Source: an uncultured Gammaproteobacteria bacterium (GTDB lineage Bacteria > Patescibacteriota > Patescibacteriia > VMEV01 > CAYQCH01). Taken from it: a stretch of 57,019 nt of DNA. Of the stretch, positions 1 to 57,019 are shown piece after piece. The DNA lies in the NCBI GenBank assembly GCA_964352335.1, contig CAYGRO010000006.1:4903-61921 (forward strand), written 5' to 3'. The notes below the pieces were generated by a model. It saw nothing but the letters and a program-made list of their open reading frames with translations, was not told the origin of the DNA and made no database searches. The position numbers and the translations under genes are program-made. How positions within the stretch are numbered: the stretch's first letter is position 1; every line of letters begins with the position of its first letter.

Positions 1-153
1 CTCATTGGACTTATCTTGATTCTCATGTCTTATTCATTGGCTACTTTTGTCGTTCGTCGTTTACAAAAAGATACAGCCAGCTTTGGCAGTGGCGGTACCT
101 ATGGTATTTCAACAGATGGTGTTGAATTAGGCCCAGTAGGAACTTTTAGATAA
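1..153 (+). CDS. 3' end of a membrane protein, probably a CPR-type pilin-like (TrbC/VirB2-like) protein; partial
   Basis: Frame 1 reads LIGLILILMSYSLATFVVRRLQ...GTFR* to TAA at 151-153. The hydrophobic IGLILIL-SY-L--FV segment resembles the C-terminal helix of CPR pilin-like proteins. Truncated by the window edge. Confidence 0.5.
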   Translation, partial: LIGLILILMSYSLATFVVRRLQKDTASFGSGGTYGISTDGVELGPVGTFR

Positions 154-1168
154 ATTTCTTTTTAAATTCTTCTAAACTAAATTTGTCCCGGATAACTTCC
201 GGGCCTTTTTTTCGATAATATTCCATCCAGTCTGGGTGATTATATAAATTAACAATATGTTGAGCTAAAACATGTGAATTTCTTGGCTCAAATAAGAGAC
301 CTGTTTTTCCTGGTTCAATCAATTCATCATTAATGCCAATAGAAGAAGCAATAATAGGAATTCCTTGTGCAAAGGCATGTAAATACACTGGATTGAATCC
401 TTGTGGTTGTTCATCTGGCATTACAACAACATCAAAGTTTGGCAAAAAGCGGTGATACTGGTCCATGGTAGAAACAAATTGTACTCGCATACGTAAATCT
501 AAATGACTAACAAGCCACTGAAGTTGTTTTCTTTCTGGACCGTCACCAACAATAATAACTGTTAATTGTGGAATGATTTCTCTATTTCTATGCAATGCTT
601 GTAAAACAGTTTCAATCCCTTGTTTTGGAAGAAGGGGAGAAACAATACCAACAATGAAAGATTGATGTGGTTCTTTTTCAATAATTTGTTTAGGAGTAAT
701 ATACGAGGGGTAAATTTGTTGTATTTTTTCCTTATCAATAAATTTTGACCATGATATTTGAATTCGTTTTGAAAGTGCAATAAATGCCAGATCTTCTTGA
801 TGCTTTTTGTAGAATTTTTTTATTGCCTGGTTAAGAACAGTTGATTCTAAAATCGGAAGTAATTGGATAAATCGATATTTTTTTAAATCAGCTGGCTTTA
901 AGTACAAGACAGAATCAAGGTCGGTTAAAATAATGGTTGCCCCTTCTGCAATTGGGGCAAGCATATGCAAAACGTCTTTCCGTTTTGTCATGGAAGATAA
1001 ACGTGTTGGTGTCTGGTCCGCAGAAAATAAGCCAGTAGAGTAGTAAGCTTTAGAATCAATTTCCCCATTTGTATAAAGAAGGCATTCTGAAAGAACCTCT
1101 TGTGAAGAGCGAATAAATGCTTGTGTTGCCTCTGTTGCAGGTAGATCTGTGAATTGAAGGAAATGCAT
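146..1168 (-). CDS. Glycosyltransferase family 4 (GT-B) protein with a degenerate catalytic motif
   Basis: C-terminal GT4 domain (KQGIET, IVGDGPER, GIPIIAS, KTGLLF). The usual EGFGxxxLEA motif reads QGFNPVYLHA. Confidence 0.8.
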   Translation of the reverse strand: MHFLQFTDLPATEATQAFIRSSQEVLSECLLYTNGEIDSKAYYSTGLFSADQTPTRLSSMTKRKDVLHMLAPIAEGATIILTDLDSVLYLKPADLKKYRFIQLLPILESTVLNQAIKKFYKKHQEDLAFIALSKRIQISWSKFIDKEKIQQIYPSYITPKQIIEKEPHQSFIVGIVSPLLPKQGIETVLQALHRNREIIPQLTVIIVGDGPERKQLQWLVSHLDLRMRVQFVSTMDQYHRFLPNFDVVVMPDEQPQGFNPVYLHAFAQGIPIIASSIGINDELIEPGKTGLLFEPRNSHVLAQHIVNLYNHPDWMEYYRKKGPEVIRDKFSLEEFKKKFI

Positions 1169-1170
1169 GA

Positions 1171-2601
1171 TTACATTCGTTGTTTTCGCAATGTGAGTAG
1201 GTCGAGTAAGAATTCACGCGAAACGGCTTTTGTTAATAAAAGCATAATGGCATAAATTGGAATGGCAAGCAAAATTTGGATAAGATAATGCCAAGAACTT
1301 GTAAGCCATAGCCCTAATGCCATCACCCCACAAGAAATAAGAGCTGACCCCCATCGTTTAAATGATGGGCGAATACCGCTATATTTTAAATATAAGAGGA
1401 AGATGATAAGCGAAACAACAGATTCAGTGATAATGGTCATCCCTGCAGCCCCTAATGGACCATAGAGTGGAATAAAGATTAAATATCCAATCAATCCGGC
1501 AATTGCAGCAATACCATAGGCCCAAATAGTTTGTTTTTGTTTATCCAAGGCAACAATGGCATGGGAGAAGACGGCATTAAAGAAAATAATTCCACTTGCC
1601 CAAATCAGTAATTGTAAAAGCAGTCCTGATTCTCTAAACTCTTCTCCAGCCACAAGCGACATAACATCTGCACCAACAAAAAGTGTTCCAATAATAATTG
1701 GCCAAGCCATTAAACTCATGGCATCAAACCCTTGTTGTATAAGTCGAGCAAATTTATCTTTGTCTCCCGTTTTCCAGTAATGAGAAAGTAGTGGGAGTAA
1801 TAACCCTGCAAATAATAATGGAAATGTTGTTAAAACCTCAATCACTTTATAGGCAGCTCCATAAAGCCCTACTTCTTCTGGTGATCTTGTAACAGAGAGC
1901 ACGATAATATCCGTTTTTAAATAAAGGAGGTTTAAGGCAATGCTTACCGCAATAGGCCAAGTTTTTGACCAAATATCTTTCCAAATAGGCAAATGAATGG
2001 CCAAATAGACTCTGCCATATTTTTTTGCAGGAATAACAAGCAAAACCAATTGAATAGCATTACTTAATATGACCGAAATCAAAATAGCAAATAATCCCCA
2101 TTGGAAAACAACAGAGAGAATAACCGCGAGTAGTAAAAAGACACGATTTCCGACTTCTGCTAAAGACACATATTGCATGGATAAATGCTTTTGGTAGTAG
2201 CCAATGAAAATTTGAGTAATGCTCATGAAGAAAAAAGAGAGAGTTGTCATGGCAATATCGAGTTTTACAAATCCAGGGTAAGGAAAAAAGAGTACAACTA
2301 AAGGGGCAATTCCTAAAAAGATAATTGCAGAGATAATTCTTAAAGAAAGGATATTAGCAAAAAGCTGGTCATTATCCCATTTACTATGACCAAGCATTCC
2401 GGCAGTGGTTAGGCTTAGTCCAAAATCGACAAGGATTCCAAAGAACTGAAGAAATCCCATGATGGTGGTGTAATACCCAAAGCCTTCGGTTCCCAAATAA
2501 CGAGTAATAAACCCAATAGTAAATAATCCCAGGATTGTTCCAAGGATTTTACCGATATATTGGATAATTGTATGTTGGGCAATTTTACGATCGAGCGACA
2601 T
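1171..2601 (-). CDS. Wzx-like polysaccharide/oligosaccharide flippase
   Basis: 476-aa polytopic membrane protein with TRYLGTEGFGYY, DFGLS, DIIVLS and VGLYGAAYK motifs; next to a glycosyltransferase. Confidence 0.9.
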   Translation of the reverse strand: MSLDRKIAQHTIIQYIGKILGTILGLFTIGFITRYLGTEGFGYYTTIMGFLQFFGILVDFGLSLTTAGMLGHSKWDNDQLFANILSLRIISAIIFLGIAPLVVLFFPYPGFVKLDIAMTTLSFFFMSITQIFIGYYQKHLSMQYVSLAEVGNRVFLLLAVILSVVFQWGLFAILISVILSNAIQLVLLVIPAKKYGRVYLAIHLPIWKDIWSKTWPIAVSIALNLLYLKTDIIVLSVTRSPEEVGLYGAAYKVIEVLTTFPLLFAGLLLPLLSHYWKTGDKDKFARLIQQGFDAMSLMAWPIIIGTLFVGADVMSLVAGEEFRESGLLLQLLIWASGIIFFNAVFSHAIVALDKQKQTIWAYGIAAIAGLIGYLIFIPLYGPLGAAGMTIITESVVSLIIFLLYLKYSGIRPSFKRWGSALISCGVMALGLWLTSSWHYLIQILLAIPIYAIMLLLTKAVSREFLLDLLTLRKQRM

Positions 2602-2605
2602 ATCT

Positions 2606-2677
2606 TCGAATCTACAAATTATGACGAATCTACAAACTACAAATCATTCGTAGATTTGTGTGAATTTGTAGATTTGA
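2606..2677. repeat. ~72-bp palindromic element, ATCTAC family, copy 1
   Basis: TCGAATCTACAAATT...GAATCTAC...GTAGATT...AATTTGTAGATTTGA; related copies at 6211 and 13098. Confidence 0.85.
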
Positions 2678-2729
2678 TACCTTGATTTTCAGTGCTGATA
2701 TGTTACCATCATAGTATACAAAAATAGAT

Positions 2730-5180
2730 ATGAAAAGGATTCTTTTAGCTAAATCTCACGTATTTCGATCTTTATCGGCTTGGTTCACTGGTGGTGTAAA
2801 AAAGGCCACATCATTAACTATCTTTACAGCTGTATTGGCTGTTTTTTTGATGCCTTTCCCTCAACTAGTTGTTTCTGCTGCTCAATCTGAATGGAACGCA
2901 CAAGAAGTGGTTCGCAGTCATAAAAGTATCAAAATGAAACCAGGTTCAGCCCTTACTTTTGAGATTCATTTCAAAAATATGGGGAATACAACTTGGAAAA
3001 ACACAGGCTCTTCTTTTGTGGCCCTAGCAACCGTAGACCCAGAAAAAAGATCTAGTGTTTTTCGCCATTCATTATGGCCCGATGAAATTTATAGACCAGC
3101 CTATTTATTGCAAGAACAAGTTAAGCCAGGAGAAATAGGTTTTTTCCGTTTTCCTCTACAAGCCCCAGATAAAGAAGGGGAGTATAAAGAAGTTTTTCAA
3201 GCTGTTGCAAAAAATGCCGCATGGCTAGAAGGGACAAAATTTACTATCCCTATTACCGTAACAGCAAATCCAGAAGGCCCAAAGCAAGTTGAAGTTCCTA
3301 CAACCACGCAAACAACGTCAGAAACAAGCAAAGTAGAATCAGATGCAGATTATGTCATTAAACAAGATTATCCGGTTCGAGATACTTCGTATTCAGCTCA
3401 GTGGCTAGGAGGAAATAAGATTAATTTATCTGCAATTGGTGGGGAAACCATTGTACAAAAACTTCAAGTAAAAAATACAGGAACAAAAACCTGGACATCA
3501 TCTGGTTCTCGTTATCTTTCTGCTTATACGGTAAGACCTAATTATCATCAATCAGATTTTTATACAGCTGGTGGTTCCTGGGTAGATGCAACGCAAATTA
3601 AAATGAAAAGCGAAACAATTAAACCTGGAGAGATTGCAGAATTTGAGATTACATTAAAAATTCCTACAACCTTTGCAAGTTATAATGAACAAATTCGACT
3701 AGCGGTAGAGAATTATTCATGGGTAAAAGAAGGGGAATTACATATACAAATTGATTCACGTCCAAAAGACCAGCCGACAATTACCACTCCAGTTAATAAG
3801 CCTGTCGTAGAAAGCAATAATCAACCCCAAACAGGTACGACGATTTTTAAAGACACGAACTATAAGGCACAATTTTTAATCAGTGGTGGTTCTGTTGAGT
3901 TAAAACCGGGTGAGACTGCTACCTATAGAGTCGGATTTAAAAATACTGGGACGACAACTTGGAATAGTAGTGGAAATCGATTTATTTCTCTCTATACAAT
4001 TGAACCAAGCTATCGAGAATCTCGTTTTGCTAGTGGTTCTGCTGGTTTAAATTCAGGCTGGATTGCAAAAAATCAAGTAAAAATGCAAGGAACTGGTATC
4101 GCTCCAGGTCAATTAGCCTTTTTTGATTTTTCTCTTACGGCTCCAGCTACCCCAGGAAATTATACAGAAAAATTTAGATTGGCTGCCGAAGACTTAACTT
4201 GGGTGCAAGGAGGAGAATTAAGTATTTCTATCTCAGTTGCTCAAACAACAACATTACCAGTGATCACAAATCCACAAACAGGTCAGCTAGGAAATTTAGG
4301 GCCAATCATGCGGGTTGGTGTTATTTCTTCCGATCAAATATTTAGCATAACTGCCGATAGTCCTTTTGAAGTTCAAACAGGTTCTGGGACAACTCTTGTT
4401 TCATTGCCAGCCAAGACAGAAGTAAATATTTCTTATAATCAGGCAACCAGACAGTATTCATTACAATCTGCAGCTTTTTCTACAACAAGCGCAGAGTATA
4501 TGGTTGTAAAAGCATTAGATCATTTTACTATCATGGAATTACTTTCTTTAGAAAGACGCTTACCATGGAACCCAGCCGTAAATGAAAACTTATTTAGAGG
4601 TTCATTAGAAATTCGACATAGCGATGCAACAAATAAAACATGGGTAATCAATATTTTACCAATGGAACAATATTTAAAAGGGATTGCAGAAACAAGTTCA
4701 GAGTCTCCTGTTGAGTTTTTAAAAGTCATGAGTGTGGCAGCAAGAACCTATGCAAGCTATCATTATGAACGACAAACAAAACATGCCGACGAACACTTTT
4801 ATGTTGATTCTCAATTCGATCAAGTGTATAAAGGATATGCCCTAGAAAAGCGTCACCCACGGCTGGTAGAGGCTGTTGATGCAACTACAGGAGAAGTGGT
4901 AACCTGGACTGACCCACAAACAGGGGAAACAAAAATCGCGATTACCCCTTATTTTTCAAGCTCTGACGGCCGAACCCGTTCTTGGTCAGAAGTTTGGGGA
5001 GGAGAAGTCGCTTGGGCAAAATCAGTTCCCGTTCCTCACGATATTGGAAAAGCTTTATTAGGGCATGGTGTAGGAATGTCTGCTCGTGGCGGCCTACTTA
5101 TGGTGGTAGAAGATAATGCCACTTATGATGAGGTTTTAAAGTACTTTTTTACAGGGATTAATATTGAAGATAGATACTAA
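2730..5180 (+). CDS. Secreted SpoIID/LytB-domain protein with three NBR1-like Ig (FW) repeats
   Basis: N-terminal hydrophobic segment. Three repeats of FKNxGxxTW...V/IxPGExxxF...P...YxExF. C-terminal SpoIID motifs MEQYLKGIAE, AARTYA, DQVYKG and GHGVGMS. Confidence 0.88.
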   Translation: MKRILLAKSHVFRSLSAWFTGGVKKATSLTIFTAVLAVFLMPFPQLVVSAAQSEWNAQEVVRSHKSIKMKPGSALTFEIHFKNMGNTTWKNTGSSFVALATVDPEKRSSVFRHSLWPDEIYRPAYLLQEQVKPGEIGFFRFPLQAPDKEGEYKEVFQAVAKNAAWLEGTKFTIPITVTANPEGPKQVEVPTTTQTTSETSKVESDADYVIKQDYPVRDTSYSAQWLGGNKINLSAIGGETIVQKLQVKNTGTKTWTSSGSRYLSAYTVRPNYHQSDFYTAGGSWVDATQIKMKSETIKPGEIAEFEITLKIPTTFASYNEQIRLAVENYSWVKEGELHIQIDSRPKDQPTITTPVNKPVVESNNQPQTGTTIFKDTNYKAQFLISGGSVELKPGETATYRVGFKNTGTTTWNSSGNRFISLYTIEPSYRESRFASGSAGLNSGWIAKNQVKMQGTGIAPGQLAFFDFSLTAPATPGNYTEKFRLAAEDLTWVQGGELSISISVAQTTTLPVITNPQTGQLGNLGPIMRVGVISSDQIFSITADSPFEVQTGSGTTLVSLPAKTEVNISYNQATRQYSLQSAAFSTTSAEYMVVKALDHFTIMELLSLERRLPWNPAVNENLFRGSLEIRHSDATNKTWVINILPMEQYLKGIAETSSESPVEFLKVMSVAARTYASYHYERQTKHADEHFYVDSQFDQVYKGYALEKRHPRLVEAVDATTGEVVTWTDPQTGETKIAITPYFSSSDGRTRSWSEVWGGEVAWAKSVPVPHDIGKALLGHGVGMSARGGLLMVVEDNATYDEVLKYFFTGINIEDRY

Positions 5181-5246
5181 GAACAACTCACCACTGATAA
5201 CAAACAACTGACTTTGGGGCGCTTATAACTCATAACCCACAACTCA

Positions 5247-6227
5247 ATGCTTTTATTTCTTCATGGCTCTGATACTTTTCGTTCTCGGCAAAAGTTAAAA
5301 GAGCTTACCGATAAATTTAAAAAGGAAGTTGACCCACAAGGATATAATCTATCCGTTTTTCTTGGTGGAGAAATTGAGTTTTCAAAAATCATGGATGCCT
5401 TAAATGCCTCTCCTTTTATGGCGAGTAAGCGCATGATTGTTGTAGAAGAACTTTCTAAATCAAAGCTATCAGACAAAGAAGAAGAATCTCTTTTAGCTCA
5501 AATAGAAAAGCTGATGGAAGATGAAACAATTTTGATTATTTGGGAAGGTGCTTTAGGAAAAAGAGATTTAAAAAAGAAGTTATTTACTGCAGTGCAAAAA
5601 ACAAAATATATTTTGCCATTTGAATCTTGGAATGCACAACAAATCGCTGGTTGGATAAATCAAGAATTACAAAAAGAGGGGATTGCCATAGATGGTGCCG
5701 CTTTGCAGTATCTTTCATTGGCTATTGGAGAAAACCTTTGGCAAGCTTCGTCAGAAAAAGATAAGCTTATTGCTTATGCTCAAGGGAATAAGTTAACAAA
5801 CTTAGATGTAAAAGCTGTTTCTCTTCTTATTGCAGGTGGTTCGCAAGATAATATTTTCGCTTTAGTAGATTCCATTAGCCAAGGAAATGAAAAAGAAGCG
5901 CTTAAACGATTACATGACCAACTAAAATCTGGAAGCCATGAATTAGAAGTCCTAACCATGATTATTCGCCAATATAGAATCCTGACCCAAGTACAAGACG
6001 GTCTTCAAAATGGAATGACATCAGACCAAATTGCTAAAGAATATGGGATGCACCCTTTTGTGGTAAAAAAGATTTCCACCCAAGCAAGAAGTTTTGATCA
6101 ACAGAGTTTACAGAAAGCCTATGCACTTCTTAAAAACGTCGATAAAAAAATGAAGTCATCAGGATTATCTATGACGACATTATTATCGACCACTACCGAG
6201 AAATTAGTGCTCGAATCTACAAATTAG
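5247..6227 (+). CDS. holA: DNA polymerase III delta subunit
   Basis: LHGSDTF start, SPFMASKRMIVV, IFALVD and HPFVVKK motifs; convergent with rpsT. Confidence 0.93.
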   Translation: MLLFLHGSDTFRSRQKLKELTDKFKKEVDPQGYNLSVFLGGEIEFSKIMDALNASPFMASKRMIVVEELSKSKLSDKEEESLLAQIEKLMEDETILIIWEGALGKRDLKKKLFTAVQKTKYILPFESWNAQQIAGWINQELQKEGIAIDGAALQYLSLAIGENLWQASSEKDKLIAYAQGNKLTNLDVKAVSLLIAGGSQDNIFALVDSISQGNEKEALKRLHDQLKSGSHELEVLTMIIRQYRILTQVQDGLQNGMTSDQIAKEYGMHPFVVKKISTQARSFDQQSLQKAYALLKNVDKKMKSSGLSMTTLLSTTTEKLVLESTN

Positions 6228-6282
6228 AACGAATCTACCAATAGTTCATACTTCGTAGATTCGTTCTAATTTGTAGATTCGA
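6211..6282. repeat. ATCTAC-family palindromic element, copy 2 (overlaps the holA 3' end)
   Basis: TCGAATCTACAAATTAGAACGAATCTAC / GTAGATTCGTTCTAATTTGTAGATTCGA perfect arms. Confidence 0.88.
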
Positions 6283-6286
6283 AATC

Positions 6287-6320
6287 AAAAAAGCCCTCGA
6301 AAATCGAGGACTCTTTTTTT
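6287..6320. terminator. Bidirectional intrinsic terminator between holA and rpsT
   Basis: AAAAAG-CCCTCGA-AAA-TCGAGGA-CTCTTTTTTTT between convergent genes. Confidence 0.7.
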
Positions 6321-6588
6321 ATTTGGCTTCTTGTAAGTCTCGGACTGTTTTAATCAATCGAGATTTTTTTCTAGCAACAGTGTTTTTCTTTAAAATTCCT
6401 TTTTGTTGTGCTTTGTCTAAAGCTTTGATAGTTGCTTTAAGCGATTCAGTCGCTTTAGCATCTTTTGCTTCAGCTTGTTGCTTTGTTTGCTTTGTAAGGT
6501 ATTTGATATTTACCTTAACATCGGTATTACGTTCTTCTCGTGCATACGATTGACGTAAAGCCTTTTTCGCATTTCTTAATTGTGGCAT
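6319..6588 (-). CDS. rpsT: 30S ribosomal protein S20
   Basis: MPQLRNAKKALRQS...LDKAQQKGILKKNTVARKKSRL. Confidence 0.97.
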   Translation of the reverse strand: MPQLRNAKKALRQSYAREERNTDVKVNIKYLTKQTKQQAEAKDAKATESLKATIKALDKAQQKGILKKNTVARKKSRLIKTVRDLQEAK

Positions 6589-6714
6589 AAGTTGAATTTA
6601 TTGAGTTGAAAGGTTCTTTATTTTCTATGGCTTCCGGGAGAGCTTTCCATTCACCATAAATGACTGAGTGAGGGTATTTAACAGGATTTTGGGATTATTG
6701 TCAAGGATTTTTCC

Positions 6715-6840
6715 CTTACCGCCCCCTCAATCCCCCTCCTAGCTTTCGGCCATGAGCTCAAGTCGAATGGAAGGAGGGGGAAGTACTAAGGGCTCTAATT
6801 TTTCTCTCCCCTCCTTCTAGGAGGGGTCGGGGGCGGTAAG
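6715..6840. repeat. GC-rich REP-like palindrome (TTACCGCCCCC...GGGGGCGGTAA family) with a nested 28-bp insert
   Basis: Terminal inverted repeats and an internal CCCCTCC/GGAGGGG doublet; homologous to 24167 and 52093. Confidence 0.9.
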
Positions 6841-6848
6841 CGATATTC

Positions 6849-9056
6849 CTATTCCCTACTTTCTCTCAGGTTATTTAAAAACCCAATGAGCTTCTTCCTA
6901 TAAACCCCTCCCAAAACCCCAGCCACACTCACCGAACCACTTAATCCCATCCAGACAAATGGAGATAAGGTATTCGCTTCACTGGCTTCAACTTCTGAAC
7001 GATTAGTTTCTTCTTCTAAAACTACCTCCACTATTTCTGGGGCTTCTGCCACAATATCATCGATCGTTCTTGGGACAAGAGTTTTTTCCTCTTTTTTTCT
7101 TTTTACAATTCCTGTCACGGTAATATCTAAACCACTTTCATAGGTCGGCAAACCAGCTGGAGGAGTAATAATAAATTCATCACCATTATAATCGATCAAC
7201 AATTCTTTGGTAGTTTGTTCAATGAGTTTTCCTTTTACTATAGCCAAGACATTATTATCGGCAACGGCAAAATCAATTGGCTCTATTAATTCGGTGCCTT
7301 CTACTGCAATAGATTCTTTCTCCCGAATCAATAGTCGATCTCCATTTTGTGTCACTGACTTTTCACCAGTAATAGAAACAAGATCCCCATTTGTTAATTT
7401 TGGCCAATCAGCATTATGAAAATAGAGCTCAATTCCTATTGGTGGACTAGCATTAATACTTTGAAGAATAGCTGTCCGCTTTTGAAACAGCCCAGGAGAA
7501 GCAATAATCACGCCTGATACTGTGACCTTTTCACCTTCATCAATAGTAGACCAATCATCAAGGGGAATAGCTTTAATAATAGGAGTTGCTTTTACTTTCT
7601 TAGAAGAAGCACTCACTTTTTGTTCCTCATCATCACCATCTCCTTCTTCACCTGATGCATCGTCAATGCTCCCAGATCCTTGATTCTCTTCCTGAGGTGT
7701 TGGTAAGTCCGTCTCTTCCCATTCATTCTCAAATCTTGCCCAGCTTTTTCCTTCGCTACTTGTTTCATAAGTAAATTCATCAATAATTTCATTGTCAATC
7801 AAAAGTGTAATTGTCTCATTTGAATTATTAAGCGCAATCGAGCTTTCACTTTTTTCCAAAAGGTAGTATTCACCAGCTAAGAGTACTTGATCAGTAAAGA
7901 AAAACGATTTTGACGTATCTGTAATTTCTAAACCAGAAAGCTGAACCGTTTCATCACTTGTATTATAAAGCTCCACCCATTCAGCGGAATCACTTCCCAC
8001 GGGATTTGGCATTAATTCATTCAAGATTATCTGATTCAGGTTTTCATCAAATAGATCTTCCACCGTTTCATCACTATCCTCATTCTGAGTATCATCCTCT
8101 TCTTCGCTTGATCCTTGATTTTCTTCTTCCGTTTCTTCAGGTTCAACATTTTCTGGTTCAAGATTCGTTTTTCCTGGGGTTGGGAATTGTTCATACCAAG
8201 AATCTATTGGTTGATAATTCCAACTTTTTCCTTCTGTCGCCTTTTCATAAGTGAGCTCGTGAACAAGCTTATTAAATGGATCCGTTAAGGTAATTGTTTC
8301 TGCTCCATTATTTAAGGCAATAGAAGTTGTTGTTCGTTTTAAGACTAAATAATTATGGGGTTGTATAATCACGGGTTCCAGCACATATTCCTTGCTTGCG
8401 TCTGCAATAATCCACCGTTCTAAATTGATTGAACGATTTTCTGTATTATAAAGCTCAATAAACTCTCCCTCTATTTCATCCCCCAAAGGATTAGCAAAGA
8501 CTTCATTGATCACAATGGTTCCTGATTCAAGTGGCTGTGCTGGGGTTTCGTCATCATCATTTGGCGAGGTGTCATTAATGATATCTTCAGAACAGAGAGG
8601 CTCATCAATAAAAAGATTTGCTCTTCCTGCTGTTGGAAAATAGGTTATTTGTATTTCCTCATCAACCTTAATCAGGCTCGAACCCAATTCATTTGACGGG
8701 GGTAATTCCCATTCATCAATAACTTCTTCTTGATCATTCACCAGTCGGATTACTTCGGTATTTGTAAAAGGAGTGTTTTCTTCTTCAGAAGAAAGAGTGA
8801 TTATCAGATATTGTTTTTCAGAAATGACATACTGAAGCATGAATTGTTCTGATAAATCATTTTCAAAATGCCAGTCGGTTAAATCAATTGGGGTTTCGTT
8901 TTCTGAATATAATTCAATCCAGGGCTGATCATTTTCGAGAGGGGAGAGCATCACCTCATTTATACGAATAGGGGCTTGAACCTCTTCTGATTGTGCATTT
9001 GTCAACAAAGGAAATAAAACGACGAATAAAAAAGCACCCAAATAAATTCTTTTCAT
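6849..9056 (-). CDS. Surface protein with three lamin-tail domains, acidic linkers, an OB-fold-like region and a C-terminal membrane anchor
   Basis: Signal peptide. Three I/LNEV/L..P....EW/FI/VELYN...PTP repeats. D/E-rich spacers, a VTVSGVI...GDLVSITG OB-like segment and a C-terminal TM helix with a basic tail. Confidence 0.85.
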   Translation of the reverse strand: MKRIYLGAFLFVVLFPLLTNAQSEEVQAPIRINEVMLSPLENDQPWIELYSENETPIDLTDWHFENDLSEQFMLQYVISEKQYLIITLSSEEENTPFTNTEVIRLVNDQEEVIDEWELPPSNELGSSLIKVDEEIQITYFPTAGRANLFIDEPLCSEDIINDTSPNDDDETPAQPLESGTIVINEVFANPLGDEIEGEFIELYNTENRSINLERWIIADASKEYVLEPVIIQPHNYLVLKRTTTSIALNNGAETITLTDPFNKLVHELTYEKATEGKSWNYQPIDSWYEQFPTPGKTNLEPENVEPEETEEENQGSSEEEDDTQNEDSDETVEDLFDENLNQIILNELMPNPVGSDSAEWVELYNTSDETVQLSGLEITDTSKSFFFTDQVLLAGEYYLLEKSESSIALNNSNETITLLIDNEIIDEFTYETSSEGKSWARFENEWEETDLPTPQEENQGSGSIDDASGEEGDGDDEEQKVSASSKKVKATPIIKAIPLDDWSTIDEGEKVTVSGVIIASPGLFQKRTAILQSINASPPIGIELYFHNADWPKLTNGDLVSITGEKSVTQNGDRLLIREKESIAVEGTELIEPIDFAVADNNVLAIVKGKLIEQTTKELLIDYNGDEFIITPPAGLPTYESGLDITVTGIVKRKKEEKTLVPRTIDDIVAEAPEIVEVVLEEETNRSEVEASEANTLSPFVWMGLSGSVSVAGVLGGVYRKKLIGFLNNLRESRE

Positions 9057-9187
9057 AGAATAGTGTCTGGGGCAAAATTAAGTAATAAAAAAGCTATCGC
9101 AATTTGCGATAGCAAGGTGTGGGGCTGTTAAAAACAGTATAACACAAAAGAGATCAAAGAAAAAATCTCTGCAAGTACAGAGATTTT

Positions 9188-10351
9188 TTACATAAATTGT
9201 CTTGGAAGTGGATTTAGTTTTTGTTCTATTTTTGAGCGTTTTTTGCGAACATGCCTATATGCTTCAACAGTATTTTTTGCAATAATTTCCCAATTGTAAT
9301 TTTTGGCAACATGATCTCGTCCTTTTTCTTTATATTGTTTTACGATTTCAGGATGAGTTAATAAGAACTGTAATTTCTTTGCTAAGTCATTCGTATTTCC
9401 TGATTCAAACGCATATCCAACTTTTTCCATGACTTCCATATTTTCGGGAATATCACTAGCAAGAACGGCTTGTTTATAACTAAGTGCTTCTAGCAAAGCA
9501 ATAGAAAGTCCTTCAGATAATGATGGTTGAACAAAGAGATAGGCATGTTCAAATAATGCTTTTAAGACATCACCAGATTGTTTGCCTGTAAAGATAATTT
9601 TATCATTTCCTTTGGCCAGAGCATGTAATTCTTGAACATAATCATCTGTATATTCTGCACCACCAACGATTACAAGTTTCTTGGTTGTTTCTAATTGTTT
9701 ATAAGCATCAATTAAAAAGTGCAATCCTTTATGTCGAATCAATCGAGAAATAGCAACAATGTATTCACCAGATTCTAATCCCCATTCTTTTAATAAAGCG
9801 GGGTCACTATTTAATTCTGGCAAAGGCACTCCATTTGGAATATAAATTCCATCGGCATTATACTCTTCTTTAATATGCTTTTTTAATCCACGAGATACTG
9901 TAATAGGTAAATGAGACAGAGATGCTGCAATACGTTCACCAAGTCTTAAGGCAAATCGAGCAAAGGCTCCCCATTTTTGATGATGATAATCTGAACAGTG
10001 AATAGTAGAGATAACTTTAGATCCTGGTTTCATTAATCGAGCAAATGGCACGAGTAAAGAAGGTCCAATCGCATGAATATGAATAATGTCTACATTTTTT
10101 CGTTTAACTAAATCAAGAATAGAAAAAAATGTATGTACAATAGCTTCTAAATGTTTTGTATAAATGGTAGGTGTATATAAAATATGTATACCTTTGTATT
10201 TGGCTATATCAGATTGTGTATATCCTTTTCGAGAGTAAACAAAAACTTCTTGCCCTTCTTTTACAAGTCGGGTTGCAAGTTCTTCTACATGTCTTTCGAC
10301 TCCACCACCATGTGCTGGAATACCTTTTTGACCAAGGATATAAACGTTCAT
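9188..10351 (-). CDS. Glycosyltransferase family 4
   Basis: GIPAHGGGVERHVEEL, RLIRHKG and SEGLSIALLEA motifs intact. Confidence 0.93.
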   Translation of the reverse strand: MNVYILGQKGIPAHGGGVERHVEELATRLVKEGQEVFVYSRKGYTQSDIAKYKGIHILYTPTIYTKHLEAIVHTFFSILDLVKRKNVDIIHIHAIGPSLLVPFARLMKPGSKVISTIHCSDYHHQKWGAFARFALRLGERIAASLSHLPITVSRGLKKHIKEEYNADGIYIPNGVPLPELNSDPALLKEWGLESGEYIVAISRLIRHKGLHFLIDAYKQLETTKKLVIVGGAEYTDDYVQELHALAKGNDKIIFTGKQSGDVLKALFEHAYLFVQPSLSEGLSIALLEALSYKQAVLASDIPENMEVMEKVGYAFESGNTNDLAKKLQFLLTHPEIVKQYKEKGRDHVAKNYNWEIIAKNTVEAYRHVRKKRSKIEQKLNPLPRQFM

Positions 10352-10566
10352 ATAAATCTATTTATTGAAGACTAAATTTAGCATAAAATAGTAATTTTGT
10401 CAAGTCTGGCGGGAGTGCTATACAATAGAAATAATAAACTCGCTGATTGTACTAATTTTAGCTAAATTATTCTGTTTTCTTCATCTTGTGCATATACTAC
10501 CATGAAAAAGCGGAAAAACAAGCAAGTTTTTATTTAGATAATACTGGTATACTGTAGGCATTAACT

Positions 10567-11838
10567 ATGGATAATCTCACGTTTCAGCAAGCGGCCGCAA
10601 AGCCCAAAAAAACTCAGAAACACTTGTTTTGGGCTGTTTTTCTTACGGTTTGTTCCCTTTTTACTGCTTTATTGATTGGGCATAGAGTTATTACACATTT
10701 TTCAGAATCGATTCACCCGCTTTTATCAGAAAAGCAAGAGTTTTATAGTTATTTTAAAAGAGATTTACTCAATGCGAGTGATTTTTTGATTATCGAAGAA
10801 ATAGTAACAAATTTTCTCTCTAATTCGGAATCAGATACGATAGAGCTATTATCCACTATTATGCAAGAAGCACCTGTAAACACAGGGATATTTACCATAA
10901 ACAGCCAAGCATATTACTTTGTTGAAGATAAACAATGTCAGAATCAAGAAATGCTCTCAAAAATATTTGTGAAATCGGATCTTGCTAGCAAGGCTGTGGA
11001 AGAAATGGGGAATTGTTATACTGTTTTTTCACAAAAACCACTGTCAGCAATAGATTTTGGTCAATCATCTCGTAAATTACTTAAAATAAAGCGAATGCTT
11101 ATAAGTAAGAACCCAAGCTCTGCCGTCTTTGCCCAACCAAATGGTAATGAGCCTTTAATTGGGTTTATTCATTCGTCTGCCGATCAATTAGTACTAAGAA
11201 TAGGGGAATTAACGAGTGATTTTTCTACGGAATTAGGCACAAAAGAAGTGAGGCAATCCTTATTTAGTCTCAATCAAGTGAGCCAAGATAGATCATCTGT
11301 ACCAGTCTATTCTCAAAAATTAACTGAATTAGGTGGATTTGCTCAGTTTTTTGGAGAATTTACTATCTATCAAGGGGATTTAGTAAATTTTACTGATGAT
11401 AAATATAATTCAACGATAGCTTGGTCTTGGTTAGGAAGTAGTACAGATGCAAATCGACTAAAAGAAGAGATTTTAAACGAATTGGCAGATAAGTATCCTG
11501 TTGCGGTAGAACAAGTGCTTCCAGATGAAACAATTATTATGGAATTACACGAAGATAAAAATTCTTTTCTAAGTATTGTGGTGGATGAAAACGGCAATGA
11601 AAAAACGCTTTATACTTATCCAGACGGGCAAATTCAAGAGATTATTTCTGGCAATCTTGTTTCTTTTACAAAGGACGCACCTTCAGAAAGAGAAGAGATT
11701 CAAAATAATTGTGTTTATCCAGATGCTTTAGGCTTTGGACATATTTCAAATGACTTTATCCACACTAATCTGTGGAAAACAGCTCTATTTAGCTATGATC
11801 AGCAAAAAATGATCCTATGCTTTGTAAAGAACACATAA
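10567..11838 (+). CDS. Hypothetical protein with an N-terminal membrane anchor
   Basis: 423-aa ORF with one N-terminal hydrophobic helix; no recognised motif. Confidence 0.75.
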   Translation: MDNLTFQQAAAKPKKTQKHLFWAVFLTVCSLFTALLIGHRVITHFSESIHPLLSEKQEFYSYFKRDLLNASDFLIIEEIVTNFLSNSESDTIELLSTIMQEAPVNTGIFTINSQAYYFVEDKQCQNQEMLSKIFVKSDLASKAVEEMGNCYTVFSQKPLSAIDFGQSSRKLLKIKRMLISKNPSSAVFAQPNGNEPLIGFIHSSADQLVLRIGELTSDFSTELGTKEVRQSLFSLNQVSQDRSSVPVYSQKLTELGGFAQFFGEFTIYQGDLVNFTDDKYNSTIAWSWLGSSTDANRLKEEILNELADKYPVAVEQVLPDETIIMELHEDKNSFLSIVVDENGNEKTLYTYPDGQIQEIISGNLVSFTKDAPSEREEIQNNCVYPDALGFGHISNDFIHTNLWKTALFSYDQQKMILCFVKNT

Positions 11839-11902
11839 CTTGTCCACAGTTATTCAGTTTTCCTAAAATTGCCTGATCACTTTCATTGTTCACTGGGGAT
11901 AA
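11756..11902. promoter_or_regulatory. Cluster of DnaA-box-like 9-mers
   Basis: TTATCCACA (11756), TGTGGAAAA (11771), TTGTCCACA (11840), TGGGGATAA (11894). Confidence 0.5.
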
Positions 11903-11957
11903 GATTTTTTTTCTCCTAATGTCAGCAAAAAAAACAGGTGTTTAACTACACTTAATC

Positions 11958-11986
11958 TTGCTCATCATGTCAAAAAATGCTATACT
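11958..11986 (+). promoter_or_regulatory. Sigma70-type promoter
   Basis: TTGCTC-17 bp-TATACT with a TGn extension. Confidence 0.7.
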
Positions 11987-11989
11987 TGT

Positions 11990-12664
11990 TACAGAAATAA
12001 AAACAAAAAACAGCGAAGCTTCTATCTTAAGCTTCAAAGAGGAGAATCCATTTTACGCTCTTTTAGAAAACCAACGTAAAGTACAAAAGTAAAGAGATTG
12101 CGTCTGAACCTATGTCTGCGCGCAACAATCATGCTTGTCGTGACACGTACAATTTATAGTCATGATTGTTAAAGATTCGGATACAGCCCTCTCTACTGTT
12201 CTGCAATGTAAATCAGCCTCAACCTGGTTTACCAAATAAAAATACAAGAGAAAAAATAAAATATGAGGCCAAAAAGTGCTTCAACAGAGCTCTAATCGTA
12301 TTTAACGATAAGAGTATTGACCTAGGGGACGTATCAGGTCAGTCACTCTTCTGTAGGAGTTGTTGTGGAGACAAAGAAGTTTATAGCTTCAACATACTGC
12401 CTCAGAATGGTGGAGAACGACTGAATAGCTCATACGATGAGCATCAATCCAATCGAGGATTATACATTCGGTCATATTGTTTCACAATCGGTGCAAACAA
12501 TAGCTCAAGAGTTGAGACGAGCAAGAGTACACACACAAAACAGTACATTTCTTATGCAAGAAGGATCATAATTTCGCTATTGTGACCCCCCTCGCATAAG
12601 GAATGGGACCGTTTTACTAGCGGGTCTAGCCACATCCATGGGCTTATAGGCCCGCTTTTCTTTT
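11990..12664 (+). ncRNA. Candidate large structured ncRNA (RNA A), family not recognised
   Basis: Lies between a promoter and a terminator-like hairpin (AGCGGGTCT/AGGCCCGCT + T tract). More than ten consecutive stems are visible, and there is no convincing ORF. Confidence 0.65.
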
Positions 12665-12736
12665 GTCTCATTCCGCTCTATAATAGGAAAGAGCCAAATT
12701 AAAGGCTCATTTTGCTATCTCGCTAACTTTAAACAT

Positions 12737-13093
12737 ATGGAGAAAGAAATACTTGAACAAATCAAACAAAAGCTGAATGCTAGAAAAAAAGATCTAGAAA
12801 CAGAACTTGCTAAAATCTCAGATCAGCATGGCGATGCAACTTATGAAGATATTGAAGATGATGAAGATGTAAATGCTCAAGAAGTAACTCAATATTCAGA
12901 TCGACTCTCACTTGTTGCCGAGCTAACAAAAGGATTAGAAGATGTAGATAAGTCTTTGAAAAAAATTGAAGAAGGAAAATACGGTATTTGTAAATATTGC
13001 AAGAAAGAAATCAACCCACAACGATTACTCGTGCGACCTTCCTCTGGGTCTTGTATTGAATGCAAGGCGGCGCTGCAAGGAGAAACAAGATAA
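12737..13093 (+). CDS. TraR/DksA C4-type zinc finger protein
   Basis: Coiled coil followed by YGICKYC...RLLVRPSSGSCIEC. Confidence 0.92.
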   Translation: MEKEILEQIKQKLNARKKDLETELAKISDQHGDATYEDIEDDEDVNAQEVTQYSDRLSLVAELTKGLEDVDKSLKKIEEGKYGICKYCKKEINPQRLLVRPSSGSCIECKAALQGETR

Positions 13094-13097
13094 TAGT

Positions 13098-13170
13098 TCG
13101 AATCTACGAATTACAACCAATCTACGAATAGAAATCTCATTTGTAGATTTGTGCTAATTCGTAGATTCGA
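13098..13170. repeat. ATCTAC-family palindromic element, copy 3
   Basis: TCGAATCTACGAATTA...TAATTCGTAGATTCGA arms with an inner ATCTAC/GTAGAT pair. Confidence 0.85.
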
Positions 13171-13207
13171 CTAACTGTTTATTATCACTTTTACTAGTGA
13201 GAAATTA

Positions 13208-13681
13208 ATGTCTATGAAGTGGAGATTAGCTTTTTTTAATTTTGTTTTCTTGGGACTGGTTGTTTTGCTGGACCAAATTTCTAAGGTATTCATTTTTCCT
13301 TATAATCGACCTTTAGTTGAATTCGATTTTTCTTGGCTCATTTTTAAAATTATTCCTTCTGTAAATGAGAACTTTGCTTTCAGTATTGCTGGAACTCCAT
13401 TAGTAATTTCGCTTGTCGTTGGTATCGTTTTCCTATTTGTTCTTACACTTTTTTTAAAAGAGATTTGGGAAGAAAAACAAGAAAGTCTTTGGCTTGCCAT
13501 TCTTTTAGGTGGGGCTATCGGAAATATTATCGATCGATTTATTTACGGAGGAGTAATTGATTGGATTGATATCACGTTATTCAAATTTAGTTGGTCAAGT
13601 TTTAATTTCGCAGATATAGCTATTATTACAGGTGTTATTGGGTGGCTCATATCATCTCTAATTCAAAAGAAAAAATATTAA
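13208..13681 (+). CDS. lspA: Lipoprotein signal peptidase II
   Basis: LDQISK, N-x-x-x-AFS, GGAIGNIIDR, VIDWI and FNFAD motifs. Confidence 0.93.
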   Translation: MSMKWRLAFFNFVFLGLVVLLDQISKVFIFPYNRPLVEFDFSWLIFKIIPSVNENFAFSIAGTPLVISLVVGIVFLFVLTLFLKEIWEEKQESLWLAILLGGAIGNIIDRFIYGGVIDWIDITLFKFSWSSFNFADIAIITGVIGWLISSLIQKKKY

Positions 13682-13682
13682 T

Positions 13683-14681
13683 ATGTCATTACCACTTTGG
13701 ATTCTTGTTTTCGTTTTAAGTTTAGCCGTCTTAATTAAGTCAGCTGATTTTTTTACAAAGGGTGCCGAAATATTAGGGCTTCGATTTAAAATCAACCCAT
13801 TCATTATTGGTGTGACAATCGTTAGTATTGGAACCTCTTTACCAGAACTTGTGACCTCATTTATTGCGATCGCTCATGGTCAAGCTGAACTTGTGGCAGC
13901 AAATGCAATTGGTTCAAATATTGCCAATATTTTACTTATCGTTGGTCTTGCATCTGTCTTTTCTGGGACGCTTATTGTTAGACGGAGTTTAATTGATCTA
14001 GATGCTCCATTATTAGCAATTAGTACAGCAATTTTATTAGCAATTGTTTTAGACAAACAAGTGACAACCGTTGAGGCGTTAATATTAGTTTTAACATATG
14101 TAGTCTACTTAGCTTATACAATTAAAACTGGCCAAACACCAGATGATGAAGTTGAGCATAAAGATAGAAAAATTAAAAAAGTCATTACCGCTAAAATTGA
14201 CGATAAAGACTTATCTGAAAAAGAAGAAATGGGTTGGAAGCGGATTGCACTTTATCTACTTGCTGGTGCTATTGGTATTTACTTTGGAGCTGATTATACA
14301 ATTAAATCTGTTGTAGAAATTGGAACAGCTTTGGGTATTGCTACTTCTGTTATTGCTATTACGGCAATCGCTTTTGGAACATCGCTCCCTGAGCTTGTTG
14401 TTTCTATTTCTGCTGCGAAAAAAGGAAACTTTGAAATTGCTTTAGGGAATGTTTTTGGCTCTAATATTTTTAATTCATTAATGGTAATTGGTTTGCCAGG
14501 GTTATTTACAACCCTTCCACTTGATCCGGCGACGTATTCAGTAGGTGTTTTCTTCATGGTTAGTGCAACATTACTCTATATCTTTTCGGGGATTTCAAAG
14601 CATGTTCACAAATGGGAAGGGTTTATGTATCTGCTTTTTTATGTTCTTTTTGTGATAAAAATATTTGGTGGATCACTTTAG
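13683..14681 (+). CDS. Calcium/sodium (cation:Ca2+) antiporter, YrbG family
   Basis: Two alpha repeats GTSLPEL...GSNI. Confidence 0.93.
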   Translation: MSLPLWILVFVLSLAVLIKSADFFTKGAEILGLRFKINPFIIGVTIVSIGTSLPELVTSFIAIAHGQAELVAANAIGSNIANILLIVGLASVFSGTLIVRRSLIDLDAPLLAISTAILLAIVLDKQVTTVEALILVLTYVVYLAYTIKTGQTPDDEVEHKDRKIKKVITAKIDDKDLSEKEEMGWKRIALYLLAGAIGIYFGADYTIKSVVEIGTALGIATSVIAITAIAFGTSLPELVVSISAAKKGNFEIALGNVFGSNIFNSLMVIGLPGLFTTLPLDPATYSVGVFFMVSATLLYIFSGISKHVHKWEGFMYLLFYVLFVIKIFGGSL

Positions 14682-14763
14682 CACAAGATAAATATCCAGC
14701 CTTTGACAGCTGGTTTTTATTTAGGTTAGATTTAACACGGTCAACAAACAGGAGAAACAGACG

Positions 14764-15810
14764 ATGGAACAAATTACCGCAATCAACCTGGGCTACGGTT
14801 TGGGGACAAAGGACTGGCAAGATGAGGCTTGTCGGGCTGTTATGGCTCTTGAGCATGATGGGGCCATCTCCGTTTTTGGTCATGGAGTGGATGACCAACT
14901 TCGCATGCGGATGGTAGATGTCATTTCACATGTCTACCGTGCTTCTACGGAGGTTCAACAACAGTTTGTGAGGCCAGACCTTTTCTACCAGGTTGGGCTG
15001 ACACCTCCAAATACGGAAACACATCGGCAGCATGAAGGGTGGGACCTTTTGCCAAAGCAGCATCGCCCACTAACAAATTTCGACGGCAAGGATGAGCACA
15101 AGTATCGGTGGTTTGATCCCATCGGCCCTGTCGACGTGATTCCCTATAAACCCGTCACCCCAGATATCCCAGGTTTTCGTCAAAGCATGGTTCGATGGGG
15201 GGAGGCGCTGGCATATACCGTGGTCAAAGACCGCCTAGCCAAGATGATCGCCTTTGGCTATGGGCTTCCTGTCGACTACTTTGAAGAAATACTTGCGCGC
15301 GGAGCTCATTTGGTGGCACCCACGGGCACGGAGCTTGGTCGGTGTCTGGAAATGCTCGCTGAGGAAGAGGTGCCCTTCATTAAGCTCGCAGGATTTCACA
15401 ACGACCTCAACTGGGGGACGATTCACGGTCGCGCCACTATCCCTGGGCTTTGGATTTGGACAACCGAGGGCAAGCGCGTGCTTGTCCGAATCAAGGAAGG
15501 TCATTTGCTTTTTCAGGTTGGTCAACAGCTTGCTGCTCAAACGGCTTACAGGATGAAGGCTGGTTATCACGAAGTGGTAATTACGCCCAAGCTGGGAAAA
15601 GAAATCCAAGCCAAGCACCAAGGACAAACATTTGCGTGGAGGATCGGGTCTACCGTATTTGTCACTGCAGATCGTCAAGCTTCTCTGGTGCCGGACGAGA
15701 AGCTCTTCGCAGGGCTAGATCGAGAAGCTCTCATCTTGTCCTACCCTCATCTCTCGATGAGGGTAGACGAGCAAATGCAGGACGAGTTCTCGAAAATCTC
15801 GTTCGCATAA
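14764..15810 (+). CDS. 2-oxoglutarate/Fe(II)-dependent dioxygenase, isopenicillin N synthase-like fold
   Basis: HxD (GFHNDLN), distal His (AGYHEVV) and a WRIGS segment. SD AGGAG upstream, GC-richer than its neighbours, own terminator at 15818-15850. Confidence 0.8.
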   Translation: MEQITAINLGYGLGTKDWQDEACRAVMALEHDGAISVFGHGVDDQLRMRMVDVISHVYRASTEVQQQFVRPDLFYQVGLTPPNTETHRQHEGWDLLPKQHRPLTNFDGKDEHKYRWFDPIGPVDVIPYKPVTPDIPGFRQSMVRWGEALAYTVVKDRLAKMIAFGYGLPVDYFEEILARGAHLVAPTGTELGRCLEMLAEEEVPFIKLAGFHNDLNWGTIHGRATIPGLWIWTTEGKRVLVRIKEGHLLFQVGQQLAAQTAYRMKAGYHEVVITPKLGKEIQAKHQGQTFAWRIGSTVFVTADRQASLVPDEKLFAGLDREALILSYPHLSMRVDEQMQDEFSKISFA

Positions 15811-15957
15811 AACCCATGCCCCCACGCACTCGTTGCGTGTGGGGCGTTTTCATAACAAGAAGTATTTGCTATACTTCAATCATTCACCCCCCACACCTCG
15901 CTATCACTCTAGCGAGGTGTGTTTTTTACCGAGAACAATTCGCTATGGAATAGCCAT

Positions 15958-17484
15958 ATGAGAAAATTAGCTTCAAAAACGTTTTCAGCTTGTGTTATTG
16001 GTGTTGATGCACAGTTAATAGAAATAGAGGCCGATCAACGTTCTGGTATCGTAAAAACTGCTATTGTCGGATTGCCAGATAAAGCTTGTGCCGAGGCCAA
16101 AGAACGGGTAAAAAGTGCGATAAGAAATATCGGTGAAAGACTACCACAGGGGCAATTTACTTTTAACCTGGCACCAGCAGATTTACCAAAGAGTGGATCA
16201 GGCTTTGACCTGGCAATGGCTATTGCACTATTAGTACGAACAGGTTGTCTAAAACAAAACCAAGTTGATGAAATTTTGTTTTTAGGCGAACTGGCTTTAA
16301 ACGGATCAATCCGTTCTGTCCAAGGAGTTTTGGCCGTGGTTCAATTGGCCAAAGAAATAGGGTTTAAACAAATCATTATTCCTACCTTGAATAGAGAAGA
16401 AGCAGGATTGATTACGGAGGTGAGTGTATATTCAGCTAATCATTTGCAGGAGGTTTTAGATCATTTACATGGAAGGAAAAAATTACCTCAAGTGGAACAA
16501 ACTGTATTTGCACAATCAGAAACAGATTCGTCTCTTGTAGATTTTTCTCATATCAAAGGTCATCAATTTGCAAAGCGCGCTTTAGAGATTGCTATTGCCG
16601 GTGGGCATAATGTTTTGATGTCAGGTCCTCCAGGTTCTGGAAAAACCTTATTAGCAAAAGCAACCGCATCTATTCTCCCTGAAATGAAGATAGATGAAAT
16701 AATAGAAGTCACAAAAATTCATAGTTCAAGCGGGTTATTATCAAGTGCCTGTCCCTATGTTTTTCAAAGACCCTGGAGAGACCCTCATCATAGTGCTTCT
16801 TCGTCTGCCCTTGTTGGTGGTGGTTCTATTCCTAAGCCGGGAGAGATTAGCTTGGCTCATCGTGGAATTTTATTTCTAGATGAATTGCCTGAATTCCCTC
16901 GAACCGTTTTGGAAAATTTACGACAGCCATTAGAAAACGGATCCATTACCATTTCACGTGCAAGGCAAAGTATTTCTTTTCCCGCAAAATTTATTCTCAT
17001 TGCTGCCATGAATCCATGTCCTTGTGGATTTGCAACGGATAAAGATAAGTCTTGTACCTGTTTAACAACTGCGGTACAACGTTATCAACAAAAGCTCTCT
17101 GGTCCCTTATTAGATCGCATTGACCTCTTTTTAGATATCCCGCGCTTAGATTGGCAAGAGCTTCAAGTACCAGGGAAAGAAGAGTCTTCACATGCAATCA
17201 GGCATCGAGTGGTATTGGCTCGAAACTATCAACAAAAACGGAATCAGGTATTCAATTGTTCAACAAACCAAGAGTTAACTTCTCATCAATTGAAGGAACT
17301 TATTTCTTTAGACAAAGAAGCCAAACAGTTATTGGAGAATGCATCCAAACAAATGCAATTATCTAATCGAGCCTATTATCGAATTTTACGGGTAGCAAGA
17401 ACAATTGCTGATTTAGAAAGCTCTTCTGAGGTAATTAGTGTCCATATTGCAGAAGCATTGATGTATCGACAGGCAAAGGGGTAA
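15958..17484 (+). CDS. comM: YifB/ComM family Mg-chelatase-like AAA+ ATPase
   Basis: IVGLPD, NLAPADLPKSGSGFDL, GPPGSGKT, LFLDELPEF and NPCPCG motifs. ATG at 15958 preferred over the track start. Confidence 0.93.
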   Translation: MRKLASKTFSACVIGVDAQLIEIEADQRSGIVKTAIVGLPDKACAEAKERVKSAIRNIGERLPQGQFTFNLAPADLPKSGSGFDLAMAIALLVRTGCLKQNQVDEILFLGELALNGSIRSVQGVLAVVQLAKEIGFKQIIIPTLNREEAGLITEVSVYSANHLQEVLDHLHGRKKLPQVEQTVFAQSETDSSLVDFSHIKGHQFAKRALEIAIAGGHNVLMSGPPGSGKTLLAKATASILPEMKIDEIIEVTKIHSSSGLLSSACPYVFQRPWRDPHHSASSSALVGGGSIPKPGEISLAHRGILFLDELPEFPRTVLENLRQPLENGSITISRARQSISFPAKFILIAAMNPCPCGFATDKDKSCTCLTTAVQRYQQKLSGPLLDRIDLFLDIPRLDWQELQVPGKEESSHAIRHRVVLARNYQQKRNQVFNCSTNQELTSHQLKELISLDKEAKQLLENASKQMQLSNRAYYRILRVARTIADLESSSEVISVHIAEALMYRQAKG

Positions 17485-17547
17485 ATAGGGTGAACTATTT
17501 GTATTGATTTTAACTTCGCATGTATACTAAGTTCTAGGAGGTGTTCA

Positions 17548-17685
17548 ATGATCGTCTATACGTCGCTTTTTCCATACCCAATCTGTGTATGGACTACACT
17601 GGGCTGGTTCCCCTATTGGGGGGTCGGGCTATCGGTGGTTTACTACCTGGTTCTGCGTCCTGTGAGGGATGTGCTCAATGGTTGA
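17548..17685 (+). CDS. 45-aa hydrophobic small protein (not in ORF track)
   Basis: AGGAGG 7 nt before ATG; MIVYTSLFPYPICVWTTLGWFPYWGVGLSVVYYLVLRPVRDVLNG*. TATACT -10 upstream and hairpins downstream. Confidence 0.6.
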   Translation: MIVYTSLFPYPICVWTTLGWFPYWGVGLSVVYYLVLRPVRDVLNG

Positions 17686-18068
17686 TATTCTCTTTCCTTC
17701 TTCTACCAGTCGACGAGATGGAATGGGTTTTCACCCTATTCCGACTGCAAACTCTGTTTTGCGGTCGGTTTCCATTTACACTAATATTAGCCTAAAAAGG
17801 GCATTTTTTGTTAGAAATGATTGACAATCAGGCAGAAGGTTGGTATTCTGTCTTTGCTAGAAGCAGCGAGGGTCCAGAGTCGGCCTCCTGTTTTTTTCTT
17901 ATCTTAAATTTGCTTTTTAGTAACTCTCAAGCATTATTCAGGTCTACAGATTCTTGTTGACAAAGAGAGAGCCTTTAAGGCAATTGGGAAAGGCCTTGCG
18001 CTATTCCCCGTAATGTAAAACGCGTCTTTTTTAGGACGTTACTCACAATTTTAAACTTCATTTCATAC

Positions 18069-19361
18069 TTGGGCCGTTCGCTCAAGGTTTTTTTCCGGTT
18101 TTTATTTAAGCCGGTTTTTTGGTTCTTAAAAAAAATGTATCGGCTCTTTCTTATTCCGACACATCGTTTTTCGCTTCGTATAAAAAAACGATTTGAAAAA
18201 TCATTTGGACCAGCAAAAAACAAATTATTTTACCCATTGATTGCTAAGCCTGTTATTCATATTGTGGTGATTGTTCTCGTTTTTGGTGTAACCGCTACTA
18301 ATATTCAAGCCAGAGCCGTTCCAAATACAGGTGGGCAAGGAAGTATCCTTTTCCAAGTTGTTGGTGGTGACGATTTAGAGCTTATTGAGGAAACAGCAGA
18401 ACAAGCACAAGCCGCTCGAGTGACTTCGTACTTGGGGAATGCTTACGGAATTAGCCAAAGAAATTCGGTTACATTAGAAGCGGCTATTCCAGTTACGGAA
18501 ACACAAACATTGGTTATGACTGGTGGGAATGCAGTTGCTTCAACTCCTTCTATCACTGGGGCTGTTAGAGATTCTGCCCAACCAAGAAAAGTAAGAACAC
18601 GTTCAGAGTCTTATATCGTTCAAACAGGGGATACAATTAGTACTATTGCCGCACAATTTGGTTTGTCTTCTAGCACTATTTTATGGGCGAATGATTTGGG
18701 GACAAATGATTATATTCGACCTGGAGATGAATTAGCAATTTTGCCAGTAGATGGACTTGAGCATGCTGTGAAAAAAGGTGACACGCTTTCTAAATTAGCT
18801 ATAAAGTATGATGTAGAAGAGTCAGCTATTTTAGAGGCAAATAAATTATCAGAAGGGGATGAATTATTGGTTGATAGAGCTCTATTGGTTCCTGGGGGAA
18901 CTGCTCCTCGACCGGCTCCACCTGCAAGAATTGCACAATTGCCTTCTATCGATAATATTGGTTCTGTCTTTCAAAAACCAACAGCTTCTCCACAAACAGG
19001 TTCACCTTCTATGATTTGGCCAACATCTGGTCGAGTGATTACTCAATATTGGGGATGGACACATACTGGTGTAGATATTGATGGGCATTATGATTCACCT
19101 ATTTATGCTTCAGACGCTGGTGTTGTAGAAGTAGCTTCTTGGGGGAATGGATATGGATTACAAATTGTGATCAACCATGAAAATGGATTTAAAACACGTT
19201 ATGCTCATGCCAGTAAAGTATTTGTAAGTCCTGGTCAACGAGTCGTTCAAGGAGAAGTTCTTGCGATGGTTGGTACAACAGGGTTTTCAACCGGAACACA
19301 TCTTCACTTTGAAGTGTATGTAAATGGTGTGAGAAGAAATCCATTACTCTACGTTCGATAA
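18069..19361 (+). CDS. LysM-domain M23 family metallopeptidase
   Basis: TM helix, two LysM repeats (YIVQTGDTISTIA, HAVKKGDTLSKLA), HTGVD and HLHFE zinc motifs. Confidence 0.93.
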   Translation: MGRSLKVFFRFLFKPVFWFLKKMYRLFLIPTHRFSLRIKKRFEKSFGPAKNKLFYPLIAKPVIHIVVIVLVFGVTATNIQARAVPNTGGQGSILFQVVGGDDLELIEETAEQAQAARVTSYLGNAYGISQRNSVTLEAAIPVTETQTLVMTGGNAVASTPSITGAVRDSAQPRKVRTRSESYIVQTGDTISTIAAQFGLSSSTILWANDLGTNDYIRPGDELAILPVDGLEHAVKKGDTLSKLAIKYDVEESAILEANKLSEGDELLVDRALLVPGGTAPRPAPPARIAQLPSIDNIGSVFQKPTASPQTGSPSMIWPTSGRVITQYWGWTHTGVDIDGHYDSPIYASDAGVVEVASWGNGYGLQIVINHENGFKTRYAHASKVFVSPGQRVVQGEVLAMVGTTGFSTGTHLHFEVYVNGVRRNPLLYVR

Positions 19362-19384
19362 AAATTCTCTAAAGCAAATAAGGA

Positions 19385-19410
19385 AAAACAGCCTATCAAG
19401 GCTGTTTTTT
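19385..19410. terminator. Bidirectional intrinsic terminator
   Basis: AAAAACAGCCT-ATCA-AGGCTGTTTTT between convergent genes. Confidence 0.8.
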
Positions 19411-19412
19411 AC

Positions 19413-21173
19413 TTACTGGAGAAAGCTTCCTGCTTGTAGCGACCAAAGCTTTTTATACAGGCCGTTTCTCTTTTTGAGTAATTGTAGGTGAGTTCCTTCT
19501 TCTATAATGGCACCTTTTTCCATGACCAAGATGCGGTCCATTTCCATAATAGTTGAAAGCCTATGAGCAATAACGATGGTCGTTCTATTTTTCATAAGGT
19601 TTTTCAAAGCTGCTTGGATTTCAGATTCAGATTCAGAATCTAAACTACTTGTAGCTTCGTCCAAAACTAAGATAGGTGCGTTTTTTAAGATCGCTCTGGC
19701 AATAGCAACTCTTTGTCTTTCACCGCCAGAAAGCTTAACTCCGCGTTCACCAACAAAGGTGTCATATTTTTTAGGGAGTTCTTGAATAAAGTCATGGCAA
19801 CGAGCGAGTTTTGCCGCTTCAATAATTTCTGCTTCGGTTGCATTTGGTTTTCCGTATTTAATATTTTCTTTTAATGTCCGGTGAAACAAAATAGGGTCCT
19901 GTGGTACAAGAGAAATTTGTTGCATTAAGCTTTCTTGTGTCACTTGAGAAATTTTTTGATCATCAATAATGATTTTTCCTCGATCTACATCAAAAAAGCG
20001 GAAAAGCAATTTAACAATGGTCGATTTACCGGCACCAGAAGGGCCAACTAGGGCAACTTTTTCACCAGCTTGAATATGCAGGTTAAAGTTAGAAAGAATT
20101 TTTCTTGTTTTTTGATAATTGAAATTTACTTTGTCAAAAATAATTTCTCCTTTATCTACGGCAAGTCTTTTAGCCATTTTTGTATCTGTGATTTCAAGTG
20201 GGGTCATGAAGATTTCTGTCATTTCTTCTGCATCTGCTAATGATTCATAGAGGGCACGAATAACATGACTAAATTCCCAGACTTCTCGTCCAATAATAAT
20301 TAGATATGCTTGAATAAGAACAATATCCCCCACGCTCACTAAGCCTTGGCTCCATAGAGTGATGGCATAATAGATTAAACCAATTTCTACAGCAGTAATT
20401 GTAAGCCCTTGAAAAACATTGAGAAATTCATTAATCCTCCAGCTTTTCTTTTGCAAGTCTCTTCTTTCCGTAGTTGTTTTATCAAAGAGTTTTGATTCGC
20501 TATTTTGAGCGGCAAATAACTTTACATTAATGGCATTTGTTATTGTATCTGCCAAGACACCTGTCACCTTTGAGTCGGCTTCCGCTTGCAATAAGTCATA
20601 CTTCAATCGATATTGCACAACAATATAGGAGATGATTATAAATAGAAGTGACCAGGTTAACAGGATGATTCCAAAAACTTGGTTTACAATCCAAAGCGTA
20701 ATGGTTGCGACAATTATTCTTACGGTAAGTCCAATAAGGTCCCATTGGAAGACATCAAAAATACGGTTATAAGATCTATAAAATCGATTCACTTTTTTTA
20801 CTAATGATCCAGCGAAGTTATCGAGAAAAAAGGAGTAGGAATGTTTATGTAAAAAGGAAAAGCAAGTATTGGCAAGATCATTCATGGTATGTGTTACTGC
20901 CTTGATGGCGCAAAATGCAGAAGTTCTATACCCAATATTTACAAGCAAATAGGTACCTGCCAAGTACCCTAAAATCTTAATTAGCTGAGGGATGATGATT
21001 TCTTGGCTTTCTCCACTAGTAAGTACGTCAAAAAACCACTTATACATAAGCGGTGATGCCAAGCCAGCCCCAATGGCCAATAGTAATGCAAAAAACCCTA
21101 ATGTATAGAGTCCCGCATATGGGCGCATGTGGTTTTTATAGATTTTTAGTGTTTCTTTCGTTGATACTTTCAT
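19413..21173 (-). CDS. ABC exporter, fused permease/ATPase (MsbA/Atm1-like)
   Basis: Six-TM domain, GPSGAGKST, LSGGERQR, LDEATSSLD and IAHRLST motifs. ATG at 21173 preferred. Confidence 0.93.
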   Translation of the reverse strand: MKVSTKETLKIYKNHMRPYAGLYTLGFFALLLAIGAGLASPLMYKWFFDVLTSGESQEIIIPQLIKILGYLAGTYLLVNIGYRTSAFCAIKAVTHTMNDLANTCFSFLHKHSYSFFLDNFAGSLVKKVNRFYRSYNRIFDVFQWDLIGLTVRIIVATITLWIVNQVFGIILLTWSLLFIIISYIVVQYRLKYDLLQAEADSKVTGVLADTITNAINVKLFAAQNSESKLFDKTTTERRDLQKKSWRINEFLNVFQGLTITAVEIGLIYYAITLWSQGLVSVGDIVLIQAYLIIIGREVWEFSHVIRALYESLADAEEMTEIFMTPLEITDTKMAKRLAVDKGEIIFDKVNFNYQKTRKILSNFNLHIQAGEKVALVGPSGAGKSTIVKLLFRFFDVDRGKIIIDDQKISQVTQESLMQQISLVPQDPILFHRTLKENIKYGKPNATEAEIIEAAKLARCHDFIQELPKKYDTFVGERGVKLSGGERQRVAIARAILKNAPILVLDEATSSLDSESESEIQAALKNLMKNRTTIVIAHRLSTIMEMDRILVMEKGAIIEEGTHLQLLKKRNGLYKKLWSLQAGSFLQ

Positions 21174-21315
21174 AAGGATAACCGGTATGGTTTCTACGCA
21201 AAATTTTGGATATAAACCTATAGATAAATCAAACCCCAAGGCGATCCCTTGCGGTTGAGAGTTATAATCACTCTATTATATTAGACGTTAAAACAAGGAA
21301 AATGTTACATATGGG

Positions 21316-21461
21316 AACCCTCCCTCGTTCAGCCTGCTTTGCAGACTAAACATTCCCTCCCTTTTCAAGAGAGGGTTTTTGTTTTTATCTGATGCTATTC
21401 CCTCTCTCTTGAAAAGGGAGGGAAATGCGAAATGCCCCACGGGCATGAGCGAGGGAGGGTT
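21316..21461. repeat. Composite GC-rich REP-like palindrome
   Basis: AACCCTCCCTCG...CGAGGGAGGGTT outer arms; inner TTCCCTCCCTTTTCAAGAGAGGG / CCCTCTCTCTTGAAAAGGGAGGGAA. Confidence 0.75.
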
Positions 21462-21465
21462 CAAC

Positions 21466-21493
21466 AAAAAAACCCCCATTCAGGGAGTTTTTT
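21466..21493 (-). terminator. Intrinsic terminator closing the minus-strand orphan unit
   Basis: Minus strand: AAAAAACTCCC-TGAAT-GGGGGTTTTTTT directly after the stop at 21492. Confidence 0.7.
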
Positions 21494-21665
21494 AATTTCG
21501 ATATCTATTAAAAACATTAATTGAATCTTGTAATTCAGTATGGATTCGATCAACATTTGCTTCCAGGACCTGTGCTTGTTCTCGCATAGATTTCATCATG
21601 AACCAATTTGTGATTCCGAGTAAGACCAGCGATGACAAGATGACAAGTGTAAGTGTCATAGTCAT
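21492..21665 (-). CDS. 57-aa single-TM plus coiled-coil small protein (not in ORF track)
   Basis: MTMTLTLVILSSLVLLGITNWFMMKSMREQAQVLEANVDRIHTELQDSINVFNRYRN*, followed by a terminator. Confidence 0.65.
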   Translation of the reverse strand: MTMTLTLVILSSLVLLGITNWFMMKSMREQAQVLEANVDRIHTELQDSINVFNRYRN

Positions 21666-21688
21666 TTGTATAAGTTGTAAAAGAGGAG

Positions 21689-22072
21689 GGTCGGCGCGCC
21701 AAGGAGGTCCTGTGCATTGTGCAGCAGGGGCTCAGCGCGCCGACCACGAGGGGAAACATTATGGCATTCTCAGCCAAAGAAAGTCATGAAGTCATTCATG
21801 TCTATCTTCGACAGAGAAGAAAAGCGTTGCATCGTACAGTTACTGGGTTATAAATCTTTTCTAACTCGATATGCGGTGCTTTTCATTCTTCTGTTTAGGC
21901 CCGACCGCTGTCATAATCATGGTTCATGGTGCATGGTTCATTTCGTAAAACGTAGTTTACAAATTGTCCCATGTGCCATGTAATGTGTCTCATGATAATA
22001 ACAATGGTCGGGGCGGCAGGGAGCTAAGAGGTCGGCATCATGGTGATGTCAACATTGAGCTCCCTGCCGCGC
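21689..22072 (-). ncRNA. Chain of four long hairpins (structured intergenic RNA)
   Basis: Stems GGTCGGCGCGC/GCGCGCCGACC, ACAGA..GAAAAGCGTTGCAT/ATGCGGTGCTTTTC..TCTGT, GCCCGACC..ATCATG/CATGAT..GGTCGGGC and GCGGCAGGGAGCT/AGCTCCCTGCCGC. Confidence 0.55.
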
Positions 22073-22089
22073 GCGGGCGACGAAGGCGA

Positions 22090-22233
22090 TTAGAAGCTGT
22101 TACCGCCGGCGAGCGGGTTCGGGCGGCTGAAGCGGCTCGAGATCGGGATCGACAGCTTCGTGCTGGTCGTGTCCGTCTTGGCGCTGTTGCTGGGCTTCTG
22201 GTCGGTCTTCGGCTGCGTGGTCGTGTTCTTCAT
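22090..22233 (-). CDS. 47-aa Thr/Ser/Lys-rich peptide (not in ORF track)
   Basis: CTGAGGGGAAC SD before ATG; MKNTTTQPKTDQKPSNSAKTDTTSTKLSIPISSRFSRPNPLAGGNSF*; G/C-ending codons. Confidence 0.65.
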   Translation of the reverse strand: MKNTTTQPKTDQKPSNSAKTDTTSTKLSIPISSRFSRPNPLAGGNSF

Positions 22234-22376
22234 AGGTTCCCCTCAGGTTCCTCGGATTACTTTGGCAACGTGCCTCAGTTTCACCGCTTCATTTATTCAA
22301 TCGTGTTGAATAAATGGAGTGGTGGGCCGTGCAGCTCCTCGAGGCGGGGTGGGCTTCGAGGGCTGCACGGCCACGG

Positions 22377-22709
22377 CTAGGCGGCGAGCTGAAGGACGAG
22401 GGTCTTGCCCTCAGAAAAGCTAGCTTCGGCCTCTTCCGCAAGGTGCATGATCCGCGTGTCGTCTTCTGACGATGGGACTTGCAATGCGGGGTGAAGGATC
22501 ATTTCGATCCGCAGTTCTTGCTCGGGGGTGAGCGTGAACCAGGACTTCACATGCCCTAGGTTCATCGAGCTCCCGTGCACTTGCACAAGATCTTCGATGA
22601 CTTCAATTTTGTAGAGGTGGTCGGACAATCCGAGCACATCTACGAGAAACTGGCAGAGCAAGATATCGCTAAGCGTCATCTCCTTTGCCGTCTTTTCGAA
22701 GGTATGCAT
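22377..22709 (-). CDS. Orphan hypothetical protein, 110 aa
   Basis: AAGGAGG SD before ATG at 22709; ends ...LVLQLAA*. Confidence 0.75.
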   Translation of the reverse strand: MHTFEKTAKEMTLSDILLCQFLVDVLGLSDHLYKIEVIEDLVQVHGSSMNLGHVKSWFTLTPEQELRIEMILHPALQVPSSEDDTRIMHLAEEAEASFSEGKTLVLQLAA

Positions 22710-22824
22710 GATTGCCTCCTTTCCTCCGCTTTTACTCACCTCAGTTGAGATGAAAAAAAGTGGAGGCCGGCCGGATCCTAGAAGGTTCCGGCCGGCGCGT
22801 CTCTCGGTGGTCGCGCTAGCTGTG

Positions 22825-23547
22825 CTAGGCGGCGACGGACTTGTTGAGCGCGTTGATGCGCTTGATCGCCTCGATGACGAGGTGGTCGTCGTGGATGCGG
22901 TTCAGCATCTTCTCCGAGCACTCACCGCGCTTCAGCTTCGTCTCGAGGTGCTCGACGAGGTCGTTGATGAACCTCATCGTCTGCGTGTTCACCAGAGCGG
23001 ACTTGATCGTCCGGTACTGGCCCTCGTCGACCTGCTCGTATGCCGCCTTGATCAGCGACTGATCCATGACCATCTTCTGGACGCTAGGTGCCGCAGCCAT
23101 GATCACCTCGTTGACGATGTCGTGGACCTCGATTGGTGTCTGAGCGTTGCTCAGTGCCGTCTTGATCTTGATCCACTGCTCCGAGATCTTGTCGATCTCG
23201 GTGTCGAGGCCGACGGAGTACGGGTTCGTCTCCTGCTTGGTCTCGACCCAACACTGCTCGCCGGTCTCGACGTCCGTGATCAGCACCTCCTTGGTGCTGG
23301 TCTCAGAAACGAAGTAGAGGTTATGCTGGTCGTGGCATGAGACGAGTCGCTCGCTCTGGCTCTCGTGCTCGGCGATCCTCTCGAACTCCGTGGGCCAGTA
23401 GCCGTCGGGGTGCACGTGCTGCGTCTGCTTCACGAGCCTGCACATCTGCTCCCAGTTGGAGCTGACGGGCTTCTTGGTCGGGTAGGCGACGCCCTGCATG
23501 CTGGCCTCGAATGCTTCTCGGTCAGCGTCGTTGGTCTTGGTGGTCAA
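22825..23547 (-). CDS. Orphan hypothetical protein, 240 aa
   Basis: CTGAGGGGAAC SD before TTG at 23547; strong GC3 bias; helical C-terminal half; ends ...NKSVAA*. Confidence 0.8.
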   Translation of the reverse strand: MTTKTNDADREAFEASMQGVAYPTKKPVSSNWEQMCRLVKQTQHVHPDGYWPTEFERIAEHESQSERLVSCHDQHNLYFVSETSTKEVLITDVETGEQCWVETKQETNPYSVGLDTEIDKISEQWIKIKTALSNAQTPIEVHDIVNEVIMAAAPSVQKMVMDQSLIKAAYEQVDEGQYRTIKSALVNTQTMRFINDLVEHLETKLKRGECSEKMLNRIHDDHLVIEAIKRINALNKSVAA

Positions 23548-23559
23548 TGTTGTTCCCCT

Positions 23560-23928
23560 CAGAACAGTGTGTCTGTAAACAGCGGATTGCTGAATACAGA
23601 GAGTTCTCCCCTTAGGTAAGTACTCTATAATATTCAGCAAAAGATCCTGATTGAAGATGAAGATAAGGCCTCAGTTGGAAGGGGAAGTATGTAAAGAGCG
23701 GATGAGGTGCTTATCTTCATCTCTCGTCAGGATCGAGTGATGTTTTTCATCTAATAAGAGAAGAGAAAGGCCATACCGAGGTATGGAGATACGTAATGGT
23801 CATGCCCTGATCGTAGCCGGAGCCACAATGCTTGGGTCAATATCATTACAAGAGAGTCCTGGGTTCGAAAACTTACGACTCCGTACTCTCCTCTTATAAG
23901 ATGAAAAGAACTTCCATTCCCAACTTGA
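23560..23928 (-). ncRNA. Candidate structured leader RNA (RNA C) with a long-range pseudoknot
   Basis: Three long helical domains between the promoter and the first SD; the 5' 15-mer is complementary to the loop of domain 2. Confidence 0.6.
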
Positions 23929-23934
23929 CGAATC

Positions 23935-23963
23935 ACTATAACATATGTTGTAAAATGTGTCAA
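23935..23963 (-). promoter_or_regulatory. Sigma70 promoter of the orphan unit
   Basis: Minus strand TTGACA-17 bp-TATAGT with a TGn extension. Confidence 0.8.
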
Positions 23964-24166
23964 GAGGTGTGAGTTAGATTAGCAAAACATAGCTAATATT
24001 AGCTAAATACAAATGTCATAAAATACAAACATTCGAAAAAAAGAATGAAGTAGTTTTATCAAAACCAAGAAAAGAAAGCAAGAGATAAATAAGAAAAGCC
24101 TTTGATTTACGGGGGTTGTCGCTTGTGGTAGGATTTGGGTATATAAAGGAGGCAGAAGCTTGTCCC

Positions 24167-24261
24167 TTACCGCCCCCTCAATCCCCCTCCTAGAAGGAAG
24201 GGGGAAGGCTCTAGTCTTGCTGCTTTGCTCCCCTCCTTCTAGGAGGGGCTGGGGGCGGTAA
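24167..24261. repeat. TTACCGCCCCC-family REP-like palindrome without insert
   Basis: TTACCGCCCCCTCAATCCCCCTCCTAGAAGG...CCCCTCCTTCTAGGAGGGGCTGGGGGCGGTAA. Confidence 0.9.
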
Positions 24262-24291
24262 TCATTTATAAATTTACGTTTTTACTTATTT

Positions 24292-26700
24292 ATGCCTTAC
24301 GATCCAAAATCGATTGAATCTGCCATGAAAAAATATTGGCAAGATATTGATGCTTTCAAAACGGATAATAATTCTGAAAAACCAAAGAAGTATATTTTAG
24401 ATATGTTTCCTTATCCGTCTGGGGCTGGGTTACATGTGGGTCATGTAGAAGGGTATACCGCTACAGATATCGTGGCTCGTTATTATCGTATGAAAGGATT
24501 TGAAGTTTTACATCCAATGGGGTGGGATGCTTTTGGTTTACCAGCCGAAAATTATGCGATGAAAGTAAATAAGCATCCACGTATTACAACGGATGAAAAT
24601 ATTCAAAATTTTACCAAACAAATTAATTCCATTGGAAAAAGCATTGACTGGACAAGAGAAGTAGATACAAGTTCAGAAAATTATTATAAATGGACCCAAT
24701 GGTTTTTCTCTTTGCTCTATAAAAATGATTTAGCCTATAGAAAAGAAGCTCCCGTTAATTGGTGTGAAAATGACCAAACCGTTTTAGCCAATGAACAAGT
24801 GGTAGATGGAAAATGTGAGCGATGTAAAAACGAAGTTATTCAAAAAAATCTTCCGCAATGGTTTTTTAAAGTCACTGCTTATGCAGACAGACTTATTGAT
24901 GACTTAGAAACACTAGATTGGCCAGAACCATTAAAGCAAATGCAAAGAAATTGGATCGGCCGAAGCGAGGGAGCGGAATTAACATTTAAAATTCCAAATT
25001 CAGAATCACAAATTGATGTTTTCACCACTCGACCAGATACATTAATGGGGGCTACTTATTTAGTTATTGCACCAGAGCATCCATTGGTAGATGAATTAAC
25101 CATTAAAACACAAAAAGAAGCCGTCAGTAATTATGTTGATGAAGCTGCTCATAGAACAGAATTAGAGAGAACAGGGACTGATCAAAAAAAGACGGGTGCG
25201 TTCACTGGTTCTTTTGCTATTCATCCTATAACGGGAGAAGAATTGCCAATTTGGATTGCCGACTATGTTTTAACAAGTTATGGGACAGGAGCTATTATGG
25301 CTGTCCCTGCGCATGATGAAAGAGATCATGCTTTTGCTGTTAAATATGAATTGCCAATTATCGAAGTGATTCAACCAGAAGACATGGTTCAGGATACAGA
25401 TGAAATGGGACATAAATGTTATGCGGGTGCTGGTACATTAATTAACTCAAGTGAATTTGATGGATTAGATAATGAATTGGCAAAAAAACAAATTACAGAT
25501 TCTGCAAATGGAAAGTTAACCAAAACGTATCGACTACGTGACTGGTTATTATCTCGACAACGTTTTTGGGGAGCACCTATTCCTATCATTTATTGTGATG
25601 GCTGTGGTCCGGTTTTGGTTCCAGAAAAAGATTTACCAGTTGTCTTACCAAAAGACGCCGACTTCAAATTATCTGGGGATGGGAAATCGCCTTTGGCTCG
25701 TGTAGAGGGATTTGTAAATACCACTTGTCCAACTTGTGAACAACCTGCCAAACGAGAAACAGATACCATGGATGGTTTTGTAGACAATTCTTGGTATTAC
25801 TTTAGATATTTAGATCCTAAAAATGATAAAGCATTTGCCGATAAAAAATTATTGCAACATTGGATGCCAGTAGATATGTATGTTGGTGGAGCCGAACATG
25901 CCGTTGGTCATTTAATCTATTCTCGATTCTTTACCAAAGTCTTAAAAGATAATGGCTATGTTGATTTTGAAGAACCATTTACAAGACTTATTAATCCAGG
26001 ATTAATTTTGGCAGAAGACGGATTAAAAATGTCTAAGTCATTAGGTAATGTGGTAAATCCAGATGATGTTGTTGCCGAATATGGAGCAGATACCTTGCGC
26101 ATGTTCGAAATGTTCTTAGGCCCACTTTTAGATGCCAAGCCATGGGATACAAAAGGAATTGTTGGAATCAAACGATTCTTAGAAAAAGTGTATCGATTAT
26201 TTGAAGAAGATATTGTGCGAACAGACGCTCCTGCAAATGATGAATTAACGGCACACTTGCACAGAACAATTAAAAAGGTGACAGAAGATATCGAAATCTT
26301 GCACTTTAATACGGCTATTTCTTCTATGATGGAATTTGTAAATGCGGTACAGAAAAAAGGAGAATTACCAGTTGTAGAAGGAGAAGTCTTTTTAAAACTT
26401 CTTTCTCCCTTTGCTCCGCATATGACAGAATTCTTATGGAAAGAATTAGGTCACGAAGATTCTTTAGGAAAACAAGATTGGCCAATTCATGATGAACGAC
26501 TATTGGTGGAAGAAGAAATCACCATGGCTGTTCAAGTTAATGGAAAAGTACGTGATACAATTACAGTACCAAGCGATGCAGATGAAGCTTTGGCAAAAGC
26601 AACCGCCTTAAAGAGTGAAAAAATCCAAAAATTTGTCGACGGAGCAGAAATTAAAAAAGTGATTTATATCGCAGGTAAGATTTTGAACTTAATTGTGTAG
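24292..26700 (+). CDS. leuS: Leucine--tRNA ligase
   Basis: MFPYPSGAGLHVGH, FTTRPDT, GTGAIMAVPAHD, KMSKS and VQVNGKVR motifs. Confidence 0.98.
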   Translation: MPYDPKSIESAMKKYWQDIDAFKTDNNSEKPKKYILDMFPYPSGAGLHVGHVEGYTATDIVARYYRMKGFEVLHPMGWDAFGLPAENYAMKVNKHPRITTDENIQNFTKQINSIGKSIDWTREVDTSSENYYKWTQWFFSLLYKNDLAYRKEAPVNWCENDQTVLANEQVVDGKCERCKNEVIQKNLPQWFFKVTAYADRLIDDLETLDWPEPLKQMQRNWIGRSEGAELTFKIPNSESQIDVFTTRPDTLMGATYLVIAPEHPLVDELTIKTQKEAVSNYVDEAAHRTELERTGTDQKKTGAFTGSFAIHPITGEELPIWIADYVLTSYGTGAIMAVPAHDERDHAFAVKYELPIIEVIQPEDMVQDTDEMGHKCYAGAGTLINSSEFDGLDNELAKKQITDSANGKLTKTYRLRDWLLSRQRFWGAPIPIIYCDGCGPVLVPEKDLPVVLPKDADFKLSGDGKSPLARVEGFVNTTCPTCEQPAKRETDTMDGFVDNSWYYFRYLDPKNDKAFADKKLLQHWMPVDMYVGGAEHAVGHLIYSRFFTKVLKDNGYVDFEEPFTRLINPGLILAEDGLKMSKSLGNVVNPDDVVAEYGADTLRMFEMFLGPLLDAKPWDTKGIVGIKRFLEKVYRLFEEDIVRTDAPANDELTAHLHRTIKKVTEDIEILHFNTAISSMMEFVNAVQKKGELPVVEGEVFLKLLSPFAPHMTEFLWKELGHEDSLGKQDWPIHDERLLVEEEITMAVQVNGKVRDTITVPSDADEALAKATALKSEKIQKFVDGAEIKKVIYIAGKILNLIV

Positions 26701-26748
26701 TTATTTCATTTTTGCTTTAGGTACTAATCAATAGTTTAAGATGAAATT

Positions 26749-27168
26749 ATGTATCCATCACCTCAACAAGTTGGAGTTGAAATTTTTCTAAGGAAACAAG
26801 ATATGATCCTTTTAGGAAAAAGAAAAAATTGTTATGGTGCTGGTGATTGGGGGTTGCCTGGAGGACATCTTGAAGCCAAGGAAAAATCAGTTGATACCGC
26901 AATTAGGGAATTAAAAGAAGAAACTGGTTTAGTTGCGTCTCCTGCTGACCTTCTGCTTATTGCTATTGTTGATGATATTCGAGTGGATCAACATTATCTT
27001 CATATCAGTTTTGAGATGAAGGTAGAGGATATTGAGCCAATACTTATGGAGCCAGATAAATGCGAAGAATGGAAATGGTTTTCGCTAGGGGCATTACCTG
27101 ACAATATTTTTATTGGGCATAGACGAATAGTTGAATCCTATTTAAGTAACAAAATCTATCTTTCTTAA
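26749..27168 (+). CDS. NUDIX hydrolase (NUDT15/MTH2-like)
   Basis: PGGHLE...AIRELKEETGL Nudix box; EPDKCEEWKWF. Confidence 0.92.
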   Translation: MYPSPQQVGVEIFLRKQDMILLGKRKNCYGAGDWGLPGGHLEAKEKSVDTAIRELKEETGLVASPADLLLIAIVDDIRVDQHYLHISFEMKVEDIEPILMEPDKCEEWKWFSLGALPDNIFIGHRRIVESYLSNKIYLS

Positions 27169-27169
27169 A

Positions 27170-28183
27170 ATGAAGTGCTGGCAAAATTCAGAACAACAAG
27201 AATGGGACCAAGCCGTGGGCATATCTGCTGACGGTGGTTTATTGCAATCTTGGGGCTGGGGTGAGTTTCAAGAAGCTTTGGGGAATGCTGTTTACAATAT
27301 TTCTGATGACAAGAAGCAATACTTTGCTCAATGCATTCAGCTTCGAGCTGGTGGGCAATGGATTCTTTCTATTCCTCGTGGGCCTGTATTTATCGGGGCC
27401 AATCCAAAACAAGAATCCTTTGATCTCTTTTTAAACGAAATCAAAGAGTTTGCAAAAAAGAGAAACTGTTTCCTGGTTCGTTTAGATCCAGCTTGGAAAA
27501 CAAATAATCAAGAGCTCGCGCAATTAGTTTCTTCATCACTTTTACATAAGTCGAAAAAACTTTTACAACCGGTTCATACCCTCATTTTAGATACAACCAA
27601 AACCGAAGAAGAATTACTTGCTCAAATGAAACCTAAATGGCGATACAATATTAATCTTGCCAAAAAACATGAAGTAAAAATTCGTTGGGGGAAAACAAAA
27701 GAAGATGCACAAACATTTTTTAAGCTTGTAGAAAAAACAACGGCTCGCCAAGACTTTGCTAGCTACGATCAAACGTATTTTGAAACTCTTATTGAAACCC
27801 TAGGTCCAAAAGGTCAGGCAAAGTTTCTCTTCGCCGAAGAAAAGGGAGTTGTCATTGCAGCTTTGCTCATTTGTAATTTTGCAGATTTCTCAATCTACCT
27901 CCACGGTGCTTCTGACCATGCTTACCGCAAAGTCATGGCTCCTCAGCTATTGCAATGGGAAGCTATTAAACAAGCAAAACAAGAAAAGAGATCATACGAT
28001 TTCTGGGGAGTAGCAACAAATCCTCCATCGAATAAACAAGAAGAACATTGGGGAGGAGTAACTCGTTTTAAACATGGGTTTGCACCAAATACAGAAATAA
28101 CTGAATATGTAGGAGCATATGAAATACCAGTGAAAAAACTTTTCTACTTTGCTTATCGTTTAAGAAGCATGATTAAAAACTAA
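27170..28183 (+). CDS. FemABX-family lipid II peptidyltransferase
   Basis: LLQSWGWGEF, PRGP, KWRYNI, LLQWEAI, YDFWG and GVTRFKHGF motifs. Confidence 0.92.
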   Translation: MKCWQNSEQQEWDQAVGISADGGLLQSWGWGEFQEALGNAVYNISDDKKQYFAQCIQLRAGGQWILSIPRGPVFIGANPKQESFDLFLNEIKEFAKKRNCFLVRLDPAWKTNNQELAQLVSSSLLHKSKKLLQPVHTLILDTTKTEEELLAQMKPKWRYNINLAKKHEVKIRWGKTKEDAQTFFKLVEKTTARQDFASYDQTYFETLIETLGPKGQAKFLFAEEKGVVIAALLICNFADFSIYLHGASDHAYRKVMAPQLLQWEAIKQAKQEKRSYDFWGVATNPPSNKQEEHWGGVTRFKHGFAPNTEITEYVGAYEIPVKKLFYFAYRLRSMIKN

Positions 28184-28193
28184 GTTTATCCTT

Positions 28194-28291
28194 TACCACC
28201 CCCTGACCCCTTCCTACACTAGGAGGGGGAAGTATGAAAACTCAGGGCTCATTCCTCCCTCTCCTATATAGGAGAGGGCCGGGGTGAGGTA
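28194..28291. repeat. Diverged TTACCGCCCCC-family REP-like palindrome
   Basis: TACCACCCCCTGACCCCTTCCTA..TAGGAGGGGG...CCCTCTCCTATATAGGAGAGGGCCGGGGTGAGGTA. Confidence 0.75.
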
Positions 28292-28303
28292 TGTAACCAA
28301 CTT

Positions 28304-29221
28304 ATGAATCGAGAACAAATCACAAAAAAATTGAAAGAATACGATATTCGTCCTACCAAACAAAAGGGGCAGAATTTTTTAGTGAAAACAAGTTATTTAG
28401 GGAGAATGATTGAAGCGGCAAAATTGAGTACAAAAGAAACGGTTGTAGAAATTGGTCCTGGGCTTGGTGTACTAACTGATCAATTGTCTAAAAATGCCAA
28501 TCAAGTGATTACGATTGAATTAGACAAAAAAATTATTGAATTTTTAAAAGCTGAATTTCTTCCAGAGCATGAAAATGTCACTTTAATTGAAGGAGATGTT
28601 TTATCTAATGCTGTTTTTCATCAATTAGTAGAATTGCTTTATAAGGAGCTTGCACCAAATGCAACTGTCGACCGGAAAGATGAAAGCTATAAAGAAGTTT
28701 TAGATTCTTTAGATCATTCGTATAAGCTCATTGCTAATTTGCCATATCAAATTACTTCAAAAGTTCTTCGGCAATTCTTAGAATCAAAACCTCGGCCCTC
28801 ACAATTAGTTATTATGATGCAAAAAGAGGTGGCAGAGCGTATTTTGGAAAAACCGGGGAGCATGAGTTTGCTGGCTTTATCGGTGCAGGCTTATAGTACT
28901 CCTTCTATTGTCACCACCGTACCAGCAAAAGCGTATTATCCTAAGCCTGCTGTTGATTCAGCTATTTTACATTGTGACCTTACGCAACCAAATGAGGAAT
29001 TTGATGCTTTAGATGAGAAAGAACGAAAGCTCTTTTGGCGATTAGCAAAAGCTGGGTTCTCTTCTAAGAGAAAACAATTACAAAAAAATCTACAAACCGT
29101 TCTTAAACAAGATACGGCTGAAGTTTTAACTTCCATTAATCTAAATCCGCAAATCCGTGCTCAAGAATTGAGTGTTGATGACTGGGTGAGGCTCGTAAAA
29201 GAACTGACTTCTCGTTTATAA
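28304..29221 (+). CDS. rsmA: 16S rRNA m6,2A dimethyltransferase
   Basis: GQNFL, EIGPGLG, NLPYQI, QKEVAER and PKPAVDSA motifs. Confidence 0.95.
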   Translation: MNREQITKKLKEYDIRPTKQKGQNFLVKTSYLGRMIEAAKLSTKETVVEIGPGLGVLTDQLSKNANQVITIELDKKIIEFLKAEFLPEHENVTLIEGDVLSNAVFHQLVELLYKELAPNATVDRKDESYKEVLDSLDHSYKLIANLPYQITSKVLRQFLESKPRPSQLVIMMQKEVAERILEKPGSMSLLALSVQAYSTPSIVTTVPAKAYYPKPAVDSAILHCDLTQPNEEFDALDEKERKLFWRLAKAGFSSKRKQLQKNLQTVLKQDTAEVLTSINLNPQIRAQELSVDDWVRLVKELTSRL

Positions 29222-29317
29222 TTTCTACTTTCTAGCTTCAAGCCTTGCTCAAGATGATAAGCCCTTGTTCCTCAAGGAGCTTTTTTGTTATAATATAATC
29301 ACTTTTGAATCCATTAC

Positions 29318-30079
29318 ATGGAGGAATATCCGTCTCAACAAAATATCGACTCATCAAGCGAGTTGGGAGAAAAACAATCATCTTTTCGGTACCCACTTTC
29401 TGTGGTTATAGGGGTTATTGTACTCTCTCTGCTCTCTTTATTGTTGATGTTTAACCAAGTTTCAAATCGATTAGTCTTGCAAATACCTAATTTTGGCAGT
29501 TCTCAATCTTCTGATATTTCTAAATCAACTCTTTTAGAGCAAGAAGAAGAGCAATTACGTACTCAAGATAGCGATTCAGATGGTTTAACGGATTATCAAG
29601 AGTTAAAAGTCTATGGATCTTCGCCATTTATCTCAGATACTGATTCAGATGGTATTCCAGATGCGGTAGAAGTAGCAAATGGTACGGACCCAAATTGTCC
29701 AGAAGATCAAAATTGTTTTGCTGGCGTAGTAGAGGGATCAACACAAGTAACAACAGCGAACCCACAACAAGAGCAAATCAATCAAATTGCTTCTGATCCT
29801 GATGAAATAAGGAAATTATTAATAGAAAGTGGTATTGATCCTGCAATTGTAAACCAAACAGATGATCAAAGTTTACAAATACTTGCTCAAGAAGTTCTCA
29901 ATAAGTTCAATGATCCAACAGAAAAGATTCAAACATTGATTGATGGATTAAATACAAGTAATGTTCGAGACTTCTTTGTAAGTATCGGGGTGTCTGAAGA
30001 ACAAGTGGCAGAGTTTTCAAATGAAGAATTGTTAGAATTAAGTAAAGCTGTGCTAGAAGAGCAACTCACAACTAATTAG
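29318..30079 (+). CDS. Membrane-anchored protein with thrombospondin type 3-like Ca-binding repeats
   Basis: TM helix, then DSDSDGLTDYQE and DTDSDGIPDAVE. Confidence 0.85.
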   Translation: MEEYPSQQNIDSSSELGEKQSSFRYPLSVVIGVIVLSLLSLLLMFNQVSNRLVLQIPNFGSSQSSDISKSTLLEQEEEQLRTQDSDSDGLTDYQELKVYGSSPFISDTDSDGIPDAVEVANGTDPNCPEDQNCFAGVVEGSTQVTTANPQQEQINQIASDPDEIRKLLIESGIDPAIVNQTDDQSLQILAQEVLNKFNDPTEKIQTLIDGLNTSNVRDFFVSIGVSEEQVAEFSNEELLELSKAVLEEQLTTN

Positions 30080-30091
30080 GTTGAATAAGAT

Positions 30092-33000
30092 ATGAAACTA
30101 AAGAATAAATTTATCAATATTAAACGCTCATTCGTCGCGTTTTTAATGATATTTGCTTTATTGATGCCATCAGCTCCTGCTCAAGCAGCTGGTCTATTGA
30201 CTTTTAGTCCTGTTGAATTAGCACAAGCAATCATCAAATTTGTTAATGATAATTATAAAGATGTTTTAAGAGAGGCTGCTTTAGATGCTGCTGCGGCTTT
30301 TTGGAATAATGGTGTACAAAGATTTGTAAATCAATTAGCTCAAGAAACAGCTGTTTGGGTGGCAAGTGGGGATGAAGGGCAAAAGCCATTGCTGTTTACG
30401 CAAAATTGGGGAGATTATTTAGCAACAGCCGTTGCAGATGCTACTGCCAGCACAGCCATTGCATTTGCAGATGCCGCAGGAGTGGGGGATATTTGTGTAT
30501 CACCACAAGTTGTTTTAGAAATTATTTTGCCACAATTAGATATTAATATTGGGGGGAAGCCTCGATGTAGCTTAGATGACTTAAAAAGCACATGGGATGT
30601 TACCGACCCGGCCTTTTTAGAAAACATTTCCTTAAGTTTTCGAACAAATCAAAATGATTTAGGAATTGCTGTTAATTTTTTAGCCGATTTAAATGCTCAA
30701 CAAGCAAAAGAAAAAGAAGCTGCCGAAAATGAAAGAGATGGCTCTTTCTTTAAATCTGTAAAAGACGGAATTAGTGAATTTACCAAAACTCCTGCCCCAT
30801 TAGTAGAAAAGAAAGTTACAAAAATTGATGAAGATACAACAAAGACAAGCTTAGAATTTACTGGGCGACCAGTTGCTGATGCTATTAGGGTCTTTGCTGG
30901 TACACTTGCAGGGCAATATTTACAAAAACTTAAGTCTGGCTTCTTTTCATTAGCAGATGTCTTTGATGCTTCAGATCCAAGACTTACAGCTTTGCAATCT
31001 ATTAATTCAGATTTAGGAACAGGGACGCCGGGGGGGCTTTCTGCAGATAATCGTTTTGCAAAATTATTAACTCCAGATATTGTTCAAGTCTCTAGTTTTG
31101 ACGCGATTTCCGAATTGTCTCTTTGTCCAACAGAAGTTAAATATGCTGGAATCTATAATTGTGCAATCGATACTTCTTTTGTACAAGCTTTACAAGGTGG
31201 TACAAATGGATATTATACCGTTCAAGAAGCTGTAAATGCTGGCTATTTACATGGTTCATGGTCATTTGGTTACTTAGATCCTACAACGGGAATTGAACCA
31301 AGTTATTTGAATGGATATGCGTATAGCAATATGAAAAAATTGCGACAGTTAAGAATTTTACCTGTCGGCTGGGAAATGGCTGCCGCTCGTGCTCGTGAAT
31401 TAGGTATTCATATTACTTTGCAAGATGTATTAGATGATTATGACGGAACAGATGGAGCAGCTTCACCTTTTTATCGATTAGTGGACCCTCAATGGGTATT
31501 AAAAATTCCAGAAATGAGATGTACGGCCAAAGTTCCGGGCCAATTATTTTTAGTCGGTTCATCAGATCGTTTATCTACATGTGTTGATGTACAAGATTGT
31601 ATTACTTTTGGCGCAGATGGAGCCTGTCTTTCATGGGGGTATTGTACTCATGATAAAAAGACTTGGGATTTTCCAGGAGATCAATGTGATGAAGTTTATG
31701 CAACTTGTGACCAATACTTTGAACAAGGGCAAGGAGCTTCAGATAATTATTGGCTAGGTTCTACATTAACGTATGAAGCTTGTAATGCAGATACGGCTGG
31801 ATGTAGTTGGTATAGTCTGGTAAGAAATAGTGCCAATGAATGGAATCCAGATAATCGAATTTATTTAACTGATAAAAAGAAAGAATGTGATGCGGAAGAT
31901 GCTGGTTGTAGTGAATATATTTCAATGGGGAATGGGTCAAACCTTTTAAGAAATAGTAGTTTTGAAGATGATAGCGGGCATAATTATGAATTAGGATTAG
32001 GTGATCAAATCGAAGACAATTCTATTCCAGACGGTTGGCAAGCCAGACAAGCACTTGTCACGATGACGGATACAGAAACCCAAAATGGAAGCACTTCTGT
32101 ATTACTCTCTGCATTAGCAGGAAGTAATTGTTTACCAGGTCTTCAATATCAAGCACCAATTGGTAGCTATGAAGTTGCACAAAGATATACATTAAGCGGA
32201 ATGATTCGGACAGATGTAGCAAATGGCCGTGATTTCCAATTAGCTTTTGAAAATCTTCGTTTCACTATTGAAGATGTTAGTGATGGATGGAAAGCATTTG
32301 CCTTCTCTTTCATTATGCCAGCAACACAAAGTTCTTATACCCTCGTCTTAGGGGCGAATGCTGGAAATTGTGCGGATCTAAATATCAATGGAAAAGTATT
32401 CTATGATTCACTTCAATTAGAGCGCGGTGAATTTTCTACAAATTATAAAGAATATGGATCTATTAATAAAGTGTATTTGCAAAATGCACCTGCTTGTACT
32501 TTTGAAGAAGTAGGGTGTCAGGTTTATGAGCCATCGAATTCATCAACTGGAAGTACGGTTACAGGTGTTGTTACTGGGGCAGACCTTTGTCCTGCTGAAT
32601 GTAATGAATACTTTAGTTATGAGCAAAAAGAAACAGATTTAGAACCAACAAGGTTTTCAAACTTCATTTCTTCTAGTATCAATAGTTGTCGAGCAGAAGA
32701 AGTTGGATGTGAACAATTCACAAATTTAGACTCCGTTTCACAAGGTGGGGAAGGTATTGAATATTATTCACAAATTCGACATTGTGAAAAACCACAAGCC
32801 TCTTGTAGAACATTCTTTGCCTGGGAGGGGTCAGATGTAACAGGGTTTCAATTAGTTAACTATAGTTTTTCTACAGATAATGGTGTGCCTCGAACAACAG
32901 ATGGAAGCGATAGCTGTGACCCAGAAGATCCAAATTGTAGTGAATTAATTGGAGAAGATGGTACTCGCTATTTTAGAGATTTAACAAAAACAATTACCTG

Positions 33001-36000
33001 TTCTGAAAATTGTACTCCATTACGTGCCCAACCAGGACTTGTTACTCAACAGGAATGTGAAAGTAAATTAGGAACTTTTGATACAGTAACAAATCGATGT
33101 GTCTTCAATGCTATTACAGAAGAAAGCACGGTTTGTCGTGAACAAGTTGTTGGGTGTAGAGAATACGTTGGAAATACTGGTTATAATGTAAAAAATGTTT
33201 ACTCAGATGATTTTGAAGGTGCTTCATTACAAGGGTGGGCTGGGGCAACACTGAGTACCGAGTCAACAGAAGTTGGTGGGCATTCATTAAAAATTGGAAA
33301 TACAAATAATTCTATTGCAGAAACAGTATTTGTAGAATTAGATGAGTATGAGCCAGGAAAAAACTATACGATATCATTCATGGCAAAAAGCTCGGTGAGT
33401 GATTTCTTAAATGTCAGTGTCTATTTTGGAGATTTCTTCAATGAAGAAACCAGAGCTGGTGGGATTGTGACAAGAAATAGAAATTGGAATGAATATACTG
33501 TTGGTCCAATTCAATTATCTGATGACCCTGTTTTACCAGCTCTTGGTATTGATGTTCGAGGTGCGACCAATGCAAATCAAGTTGTAAGCTTATTTGTAGA
33601 CAATATCGTTATCAAAGAAATCAATACAAGTGTTTATGGTGTAAAAGATTCTTGGGAAACGCCTGCATCTTGCGATACAAATCCTCCTCTATCTAATGGT
33701 ACCGCCAGTAGATCTATGGTTGGTTGTCAAGAATATCGAATTCAAGATAATGCAGTAGAACAGCCAATTTATCTAAAATCTTTTTCTCGTTTATGTTCAG
33801 ATGACAAAGTAGGGTGTGAAGCATTAATCGATACAAAAAACTCATCAGCTCCTTATAGAGAAATATTTCAAGAAGGAAATGAAGCTGAGTTTGTAGTGCC
33901 TGCAGACGATGTGACTTACTTAGTAAATGCAGATGAATATAAATGTAATCTTTCTGCTAAAGGATGTATGGAAGTAGGTCTTCCAACCTTTGACCAAGAA
34001 CAAAATATCCTTGGATTTGAATCTAGATTTATTGTAAATAACCCAGATTTGTATGACACCATTATGTGTCCAGGAGAAGCAATAAGTTGTAAAGCCTATC
34101 GAGTAAGCAATGGAACAACTGTTTATGCCAAAAACCCTGGTTTACAGCAATGTGAATACAGACAAGTTCCAAATTCATTTCCACCAAGATTTGCGTGGTT
34201 TAAACAAGGTCAAACAGAAGAAAACCCTACGGATTGTTTAAATGCAGAAGAAAATTCATTTGTGCAAAGATGTAATTCTCAACAAGTTTCTTGTACTGAA
34301 TATTACGAACCAATAACAGACGAAGCATTTTACTATAAGAAAAATTCATTAAGCAATAGCATTGCTAGTTGTAATGGTGTTGTTGATTGGGCCAAAGGCT
34401 GTGTGCTATTCAATGATTTAAGTGACCGAGATTTAACATTTAAATCTGGTGAAGAAGTTGATTTTGTAGGATCTCCCGATGCCTGCCAAACGAATGATTT
34501 AGGTTGTAATACAAATACATTATTACGAGTTTCATTAAACCGAGAATGTAGTCAGTGGTTGGCTGGAAATAGTTTAAGTAGATTTTGGAATGAAGACTTA
34601 CAATCATTTAGAACAACATCCTATGGATTAGGAAGATGTTTGACTTATGATTCTAATAATCCACAACTTTGTCTAGAGTGGGATAATGAAACTGATAAAG
34701 AAATATTAACAATTGCCAATTATCAATCACGAGAAATTGGTTGGGCTTCAGATCAAGAAACGGGTTATTCAATCCCAGGTTTATATCCGGTAGAAATATT
34801 TAGACAAAGAAGTGTTGGATTTGATGAATATGGTGATCCTAAAAACTTTAGACTTACAAAAATTTCAAATCCAGGCTCATCTTGTAATAATACAAGTGAT
34901 TGTGCCTTGGGTCAGGTTTGTCGACTAGATTTAGATACAACCACTGGTACGTATCAAGGAAGTTGTTATGTAGAAGAAGGGTTAGATGGGAGTGGAAAAA
35001 TTGAAGCTGCTTCTTGTCGAGCATATCCAGAAGTCGCCTCTCCATTTCCAAGTTCTTTAGCAACATTTGCTCCATTAGATGACAAAAAGAATCCAGGACA
35101 AATTATCTCTAAACAGCAACAATATACAAATGCCAATATTGGGCAATTAAATGAAAACGTTGAATGTTCTTATCATAAAGTTCGTTATCAAGGGACAGAG
35201 GTTTACTATGGACTAGATACTATTCCTCAATCATCAATAATTTCAGATGGTGCAAAAGCAGATTTTTCAAGCAAAAATACGTTTATTGGGTGGGAAGGAT
35301 ACTGTTTAGAAAGAGATACTTCTCGTATTATCAATGGATCTGATGATCAATTTGCTTGTTTAACTTGGTATCCTGTTGATCTTATTCAAGGAAGTTACGA
35401 TATTAATAATAGCGACGAGAATGCCGGTTACCAAGTAGCGCAAGATGCTCAATATTATTGCGCAGAAGCAATTTTGGCTGAATATAGAACTACTTGGCAA
35501 TTCTGTTCTCGAGCAACATGTGGAAGTGGATACGATACAACACGTGCTGGAAGTTGTTCTGGTCATTCACATAATAGACGCGAATGTAATCCACTTGGTG
35601 GTGATGGTTGGTACCCATATGATGGTGATATCAAAGGAAATGAAGAGCTTGGAATTATGTGTAGTAAAATTGCTAGAATTTCTGATGCAAGAGGAAGAAC
35701 CGCTGCTTGGACAACAAGAATTCTTGGTGATATTTTACCGGGATCTCAAGAATATTTTGTGAAAGATCTTGGTTGGGGGTATGACCAAATCAATAAACCT
35801 TATGGTTCTGCTCGGCCAATCGTTACTCGACTAGAAGACCTGACACAACCGCTTGTTGTTTTAGATCCGCATACATTTGTAGATGATTGTGAAGTCTGTA
35901 AAATCGAAGAATATCCACTTTCAGGTTATGCAAATACACAAAAATCTCCTAAACCATTTGGTATTTGTGAAGATGAAGAACCAAGTAAAAATGGTAAACC

Positions 36001-37393
36001 TTGTCCGTATCGTCCAAATGCAGGTTCTCCCTTTGCTTTATTAAGTGAAGTAGATCCACAATTAATCAATGACGAAAATGTACCAATTCGAAGAGGGAAT
36101 AAACTCCCTTCAGATGAACCTCAACCATATCCAGGGTCAGAAGATTATACAAAAGGGTTTGATCGACTACAGTTATTATTTGCAAAATCTTATGGCGTTT
36201 GGGAGTGGCAGTCATTACCAAGTATTTGTGTAGGTCAATGTTCTGGCGGGGTTAGTGATGGTGAATATTGTGCTTCAGACTCTGTCTGTGGTCAACCAGA
36301 AGATGATTTAAGCTATACATGTGCACCAAATGTTTGTTCCGATGGTTATAGAAATGGGTTATCTTGTGTCGATAATTCAGATTGTATGTATGCAAGCACT
36401 GGGACAATACATCAATGTGTACAAGACCAAAGTCCAGCTGGTGGCAATAATTTCGTCTGTGAAAGTGGTCCATATATTGGAGAAAATTGTACTAGTTTAT
36501 CTGATTGTTCTGAGGCGAGTGCAAATGGAATTTGTGGAACGACAACAAATCACTGCCAAGCAACTGATGCAGATGGCAATATCATGGTTGGAGATAATTC
36601 AGGGAAACAGTGTAACTCTTCTTCAGAATGTAATTCTGCAGGTAGTTGTACCGTTCAATCTTGTTCTACTGACCCTGCCGGAACAAATTCAGGATTATGT
36701 TCAGAGAAAAAAGCAGGTGAAAGTTGTGGTGCTAATTCAACAGTGAATCAATATACTCGTATCCCATTTGGTCAACCAGCCTTTGGGTGGGATCTTGTTT
36801 CTTCAAATCCACAAGAAAGTGTTCCTCCAACAATCAGGCCTGTTGTATCTAGTACATCAAGTCCTTCTGGATTTGCAGAAGGGTTTGCGCCTGACATTAC
36901 GGTAACTGGCGCTATCACAGGATTAGATGGCCGTGCTCCAGTCGGGGTGCAATTCTATGCCTATAATGACAATGGAGAACAAATGCCATTAAGACTCATT
37001 CTTGTTGATTGGGGAGATGGTACAGATGCAACAGAGTCTCGTGGGTCATTTAAAAACCACAAGAATAGTTGTAGAAATTTCTGTAGCAATGCGGTAGGAA
37101 GAGCTTGTTCACTTGATGAAGATTGTCAGGATCAAAGTAATCCTGATGCTCAATGTTTACCATTTAATTTTGGTGACACCTCAGAAGCCTGTATTGATGA
37201 TTCAGAAGGGGCTAATGGATTCTTCGCCTTTAATCATACCTATACATATGACGCATCTTGTCCAGTAAAAACAGCTGGTGGAGCTTGTGTCTTCAAACCA
37301 AGTGTCTTAGTTAAAGATAATTGGGGGGCTACATCAACCGTCAGTTATAGTGGGCAAATTACCGTTGCACCACCAAATCAGCCAACTCCATAA
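30092..37393 (+). CDS. Giant secreted cysteine-rich surface protein (2433 aa) with two CBM-like domains and a C-terminal PKD-like module
   Basis: Signal peptide ending AQAA. Recurring C-x4-VGC and C-x3-SDC units, NLLRNSSFED and DDFEG..GW beta-sandwich starts, and VDWGDG / VKDNWG. Confidence 0.85.
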   Translation: MKLKNKFINIKRSFVAFLMIFALLMPSAPAQAAGLLTFSPVELAQAIIKFVNDNYKDVLREAALDAAAAFWNNGVQRFVNQLAQETAVWVASGDEGQKPLLFTQNWGDYLATAVADATASTAIAFADAAGVGDICVSPQVVLEIILPQLDINIGGKPRCSLDDLKSTWDVTDPAFLENISLSFRTNQNDLGIAVNFLADLNAQQAKEKEAAENERDGSFFKSVKDGISEFTKTPAPLVEKKVTKIDEDTTKTSLEFTGRPVADAIRVFAGTLAGQYLQKLKSGFFSLADVFDASDPRLTALQSINSDLGTGTPGGLSADNRFAKLLTPDIVQVSSFDAISELSLCPTEVKYAGIYNCAIDTSFVQALQGGTNGYYTVQEAVNAGYLHGSWSFGYLDPTTGIEPSYLNGYAYSNMKKLRQLRILPVGWEMAAARARELGIHITLQDVLDDYDGTDGAASPFYRLVDPQWVLKIPEMRCTAKVPGQLFLVGSSDRLSTCVDVQDCITFGADGACLSWGYCTHDKKTWDFPGDQCDEVYATCDQYFEQGQGASDNYWLGSTLTYEACNADTAGCSWYSLVRNSANEWNPDNRIYLTDKKKECDAEDAGCSEYISMGNGSNLLRNSSFEDDSGHNYELGLGDQIEDNSIPDGWQARQALVTMTDTETQNGSTSVLLSALAGSNCLPGLQYQAPIGSYEVAQRYTLSGMIRTDVANGRDFQLAFENLRFTIEDVSDGWKAFAFSFIMPATQSSYTLVLGANAGNCADLNINGKVFYDSLQLERGEFSTNYKEYGSINKVYLQNAPACTFEEVGCQVYEPSNSSTGSTVTGVVTGADLCPAECNEYFSYEQKETDLEPTRFSNFISSSINSCRAEEVGCEQFTNLDSVSQGGEGIEYYSQIRHCEKPQASCRTFFAWEGSDVTGFQLVNYSFSTDNGVPRTTDGSDSCDPEDPNCSELIGEDGTRYFRDLTKTITCSENCTPLRAQPGLVTQQECESKLGTFDTVTNRCVFNAITEESTVCREQVVGCREYVGNTGYNVKNVYSDDFEGASLQGWAGATLSTESTEVGGHSLKIGNTNNSIAETVFVELDEYEPGKNYTISFMAKSSVSDFLNVSVYFGDFFNEETRAGGIVTRNRNWNEYTVGPIQLSDDPVLPALGIDVRGATNANQVVSLFVDNIVIKEINTSVYGVKDSWETPASCDTNPPLSNGTASRSMVGCQEYRIQDNAVEQPIYLKSFSRLCSDDKVGCEALIDTKNSSAPYREIFQEGNEAEFVVPADDVTYLVNADEYKCNLSAKGCMEVGLPTFDQEQNILGFESRFIVNNPDLYDTIMCPGEAISCKAYRVSNGTTVYAKNPGLQQCEYRQVPNSFPPRFAWFKQGQTEENPTDCLNAEENSFVQRCNSQQVSCTEYYEPITDEAFYYKKNSLSNSIASCNGVVDWAKGCVLFNDLSDRDLTFKSGEEVDFVGSPDACQTNDLGCNTNTLLRVSLNRECSQWLAGNSLSRFWNEDLQSFRTTSYGLGRCLTYDSNNPQLCLEWDNETDKEILTIANYQSREIGWASDQETGYSIPGLYPVEIFRQRSVGFDEYGDPKNFRLTKISNPGSSCNNTSDCALGQVCRLDLDTTTGTYQGSCYVEEGLDGSGKIEAASCRAYPEVASPFPSSLATFAPLDDKKNPGQIISKQQQYTNANIGQLNENVECSYHKVRYQGTEVYYGLDTIPQSSIISDGAKADFSSKNTFIGWEGYCLERDTSRIINGSDDQFACLTWYPVDLIQGSYDINNSDENAGYQVAQDAQYYCAEAILAEYRTTWQFCSRATCGSGYDTTRAGSCSGHSHNRRECNPLGGDGWYPYDGDIKGNEELGIMCSKIARISDARGRTAAWTTRILGDILPGSQEYFVKDLGWGYDQINKPYGSARPIVTRLEDLTQPLVVLDPHTFVDDCEVCKIEEYPLSGYANTQKSPKPFGICEDEEPSKNGKPCPYRPNAGSPFALLSEVDPQLINDENVPIRRGNKLPSDEPQPYPGSEDYTKGFDRLQLLFAKSYGVWEWQSLPSICVGQCSGGVSDGEYCASDSVCGQPEDDLSYTCAPNVCSDGYRNGLSCVDNSDCMYASTGTIHQCVQDQSPAGGNNFVCESGPYIGENCTSLSDCSEASANGICGTTTNHCQATDADGNIMVGDNSGKQCNSSSECNSAGSCTVQSCSTDPAGTNSGLCSEKKAGESCGANSTVNQYTRIPFGQPAFGWDLVSSNPQESVPPTIRPVVSSTSSPSGFAEGFAPDITVTGAITGLDGRAPVGVQFYAYNDNGEQMPLRLILVDWGDGTDATESRGSFKNHKNSCRNFCSNAVGRACSLDEDCQDQSNPDAQCLPFNFGDTSEACIDDSEGANGFFAFNHTYTYDASCPVKTAGGACVFKPSVLVKDNWGATSTVSYSGQITVAPPNQPTP

Positions 37394-37497
37394 TTGACGA
37401 AATCAAATAAAAAAATTATAGTATGGACGTGCCCTAATAGGCACGTCTTTTCTTTAGTCAGTTGTCAGCAGTTTGTTGTCAATTGTCCTATACACCT

Positions 37498-37583
37498 GCC
37501 GAGGTGGCGGAATGGTAGACGCGCGTGGCTTAGGACCACGTGGGGTTATACCCGTGAAGGTTCAAGTCCTTTCCTCGGTACCA
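37498..37583 (+). tRNA. tRNA-Leu (anticodon TAG)
   Basis: GCCGAGG/CCTCGGT acceptor stem, CGTGG-CTTAGGA-CCACG anticodon arm, long variable arm, GTTCAAGTC T loop, encoded CCA. Confidence 0.97.
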
Positions 37584-37620
37584 CGTAAAAATCGCACTCA
37601 ATGAGTGCGATTTTTACGTG
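37582..37620 (+). terminator. Perfect hairpin after the tRNA
   Basis: CACGTAAAAATCGCACTC-AAT-GAGTGCGATTTTTACGTG. Confidence 0.6.
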
Positions 37621-37780
37621 AGGCGCGTGGACGACCTTCCTTCGCTTATGCTACGGCAAGCAAGCGTGAGAAGTCTTATACGCGCCCCTCCCTCAAACCC
37701 GTGCGATTCACGTGGCACGCCAGACCAACAATGCATTTTGCATTGTTTTTTTGATATACTACTTTTATAATAGATAACAC

Positions 37781-37847
37781 CTGACAATTGACCACTAACT
37801 TTTTTGACCAGTCAAATGTCAAACGTCAAAGGTCACAGGTCAAATGT
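37781..37847. repeat. Heptamer-periodic TGAC/GTCA inverted repeat
   Basis: CTGACAA TTGACCA...TTGACCA then GTCAAAT GTCAAAC GTCAAAG GTCACAG GTCAAAT; related units at 37455-37487. Confidence 0.7.
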
Positions 37848-37854
37848 ATTTTCT

Positions 37855-38817
37855 ATGGATAACCAGACACAAAAAACCATTTTAGTAAGTCTTATCGTGG
37901 CACTTATTACAACCGTTCCATTTGCTATTCTTATTTCCTATTTAACAATAACGTATTTGAACCCAGCTATTTCAGAAACAGTAGCGACCTCATCTGTCTC
38001 TGATGTTTTAAAACAAGTAGATCAATCAACTAATGTACCTCTTGGTTCAACAAATCAGCCGTCAGAAACTAGTGCAGAAATGAGTATTGCAAATGAAGTT
38101 TTACAGCCAAACCAACAAACAGCTCAAACGGAAGCTGGTCGTTTAGCAATTGCCAGAACTATTTTTACAACAGATAAGGCAATCTATACTCTAAATTCAT
38201 CGTTTATACAAAAAAACGGAAAGCCGTATAATCAACAATCCATTGAACGGTCTGACCTTCCTACTGGCGAGAAGAAAATTTGGATTGAAGATCTTAAATC
38301 TTTGGATGGAACAGGAAGTATACAATCAGGACAAGAATTCATTATTTTTTCTAATCCTAAACAAGGAACAAATCTCTATTTAGAAGTTATTGGCGGAGGT
38401 GGAACAGAGTTAATAGGAATGGATCTGTATAAACTTTCTCTCGCAGATAAAAGCTTAAAAAGGTTACTTGTAAGCTCGGTAGTAACTAATAGATTTGGAC
38501 AATATGCAATTTCTCCAAATGGTTTACAGGTATTATTTCCACCACTTGGTGAACAAAAGGGATTAGACCAAGATATAATGTTAGTAAATCTAGATCAAGA
38601 TACCTCTACAAGACTCTTTTCCTTAACTGGTAATGAAACATTTAATGCTGGTGATTATGGTCTTTCTGCCCATACCAATATCCGCTGGGTAGATAATGAA
38701 AACTTTGTCTATGCCGTTTATGATCAATCACTTAAACCAGCAAATCCTGATAATTCATCAGAAGGAATTGCAAAAGTTTTTCTTGAAGAGCGTTCTTATT
38801 CACTCAACGTAAAATAA
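37855..38817 (+). CDS. Membrane-anchored hypothetical protein, possibly a beta-propeller ectodomain
   Basis: N-terminal TM helix, S/T/Q linker, ISPNG and WVDNE blade-like motifs. ATG at 37855 preferred. Confidence 0.75.
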   Translation: MDNQTQKTILVSLIVALITTVPFAILISYLTITYLNPAISETVATSSVSDVLKQVDQSTNVPLGSTNQPSETSAEMSIANEVLQPNQQTAQTEAGRLAIARTIFTTDKAIYTLNSSFIQKNGKPYNQQSIERSDLPTGEKKIWIEDLKSLDGTGSIQSGQEFIIFSNPKQGTNLYLEVIGGGGTELIGMDLYKLSLADKSLKRLLVSSVVTNRFGQYAISPNGLQVLFPPLGEQKGLDQDIMLVNLDQDTSTRLFSLTGNETFNAGDYGLSAHTNIRWVDNENFVYAVYDQSLKPANPDNSSEGIAKVFLEERSYSLNVK

Positions 38818-38991
38818 GTTTCAGTGCTCACTAATTTTGCTATTCCAAAATCAATAACAACTAAAATACTGAGTCACTGAAATTCTGAACCTAACTTCTC
38901 CACAATGAAACAATTGACTCATTCGCTCATTGCGTAATACTTCTTAAACCTCATCTAAGCGAGGTCTGACAGACAAAAGGGGAATGCGTTC

Positions 38992-39360
38992 GTGTCACCG
39001 CGTAAGGTGCGTGAAAAACGGATACAAGGTGAAGGCTTGTTATATGTAGCAGTCGGAAATCCAAAATCAGGAGATATTGCCGCCGGGCTTTTTGGGCCAC
39101 AAGGCGGTTTTGTTTTCTGTCCGTTTGCGGGAAAGAACAATCCGGTTGCAAAGTGGGCTCAGAAACGAGCAAAGGGAAGGAAAGTGCCACTTCGGCAATT
39201 ACCTCCTGATAACCACAAGCACTGGGCTCGTCGTGAGTTGTTCGCTAGATTCCCCCAAGCTGCGGAAACCATCCGAATGCTGGCAGAAAAGAAGCTGGAG
39301 TTAGATCCAACGAATCCATGGCTGCAAAGCTTTCTGGGTTCAGAAGGAGAAAACAACTAG
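38992..39360 (+). CDS. Orphan basic hypothetical protein
   Basis: AAGGGG SD before GTG; GC-richer than neighbours; hairpin GAGGGGAG..CTCCCCTC downstream. Confidence 0.65.
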   Translation: MSPRKVREKRIQGEGLLYVAVGNPKSGDIAAGLFGPQGGFVFCPFAGKNNPVAKWAQKRAKGRKVPLRQLPPDNHKHWARRELFARFPQAAETIRMLAEKKLELDPTNPWLQSFLGSEGENN

Positions 39361-39557
39361 AAGCGGTTCACCTCGTTTCTCGTTATCCTGTTTCCATCGA
39401 GGGGAGTGACACTCGTTGCTCCCCTCATTACCCCCTAACGTTCAAAATCCAAAGTACAAAAAAATGAATTAAATACTTCAATTTAGCTTAAAAACAAGTG
39501 GTTTATCCCTTCTCAGTACTCATCCACAGCTCCTCCCCAGCTTTAATCCTAAAACAC

Positions 39558-39586
39558 TTGACCTTTTTTTAGCTTATTGCTACAAT
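39558..39586 (+). promoter_or_regulatory. rRNA operon promoter
   Basis: TTGACC-17 bp-TACAAT with a TGn extension; boxA-like GCTCGTTGACAA at 39821. Confidence 0.75.
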
Positions 39587-40193
39587 ACTCACACGAAATT
39601 TGAAACGTCTTCTCATCGAGTTAGACCTCTTTCTCTAAAAGCATTTATGCCTAAACGACTTAAAAGTGAAGACTCTTTATAAGAGTAATAACTAGCCTGC
39701 ATAATCTTTACGAGAAAAAAAGATTATACGGCTCACAGCCGTTTTTTTTGTTCCTCAAAATTCAGTAGATATAAGTAGGTACGAAGCACGCTTCGTGCCC
39801 TACTATCTGTTTACTGATTAGCTCGTTGACAACTGAATATTCTACGAAATTATATATATGATCTAAAACGTCATGTGCATCTTTACAGTACATCAAGTAC
39901 AAAAACTACAAATGATAAGTGCTACATTCTCTTGAGCATCACAAAAATTCTTTTTGTGGTTGTCTCAAGAAGGGTAAATGAGTGGATGCCTCGACATCTA
40001 GAGACGATGAAGGACGTGACAGCCTGCGAAAAGCTTCGGTTAGGTGGCTAGTAACCTATGACCCGGAGATGTCCGAATGGGGAAACCCCGCTCTTGTTAT
40101 AAAGAGTGAACTTATACTGAATACATAGGTATAAGTGGTGAACCTGGGGAATTGAAACATCTTAGTACCCAGAGGAAAAGAAAACAGTAAAAC

Positions 40194-40261
40194 CCATTAT
40201 AAATCTGGTTTGTAGAGACGTAATATTTTACGACTCGACAAGATAACCAGATTTATAATGG
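40194..40261 (+). other. Hairpin insertion (IVS/expansion) in 23S near E. coli position ~230
   Basis: CCATTATAAATCTGGTT/AACCAGATTTATAATGG arms inside the normally short GAAAAGAAA...GATTCC segment. Confidence 0.8.
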
Positions 40262-40607
40262 ACGTGATTCCCTTAGTAGTGGCGAACGAACGGGGAACAG
40301 CCTAAACCTTATCGGTGTGTCTTTTTGTGAAGTATGAGATTTATCTTATATCGATCAATTTGATTAAAGGATTACACCGTTGCCGATTTGGTGTCATGAG
40401 ACCTATTGTTAGAGCGTGTAATAGCTCTAGATAGGATAGCGGAAATATAGTTGAAGTTCCTGGAATCGGAACGCCAGAGAGGGTGACAGCCCCGTACACG
40501 AAATATTTTCTCTACCTATGAATACGGTTCTCGAGTACAGCGGGACTCGCGAAATCCTGTTGGAATTTGGGGTGACTATGCTCTAAGGCTAAATACTACT
40601 AGATGAT

Positions 40608-40644
<37 letters not shown>

Positions 40645-40819
40645 CACCCCGGTGAGGGGTCGTGAAATAGACCTGAAACCATTTACTTACAAGGAGTCGG
40701 AGGGCCTTATGGCCTGACGGCGTGCCTATTGAAGAATGAGCCAACGACTTTATTCTGTGTTGCCTGTTTAATTCCTTATAGGAAGAAGGCTCAGTGAAAG
40801 CGAGGCTTAACCGCCGAAA

Positions 40820-40885
40820 TGAGATAAATAGAATTTTGTACAGACGCAATTATTGCGTCTGTACTTAAAATTTCTATTTATCTCA
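40820..40885 (+). other. Hairpin insertion (IVS/expansion) in 23S near E. coli position ~650
   Basis: TGAGATAAATAGAA/TTCTATTTATCTCA arms around the perfect palindrome GTACAGACGCAAT-T-ATTGCGTCTGTAC. Confidence 0.8.
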
Positions 40886-42151
40886 ATCTGCAGCACAGAT
40901 AAGACCCGAAGCCGGGTGATCTATCCATGGCCAGGTTGAACCTCTATGAAAATAGAGGGGAGGACCGAACCCACTCGCCGTGCAACACGAGGGGATGAGT
41001 TGTGGATAGCGGAGAAATTCCAATCGAACCCGGCAATAGCTGGTTCTCCCCGAAATAGTTTTAGGACTAGCCTGTAATTGTCCCCTCTGGGGGTAGAGCA
41101 CTGTTTGAGGTTCGGGCCTTCGGGTACCGTCCACAGACAAACTCCGAATACCAGAGGACTAAAGTTACAGAGTTACACCATGGGGGCTAAGCTCCATTGG
41201 TGAAAAGGGAAACAGCCCAGATCGCAAAATAAGGTCCCTAAATCTTCGTTAAGTGTGAAAAGTGGTGAAAAGACTTATACAACGAGGAGGTTGGCTTAGA
41301 AGCAGCCATCCTTTAAAGAAAGCGTAACAGCTCACTCGTCTAGTCTTTTTGCGCTGAAAATGTAACGGGGCTAAACGAAGTACCGAATTTGCGGGTTCAA
41401 ATCTAGTTTACTAGATATGGGCGGTAGGGGAGCGTTCCAGTCGGCATTGAAGCCCAAACGTGAGAATGGGTGGAGTGACTGGAAGTGAGAATGTTGGCAT
41501 GAGTAGCAAAAATGCGGGTGAGAACCCCGCACACCGTAAACCCAAGGTTTCCTGGGCTATGTAAATCAGCTCAGGGTTAGTCGGTCCTAAGGCAAGGCCG
41601 AAAGGCGTAGTCGATGGACAGCAGGTTAATATTCCTGCACCACGGTGATAACTGATGGAGTGACGCTTGATTTGGGTCTCTGCGCAATTTTGGTTATGTG
41701 CGTTGGGGCAAGCAACTGGTGGTATAGGAAAATCCGTACCGCATATACAGGAGTTTGCATCGCAAGAGGAAGCCTTCGGGTGGAATCAAGAGAGACGAGA
41801 GTTGAGCCAAGAAAAACTTCTAGGGCTAATTATCAACGTGTCCGTACCGTAAACCGACACAGGTGGGTGAGGCGAGTAGCCTCAGGTGCACGAGAGAAAC
41901 ATGGTTAAGGAACTCGGCAAAACAGCGGTCGTACCTTCGGTATAAGGCCTGCCTACGTTCTTCGGAATTGTAGGCCGCAGCGAAAGACTCCAAGCGACTG
42001 TTTACCAAAAACACAGGTCCCTGCTAAAGCGCAAGCTGATGTATAGGGGCTGATGCCTGGCCAGTGTCCGAACGTTAAGAGGAGAGGTGAATCACTTCGG
42101 TGAGGCAGCCTTGAATCCAAGCGCGGATGAACGCCGGCGATAACTATAATC

Positions 42152-42557
<406 letters not shown>

Positions 42558-42818
42558 AAGTTCCGACCTGCACGAACGGCATAACGATTTGGAGACTGTC
42601 TCAACCATGTACTCGGCGAAATTGCAATGCGAGTAAAGATGCTCGCTACGCGTAGCAGGACGAAAAGACCCCGTGAAGCTTTACTACAACTTGATATTGT
42701 CATATTGTCTCAACTGTTCAGCATAGGTGGGAGCCTTCGGGCACCAGTGAGATACCACCCTGTTGTTATGGTATGACTAACCTTAGGCCGTGAAACCGGC
42801 CACGGGACAGTATCTGGT

Positions 42819-42850
<32 letters not shown>

Positions 42851-43073
42851 AAGTAACGGAGGCGTTTACAAAGGTTGGCTAGTTCCGGATGGAAATCGGG
42901 ACGATAGTGTAAAGGCATAAGCCAGCTTTACTGCAAGACAGACTCGTCGCGCAGTTACGAAAGTAGAACTTAGTGATCCGACCGTTCGATATAGGACGGC
43001 GGAAGCTCATCGGATAAAAGTTACTCCGGGGATAACAGGCTGATTGTGCCCAAGCGTCCATAGCGACGGCACA

Positions 43074-43110
<37 letters not shown>

Positions 43111-43144
43111 GTGAAGAAGCTCCCAAGGGTTTGGCTGTTCGCCA

Positions 43145-43196
<52 letters not shown>

Positions 43197-43621
43197 CTAT
43201 CCGCTACGCGCGTTAGAAATTTGAGGGGCCCTTTCTCTAGTACGAGAGGACCGAGAAGGACGAACCTCTAGTGTACCAGTTGTTCCACCAGGGGCATTGC
43301 TGGGTAGCTACGTTCGGGTTAGATAAGTGCTGAAGGCATCTAAGCACGAAGCTGTTCCCAAGATTAGATTTCATATCCTCCTAGGAGACTACTAGGTTGA
43401 TAGGCTGCAAGTGTAAGTACAGTGATGTATTAAGCTGAGCAGTACTAATGGATTTGAGACAACCACTAAACGAAGTTTTAGTGATTGTTTAAAGAGAATA
43501 CATAAATTGCACTTTCAAACGTAGTTTGTAAAATGCGCATGACGTTTTCGATTGTTATATATCGAAGTAGAATATTCATCACCTCATTGGAGCGTGGTAT
43601 CTCAATTTTGAGATCTCGTGC

Positions 43622-43729
43622 TCTGGTGCTCCTTCCAGAAGGGTCCACCTGTTCCCATCCCGAACACAGCAGTTAAGCCTTCTAGGGCCGATGGTAGTGC
43701 TTTTGCGCAAGAGTAGGTAGGTGCCAGTT
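43622..43729 (+). rRNA. rrf: 5S rRNA
   Basis: CTGGTG...CACCTGTTCCCATCCCGAACACAGCAGTTAAG...GCCGATGGTAGT...GAGTAGGT..GTGCCAG. Confidence 0.95.
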
Positions 43730-43733
43730 ATCA

Positions 43734-43762
43734 AAAAAATCACGTTATTGCGTGATTTTTTT
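43734..43762 (+). terminator. rRNA operon terminator
   Basis: AAAAAAATCACG-TTATTG-CGTGATTTTTTT. Confidence 0.8.
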
Positions 43763-43903
43763 GTTTGTTTGGACACATTTACCCCCACCCGACCTGCCCC
43801 TTCCCAGTGGGAGGAGGTGATATTTTTTGTCATTCCCGCCCCGCATCAAGTGCGGGGTAAGCTCCGGAAGGAATCTAAATGTTGAACATGATATAATATA
43901 TTC

Positions 43904-45070
43904 ATGAAACACCTCAACACAATTAATCTCAAAGAAAAAACAGCACTCTTACGTTTAAACCTAAACGTCCCTATTAAAAATGGACAAATTTTAGATGAAT
44001 TTAGATTAGAAGTGGTATTGCCAACAATAAACTATTGTCATCTTCATGCAACAAAAATAGTTATCATGGCACATCTTGGGCGACCTAATGGAGTTGATCA
44101 ATCATTATCGCTCAAGCCTGTTGCGGAACATTTATCAAAGCTGTTAAAAGAAAAAATTATCTTTCTTCCTGATTGTATAGGTCAAGATATTCGTGATCAA
44201 ATCAAAAAAGCCCCAGAGCATTCGATTATTCTCTTAGAAAATGTTCGTTTTCATAAAGAAGAGGAAGAAAATGATGAGCTATTTGGTAATGAGCTTGCGC
44301 AAAATGGAGATATTTTTATTAATGATGCTTTTGGAGATAATGCAAAAGAAACAGCAAGCATTATTTGGCCAGCTAAAGTTTTAGAATCTGCTGCAGGGTT
44401 TAGATTGCATGAAGAATTAGAGCAGTTAAACAAATTAAAGGACAATCCTAAGCATCCTTTGGTGATATTAATTGGTGGGGCAAAAATAAAGGAGAAAATG
44501 GGAGTGATTTTAGAATTAGGGAAAAAAGCGGATCGCATTTTAATAGGTGGTGGAGTTGCCAATACATTATTGCAAGCAAAGGGCTTTAATATGCAGTCTT
44601 CGTTAGTACAAAAAGACGAGCTATCATTAGCAAAAAAGCTTTTGCAAGAATTTGGTTCTAAAATCGTATTACCAATTGATGGTGCAGTTGTTAAAAAAGA
44701 TGGAGACCAATACAATAGAGAATCATTTGGTTACAAACCTATCGAGCAATTGGCAGAAAACGATGCCGTGCTCGATTTAGGTATCCAAAGTTTTGATCTT
44801 TTCCAAGATCATTTAAGTCGAGCACGCACAATATTTTGGGCGGGGCCATTAGGGTATATTGAATGGGATAAAACAGCTCATTATTCAATTGAAATTGCTA
44901 AACTTATTGCAGGTTATACAATCGACACGGCAGCTGGAGGAGGAGAAACAGTGACATTACTTGCTATGGCTGGAGTTATTAATCAAATTGATTTTGTTTC
45001 AACTGGTGGTAGTGCTTCTTTGCAATATCTTTCAGGAAAGAAATTACCAGGTGTAGAAGTATTAGGGTAA
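43904..45070 (+). CDS. pgk: Phosphoglycerate kinase family protein (divergent)
   Basis: NVP, AHLGRP, LLENVRF, NDAFG, GGAK and STGGSASL motifs; several substrate-pocket substitutions. Confidence 0.88.
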   Translation: MKHLNTINLKEKTALLRLNLNVPIKNGQILDEFRLEVVLPTINYCHLHATKIVIMAHLGRPNGVDQSLSLKPVAEHLSKLLKEKIIFLPDCIGQDIRDQIKKAPEHSIILLENVRFHKEEEENDELFGNELAQNGDIFINDAFGDNAKETASIIWPAKVLESAAGFRLHEELEQLNKLKDNPKHPLVILIGGAKIKEKMGVILELGKKADRILIGGGVANTLLQAKGFNMQSSLVQKDELSLAKKLLQEFGSKIVLPIDGAVVKKDGDQYNRESFGYKPIEQLAENDAVLDLGIQSFDLFQDHLSRARTIFWAGPLGYIEWDKTAHYSIEIAKLIAGYTIDTAAGGGETVTLLAMAGVINQIDFVSTGGSASLQYLSGKKLPGVEVLG

Positions 45071-45256
45071 GTAACTGATTTAAGATAAAAGCTCTTTAAT
45101 AGGGCTTTTTTGTATAGTCATTTTTTGTTACTGTTGACAATAAAATGACATAAAATAACCCTATAATCCCTGTTATTTGGGTCTTTATCTAAGTTTTGTT
45201 TGTTATTGTCGACAGCAAATTGACACTTTATAGTATCAAACTTATAATACGAGTAT

Positions 45257-46009
45257 ATGGTAACTCCTGAACTATTTCTCCAAGAATTAGGCTTGTCTGA
45301 CAAGGAACGAAGGGTTTATCTCGCTTTATTGCGAAGAGGCCCAAGTTCTGTGCGTCAATTAGCTGAATCTTCAGAAGTAAATAGAGGAAGTACCTATGAT
45401 ATCTTAAAATCATTGCAAGAACAGGGAATTGTTTCTTACTTTGATAAAGATAAAAAAACGCTTTTTGTTGCAGAGTCCCCAGAAACTCTGGTTGAGTTAT
45501 TAGAAAACAAAAAACGTCACATTCATACACTTGAGCAACAATTAATAGAGGTCTTGCCGCAACTCTCGTCTATCGCGGCAAGATCAGCTAGTGCAAAACC
45601 AGTTGCTCGTTATTATCACGGCTCTAAAGCGATACGATCAATTCTTTTAGAAGTTCTTCAAGATATTGGCGCATTAGAAAACAAAGAATATTTCGTCTAT
45701 TCCTCTTCTGCCATTGCCCAACATCTCTATGAAGCAATTCCAGATTTTACAAAAAAACGAGTGAAAGCAAATATCCATGTTCGTGTAATTGCATTTGGAT
45801 CAGAAACAAATGGGCATGACAAATTAGCAGAAAGAAAAAATCTCTATAAAGAGAAAAACGCCCCAACATATACAATTATCTTTGGAAGAAAAACAGCCTT
45901 TATTTCACTTGATGAAAAAGAGCAACCACATGGAGTTATACTTGAAGATTTAAACTTAGCAAATACCCAAAGAATGCTTTTCGAATCAACTTGGGAATGC
46001 ATTAAATAA
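45257..46009 (+). CDS. TrmB-family transcriptional regulator
   Basis: LGLSDKERRVYLALL, wHTH NRGSTYDILKSLQEQGIV and AESPETL; C-terminal effector domain. Confidence 0.9.
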   Translation: MVTPELFLQELGLSDKERRVYLALLRRGPSSVRQLAESSEVNRGSTYDILKSLQEQGIVSYFDKDKKTLFVAESPETLVELLENKKRHIHTLEQQLIEVLPQLSSIAARSASAKPVARYYHGSKAIRSILLEVLQDIGALENKEYFVYSSSAIAQHLYEAIPDFTKKRVKANIHVRVIAFGSETNGHDKLAERKNLYKEKNAPTYTIIFGRKTAFISLDEKEQPHGVILEDLNLANTQRMLFESTWECIK

Positions 46010-46045
46010 GCACTAAATGACTGAAACATTGAAACACTGACATTT

Positions 46046-46798
46046 ATGTACGCAATTATACTTGCAGCAGGAAAAGGAACAAGAATGGAATCAGATTTAC
46101 CAAAAGTCTTGATGCCTTTTGCTGATGCAACACTTATTGATCATGCTCTTTTAAATTTACAAAATGCAGAACTTGGTGCAGAGCCTCTAATTGTTATTGG
46201 ATATGAAGCAGAACAAGTTAAAAAGCATTTAGTAGATCACTCTATTACATTTGTTCATCAATTAGAGCAAAATGGAACAGGTCATGCTGTTCAAGTTTGT
46301 AAAGAAGTCGTTGATAGATCTAAGCCAGTTTTAGTTTTATACGGAGATCATGTACTTATTAAACCCGAGACATTAAAAAAATTATATGCATCTTTCAATC
46401 AAGGGAAAGCAACTATTAGCATGGTGACATATCGGATTCCAGATTATAACGTCTACAATGGTCAATTCAAAAGCTATGGCAGAATTTTGCGAGATGAAGA
46501 TGAAAATATGATCGGTATCAAAGAAATGAAAGATGCTTCAGAAGATGAGCTTGCTATTCGAGAAGTAAACCCAGCTTACTTTCTATTTAACGGGCCATGG
46601 CTTTGGGAAAATTTAGCATTACTTAATTCAAATAATGCTCAGTCTGAATTATACCTTACAGATTTAGTCGAAATGGCAATTAACCAAGGAAAATTAGTGG
46701 ATACAGTATTAGGAGATGATCTTGTAGAGGCAATTGGTATAAATACACAAGATCAACTAAAATTGGCAGAACAATTATTACAGCAACGGCAATCGTAA
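46046..46798 (+). CDS. GlcNAc-1-phosphate uridyltransferase (GlmU N-terminal domain only)
   Basis: ILAAGKGTRMESDLPKVL, QNGTGHAV, YGD, YGRILR, EVN and NNAQSELYLTD motifs; no beta-helix domain. Confidence 0.88.
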   Translation: MYAIILAAGKGTRMESDLPKVLMPFADATLIDHALLNLQNAELGAEPLIVIGYEAEQVKKHLVDHSITFVHQLEQNGTGHAVQVCKEVVDRSKPVLVLYGDHVLIKPETLKKLYASFNQGKATISMVTYRIPDYNVYNGQFKSYGRILRDEDENMIGIKEMKDASEDELAIREVNPAYFLFNGPWLWENLALLNSNNAQSELYLTDLVEMAINQGKLVDTVLGDDLVEAIGINTQDQLKLAEQLLQQRQS

Positions 46799-46878
46799 AT
46801 TGATTAGTAACATGTAGTTCATTAAAGTAGTGGGTTACTGGTTACTAACCAATAGTACAATAAATCTCTTCTAAGTTT

Positions 46879-47508
46879 ATGAAAATTATATTTGATTTTG
46901 ACCACACTATTTTTGATATGGCGTCGATGCATTTGGCATTAATTGAGGCAATTGAAGAAATAGGGATTAGTAAAGAAGAATACAAAACTGCATACAATAA
47001 AGAAACAAATTGGAAATCATTTGATGTAGATAGCCTTGCCGGTCGTTTAGAAAAAATGACAAATAAACCAGTAGCTTCGATTAAAAAAGCCTATCATCGA
47101 GTAGGAGATGTTGCAGACTTATTCGTTTATAATGACGTTGTAGAGGCTTTAGAAGAATTAAAAGCTGATGGGCATGAATTAAGATTGCTTTCTTGGGGGG
47201 ATGGTGATTGGCAATTACGAAAGATTAACTCTTGCGGATTTAAAAAATACTTCACAGAAATTATTACAGTCACCGAGTTAAAAGCAGATTTCTTAACACA
47301 GTGGGGAAAGGATAATACAGATGTTGTTGTGATTGATGATAAGCCAGCAGAATTGAAAGCCATAAATAAAGAACACCCAAATTTTACACTCATACGAATG
47401 AGAAGGGAGAATGGAAAATATTCAGACCAGGAAACACCAGAAGGAATTGGAGAAGTGAAAAATATGAAAGAAGTTATTGCTTCAATCAAACAATTAAAAA
47501 AAGACTAA
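46879..47508 (+). CDS. HAD-family hydrolase
   Basis: IIFDFDHT motif I, LLS motif II, K and IDD motifs. Confidence 0.85.
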   Translation: MKIIFDFDHTIFDMASMHLALIEAIEEIGISKEEYKTAYNKETNWKSFDVDSLAGRLEKMTNKPVASIKKAYHRVGDVADLFVYNDVVEALEELKADGHELRLLSWGDGDWQLRKINSCGFKKYFTEIITVTELKADFLTQWGKDNTDVVVIDDKPAELKAINKEHPNFTLIRMRRENGKYSDQETPEGIGEVKNMKEVIASIKQLKKD

Positions 47509-47556
47509 AAACAAAAATGGATCATTCGGAATTTAACTTATTGTAATATATTTAGT

Positions 47557-49326
47557 ATGTGTGGAATTATTGCTTATAAAGGGGGGAAACAAGCTGCACC
47601 ATTAGTATTAGATGGTTTAAGAAGACTAGAGTATAGAGGCTACGATTCATGGGGTATTGCTGTCATGGATCAACCAATTCGCATGATTAAAAAAGCAGGT
47701 AAAGTGGGAGAAGTAACTGAAAAGGATATTGAAAAACTTAAAGAAAGTACTTTAGGTATTGGGCATAGTCGTTGGGCAACGAATGGTGGTGTTACGGATT
47801 ATAATTCACATCCTCATATTAGTAATTCTGGTCGACTAGCTCTGGTCCATAATGGGATTGTAGAAAATTTTAGAGAATTAAAATCTGGGTTATTACAAAA
47901 AGGCTATTCATTTTCTTCAGAAACAGATTCAGAAGTCATTGTAAATTTAATTGAAGAACAATTAAAAACAGAAGATTTACATTCAGCTGTAAGAAATACG
48001 TTTTTACAATTAGATGGTCGAAATGCCATCGTCATTCTTGATAAAGAAACAGGAGTTTTACTGGGGGTTCGGTTTGGGTCTCCATTGATTGTTGGTATTG
48101 GTGAGAATGAATTCTTTTTAGCTTCAGATATACCAGCCTTTTTACAGCATACTCGAGATGTCAACTATTTAGATGATTATCAAATGGTTATTATTGATAA
48201 TGAAGGGCTTTCGTATAAAGATGTTCGAACTGGTGAGGCCATTCAAAGAAGAACCATTACGATTGACTGGGATGCCGAACAAGCAGAAAAAGGAGAGTAC
48301 GAGCATTTCATGCTAAAAGAGATTCATGAGCAAAGAGACACCATTAGAAAAGCAGTTGAACAGGATACAAAAGAAATTGAAGCAGCTGCCGAGATGATTA
48401 AAAAATCACGAGGAGCTTTTTTATCTGGTTGCGGAACGGCAGGAAAAGTTTGTCATGTGGGAGAATATTTTTTCAATGCCATTCCACAAAGACATACAAA
48501 CTTCGTTATCGCCTCTGAATTTGGAAACTATACACCGTTTTTAACAGACCAGAGTTTGATGATTGTTGTTTCACAAAGCGGAGAAACGGCCGACCTTTTA
48601 GAAGCGATTGAACAAGCCAAAGAGAAAGGGGTAAAAATTCTTTCTTTGGTAAATGTTCGAGGGTCTTCCATTATGCGAGAATCAGACAAATGCTTACTTG
48701 TTAATGCTGGCCCTGAACAAGCAGTTGCCTCTACAAAGGCGACGACAGCTCAAATGGCATTAATGGCCCTATTAGCCTATGCAACAGCAGGAAGGCTACA
48801 AGAAGGGCGTTTAAGGCTCACTCAGCTAGCAAGTGGTGTAAGCGAATGGTTAAATCCTCGCTATGAAGAACATATTCGTAAACTTGCCAAAATGATTCAT
48901 CAAACATCTGATATTTATATCATCGGACGTGGGGTAAATTATCCTTTAGCATTAGAATGCGCCATTAAATTACAAGAAGTAAGTTATATTCACGGAGAAG
49001 GATTTGCTGGTGGAGAATTAAAACATGGTCCACTCGCTTTGATTAAAGAAGGAACGCCTGTTATTACTTTGGTGGCAGATGATCAAAATAAAGCCGCTAT
49101 TTTAAGTAATGCGCAAGAAGTAAAATCTAGGGGCGGATATATTATTGGAGTCTCACCAACCAATGAAGAGGTTTTTGACTATTGGTTACGTGTACCAAAT
49201 GAAGGTGTGCTCTCACCTATTGTAAATATCATTCCAGTACAAATATTGGCGTATCATCTGGGGCTCCTCCGAGGAGTAAATCCAGATAAGCCAAGGAATT
49301 TAGCGAAGAGTGTGACGGTTAAATAA
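47557..49326 (+). CDS. glmS: Glutamine--fructose-6-phosphate aminotransferase
   Basis: MCGI, LEYRGYDS, SQSGETAD, VASTK, GELKHGP and PRNLAKSVT motifs. Confidence 0.97.
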   Translation: MCGIIAYKGGKQAAPLVLDGLRRLEYRGYDSWGIAVMDQPIRMIKKAGKVGEVTEKDIEKLKESTLGIGHSRWATNGGVTDYNSHPHISNSGRLALVHNGIVENFRELKSGLLQKGYSFSSETDSEVIVNLIEEQLKTEDLHSAVRNTFLQLDGRNAIVILDKETGVLLGVRFGSPLIVGIGENEFFLASDIPAFLQHTRDVNYLDDYQMVIIDNEGLSYKDVRTGEAIQRRTITIDWDAEQAEKGEYEHFMLKEIHEQRDTIRKAVEQDTKEIEAAAEMIKKSRGAFLSGCGTAGKVCHVGEYFFNAIPQRHTNFVIASEFGNYTPFLTDQSLMIVVSQSGETADLLEAIEQAKEKGVKILSLVNVRGSSIMRESDKCLLVNAGPEQAVASTKATTAQMALMALLAYATAGRLQEGRLRLTQLASGVSEWLNPRYEEHIRKLAKMIHQTSDIYIIGRGVNYPLALECAIKLQEVSYIHGEGFAGGELKHGPLALIKEGTPVITLVADDQNKAAILSNAQEVKSRGGYIIGVSPTNEEVFDYWLRVPNEGVLSPIVNIIPVQILAYHLGLLRGVNPDKPRNLAKSVTVK

Positions 49327-49342
49327 CTTAAATAAGATGAAT

Positions 49343-49372
49343 ACAGGGTTGACAACAGCCCTGTTTTTATTT
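49343..49372 (+). terminator. glmS terminator (contains a TTGACA)
   Basis: ACAGGGTTG-ACAA-CAGCCCTGT followed by TTTTATTT. Confidence 0.75.
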
Positions 49373-49389
49373 ATGGTACTTGATCACCT

Positions 49390-49885
49390 TGTGGTGGTAA
49401 TGATAAAAAGGAGAATCTATAACTGATGAAAAACAAGAGCAGGGGAATCCTGCTCACAGTCAACAGATACAACTGAGCCACCTCCTTGATAAGTTTAGAA
49501 CAGCTTTCCAAGGGCTGCCAGAAACGACTCGTTGTGAACTATTATTCTCGGCGGCAAAGAGGTCAGCCGGTATTGAGGCAGATCAGTCGCGTCAGCGGCC
49601 GCATCTCTGGCTCTGGGGCCTAGACACACATGCGCTGCCATTAATTCTCAGGCAGCACCTCGAAGTCTGCGAGCTATGTAGTCATGAGCATGAGTCGTTT
49701 ATGACGCGGGGGGTTGCTCAAAGAGATGGGTATGAAGTGCGTAAAGGGAGCGACATCATATCTGAACTCTATATGTATATCGTTTCGTTGAAGTCAAAAG
49801 CACGGCATCGGCCGAGAAAGAGAAAACGTTAGTCCGCACCAGTTTCATGAGATTGAAAAGTCTCATCTACGGGTGCGGCTTTTCT
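49390..49885 (+). ncRNA. Candidate large structured ncRNA or leader (RNA B), family not recognised
   Basis: ~500-nt GC-richer gap with no long ORF. Nested stems, including AAACGACTC/GAGTCGTTT about 170 nt apart, and a terminal CCGCACC/GGTGCGG + T tract. Confidence 0.62.
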
Positions 49886-49916
49886 AATTGCCTAAAATAT
49901 GGCAAAGTACGTGCAT

Positions 49917-50885
49917 ATGAAAAAAATTGTATTCATCGGTGGTGGAGGAGGAGTTTCAAATATCGTGCCTGGTTTACGCGATGATTTTGATGTGACTACG
50001 ATTATTACTACCTTTGATGATGGTGGAAGTTATGGAACATTTAGACAAGATTACAAAACACCATTAACAGGTGATATCCGACGAGCTTTTGCTGCACTTT
50101 CTACCAATAATCTTGGAGAACATACGGAGCATCGATTTGCAGATGGAGAAATGAAAGGGCATACACTTGGAAATATTGTACTTGCCTCTATTTTTGATCA
50201 ATATCAAGATGCGAAAAAAGCCATGGATAGGCTTCATGAGATTTTTGCGATTAAAGGAAAAGTACTTGGGGTCTCTTATGATCTCGCAGAATTACAAGCA
50301 GAGCTAAAAGACCGTAGCATTCTTCGTGGAGAACATCTTATAGATGAACCACATGCTAAATCACATATTGGTATCAACCGCATTTGGCTTGACCCTGAAC
50401 CAAAAGTAGCAGATGGAGTTATTGACGCCATCACAAATGCTGATCTTATTTTGATGGGGCCGGGGGATTTGTATTGTTCGTTAATTCCAAGCTTACTTGT
50501 AGAAGGAGTGGCAAAAGCTGTACAAGAATCAAAAGCTAAATTTGTGTCTATTTGTAATCGATTTACAAAGTATGGACAAACCAATAACTTTGCCGCATCT
50601 GATCATCTTCGAGTACTTTCTGAATATGCTCAACGCAAGCCGGATATTGTTATTTTGAATACAAGTCCAGTTGACCAAGAGGTGATTGATCATCATTTAG
50701 CTGAAAAAGAGGAACTCGTTGAACAAGATGTCGATTTGCTTAAAACTGAGGGGTATGATGTAATCTTAGCGGAATTATTAGCATCAGAGTTGGTAGAAAA
50801 ATCAAAGGCTGATACACTAAAAAGAAGCAAAATTAAAATGGATCCAGAAAAAATCAATCAATTGGTCCATAAACTACTAGATTAG
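49917..50885 (+). CDS. YvcK/GlmR (CofD-like) UDP-GlcNAc-binding protein
   Basis: IGGGGG, DDGGS, GDIRR, GHTLGN and GPGDLYCSLIP motifs. Second ATG (49917) preferred. Confidence 0.9.
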   Translation: MKKIVFIGGGGGVSNIVPGLRDDFDVTTIITTFDDGGSYGTFRQDYKTPLTGDIRRAFAALSTNNLGEHTEHRFADGEMKGHTLGNIVLASIFDQYQDAKKAMDRLHEIFAIKGKVLGVSYDLAELQAELKDRSILRGEHLIDEPHAKSHIGINRIWLDPEPKVADGVIDAITNADLILMGPGDLYCSLIPSLLVEGVAKAVQESKAKFVSICNRFTKYGQTNNFAASDHLRVLSEYAQRKPDIVILNTSPVDQEVIDHHLAEKEELVEQDVDLLKTEGYDVILAELLASELVEKSKADTLKRSKIKMDPEKINQLVHKLLD

Positions 50886-50894
50886 CAATTATCT

Positions 50895-52085
50895 ATGAAG
50901 CTTACTGAAGCAGAAGGGAAAACTTTTTTAAACGAATATGGAATTAACACTCCTTTATTTTTTTTAGTAACTAAAGATCAAGATCTTCCAGACTCAATTT
51001 TATTCCCTGTTGTTATGAAAGCACAAACACTGGTTGGAGGAAGAGGGAAAGCAGGTTTAGTAAAAGAATCTGCTGATAGAAATGAACTGGCTATTGGGCT
51101 TAAAACTATTTGGGAAGGGAATTATGAAAAAAGACCATTTTCTGAAATCCTTATTGAGCCCAAAGTAACTTCAGCAAGAGAATACTATCTTGCTTGTACC
51201 TATGATCAAACAGTAAGAGGGCCAGTTATCATTTTTTCAAAATTTGGTGGGATGGATATTGAGCTTGTTGCCAAAAGACAGTCAGACGCGGTGATAAAAG
51301 AGCCGGTTGATGTATTACATGGATTACAAAACTTTGATTTTAACAAAGTATTTGAACAAGCAGAGCTAAAAGAAGAGCTCTATGACCAAATGAAAGCCAT
51401 CATTGAAAAGCTCTACAATTGTTTCTTAAAAACGGATGCAGAGCTTATAGAAATCAATCCATTAATCGAAACAGAAGACGGTGAGCTCATAGCCGCTGAT
51501 TGCAAAATGACCCTAGATGATTCTGCAATGTATAGACATGAATTTACGATTCCTCAGCGAACAGGAGCGAGAGAATTAACTCAAATGGAAATCAAAGCCA
51601 GAGAAATAGATGCAAGAAGTCATCGGGGGGTTGTAGGAAGAAGTATGTTAGAACTAGATGGCGATATTGCTTTTATGTCTTCAGGCGGAGGAGCAAGCAT
51701 TACTTGTTTAGATGCTCTTATGTCTTATGGTGGTAGACCCGCAAATTTTGTTGAATATAGTGGAAATCCAGAAAGAGAAGATGTAAAAGACTTAACAAAG
51801 CTTGTCTTAAGTAAAAAAGAGTTACGTGCTTTGTGGGTGGTTGGTCCAACCGCAAACTTTACGGATATTTACGAAACATTGGGTGGGGTTTTAGAAGCTT
51901 TACAAGAAATACAGCCTCAATTTCCTATACTTATTAGACGTGCAGGCCCAAGAGATGACGAAGCAAAATCTGCAATTGAACAGTTGCAAAAAGAATCAAA
52001 CTTAGACATTACATTTTACGGAGAAGAAATTTCAATGACAGAAAGCGCCAAACTACTTATAGATAAAATAGGTGTAGAAAATTAG
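50895..52085 (+). CDS. ATP-citrate lyase beta / citryl-CoA synthetase large subunit (ATP-grasp plus citrate-binding domain)
   Basis: GGRGKAG and EINPL (ATP-grasp). GGGAS, ANFVEYSGNP and ANFT match ACL citrate-binding motifs rather than the SucC NGAGL motif. Confidence 0.85.
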   Translation: MKLTEAEGKTFLNEYGINTPLFFLVTKDQDLPDSILFPVVMKAQTLVGGRGKAGLVKESADRNELAIGLKTIWEGNYEKRPFSEILIEPKVTSAREYYLACTYDQTVRGPVIIFSKFGGMDIELVAKRQSDAVIKEPVDVLHGLQNFDFNKVFEQAELKEELYDQMKAIIEKLYNCFLKTDAELIEINPLIETEDGELIAADCKMTLDDSAMYRHEFTIPQRTGARELTQMEIKAREIDARSHRGVVGRSMLELDGDIAFMSSGGGASITCLDALMSYGGRPANFVEYSGNPEREDVKDLTKLVLSKKELRALWVVGPTANFTDIYETLGGVLEALQEIQPQFPILIRRAGPRDDEAKSAIEQLQKESNLDITFYGEEISMTESAKLLIDKIGVEN

Positions 52086-52092
52086 TTTCTCC

Positions 52093-52242
52093 CTTACCGC
52101 CCCCCCAATCCCTCTGCTAGCTTTCGGCCATGAGCTCAAGCCGAATGGGAGGAGGGGGAGGCGTTTAAGACTGGTTTCGCTCCCCTCCTTCTAGCTCTCG
52201 GCCATGAGCTCGAGCCGAATGGGAGGGGTTGGGGGCGGTAAA
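52093..52242. repeat. TTACCGCCCCC-family REP-like palindrome with two nested 28-bp inserts
   Basis: Same arms as 24167, with inserts at 52121-52148 and 52195-52222. Confidence 0.9.
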
Positions 52243-52268
52243 GGATAACCAAGATTAATAAAAAATAT

Positions 52269-52727
52269 ATGATCATAAAAGCAATTATTTTTGATTTTAA
52301 TGGGACTTTATTTCATACAATTTCTCAATTAGCCCCTGGCGCAGAAGAGCTATTTGCCTTTTGTAAAGAAAAGAATATCCGGATGGCTGCTATAACCGCT
52401 GGTGTATATGACCAAACGGTGATTCATCATTTAGGTTTAGATACCGCAATGGAAAAAATTGAAATTGTACAAGAAAACGGAAAAACCCCAGATGCCTTTA
52501 GAAAAATGATCGAAGAATTAGGTTTAGATATTGGCGAAGTTATTGCAATTGGGGACTTAAAAGGGAAAGAAATTCGTTGTATGAATATGATTGGTGGAAA
52601 AACAATTTGGATTCATAATGGTAGACCAGGTTCTCCATCTTTAAACCCAGATGAACATCCAGATTTTTCAGTTACCAATTTAAAAGAAGCTCAAGCTGTT
52701 TTAGTGGATTTATTGAAGGAAGAATAA
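52269..52727 (+). CDS. Small HAD-family hydrolase
   Basis: IIFDFNGTL (DxN variant), K-x-P and IGD motifs. Confidence 0.82.
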   Translation: MIIKAIIFDFNGTLFHTISQLAPGAEELFAFCKEKNIRMAAITAGVYDQTVIHHLGLDTAMEKIEIVQENGKTPDAFRKMIEELGLDIGEVIAIGDLKGKEIRCMNMIGGKTIWIHNGRPGSPSLNPDEHPDFSVTNLKEAQAVLVDLLKEE

Positions 52728-52729
52728 CT

Positions 52730-53614
52730 ATGTCTATTTTGATTGATGAAAATACAACTTACTTAATCCAAGGAATTACGGGAAAAGAAGGCCAAAGAGC
52801 TACCAAGTTTATGCTCGGAGGAGGAAGCAAAATTATTGGTGGTGTGCGACCTGGAAAAGCGGGCGAACTTGTAGAAGGCATTCCTGTTTTTGATACTGTT
52901 CAAGCTATTATGAACGAGCAAGCTGTAGATGTCTCTGTTATTGCAGTTCCTCCAAAATTTGTAAAAGATGCCGCAATAGAGGCAATAGATGCAGGTGTGA
53001 AACTCATTGTTCCAATTGCTGAAGGAGTCCCGATTGCAGATGTCGTTTGGTTAAAAGCTTATGCAGAATCAAAAGGTGCTCGCATGATCGGACCTAATAC
53101 TGTTGGAATTATTTCTCCAGGGAAGTCAAAAGCAGGGGTTATCGGTGGTATCGATAATCGAGCTTATTCACCTGGTTCTATTGGAGTGATCTCTAAAAGT
53201 GGTGGGATGTCTAGCGAAACAGCACGTTTATTAACTCAAGCTGGTTTAGGGCAATCTACGGTTATCAATATTGGTGGTGATAAAATAATTGGAACAGATT
53301 ATGTTGATGCTTTAAAAGAGTTTTCAAAAGACGATGAAACAAAAGTGCTGGTCCTTTTTGGTGAGATTGGTGGAATCTACGAAGAATTAGCTGCTGAATA
53401 TATTGCTTCATCTAAATTTACAAAACCAGTGATTGCTTTTATTTCTGGGAAATTTGCAGAAAGATGGAAAGGGGTCTCATTGGGGCATGCCGGTGCAATT
53501 ATCGAAGGAAATAAGGGAACAAGAAATAGTAAGGTAAAAGCATTGGAATCCGCTGGAGTACTAGTTGTCGACATTCACCATGAATTGGTAGATGCAGTTA
53601 AATCCGTTCTCTAG
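52730..53614 (+). CDS. SucD-like CoA-binding/phospho-His subunit (citryl-CoA synthetase small subunit)
   Basis: IQGITGKEG, IGPNTVG, SKSGG, GEIGG and LGHAGAII motifs. Confidence 0.88.
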   Translation: MSILIDENTTYLIQGITGKEGQRATKFMLGGGSKIIGGVRPGKAGELVEGIPVFDTVQAIMNEQAVDVSVIAVPPKFVKDAAIEAIDAGVKLIVPIAEGVPIADVVWLKAYAESKGARMIGPNTVGIISPGKSKAGVIGGIDNRAYSPGSIGVISKSGGMSSETARLLTQAGLGQSTVINIGGDKIIGTDYVDALKEFSKDDETKVLVLFGEIGGIYEELAAEYIASSKFTKPVIAFISGKFAERWKGVSLGHAGAIIEGNKGTRNSKVKALESAGVLVVDIHHELVDAVKSVL

Positions 53615-53645
53615 TTTTTTTCATAAAATGAAAGCACCACGGTTG

Positions 53646-54059
53646 TTAAGCGTGGTGCTGGTTGAGCCACCCAGTGATTTCTCCTAGGTGAACTACGAAT
53701 GCTCCTTCAAGGTCAATGAGACGATTGGCCTCATCTTCCTCGAGATGATGGTCTTGGAGAACTCGTAGCAGGACTTCGCTACGAGCCTTTCTGAGAACGA
53801 TGTAGATCCCACTTGGGATTGATTTGTCTTCCTTTCGGGAGTAAATCAAGTGGTCGAACATTTCGTCGACAACCCCGCTGGGAACTGGTGCTTCTGAGAT
53901 CTGTTCGAGCCACCAGCAGAAGAACCGAATCAGGCGGATCGGTGACAACTGATCTGCAAGGTACATCGTCTCTTCTAGCCTTGCAATCAGGTTTTGGTCT
54001 GTGTCTTGCCAGGCTTCTTGTGCGTTTTTGTAGAGTTTTTTGTCGTTATTTCCGGTCAT
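53646..54059 (-). CDS. Orphan helical hypothetical protein
   Basis: GAGGGGG SD; GC-richer; hairpin AGCACCACG/CGTGGTGCT over the stop; antisense to the surrounding cluster. Confidence 0.7.
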   Translation of the reverse strand: MTGNNDKKLYKNAQEAWQDTDQNLIARLEETMYLADQLSPIRLIRFFCWWLEQISEAPVPSGVVDEMFDHLIYSRKEDKSIPSGIYIVLRKARSEVLLRVLQDHHLEEDEANRLIDLEGAFVVHLGEITGWLNQHHA

Positions 54060-54147
54060 GTCCCCCTCTTTCTGGACAGAATGGTTTATGCACCTTAAGA
54101 TGCAATTAATCCTATCTTATTGATATTAATCATATTTAGCAAGCCAT

Positions 54148-54819
54148 ATGAACTCCTTTCAAATTCATGATCATTCAATTGAAGATCTCATTTCTCGACT
54201 AAGTTTTACACAAACATTGTATTATCTTTGGACAAATCGAATGCCAACTGAAGCTCAAGATACATTGCTTCAAGCTTGTCTCGTCGCAGTTATTGATCAT
54301 GGTCCAGAAGCACTTTCTTCTAAAACTGCTCGGATGGCAGCTTCTGGTGGGGCAGAAATGAACGCAGCTTTAGCTGCTGGAGCATTGTCTGCTGCCAAGC
54401 ATCATGGAACATTACCAATTCGAAATGCTGCCCAAATCATTAAAGACGGAGTAGATAATGGAGTTTCTGCAAGCGATTTAGTGGCACAAAAATTACAAGC
54501 AAAAGAACGAATCCCTGGGTTTGGACATCGAGTTTATGAAACAGATCCAAGAACTCAAGCATTATTACGAAAAGCAGAAGAACTTGGTTTAAAAGACCAA
54601 TATATAAATTATGCTTTAGAAATAGAAAGTGAATTAGAAAAGCAAAAAGGAAAAAAACTTTGTTTAAATGTAGATGGTGCGATTGCGAGTTTATTACCAG
54701 CCTTAGAATTACCACCTGAATTAGCGCAATCACTTTTTCTCATTGGGCGTCTACCAGGAATGGCATATCATATTGCAAATGAACTAAAAGAAAAGCCTGC
54801 GAGTATGCGAAAGAAGTAG
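54148..54819 (+). CDS. Citryl-CoA lyase (citrate synthase-like fold)
   Basis: 223 aa; DHG, HHG, IPGFGHRVY..DPR and LNVDGAIA motifs. Confidence 0.88.
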   Translation: MNSFQIHDHSIEDLISRLSFTQTLYYLWTNRMPTEAQDTLLQACLVAVIDHGPEALSSKTARMAASGGAEMNAALAAGALSAAKHHGTLPIRNAAQIIKDGVDNGVSASDLVAQKLQAKERIPGFGHRVYETDPRTQALLRKAEELGLKDQYINYALEIESELEKQKGKKLCLNVDGAIASLLPALELPPELAQSLFLIGRLPGMAYHIANELKEKPASMRKK

Positions 54820-54918
54820 TTGGAAACTTGCAAAACAATAAAATCACTAAAACACTGAAGCACAGAATGATTGAGCCTTTGAAAAAATAAACTCTGTAAA
54901 AAAGCGAAAGCCGTCGAC

Positions 54919-55167
54919 CTAATGAAAGATGACGGCTTTTTGGTTGAGGTGGTTTTGCAATACTGGCTTTCTTCGGGAGCTGTTGCGCTGTCGACTGGGT
55001 GTGCGCGCACCAGATTTTCTTCTATTGCGAGAAGTCAGGGCGATGAAGCCGTGGCCAGCAATGAAGAGAGTTCCGAAGAGGAAAATACCAAATAGCCAAA
55101 TGGCTATGACAATCATGCCGATGAATGCCATCGCAATCCCCAACATATAGGACAGGATTTCTCTCAT
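54919..55167 (-). CDS. Small membrane protein with a basic tail
   Basis: AAGGAG SD; long hydrophobic N-terminus; R/K-rich C-terminus. Confidence 0.62.
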   Translation of the reverse strand: MREILSYMLGIAMAFIGMIVIAIWLFGIFLFGTLFIAGHGFIALTSRNRRKSGARTPSRQRNSSRRKPVLQNHLNQKAVIFH

Positions 55168-55295
55168 TTTTTGTCTCCTTCCCTGTTCTCTCTATAGCTT
55201 TACATAGGAAGGATTGATTTGGCAAATAAAATGCAAAGAGCTCTAGAAAACGGCTGATGAAGAGGTTTCGTACCTCGTCGGCTATTTTCTAGAGC

Positions 55296-55481
55296 TCAAT
55301 TGTCGACCCTACCCCAGCGTTCGCTGACCCAGTAGATCAAGGGGAGAATCGGGCTAAACGGGGCGATCATTCTCATCCCGCTCCACCCTAATTCGTAGTA
55401 GGTAATACCGATTAGAACGATTCCAACCAGCACAATACTTGCAATACACCCCATTCCAGAGGGGTCTTCAATGTCTTCCAT
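55296..55481 (-). CDS. Small two-TM protein
   Basis: GGAG SD; two hydrophobic stretches; hairpin GAGCTCTAGAAAA/TTTTCTAGAGCTC directly downstream. Confidence 0.62.
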   Translation of the reverse strand: MEDIEDPSGMGCIASIVLVGIVLIGITYYELGWSGMRMIAPFSPILPLIYWVSERWGRVDN

Positions 55482-55617
55482 TTTGACTCCATAGTTTGGG
55501 ATTGGGGAAGAGATACATTCTCATAAAAACAGAAAAACTTCAAGGTTTGTGGTGAATACATTGACAAATGGGTTCTATAATGATTTGCTTAATACAGAGG
55601 GAGTCAGGAGGAGGTGC

Positions 55618-55797
55618 ATGCTTGCTGACATTTGTTTTGGATTTGGTCTTTTGGTTGCCATTGGGCTAATCCGAGTGTTTTCAGGGGGGGAGAACCCCCC
55701 AAGAGTAAATCCTGGGCTCGAAACGAAGAAGTGGCGAAAAAGTGAACGGCTGTACAATTCCTTCTCGGATGAGTACAACGACCGAACAGGCGCGTGA
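55618..55797 (+). CDS. 59-aa single-TM small protein
   Basis: AGGAGGAGG SD before ATG at 55618; MLADICFGFGLLVAIGLIRVF...; hairpin GAAGCGCA/TGCGCTTC downstream. Confidence 0.65.
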   Translation: MLADICFGFGLLVAIGLIRVFSGGENPPRVNPGLETKKWRKSERLYNSFSDEYNDRTGA

Positions 55798-55900
55798 GGT
55801 CGAAATCTGGGAAGCGCATTTACGTCTCAACGTGAGTGCGCTTCTACCTTTTAGCAATCTTTATAACATGTTAGTATGGGCTTATTAAAGCCTTTTTATT

Positions 55901-56521
55901 ATGTCTAGTTTTCAAACAATTTTCCCACATATTCCGGGTGATTTTCCGTTTAAATTACCTAAATTAGAATGGGAAATACAAGAACAAGTTGGTGAGGGGA
56001 CAGAAATTGGACAATATGTTGTGATTGAAGAGAATGTACAAATTGGAAAAAATTGTCTAATTCGTTCCCATGTTTTATTAAGAAGCGGAACCGTTATTGG
56101 TGACAATTGTGTTATTGGTCATGGGTCAGAAATAAAAAACACTTATATTTGTGATGAAGCTAAAATAGGAAGCCATTGTTTTGTTGGTGATTCGATTATT
56201 GGAAAAGGAGCACGGATTGGTTCGGGAACCATTACAGGGAATAGACGATTTGATCAAAAACCAATTGATTGGTTAACAAATGAAGGTAAGGTTGCGTCAA
56301 CAAAAGATAAATTAGGTTTATTGTTAGGAGATTATGCCCGCCTTGGCGCACATGTCACAACAAACCCTGGTGTGATTATTGGCGCGTATACTTGGGTAAG
56401 CGGTGGAGAAGTTGTTTCTCAGCATATTCCAGAAAAAACTTTTGTAAAAATTGGAGGAGACATAGTAGAAAATAAACAGACCATGGATTTATCAAGCCAA
56501 GATATGAAGAGAGAAAGATAA
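55901..56521 (+). CDS. Left-handed beta-helix acetyltransferase resembling the C-terminal domain of archaeal-type GlmU
   Basis: Hexapeptide repeats; IGHGSEIKN, HCFVGDSIIG, GSGTITGNRRFD and KLGLLLGD..RLG...NPG. Confidence 0.82.
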   Translation: MSSFQTIFPHIPGDFPFKLPKLEWEIQEQVGEGTEIGQYVVIEENVQIGKNCLIRSHVLLRSGTVIGDNCVIGHGSEIKNTYICDEAKIGSHCFVGDSIIGKGARIGSGTITGNRRFDQKPIDWLTNEGKVASTKDKLGLLLGDYARLGAHVTTNPGVIIGAYTWVSGGEVVSQHIPEKTFVKIGGDIVENKQTMDLSSQDMKRER

Positions 56522-56613
56522 AAGCTATTATGAATTATTTAGAAATCCAATTACAATACGATCATTATGTAGAGTATTGTATTCCTAAATCATAGTTTTG
56601 TGTTAATTATATA

Positions 56614-56681
56614 CCTCCTCCCCTTGTCTTTCGACCCCGAGCTCAAGACCCGAGGGGAAAAGGGGGAGGTCGGGAGGGGGT
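56614..56681. repeat. Half REP-like palindrome with a related nested insert
   Basis: CCTCCCCTTGT-[CTTTCGACCCCGAGCTCAAGACCCGAGGGG]-AAAAGGGGGAGG. Confidence 0.6.
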
Positions 56682-56813
56682 ATAGTGATTAACAAAATAA
56701 ATTAATTCAATCAAAAAACCCTACGACAAGCGAAGGGTTTTTTGTTTTTCCGACCGGAAAAGGGTCGTAGATACGCCTTTTCCTACCCTCAGAAACTGAG
56801 AGATAAGAAGAGG

Positions 56814-56948
56814 TTATCGTTTTTTTCGCTTAGCAGCTTTTTTCTTAGGCGCAGCTTTCTTTTTAGCTGGCTTACGTTTAGCAGCTTTTTTAGGAGCGGC
56901 TTTACGTTTAGATGCTTTAATTTTAATAGATCTAACATCCTTACTTTG
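56814..56948 (-). CDS. Histone H1-like Lys/Ala/Pro-rich peptide; no ATG/GTG/TTG start in frame
   Basis: Open frame ...IKIKASKRKAAPKKAAKRKPAKKKAAPKKKAAKRKKR* bounded upstream by TGA at 56949-56951; terminator at 56713-56743. Confidence 0.55.
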   Translation of the reverse strand, partial: QSKDVRSIKIKASKRKAAPKKAAKRKPAKKKAAPKKKAAKRKKR

Positions 56949-57019
56949 TCAGATGACAAAAGTATTTTTTAAATATCTATGAAAAAATAATTTTTATAAT
57001 CTAAAATATTTTTTATTAT

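What the first reader, a model, noticed from the sequence alone, without database searches (positions are those of the whole stretch)
11958..12664. RNA A: ~670-nt stand-alone, densely folded non-coding RNA candidate
Seen: a promoter, then stems almost end to end: GAAGCTT/AAGCTTC, TTTACG/CGTAAA, AACAATCATG/CATGATTGTT (12124/12161), GCCTCA/TGAGGC, TGACCT/AGGTCA, a junction GACTGAAT/ATTCGGTC enclosing GCTCAT/ATGAGC and AATCC/GGATT, ATTGTTT/AAACAAT, and TTCTTATGC/GCATAAGGAA, then a terminator. A TATAAT at 12678 suggests the downstream TraR/DksA gene has its own promoter. I see no RNase P, tmRNA, SRP, T-box or group I/II core motifs. Inference: an unrecognised large ncRNA in the OLE/ROOL/GOLLD size class.
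Basis: partly seen in the sequence, partly recalled or inferred. Interest (0 to 1): 0.82.

Follow-up and report, generated by a model that had tools for sequence, protein, structure and literature searches.

The report
New structured RNA gene in CPR bacteria
The gap holds a real, independently transcribed, elaborately folded RNA gene that is conserved across a whole class of ultra-small (CPR) bacteria, matches no described RNA family, and always sits behind binding sites for the replication initiator DnaA.

Summary
Window 11993-12664 (+) is a non-coding RNA gene with its own promoter and intrinsic terminator. It has no Rfam 15 match. It folds better than shuffles (z -5.9). No conserved ORF lies in it.

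BLAST found no relatives, but synteny did. Most genomes of the same class carry an ORF-free gap upstream of a dksA-like gene, with one shared architecture:
- DnaA boxes, then a strong promoter and a variable 5' domain.
- Block B, hairpin H1, an A-rich single strand, hairpin(s), then block D.
- Hairpin Ha, a 3' domain and a terminator.

Main evidence:
- B pairs with D over 13-14 bp, with heavy covariation.
- The H1 and Ha loops are complementary and covary.
- Two crude covariance models find one strong hit per genome: 48 and 89 of 151 class genomes, and 2 of 151 in the phylum sample.
- DnaA boxes lie upstream in 65 of 73 loci, yet the locus is not the replication origin.
- In two genomes the RNA has no co-oriented downstream gene, which favours a trans-acting RNA.

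Typical members are 330-450 nt; the window's family is expanded to 540-675 nt. Function is unknown.

The parts
11756..11764 (+). DnaA box, perfect TTATCCACA
   Evidence: With the next site it forms the only pair of TTWTCCACA sites within 300 nt of each other in the 1.16-Mb assembly (45 sites in all).
11771..11779 (-). DnaA box-like site (TTTTCCACA)
11840..11848 (+). DnaA box-like site (TTGTCCACA, one mismatch)
11894..11902 (-). DnaA box-like site (TTATCCCCA on the - strand), conserved in the family alignment
11958..11987 (+). Promoter: weak -35 TTGCTC (11958-11963), extended -10 TGcTATACT (11978-11987)
   Evidence: Aligned with promoters of relatives. Not flagged by the consensus scan.
11993..12664 (+). 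The RNA gene, from the inferred start to the end of the terminator's U run
   Evidence: The start is inferred from the -10 box and has not been mapped.
11993..12189 (+). Variable 5' domain (0-240 nt in relatives)
   Evidence: 5' domain lengths; stems.
12190..12203 (+). Block B, the 5' strand of the long-range B/D helix
12208..12232 (+). Hairpin H1. Loop 12217-12223; CUCAAC at 12218-12223 is complementary to the Ha loop.
   Evidence: stem 12208-16/12224-32; GCCTCAACC invariant in 4 of 4; for the family.
12233..12263 (+). A-rich single-stranded linker
   Evidence: AAAAAYAAAAA nearly invariant.
12264..12402 (+). Expanded hairpin region in place of H2 (several stems, partly window-specific)
12403..12416 (+). 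Block D, the 3' strand of the B/D helix (14 of 14 positions pair with B, counting G-U pairs)
12419..12502 (+). Inserted three-way junction (12419-12473) and hairpin (12475-12502). Reduced or absent in relatives.
12503..12522 (+). Hairpin Ha. GUUGAG at 12511-12516 is complementary to the H1 loop.
   Evidence: AGTTGAG invariant in 4 of 4.
12546..12605 (+). Long 3' hairpin (CUUAUGC.../...GCAUAAGG)
   Evidence: columns 627-648 pair with 657-678, and several pairs changed on both sides among the 4 family members.
12619..12664 (+). Intrinsic terminator: compound stem 12619-12656, then a U run
   Evidence: A conserved GC-rich stem plus U run is seen in relatives.
12679..12684 (+). TATAAT, candidate promoter of the dksA-like gene itself
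   Evidence: Such motifs are enriched in only part of the relatives.
12737..13093 (+). dksA/yteA-like zinc-finger gene, the usual downstream neighbour
10567..11838 (+). 423-aa protein with no family match, the usual upstream neighbour

Best explanation
This is a single-copy gene for a stable, trans-acting structured RNA that belongs to one class of Patescibacteria/CPR. The named members are Uhrbacteria, Falkowbacteria, Magasanikbacteria and Buchananbacteria, which is ABY1 by my recall of GTDB. The gene is transcribed from its own sigma-70-type promoter with an extended -10 and ends at its own intrinsic terminator. The RNA folds around a 13-14-bp long-range helix, B/D. That helix closes a loop carrying hairpin H1, an exposed A-rich single strand (repeats of AAAAAY) and one or more further hairpins. 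In many members, the window's included, hairpin Ha just 3' of D docks onto the H1 loop through a 5-7-bp loop-loop helix. I infer three further points. First, the rigid scaffold presents the A-rich strand as the working surface, a binding platform for a protein or a U-rich nucleic acid. Second, DnaA bound to the boxes 40-250 nt upstream of the promoter couples the RNA's synthesis to replication-initiation status. Third, the frequent position in front of dksA-lspA is synteny rather than regulation in cis. What is shown: conservation, structure, single copy, box association, and non-origin location. What is inferred: transcription ends, action in trans, control by DnaA, and the role of the A-rich strand. 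My sub-odds are: real structured RNA gene 0.93, acts in trans 0.65, DnaA-controlled 0.6, A-rich strand is the functional surface 0.35. The confidence figure given for this explanation (0.6) is for 'real, independently transcribed, trans-acting structured RNA gene of a new family'.
For: No known family matches: Rfam gathering on the window; E<=10 on 11800-12800 gave only noise, with the best at 16 bits against a cut-off of 319; 20 relatives' loci at gathering; 9 loci at E<=1. Folding z is -5.9. Synteny: a dksA-like gene is found in 54 of 61 genomes, and 23 of 29 relatives' loci have an ORF-free gap of at least 450 nt upstream of it. Family alignment of 4 sequences: conserved promoter, blocks and terminator; 98 predicted pairs, 42 of them with compensatory change. 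B/D helix on 60 sequences: 93.5% of cells paired against 81.8% when shuffled and 45-60% when slid; 100 double-change cells against 26.7; 0 of 500 shuffles reach the observed values for four of five measures; 10 of 13 pairs changed on both sides. Loop-loop pairing: among 42 distinct H1/Ha loop pairs the own-partner score is 178.5 against 140.0 +/- 5.7 for permuted partners (0 of 20000 reach it); 21 of 42 have at least 5 contiguous pairs; there are 13 different complementary pair types. In the window, CUCAAC pairs with GUUGAG, and both motifs are invariant in its family. Distribution: R1 hits 48 of 151 class genomes with one hit each. R2 hits 89 of 151, with one strong hit per genome; extra hits in a few genomes are weak (<=33 bits) and mostly partial. 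R1 hits 2 of 151 in the phylum sample. DnaA boxes: 122 sites in 32.3 kb upstream of 73 unique loci (65 of 73 loci; 62 of 73 with a perfect box), against 0 in the same length of RNA plus downstream and 4.2 in shuffles. Not the origin: GC skew is positive on both sides in contig C6. In a complete 886-kb genome the skew minimum is at about 685-700 kb and the RNA lies at 791.7 kb. Independent unit: in G059 the RNA lies between two genes on the other strand, and in G012 it converges on lspA/dksA. In G039 a 200-aa ORF separates it from dksA. Constraint: DNA contigs of close relatives are about 95% alike over the RNA and about 88-89% alike over the adjacent dksA coding sequence. The family architecture costs only 2.3 kcal/mol against the free MFE in the window.
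Against: No transcript ends are mapped. The only RNA-library evidence is one roughly 165-nt contig in each of two runs of one study, about 96% alike, on 12365-12524. That could be DNA carry-over. The window's -35 is weak, and the consensus scan did not call the promoter. Both covariance models are crude (only the B/D helix is modelled) and miss known members, G000 itself among them, so prevalence is a lower bound and 62 of 151 class genomes remain without a hit. H1 and Ha are lacking in a subgroup (Uhrbacteria-type sequences), and 29 of 73 sequences gave no callable hairpin pair, so the loop-loop contact is not universal. The hairpin caller and the windows for that test were set after I had seen examples. 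All 41 R1 hits in the 80 loci fetched through dksA are co-oriented with dksA and lie just upstream of it, which also fits a leader. Those loci were chosen by dksA, so this count cannot weigh against a leader. The sequences are related, so shuffle tests overstate independence. The assignment of the boxes to DnaA rests on the textbook consensus (recalled), not on a test in these organisms.
Confidence: 0.6

Rival explanations
1. Cis-acting leader (riboswitch- or attenuator-like) of the dksA-lspA operon. The RNA senses a ligand, protein or tRNA and decides whether transcription reads through its terminator into dksA.
For: The RNA lies directly upstream of dksA and is co-oriented with it in 41 of 41 R1 hits among loci fetched through dksA and in most relatives. 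The core ends 205-486 nt before the dksA start. The 3' arm of the terminator is also complementary to an upstream copy of its 5' arm in several members (seen by eye), which recalls terminator/antiterminator pairs. Only 5 of 34 loci show an extended -10 in front of dksA.
Against: In G059 the RNA sits between two genes on the opposite strand. In G012 it converges on lspA/dksA. In G039 another ORF intervenes. It keeps its boxes, promoter and terminator in those places. -10-like motifs in front of dksA are enriched: 18 of 34 against 8.9, and 5 of 34 against 0.7 for the extended form. No riboswitch or T-box model matches. The loci were selected by dksA, so their co-orientation is partly built in.
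Confidence: 0.2
2. A 6S/Ms1-like regulator that binds RNA polymerase, encoded next to the polymerase-binding factor DksA.
For: No 6S RNA was found in 40 class genomes. The gene neighbours a DksA-family gene. It has a strong housekeeping-type promoter.
Against: The 5' and 3' ends do not pair into a closing stem. The 5' domain ranges from 0 to about 240 nt. There is no rod with a central bubble. The 6S model rings in only 5 of 14 control genomes, so failing to find 6S says little.
Confidence: 0.08
3. The DNA, not the RNA, is the functional unit: a DnaA-titrating or DnaA-reactivating locus, or a secondary origin, with incidental transcription.
For: DnaA boxes are present in 65 of 73 loci. This locus holds the only box pair of the G000 assembly.
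Against: The boxes lie outside the conserved RNA, and compensatory changes in helices are a signature of selection on RNA, not DNA. There is no skew switch at the locus.
Confidence: 0.04
4. Protein-coding or decayed coding sequence: the 139-aa ORF at 12166-12585 or one of the small ORFs.
For: An ORF of 139 aa exists.
Against: There are no Pfam hits. The best tblastn E is 0.05-0.14 over 156 loci. Between 9 of 14 and 13 of 16 alignment gaps are not multiples of 3. Relatives have no matching ORF.
Confidence: 0.02

Closest known systems
OLE, ROOL and GOLLD RNAs (large 'ornate' bacterial ncRNAs of unknown function)
   Same: Size class of the window's member (about 670 nt), dense multi-helix fold, long-range helix, covarying loop-loop contacts, an unstructured internal linker, and no known function. 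In passages of PMC12286853 that I read, a covarying kissing loop of ROOL proved to be intermolecular, and ROOL carries a disordered linker.
   Different: There is no sequence or structure match to any of their Rfam models. The taxon differs (CPR). It is chromosomal, single-copy and syntenic, not phage-associated (no phage hit). Typical members are only 330-450 nt. The DnaA boxes have no counterpart that I know of (recalled).
raiA-motif and HEARO RNAs (mid-size conserved ncRNAs named after neighbouring genes)
   Same: A conserved structured RNA usually found next to one particular gene.
   Different: No Rfam match, a different architecture, and a different lineage.
Housekeeping RNAs of similar size: RNase P RNA, tmRNA, SRP RNA, 6S RNA
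   Same: One copy per genome, strong promoter, clade-wide conservation, 300-450 nt.
   Different: RNase P RNA (C2, 167.9 bits) and tmRNA (C1, 131.1 bits) are elsewhere in the same genome. No SRP-clan or 6S hit falls on this RNA. No Ffh or FtsY is detectable in the assembly.
DnaA-box clusters outside oriC (datA and DARS of E. coli, the DnaA-box clusters of B. subtilis) and DnaA-regulated promoters
   Same: Clustered consensus DnaA boxes far from the origin, next to a promoter (what these loci are is recalled from textbook knowledge).
   Different: Here the boxes are tied across a whole class to one RNA gene. I know of no described DnaA-box-associated structured RNA gene (recalled). Literature searches listed none, but they did not search for DnaA terms.

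Membership tests
Any Rfam 15 family (including OLE, ROOL, GOLLD, HEARO, raiA, riboswitches, T-box, group I/II introns) | Covariance-model score at or above the curated gathering score | tested here: not met
   Window at gathering: 4 hits, none in the region. 11800-12800 at E<=10: 4 noise hits, best 16.2 bits against a cut-off of 319.4. 20 relatives' loci at gathering: 1 tRNA only. 9 loci at E<=1: 3 microRNA-model noise hits.
SRP RNA | Helix-8 motif recognised by SRP models, and presence of its protein partner Ffh | tested here: not met
   No SRP-clan hit on the RNA. RF00169 found in 0 of 41 and RF01854 in 0 of 41 genomes. PF02978 and PF00448 not found in G000. tblastn with E. coli Ffh gave nothing at E<1.
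RNase P RNA / tmRNA | Being the genome's match to RF00010 / RF00023 | tested here: not met
   Full-length matches lie elsewhere: C2:105439-105892 (167.9 bits) and C1:150763-151161 (131.1 bits). ARAGORN finds no tmRNA in the window.
6S RNA | Paired 5' and 3' ends forming a rod with a large central bubble; match to RF00013 | tested here: not met
   No RF00013 hit in 40 genomes. The 5' domain ranges from 0 to about 240 nt, so the ends cannot form a conserved closing stem. Binding to RNA polymerase cannot be tested here.
Chromosomal replication origin (oriC) | GC-skew switch at the DnaA-box cluster | tested here: not met
   G000 contig C6: cumulative skew rises on both sides of the locus. G086 (single 886-kb contig): minimum at about 685-700 kb, RNA at 791.7 kb.
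Cis-regulatory leader (riboswitch / attenuator) | Always followed by a co-oriented regulated gene | tested here: not met
   The G059 and G012 contexts have no co-oriented downstream gene. Most other loci do have dksA downstream.
Mobile-element or phage-borne RNA | Several copies, variable location, phage or plasmid context | tested here: not met
   One strong hit per genome, conserved synteny, and no phage match by blastn. Plasmids were not searched.
Protein-coding gene | Conserved reading frame or protein-level similarity | tested here: not met

The most novel reading that the evidence does not exclude
A previously undescribed class-wide housekeeping RNA of ABY1-type CPR bacteria. It would be comparable in conservation to RNase P RNA or tmRNA within that clade. 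Its synthesis would be wired to the replication initiator DnaA. Its covarying loop-loop contact would be intermolecular, so that it assembles into an RNA-only homo-oligomer, as was found for ROOL and GOLLD, displaying or enclosing the flexible A-rich strand. That would make it a cell-cycle-coupled RNA machine in organisms where no Ffh, FtsY, SRP RNA, 6S RNA or Hfq could be found in the data held here (Hfq was looked for in G000 only).
Probability: 0.1. Interest if true: 0.95.

Novelty: categorically new. Interest (0 to 1): 0.82.

Why it matters
CPR/Patescibacteria make up a large part of bacterial diversity, are mostly uncultured, and have tiny genomes in which long non-coding stretches are costly. 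A 330-670-nt RNA kept as a single copy across a whole class would be a new family of large structured RNAs. It has a strongly covarying long-range helix, a covarying loop-loop contact, and an invariant link to DnaA boxes. It would also be the first I know of (recalled) whose gene is systematically tied to the replication initiator. That link gives a concrete, testable handle on cell-cycle-linked regulation in organisms that cannot yet be handled genetically. It also offers a compact natural RNA for structural work. Finally, it shows that synteny-anchored searches recover RNA families that BLAST and Rfam miss in fast-evolving lineages.

Tried and rejected
- blastn of the gap against 60 relatives gave only 32-60-nt matches in 5 genomes, which I take as chance. 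It led nowhere.
- nhmmer with the 4-sequence family profile reached no other family beyond one weak block.
- RNAalifold on the MAFFT alignments A2 and A4 kept only the B/D helix, because the hairpins are misaligned by sequence-based alignment. I therefore did not obtain a tool-made consensus for H1, H2, Ha or the 3' domain across families.
- The first two automatic tests of the loop-loop contact were uninformative. MFE-derived loops gave 0 of 28 with at least 5 pairs. The longest run between whole segments gave 12 of 28 against 4 of 28 with at least 6 pairs, and 19 against 18 with at least 5. A looser hairpin caller gave 47 of 5000 permutations. The rule 'first hairpin after B and after D' gave 4 of 20000 and, on 42 distinct pairs, 0 of 20000. 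That rule was chosen after seeing examples.
- The oriC reading was rejected on GC skew.
- The SRP RNA reading was rejected.
- A T-box relic of an ileS leader was considered, because the gene order ileS-ylyA-lspA of Bacillus is recalled. It was rejected: no T-box hit and no consistent T-box sequence by eye.
- A small ORF after the A-rich strand was rejected: ATG is not conserved (by eye).
- An Hfq sponge was rejected for G000: no Hfq found.
- A palindrome GCTAA..TTAGC upstream is present in only 9 of 73 loci.
- RNA-library evidence is one short contig in each of two runs of one study, with no ends or strand.
- Literature searches (listings and abstract starts only, except passages of PMC12286853) listed no paper that pairs these lineages with such an RNA. 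That does not prove it is unpublished. Lists of candidate motifs in the supplements of the comparative-genomics papers listed could hold it.
- I did not search plasmids, did not run structure prediction, complex prediction or the protein atlas, and did not build a third model.
Full report
The object. Window 11839-12736 is an 898-nt stretch without a credible gene. Upstream lies a 423-aa protein with no family match (10567-11838). Downstream lie a DksA/YteA-like zinc-finger gene (12737-13093), then lspA and a Na/Ca exchanger, all on the + strand. The + strand folds to -190.4 kcal/mol against -146.9 +/- 7.4 for shuffles (z -5.9; reverse strand z -4.3; 20 shuffles each). GC rises to 0.38-0.41 against about 0.33 around it.

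Not a known RNA and not a protein. Rfam 15 gives nothing at gathering thresholds in the window and only noise at E<=10 in the region. RNase P RNA and tmRNA are found full-length on other contigs. The five ORFs of 39-139 aa that I tested, out of the ORFs of 30 aa or more that one search lists in the gap, have no Pfam hit (four of the five scanned). They have no protein-level match in 156 loci held (best E 0.05-0.14), and most gaps of the family alignment inside the 139-aa ORF are not multiples of three.

Finding relatives. blastn against 60 relatives failed. Synteny worked. The dksA-like gene is present in 54 of 61 genomes. In 23 of 29 relatives' loci it is preceded by an ORF-free gap of at least 450 nt. 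In the same family the upstream gene is a homologue of the 423-aa protein. Aligning the gaps of the four family members (G000-G003; GC 0.38-0.50) shows:
- a conserved promoter;
- conserved blocks separated by variable insertions;
- a conserved terminator;
- clear compensatory changes, for example in the long 3' hairpin; overall 98 predicted pairs, 42 with double changes.

Architecture across the class. Reading the gaps of other families shows one plan:
- one to five DnaA-box-like sites;
- TTGAC(A)-17-TGnTATAAT;
- a 5' domain of 0 to about 240 nt;
- block B (consensus CUCUUCUCUACUnUUC);
- often a hairpin H1;
- an A-rich strand (AAAAAYAAAAA);
- one or more hairpins ending in ..ACC;
- block D (AAGAAYGGUAGAGAAG);
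- often a hairpin Ha;
- a 3' domain of 110-200 nt in most members whose terminator was found (up to 377 nt in one);
- a GC-rich terminator with a U run.
Typical members measure 330-450 nt. The window's family is expanded to 540-675 nt by insertions in the 5' domain, in the H2 region and between D and Ha.

The B/D helix. An algorithm that holds no sequence recovers it in most loci. In the window, 12190-12203 pairs with 12403-12416 at 14 of 14 positions, counting G-U pairs. On a MAFFT alignment of 60 sequences, 93.5% of 780 cells pair, against 81.8% after shuffling and 45-60% when the partner is slid by 1-3 columns. There are 100 cells with changes on both sides against 26.7. Ten of 13 pairs show such changes, and 0 of 500 shuffles reach the observed values for four of the five measures; for the count of pairs with a change on both sides 37 of 500 do. 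Three central pairs (A-U, C-G, U-G) are almost invariant.

The loop-loop contact. In the sequences printed, the loop of H1 and the loop of Ha are complementary, and the pair changes together between lineages. Examples are GCCGAC/GUCGGC, GCUGGC/GUCAGC, UUGGCC/GGCCAA, CCAGCA/UGCUGG, CUUGGGA/UUCCAAG and ACUGAC/GUCAGU. The window's family has CUCAAC/GUUGAG, at 12218-12223 and 12511-12516, both inside motifs that are invariant in 4 of 4 members. The final test used a neutral rule: the first hairpin after B and the first after D. It gave 42 distinct loop pairs with an own-partner score of 178.5 against 140.0 +/- 5.7 for permuted partners (0 of 20000). Of the 42, 21 have at least 5 contiguous pairs, in 13 different pair types. 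Caveats: 29 of 73 sequences gave no callable pair, a subgroup lacks H1, earlier cruder tests were weak, and the rule was fixed after seeing examples. Forcing B/D and leaving both loops free costs 2.3 kcal/mol in the window.

Distribution. A covariance model of the core with only B/D as structure (R1, 15 seeds) finds one hit in each of 48 of 151 class genomes. It finds 2 of 151 genomes in a phylum-wide sample, of which 144 lie outside the class. It also finds 41 of 80 loci fetched through dksA from named records, all 41 upstream of dksA and co-oriented with it. A second model from 60 seeds (R2) finds 89 of 151 class genomes, with one strong hit per genome and a few weak extra matches (<=33 bits), mostly partial. 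Both models miss known members, including the window itself under the strict filters, so these are lower bounds. Record titles name Uhrbacteria, Falkowbacteria, Magasanikbacteria, Buchananbacteria and 'Patescibacteria group'. By my recall of GTDB that is class ABY1. Many titles read 'uncultured Gammaproteobacteria' and are evidently unreliable.

DnaA boxes. In 73 unique loci, the 450 nt upstream of block B hold 122 matches to TTWTNCACA. That covers 65 of 73 loci, and 62 of 73 have a perfect TTATCCACA. The same length of RNA plus downstream holds 0, and shuffles give 4.2 (maximum 12) (a first count on 36 loci is). In G000 the two sites at 11756 and 11771 are the only pair within 300 nt among 45 sites genome-wide. 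Two one-mismatch sites follow, at 11840 and 11894.

The locus is not the origin. dnaA is on another contig. The cumulative GC skew of contig C6 rises on both sides of the locus. In a complete 886-kb genome the skew minimum lies near 685-700 kb, while the RNA is at 791.7 kb in uniformly positive skew. In other genomes dnaA lies 11-185 kb away on the same contig.

Cis or trans. Most copies precede dksA, which would fit a leader, and only some loci show a promoter-like motif in front of dksA. There are three counter-examples. In G059 the RNA lies between two genes on the opposite strand. In G012 it converges on lspA/dksA. In G039 a 200-aa ORF intervenes. I therefore favour an independent, trans-acting RNA (0.65) over a leader (0.2).

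Constraint and expression. DNA contigs of close relatives in two metagenomes are about 95% alike over the RNA: 29 differences and 4 gaps in 563 nt, and 18 and 7 in 548 nt. They are about 88-89% alike over dksA: 39 and 7 in 348 nt, and 41 and 2 in 331 nt. Two metatranscriptome runs of one study each hold a single contig of about 165 nt, about 96% alike, on 12365-12524 and nothing on the flanks. That is a weak hint only.

What it may do. The structure suggests a rigid scaffold that presents an unpaired A-rich strand. G000 has no Hfq. No 6S RNA is detectable in 40 genomes, though the model is insensitive. No SRP RNA, Ffh or FtsY is detectable. I cannot tell whether that last absence is biology or a gap of the held data. 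A covarying kissing loop of ROOL turned out to be intermolecular (PMC12286853, passages read), so the H1/Ha contact could also join molecules. I commit to a trans-acting scaffold RNA under DnaA control, with the A-rich strand as its binding surface, and I mark the function as inferred.

Limits. No ends are mapped. The models are crude. The hairpins are not aligned across families. Supplements were not available.

Noticed in passing
whole genome G000 and relatives: No signal-recognition-particle parts are detectable in the data held. RF00169 is found in 0 of 41 and RF01854 in 0 of 41 genomes. PF02978 and PF00448 are not found in G000. PF00448 is found in 0 of 5 further class genomes, two of them single-contig. 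In 151 genomes of the phylum there are only short P-loop-level matches. tblastn with E. coli Ffh gives nothing at E<1, and the assembly holds only 910 N. I recall that CPR genomes are usually annotated with ffh and ftsY, so this may be a gap of the held data rather than biology.
   Followed up: partly
window 14700-15900: A stretch with GC 0.48-0.57 in a genome of about 0.33. It holds an ORF 14764-15810 of 348 aa with only a weak dioxygenase-N hit and several overlapping ORFs. It could be a foreign gene or another structured element.
   Followed up: no
window 39958-43466: The 23S rRNA gene carries a group I intron at 42172-42487 (75.1 bits). The 5S rRNA follows at 43622-43729. No 16S rRNA is in the window.
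   Followed up: no
loci L057, L059, L065, L067, L068, L073, L103, L132, L019 (100-290 nt upstream of block B): A GCTAA-N-TTAGC-like palindrome lies in the 300 nt upstream of block B (between the DnaA boxes and the -35 in the loci I read by eye) in 9 of 73 loci. Half sites number 75 upstream against 34 in the RNA plus downstream. It may be a second operator.
   Followed up: partly
L013, L055, L062 (RNA 3' domain); L057, L013, L022, L036 (terminators): The 5' arm of H1 is also complementary to a segment about 36 nt after D (GGUCUU/AAGACC; GGUUUUUG/CAAAAACC). The terminator's 3' arm is complementary to an upstream copy of its 5' arm (by eye). These are possible alternative pairings.
   Followed up: no
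L054, L067, L068, L074, L025, L036: In a subgroup, a motif near the RNA's 5' end (uAGUUCUUUa) recurs right after block D. The same sequence appears twice and is not complementary (by eye). It may be a repeated protein-binding site.
   Followed up: no
class genomes: No 6S RNA (RF00013) in 40 genomes, though the model rings in only 5 of 14 controls. No Hfq domain in G000.
   Followed up: partly
records: Many contigs that carry this CPR-type locus are titled 'uncultured Gammaproteobacteria bacterium'. Single ones are titled Lysobacteraceae or Bdellovibrionales. The titles look like mislabels.
   Followed up: no

What the first reader, a model, noticed from the sequence alone, without database searches (positions are those of the whole stretch)
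21466..23963. 2.5-kb orphan unit alternating structured RNA blocks with four unknown ORFs
Seen, on the minus strand: a near-consensus promoter, a ~380-nt folded leader, a 240-aa ORF, a hairpin, a 110-aa ORF, two hairpins, a 47-aa ORF, ~390 nt of four long hairpins, a 57-aa TM/coiled-coil ORF and a terminator. The ORF core is much GC-richer than the chromosome, two ORFs share the SD context CTGAGGGGAAC, and REP-like palindromes flank both sides (21316, 24167). No integrase, RT or nuclease motif is visible. Inference: an undescribed RNA-plus-small-protein system (ribonucleoprotein, toxin/antitoxin-like module or domesticated element).
Basis: partly seen in the sequence, partly recalled or inferred. 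Interest (0 to 1): 0.8.

Follow-up and report, generated by a model that had tools for sequence, protein, structure and literature searches.

The report
Conserved leader RNA driving GC-rich orphan genes
A tiny-genome (CPR) bacterium carries, next to its leucyl-tRNA synthetase gene, a family-conserved folded leader RNA and strong promoter that drive three fast-evolving, unusually GC-rich genes of unknown function, one example of about thirty such islands in this genome.

Summary
The described anatomy is real. It is not an assembly chimera: contigs from other samples bridge both junctions at flank-like depth.

It is a composite, not one RNA-plus-protein machine.

1. The promoter, a palindrome upstream of it and the 5' leader are conserved, divergent from leuS, in three genomes of this CPR family. 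The leader core is a four-way junction; 19 of its 42 pairs show compensatory changes. It is followed by a hairpin showing a conserved 25-nt CU-rich loop. It matches no Rfam family.
2. The three GC3-rich ORFs (GC3 0.68-0.98; genome 38% GC) are orphans. Another genus carries unrelated GC3-rich ORFs behind the same leader.
3. The 3' hairpins look like terminators and small repeats. ORF4 is a separate, conserved, host-like 55-aa membrane protein gene.

The unit is one of about 30 GC-rich islands here. They mostly encode family-less, fast-diverging proteins, and several share the promoter-upstream palindrome.

Most likely the leader regulates variable accessory cargo in cis (inferred). Cargo function, and why synonymous sites stay GC-rich, remain unexplained.

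The parts
23991..24004 (.). Perfect palindrome AGCTAATATTAGCT just upstream of the -35 box; operator-like site
   Evidence: Read directly in the sequence. Related palindromes sit at the same place in G001, G002 and G004. In G000, GCTAAWWTTAG lies within 400 nt upstream of 6 of 17 ORFs with GC3>=0.7, against 19 of 865 native ORFs. It is not enriched in G002.
23935..23963 (-). Sigma-70-type promoter TTGACA-17-TATAGT with TG extension
   Evidence: 11 of 12 matches. The promoter is conserved in G001 and G002.
23744..23907 (-). Leader module 1: a four-way junction made of a ~20-bp closing stem and three hairpins. The middle hairpin ends in the conserved GGCU(C/U)CGGCUAC with a UNCG-type loop.
   Evidence: In 3 sequences, 42 pairs are 92% paired and 19 pairs show changes on both sides. 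0 of 500 shuffles reach this; slid controls give at most 5 such pairs. Model R1 finds one copy each in G000, G001 and G002.
23643..23734 (-). Leader module 2: a long hairpin whose ~30-nt loop holds the conserved CU-rich stretch CGCUCUUUACAUACUUCCCCUUCC (23675-23700)
   Evidence: Folds. The same loop sequence sits on a non-homologous stem in G002 and lies at the cut end of the G001 contig. The loop contains the complement of AGGGGAA.
23548..23642 (-). G000-specific hairpins, then the ribosome-binding context CTGAGGGGAAC of ORF1
   Evidence: This stretch is absent from G002, where about 45 nt separate the loop hairpin from the first ORF.
22825..23547 (-). ORF1: 240 aa, TTG start, GC3 0.86, acidic, no signal peptide; orphan
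   Evidence: The only relative among 1.84 billion representatives is P0002. P0002 matches ORF1 in every one of the first 23 aligned residues. AF2 pLDDT 41.6.
22753..22794 (-). GC-rich hairpin plus U7: an intrinsic terminator after ORF1
   Evidence: (z = -6.3 for the spacer) and the sequence itself.
22377..22709 (-). ORF2: 110 aa, GC3 0.68, helical; its small family ends in an invariant SEGKTLVLQLAA
   Evidence: P0004 74%, P0005 56% identity. AF2 pLDDT 67, about 80 over residues 10-75. No Foldseek match at E<=0.001.
22282..22372 (-). Two hairpins between ORF2 and ORF3, without a U-run
   Evidence: z = -7.5.
22090..22233 (-). ORF3: 47 aa, GC3 0.98, Thr/Lys/Ser-rich, probably disordered
   Evidence: It has the same CTGAGGGGAAC context as ORF1. 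No homologue search was run for it.
22013..22070 (-). GC-rich hairpin after ORF3. A variant strain's contig leaves the window sequence at 22083, next to this hairpin.
   Evidence: z = -4.4; loose end in run X4 at 22083.
21761..22012 (-). AT-richer long hairpins. Part of this (about 21755-21852) resembles short stretches at five other loci and carries a 49-nt indel between strains.
   Evidence: All 9 strain substitutions over 21885-22043 are compatible with the fold: 7 fall in unpaired positions and 2 give G-U pairs.
21689..21745 (-). GC-rich hairpin followed by CUCCUCUUUU: the likely 3' end of the cargo transcript
   Evidence: z = -6.2. The Logan unitig break also falls here.
21492..21659 (-). 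ORF4: a 55-aa single-pass membrane protein with an amphipathic tail, host-like codon usage and no Shine-Dalgarno; a separate native small gene
   Evidence: Homologues at 82-89% identity start at MT(L/F)TL. Not found in G002. The ABC_membrane match (E = 0.008, below the cut-off) is judged spurious.
21473..21486 (-). Small terminator hairpin plus T-run after ORF4, overlapping the REP-like element
21311..21493 (.). REP-like palindromic repeat, downstream flank
   Evidence: Copies at 80-84% identity on C1 and C8, and shorter ones elsewhere.
24160..24274 (.). REP-like palindromic repeat, upstream flank, lying between the unit and leuS
   Evidence: Copies at 77-82% identity on C3, C11, C4, C9, C1, C16 and C5.

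Best explanation
The stretch is a transcription unit made of parts with different histories.

1. Fixed control region. This is a palindromic operator-like site, a near-consensus promoter and a roughly 290-nt structured 5' leader RNA. The leader holds a four-way junction capped by a UNCG-type hairpin, then a hairpin displaying a conserved 25-nt CU-rich loop. The region is inherited vertically in this CPR family, divergent from leuS.
2. Variable cargo. These are small, GC3-rich, fast-evolving or replaceable orphan protein genes, each closed by a GC-rich hairpin.
3. Behind the cargo lie terminator-like and repeat-like hairpins and an unrelated native 55-aa membrane protein gene.

Inferred mechanism: a regulator bound at the palindrome and the strong promoter set transcription. 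The leader acts in cis on read-through, stability or translation of whatever lies downstream. Its CU-rich loop is able to pair with the purine-rich ribosome-binding sites.

Shown: the anatomy, conservation and covariation of the leader, non-conservation of the cargo, the coding periodicity, genuine genomic continuity, and membership of a genome-wide class of GC-rich accessory islands.

Inferred: cis-regulation, the role of the loop, and an accessory (host-interaction or conflict) role for the cargo.
For: Continuity
- Logan contigs from other samples of the same study bridge both junctions: X2 covers 20874-22070 and X3 covers 23477-24165.
- In the likely source run, depth is 15.9, 13.2 and 13.5 across flank, island and flank.

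Leader
- A homologous promoter and leader lie upstream of leuS in G002 and G001.
- All three fold into the same four-way junction.
- 19 of 42 pairs show compensatory changes and 92% of cells are paired. 0 of 500 shuffles match this; slid controls give at most 5 pairs.
- The covariance model finds one hit per genome: 142-166 bits in G000, G001 and G002.
- The conserved loop is carried on non-homologous stems in G000 and G002.

Cargo
- GC at codon positions 1, 2 and 3 is 0.54, 0.35 and 0.86 for ORF1.
- Relatives are P0002 only for ORF1, and P0004 and P0005 for ORF2.
- The G002 unit carries five other ORFs with GC3 0.91-1.0 and no BLASTP similarity to ORF1-3.

Class
- There are 32 stretches of at least 500 nt at 55% GC or more.
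- ORF GC3 is bimodal: 865 ORFs lie below 0.40 and 144 at 0.45 or above.
- Six other islands inspected show the same layout of promoter, leader, GC3-rich ORF and hairpin.
- 15 of 20 island proteins have no Pfam family at E<=0.01.
- GC3-rich ORFs find G002 homologues far less often than native ORFs, and at about 33% against 60% median identity.
- The palindrome is enriched upstream of GC3-rich ORFs.
Against: - Only three leader sequences exist, all from one family. The tested structure was derived from those same sequences, so the covariation statistics are generous.
- No RNA data exist, so the transcription start, read-through past the ORF1 terminator and any cis effect are all untested.
- A cis-regulator normally keeps the same downstream gene family. 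Here the downstream genes differ, which fits a stand-alone RNA gene equally well.
- Loop pairing with ribosome-binding sites is not specific. Against 51 native start regions that carry an SD-like motif, the cargo sites rank only at the 14th-18th percentile.
- The palindrome enrichment was not reproduced in G002: 1 of 29 against 7 of 916, p = 0.22. In G000 it may partly reflect that islands carry their own promoters.
- The ORF sets used for genome-wide counts are crude. They are longest ORFs of at least 100 aa chosen greedily, and they include antisense shadow ORFs.
- ORF3 has no homologue evidence.
Confidence: 0.55

Rival explanations
1. The leader is a stand-alone, family-specific non-coding RNA gene, either trans-acting or protein-binding, with its own promoter. 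The GC-rich ORFs are simply accessory genes that have landed in the permissive spacer behind it.
For: - The RNA is conserved while the downstream genes are not.
- There is one copy per genome at a fixed locus.
- A 25-nt conserved single-stranded loop suits binding of a partner.
- A strong terminator follows ORF1, so the unit is not an obvious single operon.
Against: - No terminator separates the leader from ORF1 in G000, or from the first ORF in G002.
- No promoter-like site was found between the leader and ORF1.
- No extended complementary target for the loop was found in G000 or G002.
Confidence: 0.2
2. The GC-rich core is recently imported foreign DNA, a cassette or remnant of a mobile element from a GC-rich donor. 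It inserted at a hot spot beside leuS, and the leader is merely the 5' UTR of whatever was there before.
For: - There is a sharp compositional jump at the ORF1 start and after the last GC hairpin.
- The cargo differs between genera.
- One low-depth contig in run X4 leaves the window sequence at 22083, next to the ORF3 stop.
- REP-like repeats flank the unit.
- A GC-rich phage-like contig (C10) sits in the same bin, and G002 has islands of 68-74% GC with an integrase-like ORF.
Against: - The amino-acid make-up does not fit a donor with GC3 of 0.86-0.98. GC2 is 0.35-0.41 and FYMINK/GARP is 23/25 for island proteins. C10 shows 19/33 with GC2 0.49.
- GC-richness starts at the start codon, not in upstream flanking DNA.
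- No recombinase is nearby; tyrosine recombinases lie only on C12, C1 and C10.
- No similarity to phage records or PHROGs.
- 8 of 20 island proteins do have diverged homologues in G002, so part of the class is old in the family.
Confidence: 0.15
3. One reading: one dedicated RNA-plus-small-protein machine (a ribonucleoprotein, a toxin/antitoxin-like module or a domesticated element) in which the RNAs and the four ORFs work together.
For: - Structured RNA and ORFs alternate tightly, and every spacer folds far better than shuffles.
- ORF1 and ORF3 share a ribosome-binding context (95).
- Homologues of ORF1 and ORF2 come from contigs of the same length (1333 nt). An ORF2 homologue and an ORF4 homologue both come from JGI contigs of 15607 nt.
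- ORF4 is a small membrane protein preceded by a highly folded RNA, a layout that recalls type I toxins (recalled).
Against: - The leader occurs without ORF1-4 in G002.
- ORF4 is 82-89% conserved where ORF2 is 56%, and it has host-like codons, so it has a different history.
- No TA, defence, nuclease, RT or RNA-binding family matches.
- About 30 other islands show the same alternation of promoter, leader, ORF and hairpin with unrelated proteins.
Confidence: 0.07
4. Assembly or binning artefact: GC-rich DNA of another organism spliced into a CPR contig.
For: - The bin contains GC-rich contigs. C10 is 60% GC and phage-like, and C15 and C22 are partly GC-rich.
- Unitig breaks fall at 21697-21719 and at about 24192.
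Against: - Contigs from three further runs of the same study cover the unit, and two of them bridge the compositional junctions.
- Depth matches the flanks.
- The unitig breaks coincide with palindromes and repeats.
- A same-family genome from a different assembly has the same layout at the same locus.
Confidence: 0.02

Closest known systems
Cis-regulatory 5' leader RNAs and riboswitch-like leaders
   Same: It is a conserved, covarying multi-helix structure lying between a promoter and the first ORF. It also holds a pyrimidine-rich element able to pair with ribosome-binding sites.
   Different: The downstream genes are not conserved. No ligand or expression platform can be identified. It matches no Rfam family and is restricted to one CPR family.
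Integron cassette arrays / CALIN clusters (features recalled)
   Same: There is a fixed promoter platform followed by small, mostly orphan, same-strand ORFs. Each ORF is followed by an imperfect hairpin. The array differs in composition from the chromosome and in content between relatives.
   Different: No integrase lies on the contig. The hairpins are unrelated to each other. By eye they show no shared core sites, and no attC model was run. At least one hairpin is a plain intrinsic terminator.
Anti-defence (for example anti-CRISPR) operons under an operator-controlled strong promoter (recalled)
   Same: A strong promoter with a palindrome drives small, acidic proteins without known families that turn over quickly between relatives.
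   Different: It is chromosomal and beside leuS, not in a phage. No HTH repressor gene is in the unit, and there is no similarity to any PHROG or PADLOC model. The resemblance is one of style only.
Small RNAs with unpaired C-rich loops that pair with Shine-Dalgarno sequences, such as the S. aureus Rsa RNAs (recalled; only the title and start of the abstract of PMC2790875 were seen, in the listing)
   Same: A conserved UUCCCC-containing stretch is presented in a hairpin loop.
   Different: Here the loop lies in a 5' leader. Its pairing is no better than for ordinary SD-bearing genes, and no trans target was found.
REP / MITE-like intergenic palindromes
   Same: The two flanking palindromes and part of the 3' hairpin block are multi-copy and palindromic, and the latter is polymorphic between strains.
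   Different: The leader and most of the 3' block are single-copy in the genome.

Membership tests
Conserved structured RNA (new motif) | Homologous sequence at a syntenic locus in several genomes | tested here: met
   G000, G001 and G002 all carry it divergent from leuS. R1 scores 142-166 bits. G003's contig ends 72 nt upstream of leuS, so it cannot be judged. G005 lacks it. G004 gives a weak 23-bit hit resting on the closing stem only.
Conserved structured RNA (new motif) | Base pairs maintained by compensatory changes | tested here: met
   19 of 42 pairs; 0 of 500 shuffles; slid controls give at most 5. Caveat: only 3 sequences, and the structure was derived from them.
Riboswitch / cis-regulatory leader | Association with the same downstream gene family across genomes | tested here: not met
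   The G002 cargo is unrelated to ORF1-3.
Riboswitch / cis-regulatory leader | Ligand- or factor-dependent switch between alternative structures | not testable with these tools
   Needs probing or reporter assays.
Known Rfam family | Score at or above a family's gathering threshold | tested here: not met
   Searches gave only sub-threshold miRNA or leader-like hairpin hits.
Integron cassette array | IntI tyrosine recombinase adjacent, or at least attC sites with conserved core sites | tested here: not met
   PF00589 hits lie only on C12, C1 and C10. The hairpins share no sequence. No attC covariance model was run.
Toxin-antitoxin module (type II) | Adjacent small genes, one of them from a toxin or antitoxin family | tested here: not met
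   No Pfam or PADLOC family for ORF1-4.
Type I toxin-antitoxin (ORF4 with upstream RNA) | Small hydrophobic toxin plus an overlapping antisense RNA | not tested
   ORF4 is 55 aa with one membrane helix. No antisense promoter or RNA was examined, and the long polar tail is atypical (judgement).
Phage / prophage genes | Similarity to phage protein families or phage records | tested here: not met
   PHROGs: none for ORF1-3. tblastn against 50,697 phage records: none for ORF1 or ORF2.
REP-like repeats (flanks) | Palindromic, intergenic, multi-copy in the genome | tested here: met
Protein-coding genes (ORF1-3) | Codon-position periodicity and protein-level conservation | tested here: met
   GC at positions 1/2/3 is 0.54/0.35/0.86 for ORF1 and 0.60/0.33/0.68 for ORF2. 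ORF3 GC3 is 0.98. Homologues exist for ORF1 and ORF2. ORF3 has only periodicity and the shared start context.

The most novel reading that the evidence does not exclude
This CPR family keeps fixed RNA 'expression platforms' (operator, promoter and a conserved folded leader) at set chromosomal sites. Behind them, genes are swapped or evolve very fast while their synonymous sites are driven to nearly pure G/C (GC3 0.86-1.0). This happens whether the host genome is 38% or 50% GC.

That would imply a dedicated, localised process. Candidates are recombination with biased gene conversion at these sites, or selection for a special mode of expression. The process would maintain a recoded accessory gene pool, plausibly the genes used in dealing with the host cell or with phages.
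Probability: 0.15. Interest if true: 0.85.

Novelty: new variant of a known kind. Interest (0 to 1): 0.6.

Why it matters
CPR bacteria have minimal genomes, and most of their lineage-specific genes are unexplained.

This locus provides three things:
- A new, covariation-supported structured RNA that is specific to one CPR family.
- A clear case where regulatory RNA is conserved while the genes behind it are not.
- An entry point to about 30 islands whose genes keep extreme synonymous GC content while the rest of the genome has drifted to 38% GC.

Two results would show how ultra-small episymbionts evolve their accessory, possibly host-interaction, genes:
- The polymorphism spectrum in the islands points to biased conversion or to selection.
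- The leader is shown to gate expression.

If the islands turn out to be ordinary imports, the finding reduces to one new RNA motif plus orphan genes.

Tried and rejected
Function of the proteins
- Pfam, PHROGs and PADLOC on ORF1-4, the five G002 cargo ORFs, P0002 and P0005 gave nothing over a cut-off.
- The ESM Atlas gave no usable hit for ORF1 or ORF2.
- The AF2 model of ORF1 is too poor to search (pLDDT 41.6).
- The ORF2 model has no Foldseek PDB match at E<=0.001.
- The pdb_via_wide library was not available.

More copies elsewhere
- The search for related loci with the ORF2 alignment found none in the metagenome, viral or genome collections.
- A degenerate leader pattern found 0 matches in metagenome contigs.
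- The ORF2 profile gave only three chance-level hits (E of 0.007-0.009) in 401 same-class genomes.
- R1 gave two short hairpin hits in 150 other class genomes.
- The cluster look-up returned no names or accessions.

Ideas dropped
- ORF4 or the folded blocks as remnants of a second ABC transporter: tblastn of the neighbouring ABC protein on 21240-24291 found nothing.
- The C-terminal ..LAA / ..VAA as an ssrA-like ClpX degron: no ClpX zinc-finger was found in the genome, and the organism's own tmRNA tag ends PVLA.
- Specific pairing of the loop with cargo start sites: it looked strong against all crude start regions (top 2% of 727). Against SD-bearing ones it did not.
- A trans target for the loop: none of useful length was found.
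- A conserved palindrome regulon: enrichment appears in G000 only.
- Islands as one gene family: all-against-all BLASTP of 143 island ORFs found one true paralogous pair.
- C10 as the source of the cargo: no similarity.

Expression
- No RNA holder was listed among the 4 runs found.

Literature
- Two full-text searches returned nothing relevant. Only the listings were seen and no paper was read.
- Nothing here shows that the phenomenon is unpublished beyond those two searches.
- Supplementary files were not consulted.

Full report
SETTING

The window is contig C6:4903-61921 of a 1.165-Mb, 22-contig genome rated 100% complete and 0.3% contaminated. Overall GC is 38.5%. The 23S rRNA carries a group I intron. 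The closest LeuRS relatives in named genomes are CPR MAGs labelled Paceibacterota, Doudnabacteria and 'Saccharibacteria', at 51-59% identity. The host is therefore a CPR/Patescibacteria bacterium.

THE OBSERVATION

- Promoter: TTGACA-17-TATAGT at 23963..23935, 11 of 12 matches with a TG extension.
- Leader: 418 nt that fold at z = -7.4.
- ORF1: 22825-23547, 240 aa, starting at TTG.
- ORF2: 22377-22709, 110 aa.
- ORF3: 22090-22233, 47 aa.
- Spacers: z = -6.3, -7.5 and -4.4.
- A 430-nt 3' block with z = -11.3.
- A small membrane ORF and a terminator.

GC reaches 58% per kb and 66% per 100 nt, against 33-41% around it. CTGAGGGGAAC occurs exactly twice in 57 kb, each time 3-4 nt before a start codon, of ORF1 and of ORF3. 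An exact 11-mer repeat somewhere in 2.5 kb is not rare by my arithmetic. The same offset to two start codons is. The flanking palindromes belong to multi-copy families.

NOT A CHIMERA

Four runs of one biofilm study hold the stretch. Logan contigs of those runs were laid on 20000-25500.
- In the likely source run, a 2496-nt unitig covers 21697-24192. This explains the '2496' contig recorded for P0001 and P0003.
- Depth there is 15.9, 13.2 and 13.5 across flank, island and flank.
- In other samples, a contig spans 20874-22070, from the ABC gene into the first GC hairpin. Another spans 23477-24165, from the ORF1 5' end through the leader to the upstream repeat.
- Unitig breaks coincide with palindromes.
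- Run X4 also holds a variant. It has 9 substitutions and a 7-nt deletion over 21726-22083, a 49-nt skip at 21755-21805, and 50 unmatched letters beyond 22083, next to the ORF3 stop. This is a hint, from one contig at depth 6.3, that another strain carries different cargo.
- All 9 substitutions are compatible with the predicted fold of the minus-strand RNA. Seven fall in unpaired positions and two turn A-U or G-C into G-U.

THE PROTEINS ARE ORPHANS

- ORF1 has one relative among 1.84 billion cluster representatives and in the 5.8-billion-protein index. This is P0002, 189 aa. It matches ORF1 in every one of the first 23 aligned residues, which supports the TTG start, and diverges strongly after about residue 36.
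- ORF2 has two relatives, P0004 (74%) and P0005 (56%). All three share an invariant C-terminal SEGKTLVLQLAA.
- Nothing passes a cut-off in Pfam, PHROGs or PADLOC.
- There is no tblastn hit in 50,697 phage records and no Atlas hit.
- The AF2 model of ORF1 is unusable (pLDDT 41.6).
- ORF2 gives a small helical bundle with pLDDT about 80 over residues 10-75. It has no PDB fold match at E<=0.001.
- Coding is supported by strong codon-position periodicity. GC at positions 1/2/3 is 0.54/0.35/0.86 for ORF1 and 0.60/0.33/0.68 for ORF2, and ORF3 has GC3 of 0.98. Protein-level conservation in the few relatives also supports it.
- ORF4 is different. It has host-like codons and no Shine-Dalgarno. Three homologues at 82-89% identity start at its second Met, so it is 55 aa.
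- One ORF4 homologue (P0007) and the 56%-identical ORF2 homologue (P0005) both come from JGI contigs of 15,607 nt. This is probably the same contig, which I could not fetch.
- Its weak ABC_membrane hit is not backed by any ABC remnant in the region.

THE UNIT IS ONE OF MANY

- Excluding C10, the genome has 32 stretches of at least 500 nt at 55% GC or more.
- GC3 was measured on a crude ORF set: 1014 longest ORFs of at least 100 aa, chosen greedily. The distribution is bimodal. 865 ORFs lie below 0.40 (mean 0.24) and 144 lie at 0.45 or above, 37 of these on C10.
- Six other islands read in full show the same layout. An AT-rich upstream region carries a TTGACA-type promoter. A folded leader and a ribosome-binding site follow. 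GC-richness switches on at the start codon. The ORF mostly ends in TAG and is followed by a GC-rich hairpin.
- I picked 20 island proteins, the main high-GC3 ORFs from 17 of the 32 GC-rich stretches. Of these, 15 have no Pfam family at E<=0.01, and only a PKD domain passes a curated cut-off. Several have lipoprotein-like N-termini (by eye).
- The island proteins are unrelated to each other, except for one paralogous pair.
- Their composition is decoupled. GC3 is 0.81 on average, but GC2 is 0.41 and FYMINK/GARP is 23/25. Native proteins show 29/21.5. The GC-rich phage-like contig C10 shows 19/33 with GC2 of 0.49.
- The tRNA set is minimal: 37 genes found, with a single U34 tRNA each for Gly, Ala and Pro. 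These codons are therefore not matched by dedicated tRNAs.

THE DECISIVE COMPARISON

G002 is a genome of the same family with LeuRS 73% identical. It is about 50% GC throughout. Divergent from its leuS it carries a unit with the same architecture.

Conserved between G000 and G002:
- a palindrome, GCTAATTTTAGC;
- the promoter TTGACA-17-TATAGT;
- blocks of the leader, namely 77% identity over 90 nt at the promoter, GGUGGCUCCGGCUACG, and CGCUCUUU(C)ACAUAC(C)UUCCCCUUCC.

Not conserved:
- G002 carries five other ORFs of 92, about 177, 47, 77 and 39 aa. Four of them have measured GC3 of 0.91-1.0, and the GTG-start ORF was not measured. Each is followed by a hairpin.
- They show no BLASTP similarity to ORF1-3.
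- No ORF1-4 homologue exists anywhere in G002.

Other genomes of the order:
- G001 has the promoter and leader upstream of leuS as well. Its contig ends 96 nt after the leader core.
- G003's contig ends 72 nt upstream of leuS.
- G005, from another family, has other genes there.

LEADER STRUCTURE

All three leaders fold on their own into the same four-way junction of 164-177 nt.

On the MAFFT alignment A4, RNAalifold predicts 42 pairs, and 19 of them have changes on both sides. With that structure:
- 92.1% of cells are paired;
- all five measures exceed 500 of 500 shuffles;
- sliding the 3' partners by 1-3 columns drops paired cells to 40-50% and compensated pairs to 1-5.

In the 20-bp closing stem the inner GAGGAGAG/CUCUUCUC is conserved, while the outer 10 pairs differ completely in sequence. 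The middle hairpin ends in a C(UCCG)G or C(UUCG)G loop. The stability of UNCG loops is recalled knowledge.

Caveats: there are three sequences from one family, and the structure was derived from them.

A covariance model (R1) gives these results:
- one hit per genome in G000, G001 and G002, at 142-166 bits;
- no hit in G003 or G005;
- a 23-bit hit in G004 that rests on the closing stem only, although it is preceded by a similar palindrome and promoter;
- nothing convincing in the other genomes of the 151-genome class search, only two hairpin-sized hits.

A second module follows. It is a long hairpin whose roughly 30-nt loop carries the conserved CU-rich 25-mer, held on non-homologous stems in G000 and G002. 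Neither module matches Rfam.

WHAT THE LOOP MIGHT DO

The loop contains the complement of AGGGGAA, the core of the ORF1 and ORF3 start context.
- Duplex energies with the ORF1-3 start regions are -12.7 to -14.7 kcal/mol. This is in the top 2% of 727 crude native start regions.
- Against the 51 native regions that contain an SD-like motif, they rank only at the 14th-18th percentile. The G002 cargo behaves the same way.
- So the loop is a generic anti-Shine-Dalgarno-like element. Sequestration of ribosome-binding sites is possible but is not specifically supported.
- No long trans target was found.

THE PALINDROME

- GCTAAWWTTAG lies within 400 nt upstream of 6 of 17 ORFs with GC3>=0.7 and of 9 of 99 with GC3>=0.5.
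- For native ORFs the figure is 19 of 865. The odds ratio is 4.5 with p = 0.001 for the 0.5 cut.
- In several cases it sits directly before a TTGACA box.
- In G002 it is rare (13 sites) and not enriched: 1 of 29 against 7 of 916, p = 0.22.
- Islands carry their own promoters while many native genes sit inside operons, and this inflates the contrast.

HOW THE ISLANDS EVOLVE

- Native G000 ORFs find a G002 homologue in 674 of 865 cases, at a median of 60% identity.
- ORFs with GC3 of 0.5-0.7 do so in 13 of 82 cases, and those with GC3>=0.7 in 5 of 17, both at about 33% identity. Shadow ORFs lower these fractions.
- Of the 20 chosen island genes, which include ORF1 and ORF2, 8 have tblastn hits at 24-36% identity.
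- Of 19 island leaders (one dropped because it had no upstream sequence), 5 hit G002, three of them over 167-199 nt at 66-72% identity. For one of those three, C1:1271, the protein has no hit.
- The pattern 'leader kept, cargo fast or replaced' is therefore not unique to this unit.
- Native GC3 is about 0.55 in G002 and 0.24 in G000, while island GC3 is 0.8-1.0 in both. Something keeps synonymous sites G/C-rich in these genes, whichever way the host genome has drifted.
- Three candidate causes remain open: repeated import from a GC-rich pool, local biased gene conversion at recombination hot spots (an idea recalled from the literature, not read here), or selection on the mRNA. I could not separate them.

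VERDICT

It is not one RNA-protein machine.

The best reading is a conserved control region that drives variable, GC3-rich accessory cargo, with REP-like repeats and a separate native small membrane gene alongside. That control region is the operator-like palindrome, the promoter and the two-module leader RNA.

The cis-regulatory role is inferred. A stand-alone ncRNA is the main rival. Cargo function is unknown: the proteins are cytoplasmic and acidic, and no family, fold or defence match was found.

Noticed in passing
whole genome G000 (for example C1:78462-79445, C4:63912-64370, C9:27272-28186, C8:27208-29643): About 30 GC-rich islands sit in a 38% GC genome. Each is a self-contained promoter-leader-ORF-hairpin unit with GC3 of 0.75-0.98. 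Most of the proteins match no family, and some have lipoprotein-like N-termini or PKD/Ig-like domains.
   Followed up: partly
G002 (same family), all contigs: The sister genus is about 50% GC, against 38% here, with LeuRS 73% identical. This is a large GC shift within one CPR family. G002 has its own islands of 62-74% GC, one of them (C1:318700-333300) with an integrase-like ORF.
   Followed up: partly
G000 contig C10 (37 kb, 60% GC); also C15 and C22: C10 looks like a phage genome of a GC-rich host. By eye it has terminase-, portal-, DnaB- and tail-like ORFs, plus a Pfam integrase hit. It may be mis-binned and is unrelated to the unit.
   Followed up: partly
window 42172-42487: A group I intron lies inside the 23S rRNA gene (39958-43466).
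   Followed up: no
window 14764-15810 (C6:19666-20712, + strand): A second GC-richer stretch in the window (51% GC per kb) holds a 348-aa ORF with GC3 of 0.55. It was not examined.
   Followed up: no
G000 C8:35532-36119 and C1:1271-1771 with their upstream 400 nt: The leaders of two other islands are 69-72% identical over 167-199 nt to G002 loci. Their proteins are only 28% identical or undetectable. This is the same 'leader kept, cargo not' pattern.
   Followed up: partly
window 21755-21805 and 22083 (run X4): There is strain-level variation: a 49-nt indel inside the 3' hairpin block, and one contig that departs from the window sequence right at the ORF3 stop.
   Followed up: partly
G000 genome, tRNA genes: Only 37 tRNA genes were found. 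Gly, Ala and Pro each have a single U34 tRNA, no tRNA-Asn was detected, and there are an unusual tRNA-Phe(AAA) and a tRNA-Ile(UAU).
   Followed up: no
G000 C1:150763-151161: The tmRNA has the predicted tag AKTLTRAKNVLANAFSFSAVPVLA. No ClpX zinc-finger domain was found in the genome.
   Followed up: no
G000 C3:98846-99757 and C8:3825-4697: A paralogous pair of GC3-rich orphan proteins (66% identical) has a 33-35% identical homologue in G002 (C3:98787-99446).
   Followed up: no
G000 genome-wide start regions: Only 51 of 727 crude native start regions contain an SD-like motif, while all cargo ORFs of the unit have purine-rich sites. This may be an artefact of taking the longest ORF as the start.
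   Followed up: no

Follow-up and report, generated by a model that had tools for sequence, protein, structure and literature searches.

The question raised by this locus is what kind of genetic element separates glmS from yvcK in an uncultured bacterium whose genome, with a size of 1.16 Mb in 22 contigs, has a GC content of 0.385. The intergenic region between the two genes measures some 570 nucleotides (572) and has a GC content of 0.46. An earlier note on the 57,019 nucleotides of DNA analysed here (hereafter, the window) described this region as a multi-junction RNA of about 500 nt, postulated to act either as a riboswitch or attenuator for yvcK and the genes that follow it, or as an independent RNA cassette. 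That description missed an open frame of 141 codons, which changes the terms of the question. On the evidence set out below, we give an even chance to the reading that the stretch is a self-contained accessory cassette encoding an orphan protein, whose gene is either started at an AUA codon or has recently been silenced.

The glmS-yvcK junction and the architecture of the unit

The upstream core gene, glmS (glutamine-fructose-6-phosphate aminotransferase; 47557-49326, plus strand), is recognised by its Pfam SIS (4.8e-46), GATase_6 and GATase_7 domains. It is followed on the same strand by an intrinsic terminator (49343-49373, from the terminator scan), in which a 9-pair hairpin (49343-49364) precedes a T-run; this hairpin has a folding energy of -15.5 kcal/mol and a z-score of -6.54, equalled by none of 200 shuffles. 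On the other side of the stretch lies a gene of the yvcK/CofD family (49899-50885, plus strand; Pfam CofD, 4.6e-67). Its true start is probably the ATG at 49917 rather than position 49899, because the proteins encoded by the open reading frames (ORFs) of relatives begin, once aligned, with M..KKIVF. Downstream of yvcK follow, by Pfam assignment, an ATP-grasp/citrate-binding gene, a HAD hydrolase gene and a CoA-ligase gene. The GC content reaches a peak of 0.545 inside the stretch, against 0.33-0.40 in the flanks, and a range of 0.47-0.55 describes the unit.

The order glmS then yvcK is found in all five syntenic loci that were fetched. Two of them are metagenome contigs, for which a scan with yvcK alone found no relative and an aligned query then found the two loci; the spacer between the genes measures 11 nt in one and 137 nt in the other. 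A family member (G003) has a 382-nt spacer holding a GIY-YIG nuclease gene of 95 aa on the minus strand of the locus (L011 674-961; Pfam 3e-15). The remaining two relatives, G002 and G001, carry GC-rich inserts of 956 and 1209 nt, respectively, both of which include a promoter-like site as well as a terminator-like hairpin. The G002 insert contains an ORF of 180 aa led by a Shine-Dalgarno (SD) motif, with two relatives in the protein library (58% and 34% identity), and the G001 insert contains an orphan ORF of 227 aa that has no relative in that library. Across the five loci, the inserts align neither with each other nor with the stretch described here, and none of these loci has a counterpart of it. 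Judged from these comparisons, the stretch is a lineage-specific insert in an otherwise tight junction, which has been occupied on several occasions. A search for insertion scars found no direct or inverted repeat of at least 7 nt between the two borders.

Searches by DNA found no homologue in 40 relatives and no match in plasmids. In phages, the sole match was a trivial one of 45 nt over the glmS terminator region (E 4e-3). The best match within the same genome has an E value of 0.97 over 18 nt, which gives no sequence support to the kinship that had been suggested with another element of the window, termed RNA A.

At the 5′ side of the unit, a sigma-70-like promoter, TTGACA-17-TATGGT (49349-49377, plus strand), matches the consensus at 10 of 12 positions and overlaps the glmS terminator hairpin, its -35 hexamer sitting in the loop of the latter. 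A promoter scan found this one site, compared with a mean of 1.5 in shuffled sequences, and the promoter is therefore to be read as a consensus match and not as proof. On the minus strand, no promoter was found in 49250-50000. A small hairpin (49383-49398, plus strand) lies close to the predicted start of the transcript, although the local fold around it (49380-49430) is not significant (z -1.02), and this is followed by three consecutive stops, TAA TGA TAA (TAATGATAA; 49398-49406, plus strand), and by an SD motif, AAGGAG, which was identified by reading the sequence (49408-49413, plus strand). Further downstream, a 7-bp hairpin, GAGCAGG/CCTGCTC (49437-49443/49449-49455, plus strand), has a z-score of -2.95, equalled by 1 of 200 shuffles. 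Read on the minus strand, the same element (49437-49455) has a terminator-like score and is followed by TTGTTTTTCA.

The unit ends in a terminator-like element (49831-49885, plus strand), made of a compound hairpin (49831-49880) and a TTTTCT tract. The terminal hairpin has an energy of -24.4 kcal/mol, against -11.1 in shuffles (z -5.05, equalled by none of 200), and it is absent from the list of a simple terminator scan because its loop exceeds the limit of that scan. The promoter-like site, its overlap with the glmS terminator (49349-49377 on 49343-49364), the 7-bp hairpin and the terminal hairpin had all been described in the earlier note, and we recover each of them in place, together with the long-range pair and the 16-codon ORF considered below.

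Folding of the stretch

Over 511 nt, the plus strand of the stretch reaches a minimum free energy (MFE) of -171.3 kcal/mol, with a z-score of -3.87 that none of 100 shuffles equals, compared with -2.67 for the minus strand. Shuffles that preserve local composition (25 for each strand) give z-scores of -3.53 and -2.28, respectively. The plus-strand centroid retains most of the MFE pairs, and GCTGCC/GGCAGC and GTTGCTC/GAGCGAC, two helices noted previously, are both present and paired in the MFE fold. When the tightness of the ensemble is considered, 2 of 20 shuffles match the plus strand, compared with 10 of 20 in the case of a coding control and none of 20 in that of 23S rRNA.

Most of the fold excess comes from the terminator hairpin and is not spread over the multi-junction body. 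Without the terminal hairpin, the body (49386-49830) has a z-score of -2.09 (3 of 100 shuffles equal it), and the segment 49460-49830 has one of -1.92 (4 of 100). The predicted multi-junction core (49515-49707, plus strand) reaches -1.97 (10 of 200) and the 3′ part -0.78 (41 of 200). The core is closed by a 12-nt inverted repeat that is 92% complementary (49519-49530/49692-49703), within which the long-range AAACGACTC/GAGTCGTTT pair lies; by simple arithmetic, the chance expectation for a 9-bp inverted repeat in 500 nt is about one in every two such stretches. Six pieces from five coding controls of the window have z-scores of -0.03, -2.88, -2.75, -1.77, -2.43 and -1.27, and a 23S piece has one of -3.09. 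A seventh control, 21964-22380 (z -10.0), was left out of the coding range because it consists of stacked long hairpins that are nearly perfect, and it is probably noncoding. The folding of the body without its hairpin is within the range of the window's coding controls, and the fold is real yet not exceptional.

These results bear on the view that the stretch is an independent, species-specific structured noncoding RNA (ncRNA) of about 500 nt, extending from its own promoter to its own terminator, with the open frame as a by-product of GC composition. We hold this account to be unlikely. A GC content of 0.47-0.55 in a genome of 0.385 is the signal reportedly used in searches of GC-rich intergenic regions for ncRNAs (PMC8723152, PMC6429828). 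With both kinds of shuffle, the plus strand has the more favourable z-score of the two strands, and the diversity of its ensemble, whose centroid keeps most of the MFE pairs, is below that of 18 of 20 shuffles; this better and fairly well-defined fold would also suit an RNA, as would the lack of a canonical start codon and the poor protein-likeness scores reported in the next section. On the other hand, the body, the core and the 3′ part all fall in the coding-control range once the terminator hairpin is set aside, and the searches for RNA families tell against the account as well.

A scan of the whole window with Rfam 15 at gathering score returned rRNA, tRNA and a group I intron only. When 49200-50000 was searched with E values of up to 10, the best match scored 24.5 bits against a cut-off of 55, and the snoRNA and sRNA matches were at chance level. 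RNase P RNA and tmRNA are both located elsewhere in the genome. A single-sequence covariance model of the core matched only itself, with no match in the five syntenic loci or in 100 relatives. Since no homologue was found, no alignment can be made and no covariation is possible. The earlier note had itself named a lack of homologues or covariation as the outcome that would speak against its RNA, and the searches by DNA and by covariance model returned no homologue.

OLE, GOLLD, ROOL, HEARO and raiA share with the stretch a comparable size and a predicted fold with several junctions, and the glmS ribozyme resembles it in adjoining glmS. Unlike the stretch, for which Rfam holds no match, all of these are widely conserved families. 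Moreover, the glmS ribozyme sits 5′ of glmS, whereas the stretch sits 3′ of it. In the GC-IGR and DIMPL approaches, candidate ncRNAs are drawn from long GC-rich intergenic regions of AT-rich genomes (PMC6429828, PMC8632094, PMC8723152), and a screen of this kind would select the present region, with its 572 nt and a GC content of 0.46 against a genome value of 0.385. Such candidates are reportedly accepted on conservation and covariation, in contrast to the present stretch, which has no second copy in our searches. The case carries a caution for RNA discovery, as a GC-rich intergenic region of an AT-rich genome can fold well mainly through its terminator and can at the same time hide an open frame.

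The 141-codon frame and its missing start

The long frame, obtained by stop-to-stop reading of the plus strand (49407-49832), is free of stops for 141 codons and spans nearly the whole unit. It opens at the SD, directly after the three stops at 49398-49406, which are in frame with it and close its 5′ side, and it ends with a TAG (49830-49832) whose last two bases are overlapped by the base of the terminal hairpin at 49831, 1-2 nt from the stop. Of 5000 dinucleotide shuffles, 56 contain a frame of at least 141 codons; when block shuffles preserving local composition are used, the count is 246 of 20000 (about 1.2%, p ~0.012). The frame also displays a three-base periodicity (chi2 17.1), a value reached by the longest frames in 2.1% of all shuffles and in 3.7% of the 246 equally long ones. 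The bounds of the unit, a promoter-like site and a terminator-like hairpin, support only part of the earlier idea of an independent RNA cassette. Against an RNA stands the SD-led frame that fills the unit from end to end, with a length seen in about 1.2% of shuffles and periodicity besides.

A codon log-odds model was built from 70 GC-rich ORFs of the genome that are led by an SD. It gives the long frame 0.008 per codon; none of the other five frames scores as high (the next has -0.21), and all 66 windows of 23S rRNA score lower (maximum -0.11). Relative to the class on which the model was trained, the score is in the low tail, as 4.5% of 44 leave-one-out class genes score lower, and 10% of 220 off-frames outscore the long frame, which places it at the 90th percentile. 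Its position-specific base composition correlates with that of the class at r = 0.23, no better than that of two other frames, and C occupies 0.15 of its third positions (C3) compared with 0.34 in the class. GC3, at 0.46, is lower than GC1, at 0.59. As for alternative genetic codes, code 25 yields no better frame.

Read from the AUA codon at 49419, the predicted product is an orphan of about 137 residues, rich in Q, H, R and L, with an H-x3-C-x2-C-x-H-x-H motif and a basic tail, KSKARHRPRKRKR, at its end. The H-x3-C-x2-C portion, seen by eye at residues 84-91, is a putative zinc-binding motif, comparable to that of zf-HC2 (PF13490), a zinc-binding anti-sigma domain. Membership in zf-HC2 was considered and rejected, given that no Pfam profile matches the frame even at an E value of 10; PHROGs and PADLOC returned no family match either. 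In the ESM Atlas, one cluster at rank 24 has 59% of its members with zf-HC2, at a score of 0.82 that is chance level, and the Atlas scores reach at most 0.86, likewise chance level. The single-sequence AlphaFold2 model is poor and uninformative (mean pLDDT 46.9), and the language-model recognition score is 1957, below the 2300 reached by 91 of 100 known-family proteins.

The 141-aa frame has no match in a word-indexed library of 5.8 billion proteins and none by phmmer over 1.84 billion representatives, bearing in mind that protein libraries contain called genes only and that relatives also without a canonical start could be missed. A six-frame search of 400 genomes of the class gave three matches, with E values of 0.002-0.008 per genome and internal stops in each, which is the number expected by chance. 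Neither viral nor genome contigs contained a match.

In the long frame, no ATG, GTG or TTG occurs before codon 99 (49701), so that 98 codons have no canonical start. Among shuffles, 7 of the 3705 with a longest frame of 100 codons or more show such a run, against none of the 224 with one of 141 or more; the run is rare, and odd for a real gene as well. Start-less frames of at least 100 codons number 117 in the genome, five of them outside canonical ORFs. The long frame is the longest of those five, and no other frame among them is headed by an SD, as judged by inspection of 57-nt starts.

An in-frame ATA (49419-49421, plus strand), placed 5 nt after GGAG, is the candidate for a non-canonical start or for a mutated ATG. 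Both the SD and this ATA are unpaired in the centroid fold. GGAG is found at most 20 nt before the start in 39 of 172 GC-rich ORFs of the genome; the spacing is 0-9 nt in all 39, mostly 3-8 nt (mode 5-8), and at least 10 nt in none. The spacing of the ATA lies inside this range, whereas that of the ATG at 49426, which is out of frame and 12 nt from GGAG, lies outside. In the bacteria that have been tested, ATA initiates translation very poorly. The use of AUA as a weak start and a recent mutation of ATG to ATA would both fit, the latter being a G-to-A change that would match the direction of the genome's composition. In Escherichia coli, infC starts at AUU and not at AUG, GUG or UUG. The ATA is similar to infC-type starts in being a near-cognate AUN codon at ideal SD spacing, and dissimilar in that AUA, here a putative start, is rarer than AUU.

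An assembly error in the A5 run, where one extra base would put the ATG at 49426 in frame, was also considered and found unlikely. The contigs of four public runs are identical, with no indel in the A-run, although all four belong to one study and one of them is possibly the source of the window. None of the public runs listed as containing the sequence is an RNA run, a result that carries no weight for or against expression.

The stretch as an accessory cassette and the alternatives

For a protein-coding cassette, we infer the following course of expression. Transcription would start from the sigma-70-like promoter, proceed for about 500 nt and stop at the terminal hairpin, and the exposed SD would recruit a ribosome, an entry route that the SD-less core genes of the genome do not use. 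Translation would then begin at the in-frame AUA at 49419, 5 nt downstream of the SD, to give a 137-residue orphan protein carrying the H-x3-C-x2-C-x-H-x-H motif and the basic tail. If an ATG has recently been mutated to ATA, the unit would be a young pseudogene. Standing against this reading are the 98 codons without a canonical start, the lack of a homologue, the weak codon bias, the poor pLDDT and the low recognition score.

The cassette reading has a background in the composition of the genome itself. SD-like motifs precede 70 of 172 ORFs with a GC content of at least 0.46, versus 43 of 908 with a GC content below 0.42, and the SD therefore marks a GC-rich accessory class. Like the members of this class, the stretch has a GC content above the genome mean (0.47-0.545 versus 0.385), its own promoter-like site (by consensus only), an SD and a terminator hairpin. 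It also resembles them in having a single small lineage-specific frame between core genes, absent or replaced in relatives, with a content that varies across genera. It is unlike them in that the SD precedes an ATA instead of standing 0-9 nt before the canonical start of a unit-filling ORF, that its third-position composition is off and that its codon score is in the low tail. A similar organisation is known from phage morons, which are autonomous units of promoter, gene and terminator lodged between conserved genes and were reportedly described by Hendrix and colleagues. The stretch shares with morons the architecture of the unit and the position between genes that are adjacent in relatives, and differs from them in its location, a bacterial chromosome without phage genes in the vicinity, and in having no match in PHROGs or viral contigs.

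Should the cassette reading be true, the stretch would represent a further case of GC-rich, SD-led, fast-turnover cassettes located between SD-less core genes, at a junction that would have been filled independently in at least four genera. It would bear on the way in which streamlined genomes acquire genes when neither integrases nor repeats are visible. In addition, it would matter for annotation, since a non-canonical start codon causes such units to be overlooked by gene finders. Horizontal gene gain is documented in Patescibacteria (PMC12455944). A literature search combining Patescibacteria, Shine-Dalgarno and leaderless found no paper on an SD/leaderless split.

Alternatively, the stretch could be non-functional DNA, left over from an inserted cassette or a gene fragment now in decay and possibly still transcribed, which we regard as unlikely. 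Features that weaken the protein reading speak for such decay, namely the missing start codon, the lack of homologues and the weak codon bias. A GC3 below GC1 is expected if AT-biased mutation erodes silent sites, and the site itself turns over between genera. It is harder to reconcile with a remnant that the frame is fully open over 141 codons, as in about 1.2% of shuffles, and that the promoter-like site, the SD and the terminator are all intact. The identity of the sequence in the contigs of the four runs, all of one study and one possibly the source, also tells against it.

A more elaborate possibility is that the stretch is by design a structured, species-specific mRNA, entered by an unconventional route only (AUA initiation at the ideal SD spacing, or a -1 shift from coupled mini-ORFs), or a dual RNA that is both folded and coding. 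The combination of no stops for 141 codons with no starts for 98 codons, seen in none of the 224 shuffles with an equally long frame, could be deliberate, and a zinc-binding, basic-tailed protein would then be tightly throttled or made conditionally. We rate this possibility as quite unlikely.

The out-of-frame ORF of 16 codons that starts at ATG 49426 (MKNKSRGILLTVNRYN; 49426-49476, plus strand) suggests another product, a 16-residue peptide, the rest of the unit being otherwise a long 3′ UTR. In variants of this scheme, the ATG may be coupled to an 8-codon mini-ORF (49400-49426, plus strand), whose TGA overlaps it as TGATG in a classic coupling arrangement, or a -1 shift on GAAAAAC may lead the ribosome into the long frame. 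It is in keeping with these ideas that no canonical start other than ATG 49426 lies near the SD, that the long frame is the -1 frame relative to this ATG, and that an A-rich run and the hairpin at 49437-49455 come after it. However, the SD spacing of 12 nt exceeds the 0-9 nt range of all 39 class members, GAAAAAC does not fit the canonical X-XXY-YYZ heptamer and has the hairpin only 2 nt beyond it, and the contigs of the four runs display no variation in A-run length. Taken together with its variants, the peptide is very unlikely to be the real product.

The remaining proposal, a cis-acting leader (riboswitch or attenuator) for yvcK and the downstream ATP-grasp and CoA-ligase genes, is extremely improbable: the terminator-like hairpin does end about 15-30 nt before the yvcK start, and read-through could feed yvcK, but a related stretch is missing at all five syntenic loci, two of them with the 11- and 137-nt spacers, no riboswitch was matched in Rfam, the unit carries an SD and an open frame, and the junction spacers are variable and unrelated in the five loci, which therefore rules out a conserved yvcK leader or riboswitch.

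Several other features of the window and of the related loci were observed along the way. The 23S rRNA gene (39958-43466) measures 3509 nt, compared with a model length of 2925, and contains a group I intron at 42172-42487 (75.1 bits). The GC-rich region 21900-22400 (plus strand) is a chain of long near-perfect hairpins with stems of up to about 20 bp; it has an MFE of -256.8 kcal/mol and a z-score of -10.8, equalled by none of 100 shuffles, and may be the RNA A of the earlier note, with no sequence in common with the stretch between glmS and yvcK. A 138-aa ORF with a TTG start is listed over it and looks like an R/G-rich read-through of repeats. In the relative G002, a C/G-rich palindrome is found 3′ of glmS (L009 300-390). 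Five more gaps of 580-1080 nt without a canonical ORF of at least 90 aa occur in the window (6228-6848, 17485-18068, 21240-21963, 23641-24291 and 54820-55900), with GC contents of 0.39-0.44, and the last of them has short stop-to-stop frames only. Finally, the ATP-grasp/citrate-binding and HAD genes are separated by 183 nt (52086-52268; GC 0.55) that form a single long nested palindrome containing a direct repeat of about 35 nt, with an MFE of -93.6 kcal/mol and a z-score of -6.6 that none of 200 shuffles equals.
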